Shown here: one piece after another, positions 1 to 16,668 of the stretch | Layout of the letters: each line of letters starts with the position of its first letter | Numbering within the stretch: position 1 is the first letter of the stretch | NCBI RefSeq assembly: GCF_006345805.1 | Contig: NW_021825092.1 | Location: 1-16,668, forward strand | Reading direction: 5' to 3' | Source: Octopus sinensis | Taxonomy: Eukaryota | Length of the DNA: 16,668 bases | Program-made: the position numbers and the translations under genes | The notes under the pieces: model-generated | Told to the model about the DNA's origin: nothing | What the model saw: only the letters and a program-made list of their open reading frames with translations | Database searches by the model: none

Positions 1-130
1 AGGAAGGAAGGAGGAAGGAAGGAAGGAAGGAAGAAGGAAGGAAGGAAGGAAGAAAGGAAAAAGGAAGGAAGGAAGGAAGGAAGGAAGGAGAAAGGAAGGA
101 ATGAAGAAAGGAAGGAAGGAAGGAAGGAAC
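1..130. repeat. (GGAA)n polypurine microsatellite
   Basis: Imperfect GGAA tandem, nearly all purines on the + strand. Confidence 0.97.
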
Positions 131-471
131 AAACAAACAAAGAGACTTTGCAGAGTATTGTTACTGAAAAATTAATACTAAGTTAAGTCTGTTTAATTAG
201 CAATGAGATGTGGCGATTCATTAACAATAACAACAACATCATCAGCCAGAAAAAAACAGCGGCAGCAAAAAGAATCAACTGGTTGCTTGAGATATTTTCT
301 TGGCGACCTTTTAAAGGATTCCGTGTGGAGGAATGGGTTGTGCCCGACGCTTTTGCAGGCCCCCAGTCACTGGAACGTGATTAAGTTTCTCCTTGAATAA
401 CTTCAAGTTGACAAATATAGGTAAGACATGAGCAGGGAAAAAGATCCAGATGAGTGCTGTAGTGTGTGTGT

Positions 472-640
472 GTGTGTGCATGTTCGCACTCGGAACACCT
501 AAAAGCTCCACGAGGCTCCAGCAGGGGGTGATGGCGACTCCTGTTGTACTCATTCGCCACAACTTTCTCTCACTCTCTCTTCCTGTCCAGCTGGTGGGGG
601 GGGGCACACGCCACGGAAACCGGGAAACCTGGCCCATGAG
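472..640 (+). mobile_element. Decayed SINE family C body
   Basis: agctccacgaggctccagcagggggtgatggcgactcctgttgtactcattcgccacaactttctctc and aaaccgggaaacctggcccatgagc align with the reverse complement of the intact copy at 5073-5353. Confidence 0.8.
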
Positions 641-1171
641 CGTGACTAACCTTGAAAAGGGCGAAAAAAAAAACATGTTTATTAAACTTTTAGAAAGCGA
701 AACTTCGAAGCTACTGTCAACGTTTTCAGCATAAAAGTTAAATGAATATATATATATATTTATACATCAACACCCCATGTTAGAAATGTCATGTACATAC
801 ACGAACATTCCACACCTTTTGTACAGTCGACACACTCAACCTTCGTATCATATATTAATAGAACACAAAAGGTGGTCAACATGTTACGTATACAATATAT
901 CATCGGCAAAGTGCGAACTCATTCTAGGAGATTTGAAGAAAGTTTCAGAAAAATAGAAGTATTGCTGAAATTGTTAATTCTATAATTACTTGGTGAGAGA
1001 ACATTATGTCAACATATCAAAATGTAGTTGTGTTCCACAGTGTTTGTGAAGCAGAGAAGAGTTCTTATCGGACAGCGGGTTATTTATTTTCATGAACATC
1101 ATTATGGCTACGTCTGTGCTTCTCTTTTTGATTTACTCCAGCGAATGTGAAGCTCTGAACTTTTGAGGATG

Positions 1172-1675
<504 letters not shown>

Positions 1676-1740
1676 CATACGTATAAACTCGTATTGGAAG
1701 ACTTCAATTTCCCCATCCTCAAATGTTCAGAGCTCTACAT

Positions 1741-1892
1741 ATATACAACGGGCTTCTTTCAGTTTCCGTCTACCAAATCCACTCACAAGGCTTTGGTCAG
1801 CCCGAGGCTATGGTAGAAGACACTTGCCCAAGGTGCCACGCAGTGGGACTGAACCTAGAACCATGTGGTTGGTAAGCAAGCTACTTACCACA
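1741..1892 (-). mobile_element. SINE family A 5' half flanked by a 27-bp direct repeat
   Basis: Reverse complement of the family A head through gaagcccg(TA)n. Flanks 1714-1740 and 1893-1919 read catcctcaaatg(t/a)tcagagctctacat (1 mismatch). Confidence 0.9.
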
Positions 1893-2391
1893 CATCCTCA
1901 AATGATCAGAGCTCTACATTCGCTGGAGTAGATCAAAAGAGAAACACAGACGTAGCCATAATGATGTTCATGAAAATATATGATCCGCTGTCCGATAAGA
2001 ACTCTTCTCTGCTTCACAAACACTGTGGAACACAACCAGATTTTAATACATTGACATAATATTCTCTCACCAAGTAATTATAGAATTAAATAAGCATAGT
2101 AAAAAAAAGTTTGTTGCTCAGTATTTCAGAAAAAAAAAAAACCACTCAAAATCTCTCCAAACTGTATTTTCACAAGTGTCACTATAAATCAATATGAATT
2201 GGCGCCAGATTCTCTCTGTGCAAGACAATAACACAATACAGAAGCATTTTGTCAATAATGCTAAATAAATGCATTCAACACATCCCAGACAACAAGGCTA
2301 AAAGTTCACAAAACCATCATCATGACACTGAACGGGAAAGTTTTTCTCGTGACAAAGAACAAAGTGACATTCTTCAACAGCTATACATAAA

Positions 2392-2405
2392 TACATACAT
2401 ACACC

Positions 2406-2471
<66 letters not shown>

Positions 2472-2497
2472 CATATTATATTATATTATATTATACG
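2392..2497. repeat. (CA)n/(TA)n microsatellite
   Basis: Direct reading. Confidence 0.95.
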
Positions 2498-2639
2498 CAT
2501 TAGTGAACAGTTGGCAATTATGCGGCCACAAAATTGAAACAAGTACGAAAATATTTACATGAGGATATAATGAAGAAGTCAATTATAAGCCGCGATATGT
2601 GCTTATATTATATAATATATATATATATATTATATATAT

Positions 2640-3199
2640 GTAGGTCCCGGGTTGAGTCGGGTTAACCATAACAGTAAATAAGTACTCAATACATAGCAGA
2701 GTAAATTAATTTATTATATAGAAGGAGCTTCTACAGGACTAGAACTGTTTCATTCAAAAGAAATCATCAGGAAGCTAGTAGACAAGAGTTGTTTTGGCAT
2801 TTATACATTTAGGCAGGTGAAATGGGTGGTGGGGGGGGGACTTTTTGGGGGGTAGGCATGGCGCAAAACTGTCATTATTAGGGGAATGGTCAAAGGAATC
2901 GGTGGTAAAGTAGATAAAAGAATAAATAAAAGAATAAAAAAATAATAGAAAAATATAGTTTTTAGGTAAGTAAGAGACTCTCACTTGTACATCTACATAT
3001 ATATATACACATATCTACACCTACATATTCACATATATCTATACATATGCATACATACCCACATATACATACATATATATATGCATACATACACATATAC
3101 ACATACATATACATATACATATATATATATATACATATATATACACGTACCCATGTACGTACACACAAATACACATATACACATATACACGTATATATA
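2640..3199 (-). mobile_element. Penelope-like terminal (pLTR-type) fragment, left arm of palindrome
   Basis: Carries a hammerhead core on the minus strand, sits in (TA)n, and extends ~70 bp (2640-2710) beyond the palindrome. PLE assignment is inferred from the known PLE-hammerhead association; no RT or GIY-YIG ORF is present. Confidence 0.65.
2726..2776 (-). ncRNA. Minimal type I hammerhead ribozyme motif (minus strand)
   Basis: Exact reverse complement of 3623-3673. Confidence 0.75.
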
Positions 3200-3688
3200 T
3201 ATATATGTATATATATGTATGTATATGTGTATTTGTGTGTACGTACATGGGTACGTGTATATATATATGTATATATATATATGTATATGTATATGTATGT
3301 GTATGTGTATGTATGCATATATATATGTATGTATATGTGGGTATGTATGCATATGTATAGATATTGTGAATATGTGGGTGTAGATATGTGTATATATATA
3401 TGTAGATGTACAAGTGAGAGTCTCCTTACTTACCTAAAACTCTATTTTTCTATTTATTTTTTTATTCTTTTATTTATTCTTTTATCTACTTTACCACCGA
3501 TTCTTTTGACCACTCCCCTAATAATGACAGTTTTGCGCCATGCCTACCCCCCAAAAAGTTCTCCACCACCATCCATTTAAACCTGCCTAAATGTATAAAT
3601 GCCAAAACAACTCTTGTCTACTAGCTTCCTGATGATTTCTTTTGAATGAAACAGTTCTAGTCCTGTAGAAGCTCCTTCTATATAATAA
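3200..3688 (+). mobile_element. Penelope-like terminal fragment, right arm (3'-truncated inverted copy)
   Basis: Inverted copy of the left arm, ending 21 nt after the predicted cleavage site and abutting (TA)n(GATA)n. Confidence 0.65.
3623..3673 (+). ncRNA. Minimal type I hammerhead ribozyme motif
   Basis: Stem I AGCTTC 3623-28 / GAAGCT 3668-73; core CTGATGA 3629-35; stem II TTC/GAA with TTTT loop, closed by an atypical U.U; GAAA 3648-51; stem III CAG/CTG with 8-nt loop; GUA triplet, predicted cleavage after A3667. Confidence 0.75.
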
Positions 3689-3705
3689 TATATATATATA
3701 TATAT

Positions 3706-3775
<70 letters not shown>

Positions 3776-3830
3776 GGATGGATGGATGGATGAATGGATG
3801 GACGGATGGATGGATATATAGATAGATAAT
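3689..3830. repeat. Compound (TA)n(GATA)n(GGAT)n microsatellite
   Basis: Direct reading. Confidence 0.97.
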
Positions 3831-4110
3831 AGATATACATACAGACATAAACATACACAACTAAATGCATATATACACACATATGCATTTGAATATACGT
3901 ATATATAAACATAAATACATAAGTATATATACGTATATGTCTATACGTACATGCTTGCATACATACACATATTTTTATGCATGCATGTTCATATATATGC
4001 GTGTGTGCATATATATACGCGCGCGCTGTGTGTGGTATATTTGATATATGCCCAATTAACTAAAGTCCAATGATCATTAATTTAGACAAAATGTGTGTAA
4101 GCATAACATT

Positions 4111-4265
4111 TGTTGTTGTTGTAGTGGTGGTTGTTTAATCACGGTTTGGCCCTTCTCGAGCTGGTCTATAATCAATAATGTTCCAGAGGTAACCTTTCGA
4201 TCTATTTTACCACATCTAGCTATCGTCTGTGATTTAAGACATATTTTGGTTGCTATTCACCTCAG
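4111..4265 (-). mobile_element. Highly decayed SINE-like family D 3' end
   Basis: (TTG)n tail and weak reverse-complement similarity to 6440-6513. Confidence 0.35.
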
Positions 4266-5072
4266 ATTGAGTAACCGGGTATGAGTCCCTTCATTGGCTC
4301 GGTAACTCCTTTAGTGGTCTTTGTAAAAGCAGCCGATATTTCAGTTGTCTTTTCTGTGTGTGACACATTAAATCTTCATTGGTTCGCTTTAAAGGCAGCA
4401 CCAAGCTGAATTTATTACTGCATATCAATGCCGAATTTACTACTGCATATTTAATGCTTTCACCAACATCTAGTAAATGTAGTTTCAACCGAACCTTCAA
4501 ATTAAACTTGAATCGCATAACATATAAGTTAAACATATAAAGAGTAATCATTCAGAAAGCAAGACAATGAACCACCCAGCATAAATATAAAAACCAACCA
4601 CACAAGGAGGGGGCACCGCCAGACAGGTGCAAGAGAAATTAGGCCAGCGATAAAAAGATCTTCTCCTTAACTGAGGCTACAGAACAGTTTAATGTGACAT
4701 AAGAAGGCAAAATGTATAAAATAAATATGCAACAATTATATAGAAAAGGTAAAGTTATTCACATACCAAAACATCCTAGACATACCAGAAGGAAGAAACG
4801 TATCGATTGCTACAATTTGCCAAAGAACATTAATGTTAAGAGCAACTTATCAGAAAGCATTTCCGGGAAAGCCACAAATTTCGACAGGTGTTTAATAGGA
4901 ACAACGCTTGAGTACAAGGTTTTTTAACCTTTTTACGATTCCCAACTGCTAATATATCTCCATATTTCCTTCTTCATATCGTGGAAATCATCGCTACCAG
5001 TCCTATTACGCTTCGGTATAACTTGAAAAATGCCAATATGTTTATATGAGTTATATTGTTGATTGAACATTT

Positions 5073-5353
5073 TGTTGTTTGTTCCTTCTCGAGCCACGCC
5101 TGGCTCATAAGGGCCGGTTTCCCGGTTTATTTGACGTATAGGTTCCCCACCTGAACGGGACGCCGGTTTGTCGCAGGTGAGCTGCAAGATGCAGGAGGAA
5201 AGAGAGAGAGAAAGTTGTGGCGAAAGAGTCAGCAGAAATTCGCCATTACCTTCTGCCGGAACCGCGTGGAGCTCGCCCAGTCTGAGATTCGAACCCGCGA
5301 TCCCTCGACCGCGAGTCCGCTGCTCTAACCACTAGGCCATGTGCTTCCACATC
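5073..5353 (-). mobile_element. tRNA-derived SINE family C with 12-bp TSD
   Basis: Minus-strand head gtggaagcacatggcctagtggttagagc...gggttcgaatctc contains A box TGGCCTAGTGG and B box GGTTCGAATC. Tail is (AAC)-rich. TSD gattgaacattt at 5061-5072 and 5354-5365. Confidence 0.93.
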
Positions 5354-5529
5354 GATTGAACATTTACTAACTGTTGTAGTTATATCCAGATTTCTGGATA
5401 TAGTTTAGCTTGCTTTTAATTCTTCTACAGGAGCAAGAAAACGATGGTCTTTTATGGTTTTACTTTGCATATTGATAACAAGGAACAGGAAAGAAAATCA
5501 TAAGGTTTTTAGCGTAGTTATTTATAAAA

Positions 5530-6052
5530 AATAATGATCTCAAATTTTGGCATAAGGCCAGTAATTTTAAGAAAGCATGTAAATTGACCACGTCGATCCC
5601 TCTGCCCAACAGGTACTTATTTTACTGACCCCGCCGAGATGAAAAGCAAAGTCGACCTCGATGTAATTCGAACGCAAAAAGTAATTAGTCGGAGAAAATG
5701 CCTATTTCTTTACTACCCACAAGGGGCTAAACACAGAGAGGACAAACAAGGACAGACAAACGGATTAAGTCGATTATATCGACCCCATTGCGTAACTGGT
5801 ATTTATTTAATCGACCCCGAAAGGATGAAAGGCAAAGTCGGCCTCGGCGGAAATTGAACTCAGAACGTAACGGCAGACGAAATACCGCTGAGCATTTCGC
5901 CCGGCGTGCTAACGTTTCTGCCAGCTCGCCGCCTTATTTCCTTCTTCAAATCGTAGAAATCATCATCATCATCATTCTTTCTGCCAGCTCGAGTCGGAGA
6001 AAATGCCGCTGAGCATGTTGCCCGAAACGCAAACGATTCTATTAGTTCGCTG
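5530..6052 (-). mobile_element. Old SINE family B copy interrupted by a younger family B copy
   Basis: Diverged aaagcaaagtcgacctcg and gctgagcatgttgcccgaaacgc halves flank the insert. 16-bp TSD agtcggagaaaatgcc at 5687-5702 and 5992-6007. Confidence 0.85.
5703..5933 (-). mobile_element. Young full-length tRNA-derived SINE family B
   Basis: Minus strand reads ggcggcgagctggcagaaacgttagc...gagttcaatttcc (B-box-like)...aaagaaata. High identity to the array units at 14455-15169. Confidence 0.93.
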
Positions 6053-6339
6053 GATTATTTATAGAAAAGAATACGAGTGACCGAGTAGCATACATCCATT
6101 CTTTGGTTCTCCTTTTCCGAACAGCGTATGTATATTACCGGTTAAGAAAACCAACTCTAGTACTTCATTAAACTATACTAGTAGTATTTCCAAATATTTG
6201 TAATACCATTAAAAACAATAATGCAAAAAAATTATATGGAGAAACTGTACAAACATTGAACCCCTTCCATATGGAGGAAGAATATCTTCATATATAATCA
6301 TTAAAGAGCAGACGACTAGCGACGAACCAATAAGAGATC

Positions 6340-6515
6340 TATGAAATCGTTCGACCTGCTAGAAAGAGCGACGACATTTTCTTAAACAAAAGAAGGACAC
6401 GTTGGATAATATAGTTCTAGTTACAACTATAGCGACGAGATGGTCATGGCTTGAATACCTTTGATCATAGGTTGGTTCGATCTGGAATGAACAAGGTCTA
6501 AGAAATAAGAACATG
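6340..6515 (+). mobile_element. Decayed SINE-like family D remnant
   Basis: Shares cgacctgctag (6352-6362) and tcttaaa...aagga.ac.ttgga.aat with 11214-11292. Confidence 0.45.
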
Positions 6516-6789
6516 TCTAGCTATACAGGAATTACAAAACATGTATGCAAATGTCGCCAGTACATATTTCAGCAATATTACTTGGAGAACAATATGTATT
6601 TTTAAACAATAGTACAACATTCAAGATTCTATTCAGGAAAGGTGAAATAGAAGGTTAAAAAATAATATTGTATAAACAATTTTAGACCGAGCAATAAATA
6701 TTTTTGAGAGAGATCTATAGTCAAACCTATCTTAATTTTAAACAAAAAAAAAGTGGCGAGTTTATATTATGTAGACTATTAACTCTTTG

Positions 6790-6967
6790 CCTGTGGCCAT
6801 GCTGGAGCACCGCCTTTAGTCGAGCACATCGACCCCATGACTTATTCTTTGTAAGCCTAGTACATATTTTATCGTTCTCTTTTGCCGAACCGCTAAGTTA
6901 CGGGGACGCAAACACACCAACATCGATTGTCAAGCGATGTTGGGGGGGCAAACACAGACACACAAAC

Positions 6968-6998
<31 letters not shown>

Positions 6999-7160
6999 CA
7001 TACGACGAGCTTCTTTCAGTTTCCGTCTACCAAATCCACTCACAAGGGTTTGGTCGGCCCGAGGCTATAGTAGAAGACACTTGCCCAAGGTGCCACGCAG
7101 TGGGACTGAACCCGGAACCATGTAGTTCGTAAGCAAGCTACTTACCACACAGCCATTCCT
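6790..7160 (-). mobile_element. tRNA-derived SINE family A, full length
   Basis: Minus strand has A-box-like TGGCTGTGTGG (7145-7155) and B-box-like gggttcagtccc, and is collinear with 1172-1675. Confidence 0.93.
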
Positions 7161-8021
7161 ACGTGTGTGGATGAATTATAGACTAAGCAACACTTTTCTC
7201 AGAAAGGTGTCTAAAAATGACTATCCCTCAGTTTAGAAAATAGTTCTATATATTAAACCATAAACAGACAGACAGGTAGGTAGGTTGGTAGGTAGGTAGA
7301 AGCTAAGCTTGCGACTGGAGTAACTCAAATGTCAAATGCTTTGTACTAAGGTGCTTATGGAACAGTTTGTTTGCAAGTGACTGGCGTATTTGAATGTGAG
7401 TGTATGAGAGAAAGATAGAGCAAGAGAGAATGAGAGAACGAGAGAGAAAACGATGCATATACAAATATATTTATACGTCCTTCGCATATATTTTTATGAA
7501 TAAAATCAGTCTTCCTGAGAGTAAAGCGGATGTTTGGATCATATATCATTAGCAATACACTTTGTAGTTTCCAACTTGAACTTATATATTTGTAATAATT
7601 CTGAGCTCTCGTACATCCGTTGTTAAAAGCTAAAGGACCAGTGCAATTCTCTTTAATTTTTAGCTTTAGGATATTAGAACATAACCACAGCTCAATCATA
7701 AGATCTGCATTTAGGTTTGAAAGACTCGACATAAACCTAGTTAACAGCCTTTCAAGCTGTATCTTTAAAGGGACATGATCTAATAAAAGCTGAATCCCAT
7801 ATAAACTAATATATATTGGCAAGTAATCGAACAGAAGCATACACAGATACAAACATACGAAAACGTGCATAATAAATATATGCATGTACAGCTACGTACA
7901 TACAGGCATGTATGTGTGTGTGTGTGTATGCTACATACATTCATCCTTGGATAGTTATAATGTATGTATCTGCATATTTGCATATAGTTAGAAAGCTAGA
8001 TAAATTGAAAGACTGACGAAT

Positions 8022-8448
<427 letters not shown>

Positions 8449-8966
8449 GATGGCTTCTGGATATTTATTCGCAACAGGTAGTGCTTAGGCAGACTGAAAC
8501 TATAATTAATAATTATTAAATAAAATATGTAGACAAATTTCCAATGCATAATAAAACAATAAAAATGCTAATTAAATGGCGATTCACTGAATAATTTCAT
8601 AAACGGCCAATATTTTGATGTTAGCCTATTACAACTACCCATAACTTTCAACCATAATATACGTACTAACGCTAGCAATGTTTAATATAAGTGCTGTGGA
8701 TGAAGCTGCAAGATGCATTAATATTGCGTCGTACGACATAAAAGCGGAATAATTTCTGTCTTTCGTGTAGAATTAGACCGCTCATTAGAGAGTGAAAAGT
8801 TTACATGTGCCTGTTAAATCGTCTGCCTCTGGTGATTGAACTAATTTCGTGGCACAAGTTTACTTTTATGTACGTGTAAAAACTACTACTAATGAATACT
8901 TACATTTATATATAAAATACACATGCCACATTATATCATATCTATATAAATGTATATATATATATA

Positions 8967-9060
8967 TGACGTCAAGCTACGCTGAATTGACCACCTAACA
9001 GGCATTATAAAACCGAACACTTCACAAAAACTCATTAGAACCACCCAGCGAACATCCACC
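8967..9060 (+). promoter_or_regulatory. Candidate Pol II core promoter and short 5' UTR
   Basis: Perfect CRE TGACGTCA 8967-8974, TATAAAA 9006-9012, Inr-like TCATT with A at 9034 (28 nt from the TATA T), CCACCATGG at 9056-9064. Confidence 0.4.
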
Positions 9061-9083
9061 ATGGGTCATCACATTTGCTTAAG
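9061..9083 (+). CDS. Candidate first coding micro-exon MGHHICL(R/S), phase-2 donor
   Basis: ATG in strong Kozak context, then AG|GTAAAA at 9083/9084. Unspliced it stops at once (AGG TAA). No homology recognised. Confidence 0.22.
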
Positions 9084-9477
9084 GTAAAAATGAATTCCTC
9101 GCTCTTTCGGAAACATCAATCTTCTGTATTGACCGCTTTCCACCACTTTGATCTGTTTTTTGTATTGAATACGTATCGCCACCGTGGGCCACTGCATCGA
9201 ACACTTTGAACATATACTTCAAATATATATCAAATATACATGAACTATATCAACTATACTAACATGAACTCTAAGATGTCTGACTCCGTTGTGTATTATA
9301 AATGAATTTCTTGTGTTTGACGGCATGAGCTGTCTTTTTTTATATATAACTTTTTTTGATAAGGTTCATTTCAGGAACTGAAACATGTTATAATGTATAT
9401 ATAAAAATTAAAAATTGTATAATACAGCAGCATTTTCGAACTTCATTTTTTACAAATATATATATATATATATATAT

Positions 9478-9697
9478 TCACATTCAAAATGTGACCGCGT
9501 GTGTACCGTTGGCGATTTTTTTCCTCCGTCTTCCCTTCTCTGGATCTTTCCTTTACTTATGTTTCTGACGAAGAGCTCCGCTCGAAACGTAAAACCCTCC
9601 TTCTTCCCTTCCTTCCTGAGCGTCCAATAATACTATATTTGTACCACGTCCTCGCGTTGTTGTGTTTTCTCTTTGTGTTTTCATGTTTGGATTAACT
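9478..9697 (+). mobile_element. Second Penelope-like terminal fragment inserted in (TA)n
   Basis: ~220-bp pyrimidine-rich unit flanked by (TA)n on both sides and containing a minimal hammerhead. Unrelated in sequence to the 2640-3688 element. Confidence 0.65.
9561..9595 (+). ncRNA. Ultra-minimal type I hammerhead (dimer-type) motif
   Basis: GTTT-CTGACGA-A-GAGC-TCC-GCTC-GAAA-CG-T-A-AAAC: stem I GTTT/AAAC, stem II GAGC/GCTC, stem III reduced to palindromic ACGT, predicted cleavage after A9591. Confidence 0.7.
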
Positions 9698-10044
9698 ATA
9701 TATATATGTGTAGGGGGGGTGTATGTATTAAATATTGTTTGCGTGTAATATATGTTTGTATGTATGTATGTATAAATTATACAAATTTATGTAGAGATTG
9801 TTAACTTTAACAAGGCTCAGAAACAGGCTAGAATTAAAGTGCTCTAATTGAGCTATGTTCCAATTTATGATTTCGATGGAGGCAATACCAGCGGAAAACT
9901 AGAGGAACATGACCTATTATCCAATAGAATATTCAATATATATGTGTAATTTCATTGGACATTAATAAATCAATATAAATTCCAGATAATACAGTATTAA
10001 AACATACAAGTATATAAACGTATAAATATTTAACTTTTTAAAAA

Positions 10045-10106
10045 TACGCATGTATGTATACATGTATGTATGCATGTATTATATATATTATATATATATA
10101 TAATAT

Positions 10107-10192
<86 letters not shown>

Positions 10193-10206
10193 TGTATATA
10201 TATATA
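10045..10206. repeat. (TA)n/(TATG)n microsatellite
   Basis: Direct reading. Confidence 0.96.
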
Positions 10207-10276
10207 TTTGTTTGTGGGGAGGCGTAAAACTGACTCGAAATAATAAAAATGCAAATTTGTAACTCTGCTATGTTAT

Positions 10277-10432
10277 ACATGTACAGACACACATACACAT
10301 GTGTGTGTGCGTGCGCGTGCGTACGTGCGTGCGTGCACGTGTGCGTGCGTGCACGTGTGCGTGCGTGTGTGTGTGTGTGCATGTGCGCATGCATGCGTGT
10401 GTATGTGTGTGTGTGTGTGTGTGTGTGTATGC
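10277..10432. repeat. Uninterrupted alternating purine-pyrimidine tract (CA/TG/CG)
   Basis: 156 bp of strict RY alternation with many CG steps. Confidence 0.92.
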
Positions 10433-10589
10433 TGGACTCTCCCGTCGAAAACGACGTATGAGTGAGTGTGCAGCTCTTTCCAACGACCCCCACAAATTAT
10501 TTGTTTATAGAAATGAAATATATACATACATACATACATACACATTTATATATATATATATATATATATATACACGCACGCGCACACAC

Positions 10590-10738
10590 CTCTTTCAAAT
10601 TCAAATTCACTCACACCCCATTGGTCGGCTTGAGGCTACAGTAGAAGACATTCTCCCAAGGTGCCGCGCAATGGGAATGAACCTGAAACCATGTGGTTGC
10701 AAGTTGAGCTTCTTAACCAAACAGCCATGCCTTCGCCT
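10590..10738 (-). mobile_element. Diverged SINE family A 5' half
   Basis: ttcactcaca...gaggctacagtagaagacattctcccaaggtgccgcgcaatgggaatgaacc aligns with 7015-7160. Confidence 0.85.
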
Positions 10739-11024
10739 ATGAGGATGTAATGTGCACCAAATGAATAACTTTAATGAGTAAACTAAAAATTCATTCCGAA
10801 TGAAAAAGTAATTTATAATACAATAGTTTTGTTGTGTTTTTATGCAAGTTTATTTCTATCTTTTACGTGTTTGAGTTTTGTCTGAAAATCTCAATATTTA
10901 CACATGTAATATAACAGCCGTATTGTAGTTTTTGCAAACACTGTTCTTAACACCAGAAAATTTTAACCATCAGACATGTCAGGGTTTGGTAAACATATAT
11001 AACAATTCAGTTATCGTTCAGCGT

Positions 11025-11292
11025 GCTGAAAATAGCGGCCAATCCACACTCGTAAATAAAGGATATATTGAACGATGCCGTTCCTGATAGACAAATGACG
11101 GGACTCTCGTGACTGGATTTTTTTCATCGTAGTTTTTTTTAAATATGCCTGATCCGAAACGACATAGAGATATTTATTTCGTGTCAACGACAGAGAACTT
11201 CCGCGAGGGCGTGCGACCTGCTAGTTATAGCAGCCAAAATACTTCAAATAACATCCTACTGTCTTAAATCTAGAAAGGATACTTTGGAAAAT
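11025..11292 (+). mobile_element. One or two decayed family D remnants
   Basis: tgctgaaaatagcggccaa (~11038-11056) and cgacctgctagttatagcagccaaa (11214-11238) resemble each other and 6352 onward. Confidence 0.4.
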
Positions 11293-11322
11293 GATTTTCC
11301 ATATACTCATATACAAAAACAA

Positions 11323-11362
11323 CACATACACACACACAAACACACACACAGATGTGTATAAT

Positions 11363-11401
<39 letters not shown>

Positions 11402-11450
11402 ATACATGCATACATACATACATACATACATACATACATACATACATACA

Positions 11451-11481
<31 letters not shown>

Positions 11482-11490
11482 TTATATATA
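11323..11490. repeat. (CA)n(TA)n(CATA)n microsatellite
   Basis: Direct reading. Confidence 0.96.
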
Positions 11491-13360
11491 CGTAAAATGG
11501 AGACGAACATCATTCCCCCATGTGACCGGTTTTAAAAATTGTTAAGATATGATATTTTTTCTATTTTTCTTAACATGAAACCAATGGTAGCCTTAATTCA
11601 CAAATAAAGAGATTATATCCGTCAATGCTGTGTTGAGAACTCATTTTCATCGTTCGACATTGTTATGTCGCAATACTACACAGTGGCTGTGTGTGCTACG
11701 AAATCTTCGTCTCCACTGTTATATCGCACGTTCGGATGACTTCTACTCTACTCTACTCTTCATTCTAACGACGTCTAGACTTCTCCCTCTATATCTACAT
11801 ATTGGACTAGCCTACTTCATCGTCTGGGGGCGCCCACACAACAGACATTTATTCTGCTAGTATGTATAATTATCATATATATATAAAAACGAGTGAATTG
11901 AGAAAAATTAAACAAATACCAACTACTAATTAAAGAAAAAAGTTGGGTTTTTTTTTCAGGTATTTAACGAACGGCACTACAAGTATAAATATAATTTAAG
12001 ATGGATTTAATATAATTAATATACTATCATGCACTAAAAAAACTATCTGTTAAAACGAAGCAGTTATATGTAGTTATATATATAATGTAATATATGATCG
12101 GAATAACGTTTTTGTCCTGATCAAAAGTAAAATATACATTATAGATCGACGCTGTTTATCGTATATGTTTTACCACTCTTAGTTAAAAGTTATTTTTTTT
12201 ATTTCCTACAGAAGCATTTCTCTCCAGTCCACAAATACCAGATACTCCTCATTTAAAAAAAATATTAAAAATTTATATTCAATCACCCAAAATTTTGCAC
12301 AAATAATAGAGGACTTTCTGCCGACCAAAACACGTGTAATTATAGTTTTGTCAACACCAACAGCTGTCCAATTAAAAGAAATGTAAAACTAAAAATTAGT
12401 TAATTGCATCACAGTCAACCCAAACATGACCTCAGTTTCATTGATAGGCTTAACCGCTACTTTCTTCAAAAACAAATTTTATCAACATACACATACTTTT
12501 AGAAACCAGATGAGAAACGAATAATACCCTTCATTCAAACAATATTTTCAAAACATTAAAACACTTTAAAACTTATATTTCATGATAGGTAATAATTTCC
12601 TAAAAACATATACCTTTGCCTAGAACATTGGTACATCCCTAGTAACTATTTTTATATTTTGATTTCATTTCATTTTCACCTAGATAGAAAAAGTTTCAAA
12701 ATAAGTTTCATTGTCACTAACAGCCAGACTATATTTATAAAAAAAACATAGCTTTCTTTATCATTATAACGAGTCTGCTTTACAAACTATACAGTTCATC
12801 ATCTTAATCCATTTAATTGTCTAAACTTACACTGAATTGTTATCTCTTTAGTTTTTATATTCATTTAATTATCAAATTAACTACCTACAAATTCTTGTTA
12901 GACCATCAACTTATTAAGCTTAATACTAATTAATACATTTATATTAATGTAAGAAACTTTTTTTCGCATCTTCTTTCCCAGCCACCTCTAATTAGTAGAC
13001 TATATGATATTGTACATCTTATTCAAACTTGTAAACTTACTCTTTTTTTTTTCTACTACCTCCTTAATTTGTTCCTACTTTACTGTTACCGTTACTGTTA
13101 CCTCATGATAATTTATACTCCAACTCATTCTAATGTATTCACTTTCGCACACTTCCTTTTAATTGGATGTTATAGATTGCATTTGAAGATAGTATAAGAA
13201 TTTTTTTATACACCTTGTCCAAAGATCTGTCTCTGTTTTGTTTCAAGCCACTTTTTGTTATAATCATTTATATATCTGCTTATATCCTAATGTATTTATT
13301 GCCACACATTTTCTTTAAATTTTATGCTATATGTTATATTTATGCTATATCTTTTATTTT

Positions 13361-13759
13361 TTAATTGTTTCAATCATTGGGCTCCGGCCATGCTGAGTCA
13401 CCATTTTGAAGGGTTTAGTCGAACAAATCAACTACAATGCGTTTTTTTTAAAGTCTGGTATTTATTCTATCAGTCTCTTTTGCCGAACTGCTAAATTACA
13501 GGGATGTAAACAAACCAACACAGGTAATCAAGTGGTGGTGGGTAACAAGCACAAACACAAAGACACACACACACATGTATAGGTAAGTACGTATGTATAC
13601 GACGTGCGTCTTTCAGGGTTCGTTCACCAAATCCACTCACAAGGCTTTCACTGGCCTGGGGTTATAGCAGAAAACACTTTCCAAAGATATGCAGTGAAAC
13701 TGAACCCGAAATCATGTGGTTGGGAAACAGATACTTACCACATAGCCACACGTGCACCT
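13361..13759 (-). mobile_element. Diverged full-length SINE family A
   Basis: Collinear with 6790-7160 (ggccatgctg, tctcttttgccgaac, ccaaatccactcacaaggctt, tgaacccgaaatcatgtgg, cttaccacatagcc). Confidence 0.88.
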
Positions 13760-14289
13760 CAGAAGACTAATTAGTTGGCCTTCTTGAAAGCCTGTTTTCT
13801 CAAATTTTCTCTTCTCTGTTTCCCACATTTATCAATATGTCATCCTCAGTACCCAACTTTTAGCTACACATTTTATTTCCAAATTACATCACCAACTGTT
13901 TTTCCTAGTTAACTTCGAATATTTCTCAGCCAAAACAACACGTTTTTTACATTTAATAATACTTCTATTTAACATATAATAAATTATCCTCAGCAACAAC
14001 TGACATCATCTTGTATAAAATGCAATGTTATTTTAGAACATACATGTTTTATAGACATCACTTTGCATACTTCACTAAGGATAAGTATTTGTTCCACAAA
14101 TATTAAGAGGATCTGTTTTACCTCATGTATTATTTCCATGTTGTTTTTCAAACTTGTGTTTATATATTTATAGACTTTTAGATACATTTTCACTAAACAC
14201 ATTTTCTCATGATTAATGTAATGAAAAACATGTACATGCAATATTTTTATCACTTTGTACGTCTTTGGATGCTTATCACTTTATTACCA

Positions 14290-15333
14290 TCAATACCAAA
14301 TGGCTACAGTCCTTTTCGTCGGCTTTTTTCTCGTATCCGGAAATTTAGTTTCTTCTTTGTTAAACGCCTCCTTTGTGGTATTGCTGCTGATGACATTGTA
14401 GACCAATTCTTGCATAGAAGAGTGGATGGCATTGACAGCATAGTAATATTTGTGAGCTGGCAGAAACGTTAGCGCGCCGGGCGAAATGCTTTGCGGTATT
14501 TCGTCTGCCGTTACGTTCAGAGTTCAAATTCCGCCGAGGTCGACTTTGCCTTTCATCCTTTCGGGGTCGATAAATTAAGTACCAGTTTCGCACTGGGGCC
14601 GATGTAATCGACTTAATCCGTTTGTCTGTCCTTGTTTGTTCCCTCTATTTTTAGTTCCTTGTGGGTAATAAAGAAATAGGTATTTCGTCTGCCGTTACGT
14701 TCAGAGTTCAAATTCTGCCGAGGTCGACTTTGCCTTTCATCCTTTTGGAGTCGATAAATTAAGTTCCAGTTTCGCACTGGGGTCGATGTACTCGACTTAA
14801 TCCCTTTGTCTGTCCTTGTTTGTCCCTCTATTTTTAGCCCCTTGTGGGTAATGAAGAAATAGGTATTTCGTCTGCCGTTACGTTCTGAGTTCAAATTCCG
14901 CCGAGGTAGACTTTGCTTTTCATCCTTTCGCGGTCAATAAATTATGTACCAGTTTCGCACTGGGGTCGATGTAATCGACTTAATCCCTTTGTCCGTCCTT
15001 GTTTGTCCCCTCTATTTTTAGCCCCTTGTGGGTAATAAAGAAATAGGTATTTCGTCTGCCGTTACGTTCAGAGTTCAAATTCCGCCGAGGTCGACTTTGC
15101 CTTTCATCCTTTCTGTCCTTGTTTGTCCCCTCTATGCTTAGCCCCTTGTGGGCAGTAAAGAAAGAAAGAAATATTTGTGGAGGACGAGGTTGATTTTGTC
15201 GAGCCTTTTTCTCCTATCGTTTGATTTCTTCCTTTTCTCTTCTGGTGGTTTTTGGTTCCGATTGTGACGGAACACCGCCACTTGATACGGTCTTAGATTT
15301 TTGTTTCAAATTATTTAGGATATCAGAAAGAAT
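14290..15333 (-). mobile_element. Decayed RTE-clade LINE 3' end, split by a SINE array
   Basis: After removing 14455-15169, the minus strand translates with one frameshift and stops as FETKI*DRIKWRCSVTIG / REKEEIKR*EKKARQNQPRPPQILLCCQCHPLFYARIGLQCHQQQYHKGGV* (stop 14360-14362). DRxxWR and CxxC..F.ARIGL.xH..H are typical of RTE ORF C-termini, from family knowledge. Confidence 0.75.
14455..15169 (+). mobile_element. SINE family B tandem array (one head plus four bodies)
   Basis: Units start at ggtatttcgtctgcc at 14495, 14679, 14862 and 15046 (period 183-184). The last unit has a ~64-bp deletion at ~15113. 10-bp TSD aatatttgtg at 14445-14454 and 15170-15179. Confidence 0.95.
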
Positions 15334-15488
15334 AACATGTACATGATAAATGCTTATCTCTTTATACGTCTGTATACCTAACACTTTATTTCAAGCAATG
15401 CCAAAGATTTACAACCCTTTAAAATCAGCAAATATAATTGAATGCGCATAATTTCCTCTATGTGTTCTCAAATTGGCTGATCTATTAC

Positions 15489-15579
15489 TCTCTTTCACTT
15501 ATTTCGGTCATTTTACTGCGGCCATGCGGGAGCACCACCTTTAGTCAAGCAAATCGACCCTAGGACTTATTCTTTGTAA
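15489..15579 (-). mobile_element. SINE family A 3' fragment
   Basis: gcggccatgcgggagcaccacctttagtcaagcaaatcgaccctaggacttattctttgtaa matches 6793-6855. Confidence 0.85.
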
Positions 15580-16084
15580 AGATTTGCCACTCTTTTTCTA
15601 TGTCACTCTTTCGAAGTGTCACTCTTTCAATTCACACCCATATATATGTGCACGCGCGCGCGTGTGTGTGTGTAATTCTTTTCTTAAATTATTAGCCATC
15701 CACAATTAAATTTTTCTCAATTTACTCACAATTAACGTAAATTCATTTTTATATAGCATTACAAATAGCTTAATTATATCCAGCAATACTGGCATAATTC
15801 ACTGTTATGTATATAAATTGTACAGCTACTTTTAGTTAAAATATTAATTAAACCAAATTTTATAAATAAAGATTTTAAAATGGCGTCTATTCACCTTAAC
15901 AATACTTTTATTTTTAAGACTTAATACAGTTATTTATTGTTCATACACGAATAACTATTCTTCAGTCATAGTTAAACGGGCTATATATTTGACGAAGCTT
16001 CGAAGTCACTAACGTCTTTTAAAACGACAAATATATAAACCTCTACGTATTGAGTTCTTTATTCAGTAAATATTTATATCTTTG

Positions 16085-16405
16085 GTTTCATATATAAAAA
16101 TACATACGTGCGTGTGTGGTGAGAGAGAGAAAGTGTGTACATTCATATGTGTGTGTCTGTGAGTGTATATTAATGTATGTGTGTGTGCGCATATGTGTGT
16201 GTAAGTATGTGTTTGTATGTGTGTGTGTATGTGTATATATAAATATATATATAGATACATATATGAATGCTCTCACGCAGATACTTGTCGTAAGCAAGCA
16301 GAGTTATTCAAGGAAATGTTAGAGAGAGATACCAGTTGGAAAATATCCAAATAACTAAAGAATATGTTAAGATATTTTACAATCATATAATATATATATA
16401 TATAA

Positions 16406-16438
<33 letters not shown>

Positions 16439-16580
16439 CATACATACCATACATAACATACATAGTACATACATACATATAATATACATATATATATATA
16501 TACATATATAATTATATAATATATATATACACACATTATATATTATACACACACACACATACATATATATATGTGTTGTG

Positions 16581-16611
<31 letters not shown>

Positions 16612-16625
16612 GTGTGTGTGTGTGT
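16085..16625. repeat. Mixed (TG)n/(TA)n microsatellites with a ~120-bp unique spacer
   Basis: Direct reading. Confidence 0.92.
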
Positions 16626-16668
16626 AATGTCTCGATATATCGGTGTCACTGTCTTGAAGTGAGAACGT

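What the first reader, a model, noticed from the sequence alone, without database searches (positions are those of the whole stretch)
5687..6007. SINE family B inserts into itself at the same junction that builds its tandem arrays
Seen: the young copy's 3' end (minus strand ...aaagaaata) abuts ggcattttc of the older copy, which is the homologue of ggtatttc just downstream of the head. Every junction in the 14455-15169 array is the same aaagaaata|ggtatttc. The junction gaaata-gg-tatttc is itself an inverted repeat. Inference: RNAs ending in ...GAAAUAGG(UAUUU) prime reverse transcription at the homologous site of existing copies, and homology-guided 5' joining then gives head-body-body arrays. 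This would be a self-targeting, self-concatenating SINE.
Basis: partly seen in the sequence, partly recalled or inferred. Interest (0 to 1): 0.72.

Follow-up and report, generated by a model that had tools for sequence, protein, structure and literature searches.

The report
Octopus SINE nested at array breakpoint
A young copy of an abundant octopus SINE sits inside an older relative at exactly the base where the same SINE's tandem array joins unit to unit, at the tip of a conserved hairpin. That is real, but whether the SINE homes to itself or its reverse transcriptase stalls and jumps there is not settled.

Summary
At 5687-6007 a full-length SINE-B copy (minus strand) lies inside an old related SINE, flanked by a perfect 16-bp target-site duplication. 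Its tail abuts GGCATTTT, the exact homologue of the GGTATTTCG that follows each unit tail in the 14455-15173 array.

- The nested copy is an ordinary TSD-flanked insertion that kept its own head, plus 56 nt of extra 5' sequence.
- The whole array sits inside one TSD (AATATTTGTG).
- The breakpoint is the first base of the 3' arm of a conserved 13-bp head hairpin.
- The window is octopus DNA.

In 112 kb of Octopus bimaculoides, sister SINEs lie head-to-tail far more often than chance (7 pairs against 0.15 expected). Their junctions fall at consensus positions 1-21, not at this site. One dimer shares a single TSD, and two copies start exactly at the breakpoint.

I favour one-event concatenation by reverse-transcriptase template jumping at the hairpin (about 0.42). 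The nested hit does suggest the site is also a favoured nick site. The genome-wide test could not be run. I rate it a new variant of known SINE-derived tandem arrays, of moderate interest.

The parts
5687..5702 (-). Target-site duplication, copy next to the young SINE's tail. Minus strand reads GGCATTTTCTCCGACT, which is positions 41-56 of the old SINE B'.
   Evidence: Perfect 16-nt direct repeat with 5992-6007.
5703..5935 (-). Young full-length SINE-B copy, from its 5' end AAGGCGGCGAGCTGG (5935) to its tail GTAAAGAAATA (5703).
   Evidence: 91% identity to array unit 1 over 225 nt. nhmmer matches consensus 1-171. The 5' end was defined from O. bimaculoides copies.
5874..5902 (-). Head hairpin of the young copy: CGGGCGAAATGCT / loop CAGC / GGTATTTCGTCTG. 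G41 (5886) is the first base of the 3' arm.
   Evidence: The MFE fold shows a 13-bp stem. Across 29 copies, 84.7% of cells are paired against 31-58% when slid.
5936..5991 (-). 56 nt of extra sequence between the upstream TSD and the young copy's 5' end. It comprises a 14-nt second copy of head positions 8-21 (5978-5991) plus 42 nt that contain (GAT)5 and end in a tail-like GAAGAAGGAAAT.
   Evidence: The 14-nt perfect repeat is at 5915-5928 and 5978-5991; sequence read. It lies inside the TSD pair, so it was co-inserted or arrived later.
5992..6007 (-). Target-site duplication, copy upstream of the insert. It is part of the old SINE B' head.
6008..6053 (-). 5' part of the old SINE B' head (CCAGCGAACTAATAGAATCGTTTGCGTTTCGGGCAACATGCTCAGC).
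   Evidence: Alignment A1 and a 73% direct repeat with the young head (family D2).
5540..5686 (-). Body and 3' region of the old SINE B'. It has the O. bimaculoides-type 3' end ...GCCAAAATTTGAGATCA.
   Evidence: nhmmer matches consensus 50-209 at 5702-5540; blastn 68.7%.
14445..14454 (+). Upstream TSD of the whole array (AATATTTGTG).
   Evidence: Direct repeat AGTAATATTTGTG / AGAAATATTTGTG, at 14442-14454 and 15167-15179.
14455..14678 (+). Array unit 1: head (5'-truncated by about 8 nt, starting at consensus position 9) plus body plus tail.
14679..15045 (+). Array units 2 and 3 (14679-14861 and 14862-15045). Each begins at G41 (GGTATTTCG) and ends in ...GAAATA.
   Evidence: TRF period 184. blastn q41-225 at 94% and 93.5%. 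Variant table.
15046..15173 (+). Array unit 4. q41-108 is identical to unit 1. It then jumps to q171, and ends in the tail GTAAAGAAAGAAAGAAATA. The last 4 nt overlap the TSD.
15170..15179 (+). Downstream TSD of the whole array (AATATTTGTG).

Best explanation
What is shown:
- The feature at 5687-6007 is an ordinary retrotransposition. A full-length SINE-B RNA, plus 56 nt of extra 5' sequence, was copied by target-primed reverse transcription (TPRT) into an old related SINE, leaving a 16-bp TSD.
- The nick lies between C40 and G41, at the boundary between the loop and the 3' arm of a conserved 13-bp hairpin in the SINE head.
- The array uses the same boundary as its unit junction.

What I infer as most likely:
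- The array was made in a single TPRT event. The partner LINE's reverse transcriptase started on one RNA's tail and switched template once inside the body (unit 4).
- Each time it had copied the 3' arm of the hairpin up to G41, it jumped to the 3' end of another, or the same, SINE-B RNA.
- Only on the last pass did it read through the head. The result is head-body-body-body inside one TSD.
- Later DNA-level unit duplication may have added units.
- That the nested insertion also hit this base suggests the hairpin tip is also a favoured first-strand nick site (my estimate about 0.6). This need not be how the array was built.
For: - One TSD, AATATTTGTG, flanks the whole array, and no TSD or second head lies between units.
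- Units 1-3 are equidistant: 173/183, 172/184 and 170/183 identical, with 4, 7 and 7 private changes. They share the same subfamily states, including T5. That fits simultaneous origin from one template source.
- Unit 4 is chimeric. It has 0 of 68 differences from unit 1 in q41-108, but by my reading of the alignment 4 of 52 from the unit 1-3 ancestor in q171-222. The two parts are joined across a 62-nt skip, as expected from a jumpy RT.
- Co-insertion within one TSD occurs elsewhere in this system. The 56-nt extra piece lies inside the nested copy's TSD pair. In O. bimaculoides the X2-X3 dimer (L007 66408-65991) is flanked by TATGCTAGATGGAT and TATACTAAATAGAC, matching at 10 of 14, with only 1-2 nt between X2's tail and X3's head.
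- Head-to-tail neighbours number 7 against 0.15 expected. They are no more alike than random family members, so they are not DNA duplicates.
- cDNA ends recur at this spot. The young L008 copy at 24408-24577 (93% identity) starts at consensus 49/50, which is G41. L008 35930 also starts at 50. Five other truncated copies start at 21, 40, 41, 55 and 64.
- The hairpin is conserved across 29 copies.
Against: - Template jumping does not explain why an independent, TSD-flanked insertion landed on the same base of an older copy. I estimate that chance at roughly 0.01 or less after allowing for the handful of insertions examined.
- No cause is known for a stop exactly at G41. An RT would be expected to pause at the base of a stem, not after unwinding it.
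- Three jumps at the identical base need a deterministic stop or an RNA species that begins at G41.
- Units 1-3 carry an internal T5 (CTATTTTTAG), which should terminate Pol III before the tail. Their template would need read-through or a Pol II origin, or else the units are DNA-level duplicates.
- The cluster of truncation points around the hairpin rests partly on old copies, where a local alignment may simply begin at the best-conserved stretch.
- No second array was available at DNA level.
Confidence: 0.42

Rival explanations
1. C40|G41 is a preferred priming site for SINE-B RNA, perhaps because transcripts from copies embedded at such sites end in ...GAAAUAGGYAUUU and anneal to the nicked bottom strand. 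When the target is a close relative, the 16-nt top-strand overhang (q41-56) anneals to the identical stretch of the new cDNA. The new head and the TSD then disappear and a body unit is added, and repetition builds the array.
For: - The nested insertion proves that TPRT can start at exactly this base.
- Its target B' matches the young copy at only about 10 of 16 positions in the overhang. That would explain why it resolved conventionally, with a head and a TSD.
- A hypothetical RNA 3' end GGUAUUU would pair with the B' bottom strand AAATGCC over 7 positions, one of them a G-U pair (sequence).
- The nested young copy is itself followed by T4 (GGCATTTTC), so its own Pol III transcripts would carry such an end.
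- Counting the array as one event, I count six independent tail contexts for the tail-AAAGAAATA family: the array's own TSD site, the array junction, the nested site, L007 40605, and the two tails on L009. Two of the six are at G41, although G41 sites occur about once per 4-5 kb.
- Private changes of 4, 7 and 7 in units 1-3, and an aberrant unit 4, run in the predicted young-to-old direction.
- L008 35930 starts at G41 and is preceded by a tail-like CAATAAAAAGAAA.
Against: - It rests on one independent insertion.
- It needs three further hits at a single locus.
- Units 1-3 share a Pol III-terminating T5 and are equidistant.
- Unit 4's 5' part is identical to unit 1, while its 3' part differs. 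If unit 4 were the oldest resident copy, both parts should differ.
- In 112 kb of O. bimaculoides none of at least 7 tail-to-SINE junctions is at this site.
- The array junction offers only T3 as a terminator.
- Normal TSDs of this family begin with AATA, so the bare tail, not a trailer, usually does the priming.
- The sequence upstream of L008 35930 is not recognisably a SINE.
Confidence: 0.3
2. DNA-level origin only. A monomer insertion underwent tandem duplication by slippage or unequal exchange, and later unequal crossing-over expanded and homogenised the units. On this view the nested insertion's position is a coincidence.
For: - Units 1-3 share the derived T5, which would disable an RNA template.
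- The published explanation for SINE-derived arrays is unequal recombination.
- An edge unit that escapes homogenisation is typical of arrays.
Against: - The junction joins a complete tail bluntly to G41. Microhomology between tail plus flank (GAAATATTTG) and q43-47 (TATTT) would give GAAATATTTCG without the GG, and that is not what is seen.
- It leaves unexplained both the nested hit at the same base and the two O. bimaculoides copies that start at G41.
- Tandem neighbours in O. bimaculoides are not duplicates of each other.
Confidence: 0.12
3. The array was copied from a multimeric or circular template. Either a head-body-body master gene was transcribed as one RNA, or reverse transcription ran round a 184-nt circular RNA (G41 ligated to the tail) and then switched to a linear RNA for the head.
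For: - There is a single TSD, the junctions are identical and the units are equidistant.
- G41 lies at a loop boundary, where an RNase cut could produce ligatable ends.
Against: - The T5 in each unit would stop Pol III inside unit 1 of a multimeric master.
- Rfam found no self-cleaving ribozyme and no other RNA family hit in the units.
- No other copy of the same multimer was found, and no circular RNA data were available.
Confidence: 0.06

Closest known systems
Tandem-like SINE arrays of the form TSD1-(SINE)n-TSD1 in the blood clam Scapharca broughtonii (Mob DNA 2024, PMC11481361)
   Same: The first unit has a complete head, the following units share one head truncation point, the last unit has the complete tail, and one TSD surrounds the whole array. 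Both are mollusc SINEs with a conserved central domain.
   Different: In the clam, internal units are also truncated at the 3' tail. Here every unit keeps a complete tail, joined bluntly to one base at a hairpin tip. A separate TSD-flanked insertion marks the same base. That paper suggests unequal recombination as one possible origin of such arrays.
SINE-derived satellites of squamate reptiles (Mob DNA 2023, PMC10702118)
   Same: They are tandem repeats of part of a SINE, with a longer terminal unit that reaches the SINE terminus. Short loci have few units.
   Different: In squamates the arrays reach up to about 1000 units, sit near telomeres and are attributed to duplication plus concerted evolution. 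No link to an insertion site or an RNA structure was reported.
End-to-end template jumping by non-LTR reverse transcriptases and the chimeric retrocopies it makes, such as U6-L1 chimeras (PMC4476161) and tripartite chimeras in Magnaporthe (PMC2104539). The R2 in vitro work is from my own knowledge.
   Same: The complete 3' end of one RNA is fused to a 5'-truncated copy of another, and the whole is flanked by one TSD.
   Different: Here donor and acceptor belong to the same SINE family and the switch point repeats at one base, which gives a periodic array rather than a one-off chimera. These papers appeared only in a search list and I did not read them in detail.
Alu insertions into the A-rich linker and poly(A) tails of older Alus, and microhomology-guided 5' joining of L1 (from my own knowledge, not checked here)
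   Same: A SINE preferentially lands in a short motif carried by its own relatives, giving nested and tandem copies. Overhang-cDNA annealing sets the 5' junction.
   Different: The Alu motif is simply the L1 endonuclease's TTAAAA-like site. Here the site GC|GGYATTT does not resemble this family's usual AATA-type targets.
Site-specific non-LTR elements of the R4/Dong clade, with Dong inserting in (TAA)n (from my own knowledge). Dong-R4 is the LINE group with the most recently active insertions in O. vulgaris (PMC13282606).
   Same: The usual TSDs begin with AATA or AATAAT. Several copies abut (ATT)n, (ATC)n or (AGT)n tracts.
   Different: The partner LINE was not identified, and no 3'-end homology was tested. 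This is a lead only.

Membership tests
SINE (Pol III-type, LINE-mobilised short retroposon) | Short, non-coding, many dispersed copies | tested here: met
   The window holds about 225-bp units at two loci. 112 kb of O. bimaculoides holds 36 related copies, 4.8% of the sequence.
SINE (Pol III-type, LINE-mobilised short retroposon) | Variable-length target-site duplications | tested here: met
   A 16-bp perfect TSD and a 10-bp TSD. TSDs of 11-17 bp flank O. bimaculoides copies.
SINE (Pol III-type, LINE-mobilised short retroposon) | Head derived from a tRNA, with a recognisable cloverleaf | tested here: not met
   ARAGORN found no tRNA and Rfam gave no tRNA hit at E<=1. Only box-A-like TAGCACGCCGG and box-B-like GAGTTCAAATTCC are visible by eye. 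The head folds as one long hairpin.
SINE (Pol III-type, LINE-mobilised short retroposon) | 3' end shared with a partner LINE | not testable with these tools
   No octopus LINE sequence was reachable, and the window contains no RT-like ORF.
SINE-derived tandem array / satellite | Head-to-tail repeats of part of a SINE, with the terminal units extending to the SINE's ends | tested here: met
   Period 184, 3.4 copies. Unit 1 carries the head and unit 4 the full tail.
SINE-derived tandem array / satellite | Units more alike within the array than to copies elsewhere (local amplification) | tested here: inconclusive
   Units are 93-95% identical to each other and 89-91% to the young copy. They share a T5 that is absent from four other copies. 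Too few outside copies of this subfamily were available.
Site-specific (self-targeting) retroposon | Most insertions at one defined sequence | tested here: not met
   By my count, three of the four TSD- or flank-defined genomic targets of this family begin with AATA, at unrelated loci. Only one TSD-flanked insertion is at G41. None of at least 7 tail-to-SINE junctions in O. bimaculoides is at G41.
Site-specific (self-targeting) retroposon | Enrichment of insertions at the site over its genomic frequency | tested here: inconclusive
   One or two events out of about six fall at a site present once per 4-5 kb. That is suggestive, but the sample is tiny and was chosen after the fact.
Retrozyme-like circular-RNA retroelement | Self-cleaving (hammerhead) ribozyme in each tandem unit | tested here: not met
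   Rfam at E<=1 found no ribozyme family anywhere in the window.

The most novel reading that the evidence does not exclude
The tip of the SINE's own head hairpin is a homing site. SINE-B RNA guides the LINE machinery to GC|GGYATTT in resident copies, either through a terminator-defined trailer (GGYAUUU) or by its tail (GAAAUA) pairing with the TATTTC of the target's top strand. When the target is a close relative, the break is resolved by annealing of the homologous overhang, so each homing event adds one body unit. That would be a retrotransposition-driven, recombination-independent route from a dispersed SINE to a satellite-like array.
Probability: 0.25. Interest if true: 0.75.

Novelty: new variant of a known kind. 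Interest (0 to 1): 0.48.

Why it matters
How dispersed SINEs turn into tandem arrays and satellites is still explained only in general terms, as unequal recombination. Here the unit boundary is defined to the base. It coincides with an RNA/DNA structural landmark, the start of the 3' arm of a conserved hairpin, and a bona fide TSD-flanked insertion marks it independently. That turns a vague question into two sharp models that make opposite predictions about unit ages, solo copies truncated at G41 and transcript ends. SINEs make up about 11.6% of an octopus genome, and their clustering is extreme. Whichever mechanism is right has therefore shaped a sizeable part of cephalopod genome architecture.

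Tried and rejected
Searches that found nothing:
- Exact-pattern scans for SINE-B 21- to 23-mers in viral, metagenome (twice) and prokaryote genome collections gave 0 hits.
- A full-text search of papers for six SINE-B strings gave 0 hits.
- Word-indexed protein searches with the antisense junction ORF and with a six-frame concatenate gave no hits.
- Exact-protein look-ups of window ORFs and of P0001 and P0012 were not on record.

What worked: the route to octopus DNA was a profile of SINE-A ORFs, then an all-against-all phmmer search with the junction ORF. That gave O. bimaculoides gene models and the loci L007 and L008.

Ideas rejected:
- The tail|AATATTCGTC junction on Logan contig L009 is not a second G41 hit. 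Its flank is not similar to the SINE (154 of 300 shuffles scored as well).
- The sequence upstream of L008 35930 is not a recognisable SINE tail.
- Microhomology between the tail (GAAAT) and the hairpin's 5' arm (CGAAATGC) cannot be the source of the junction. It would retain the loop (GCTTTGC), which is absent.
- The apparent interruption at position 37/39 in L007 40786-40897 is an assembly gap of 10 N.
- An |RRYATTT target motif is too post hoc to use. The window holds 67 such sites, against about 49 expected.
- Protein P0013 may span a tail|q43 junction lacking the GG, but this could only be read at protein level, because the look-ups were exhausted.

Full report
**What the window is.** The window is AT-rich (34.8% GC) and full of microsatellites and short interspersed repeats. 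A profile of ORFs from its commonest repeat (SINE-A) hit an Octopus bimaculoides protein at 81% identity. ORFs from the element studied here hit O. bimaculoides RefSeq models XP_052828027 and XP_052826730/31. The window therefore comes from an octopod, though the species is not determined. In O. vulgaris SINEs make up 11.6% of the genome, and the recently active LINEs include Dong-R4, CR1, L1-Tx1 and RTE (PMC13282606).

**The element.** SINE-B is about 233 nt long. Its true 5' end, seen in many O. bimaculoides copies, is AAGGCGGCGAGCTGGCAGAAACG. It has a box-B-like GAGTTCAAATTCC, a central stretch shared with sister families (GAGGTCGACTTTGCCTTTCATCC...GGGGTCGATAAATTAAGTACC), and a tail ...GGGTAATAAAGAAATA. 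No tRNA is recognised by ARAGORN or Rfam. The head folds into a 13-bp hairpin, CGGGCGAAAUGCU / 4-nt loop / GGUAUUUCGUCUG. Across 29 copies from the window, O. bimaculoides and a Logan contig, 84.7% of cells in that hairpin are paired. The figure is 31-58% when the partner is slid by 1-3 columns. Nine cells carry changes on both sides, and 8 of 500 shuffles reached that number.

**Checking the observation.** Every element of it is present.
- The array at 14455-15173 has period 184, and its three internal junctions all read GAAATA|GGTATTTCG.
- On the minus strand at 5703-5935 a full-length copy ends in GTAAAGAAATA and abuts GGCATTTTCTCCGACT.
- That sequence belongs to an old, diverged relative (B', 69-73% identity) whose head continues at 5992-6053.
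- In alignment A1, ATGCTCAGC|GGCATTTT and ATGCTCAGC|GGTATTTCG align base for base.
- GAAATA-GG-TATTTC is an inverted repeat. It is not a notable fold (z = 0.02). TATTTC is part of the hairpin's 3' arm, and the tail happens to resemble the 5' arm (CGAAAT).

- The finding's coordinates are the two copies of a perfect 16-bp direct repeat. The young copy was therefore inserted by ordinary TPRT, with a 16-nt stagger, and it kept its own head.
- Between the upstream TSD and the young copy's 5' end lie 56 extra nt. They comprise a second copy of head positions 8-21 and 42 nt ending in a tail-like GAAGAAGGAAAT.
- The whole array is bounded by one TSD, AATATTTGTG, and its first unit is 5'-truncated by about 8 nt.
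- Units 1-3 are equidistant. They are 93-95% identical, with 4, 7 and 7 private changes and a single substitution shared by two of them. All three carry CTATTTTTAG, where unit 4, the young copy, an O. bimaculoides copy and a Logan copy have TATG(C/T)TTAG or TGTGTTTAG. That T5 is a Pol III terminator 30 nt before the tail.
- Unit 4 is identical to unit 1 over q41-108. It then skips to q171, and from there, by my reading of the alignment, it differs at 4 of 52 positions from the ancestor of units 1-3.

**Evidence from elsewhere.** Public DNA scans found nothing. Two O. bimaculoides gene models containing SINE-B-derived peptides gave 112 kb of chromosome sequence, loci L007 and L008. These loci show the following.
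- They hold 36 copies of the superfamily, 4.8% of the sequence. Most belong to sister families with other 3' ends, such as ...GTAGAAAAGAATA and ...AAAATTTGAAATCA.
- Seven same-strand neighbour pairs are separated by 25 bp or less, against 0.15 expected (0 of 5000 permutations).
- The neighbours are no more similar to each other than to the consensus. They are independent RNAs joined head-to-tail, not DNA duplicates.
- Their junctions are tail|position 1, 1, 2, 2, 7, 11 and 13, plus one at about 21 read by eye. None is at position 50.
- One dimer (X2-X3, L007 66408-65991) is flanked by a diverged 14-bp TSD matching at 10 of 14, with only 1-2 nt between X2's tail and X3's head. That indicates co-insertion.
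- No ~184-bp array occurs in either locus.
- Two copies begin exactly at G41. A young one (93% identity, L008 24408-24577) is joined to an inverted 3' fragment. Another (L008 35930) is preceded by A-rich sequence that is not recognisably SINE.
- Other truncated copies start at 21, 40, 41, 55 and 64. For old copies, though, the alignment start may only mark where conservation begins.
- The usual targets of the AAAGAAATA-tail family begin with AATA: AATATTTGTG, AATA[A/C]TATAAGGCCTA and AATATTCGTC. They match the last four bases of the RNA. The G41 events (GGYA) do not fit that rule.

**Interpretation.** C40|G41 is a recurrent breakpoint. In about 130 kb I count four independent events: one array, one TSD-flanked insertion and two copies that start there. 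Two mechanisms can place a complete tail bluntly next to G41.
1. Template jumping. The RT ends its copy at G41 and continues on the 3' end of another RNA.
2. TPRT starts at a nick 5' of G41 in a resident copy, and the 5' end is resolved by annealing of the homologous 16-nt overhang.

The array's single TSD, equidistant units, chimeric last unit and truncated head fit the first mechanism in one event. So does the independent evidence for co-insertion in this superfamily. The nested insertion is direct evidence only for the first step of the second mechanism. It is hard to dismiss as chance (about 1 in 200 given a nested hit, and far less per insertion). The poor match between the B' overhang and the young copy neatly explains why that event resolved conventionally. 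The shared T5 argues that at least some units arose by DNA-level duplication or from a non-Pol III template.

My weights are:

| Explanation | Weight |
|---|---|
| One-event template jumping | about 0.42 |
| Homing plus homology-guided joining | about 0.30 |
| DNA-level duplication only | about 0.12 |
| Multimeric or circular template | about 0.06 |

Separately, I put about 0.6 on G41 being a genuinely favoured nick site.

**Comparison with known systems.** The structure matches the TSD1-(SINE)n-TSD1 arrays of the blood clam (PMC11481361) and the SINE-derived satellites of squamates (PMC10702118). Both are attributed, loosely, to unequal recombination. The differences here are complete tails at every junction, a breakpoint fixed at a hairpin tip, and an independent insertion at the same base. 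The element is not a site-specific retroposon, because most of its insertions go to AATA-type sites. It also carries no ribozyme.

**Verdict.** I class this as a new variant of a known kind, of moderate interest.

Noticed in passing
window 1164-1363(-), 1736-1897(+), 6958-7154(+), 10498-10726(+), 13555-13750(+): There are five copies of a second SINE (SINE-A). Its sense strand is the reverse of these hits and reads GGCTGTGTGGTAAGTAGCTTGCTTACC...GGTTCCGGGTTCAGTCCC. Its 3' ends run straight into (TA)n, (TG)n and (GTAT)n tracts, so this SINE appears to seed much of the window's microsatellite load. An ORF from it matches an O. bimaculoides protein at 81%.
   Followed up: partly
window 5192-5340 (-), and a related piece at 504-585: This is a third SINE-like head with clear tRNA-type boxes (GGCCTAGTGGTTAGAGC...GGGTTCGAATC). 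It lies about 200 bp from the 3' end of the old SINE B'. ARAGORN does not call it a tRNA.
   Followed up: no
window 5915-5991: A 14-nt perfect repeat, TTTCTGCCAGCTCG, brackets 49 nt that contain (ATC)5. Read on the SINE strand, this is a stray copy of head positions 8-21 plus 42 foreign nt in front of the young copy, all inside its TSD. It is either debris from template switching at the 5' end or a tiny later insertion with a 14-bp TSD.
   Followed up: partly
window 14220-14315 and 15327-15420: A ~95-bp direct repeat (74% identity) lies on both sides of the array, about 1.1 kb apart. It is another repeat family or an old local duplication, and was not identified.
   Followed up: no
L007 69654-69760: An old SINE-B-like head has (GGTTAG)3-4, a telomere-type TTAGGG repeat, expanded at its hairpin loop. 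There GCTTAGCGG already resembles TTAGGG. A young copy's tail abuts this old copy at about position 21.
   Followed up: no
L008 24408-24641: Two copies lie head-to-head with their tails pointing outward. A young copy truncated exactly at G41 is joined to an older inverted fragment that starts at consensus position 148-149 and has an A10 tail next to (ATC)n(ATT)n. It looks like priming from both strands of one break.
   Followed up: partly
L007 75296, L008 35596, L008 24641, L008 35400-35991: Several SINE-B-type copies abut long trinucleotide tracts, (ATT)n, (ATC)n and (AGT)n. This is reminiscent of (TAA)n-targeting Dong-type LINEs, which are the LINE group with the most recently active insertions in O. 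vulgaris.
   Followed up: no
P0009 (UniRef A0A0L8GQ56, O. bimaculoides, 706 aa): An aminopeptidase-like gene model carries 47 residues of antisense SINE-B translation near its N-terminus. This is either exonisation of the SINE or an annotation artefact.
   Followed up: no
P0013 and P0015 (Logan contigs, run accessions not retrieved): ORFs from another sequencing project read through two or three SINE units in tandem. P0013 may contain a tail|TATTT junction that lacks the GG. This could only be read at protein level.
   Followed up: partly
L007 40786-40798: A 10-N assembly gap lies inside a SINE-B copy, with the same SINE sequence repeated on both sides. It is an assembly artefact that mimics an insertion near the breakpoint.
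   Followed up: yes
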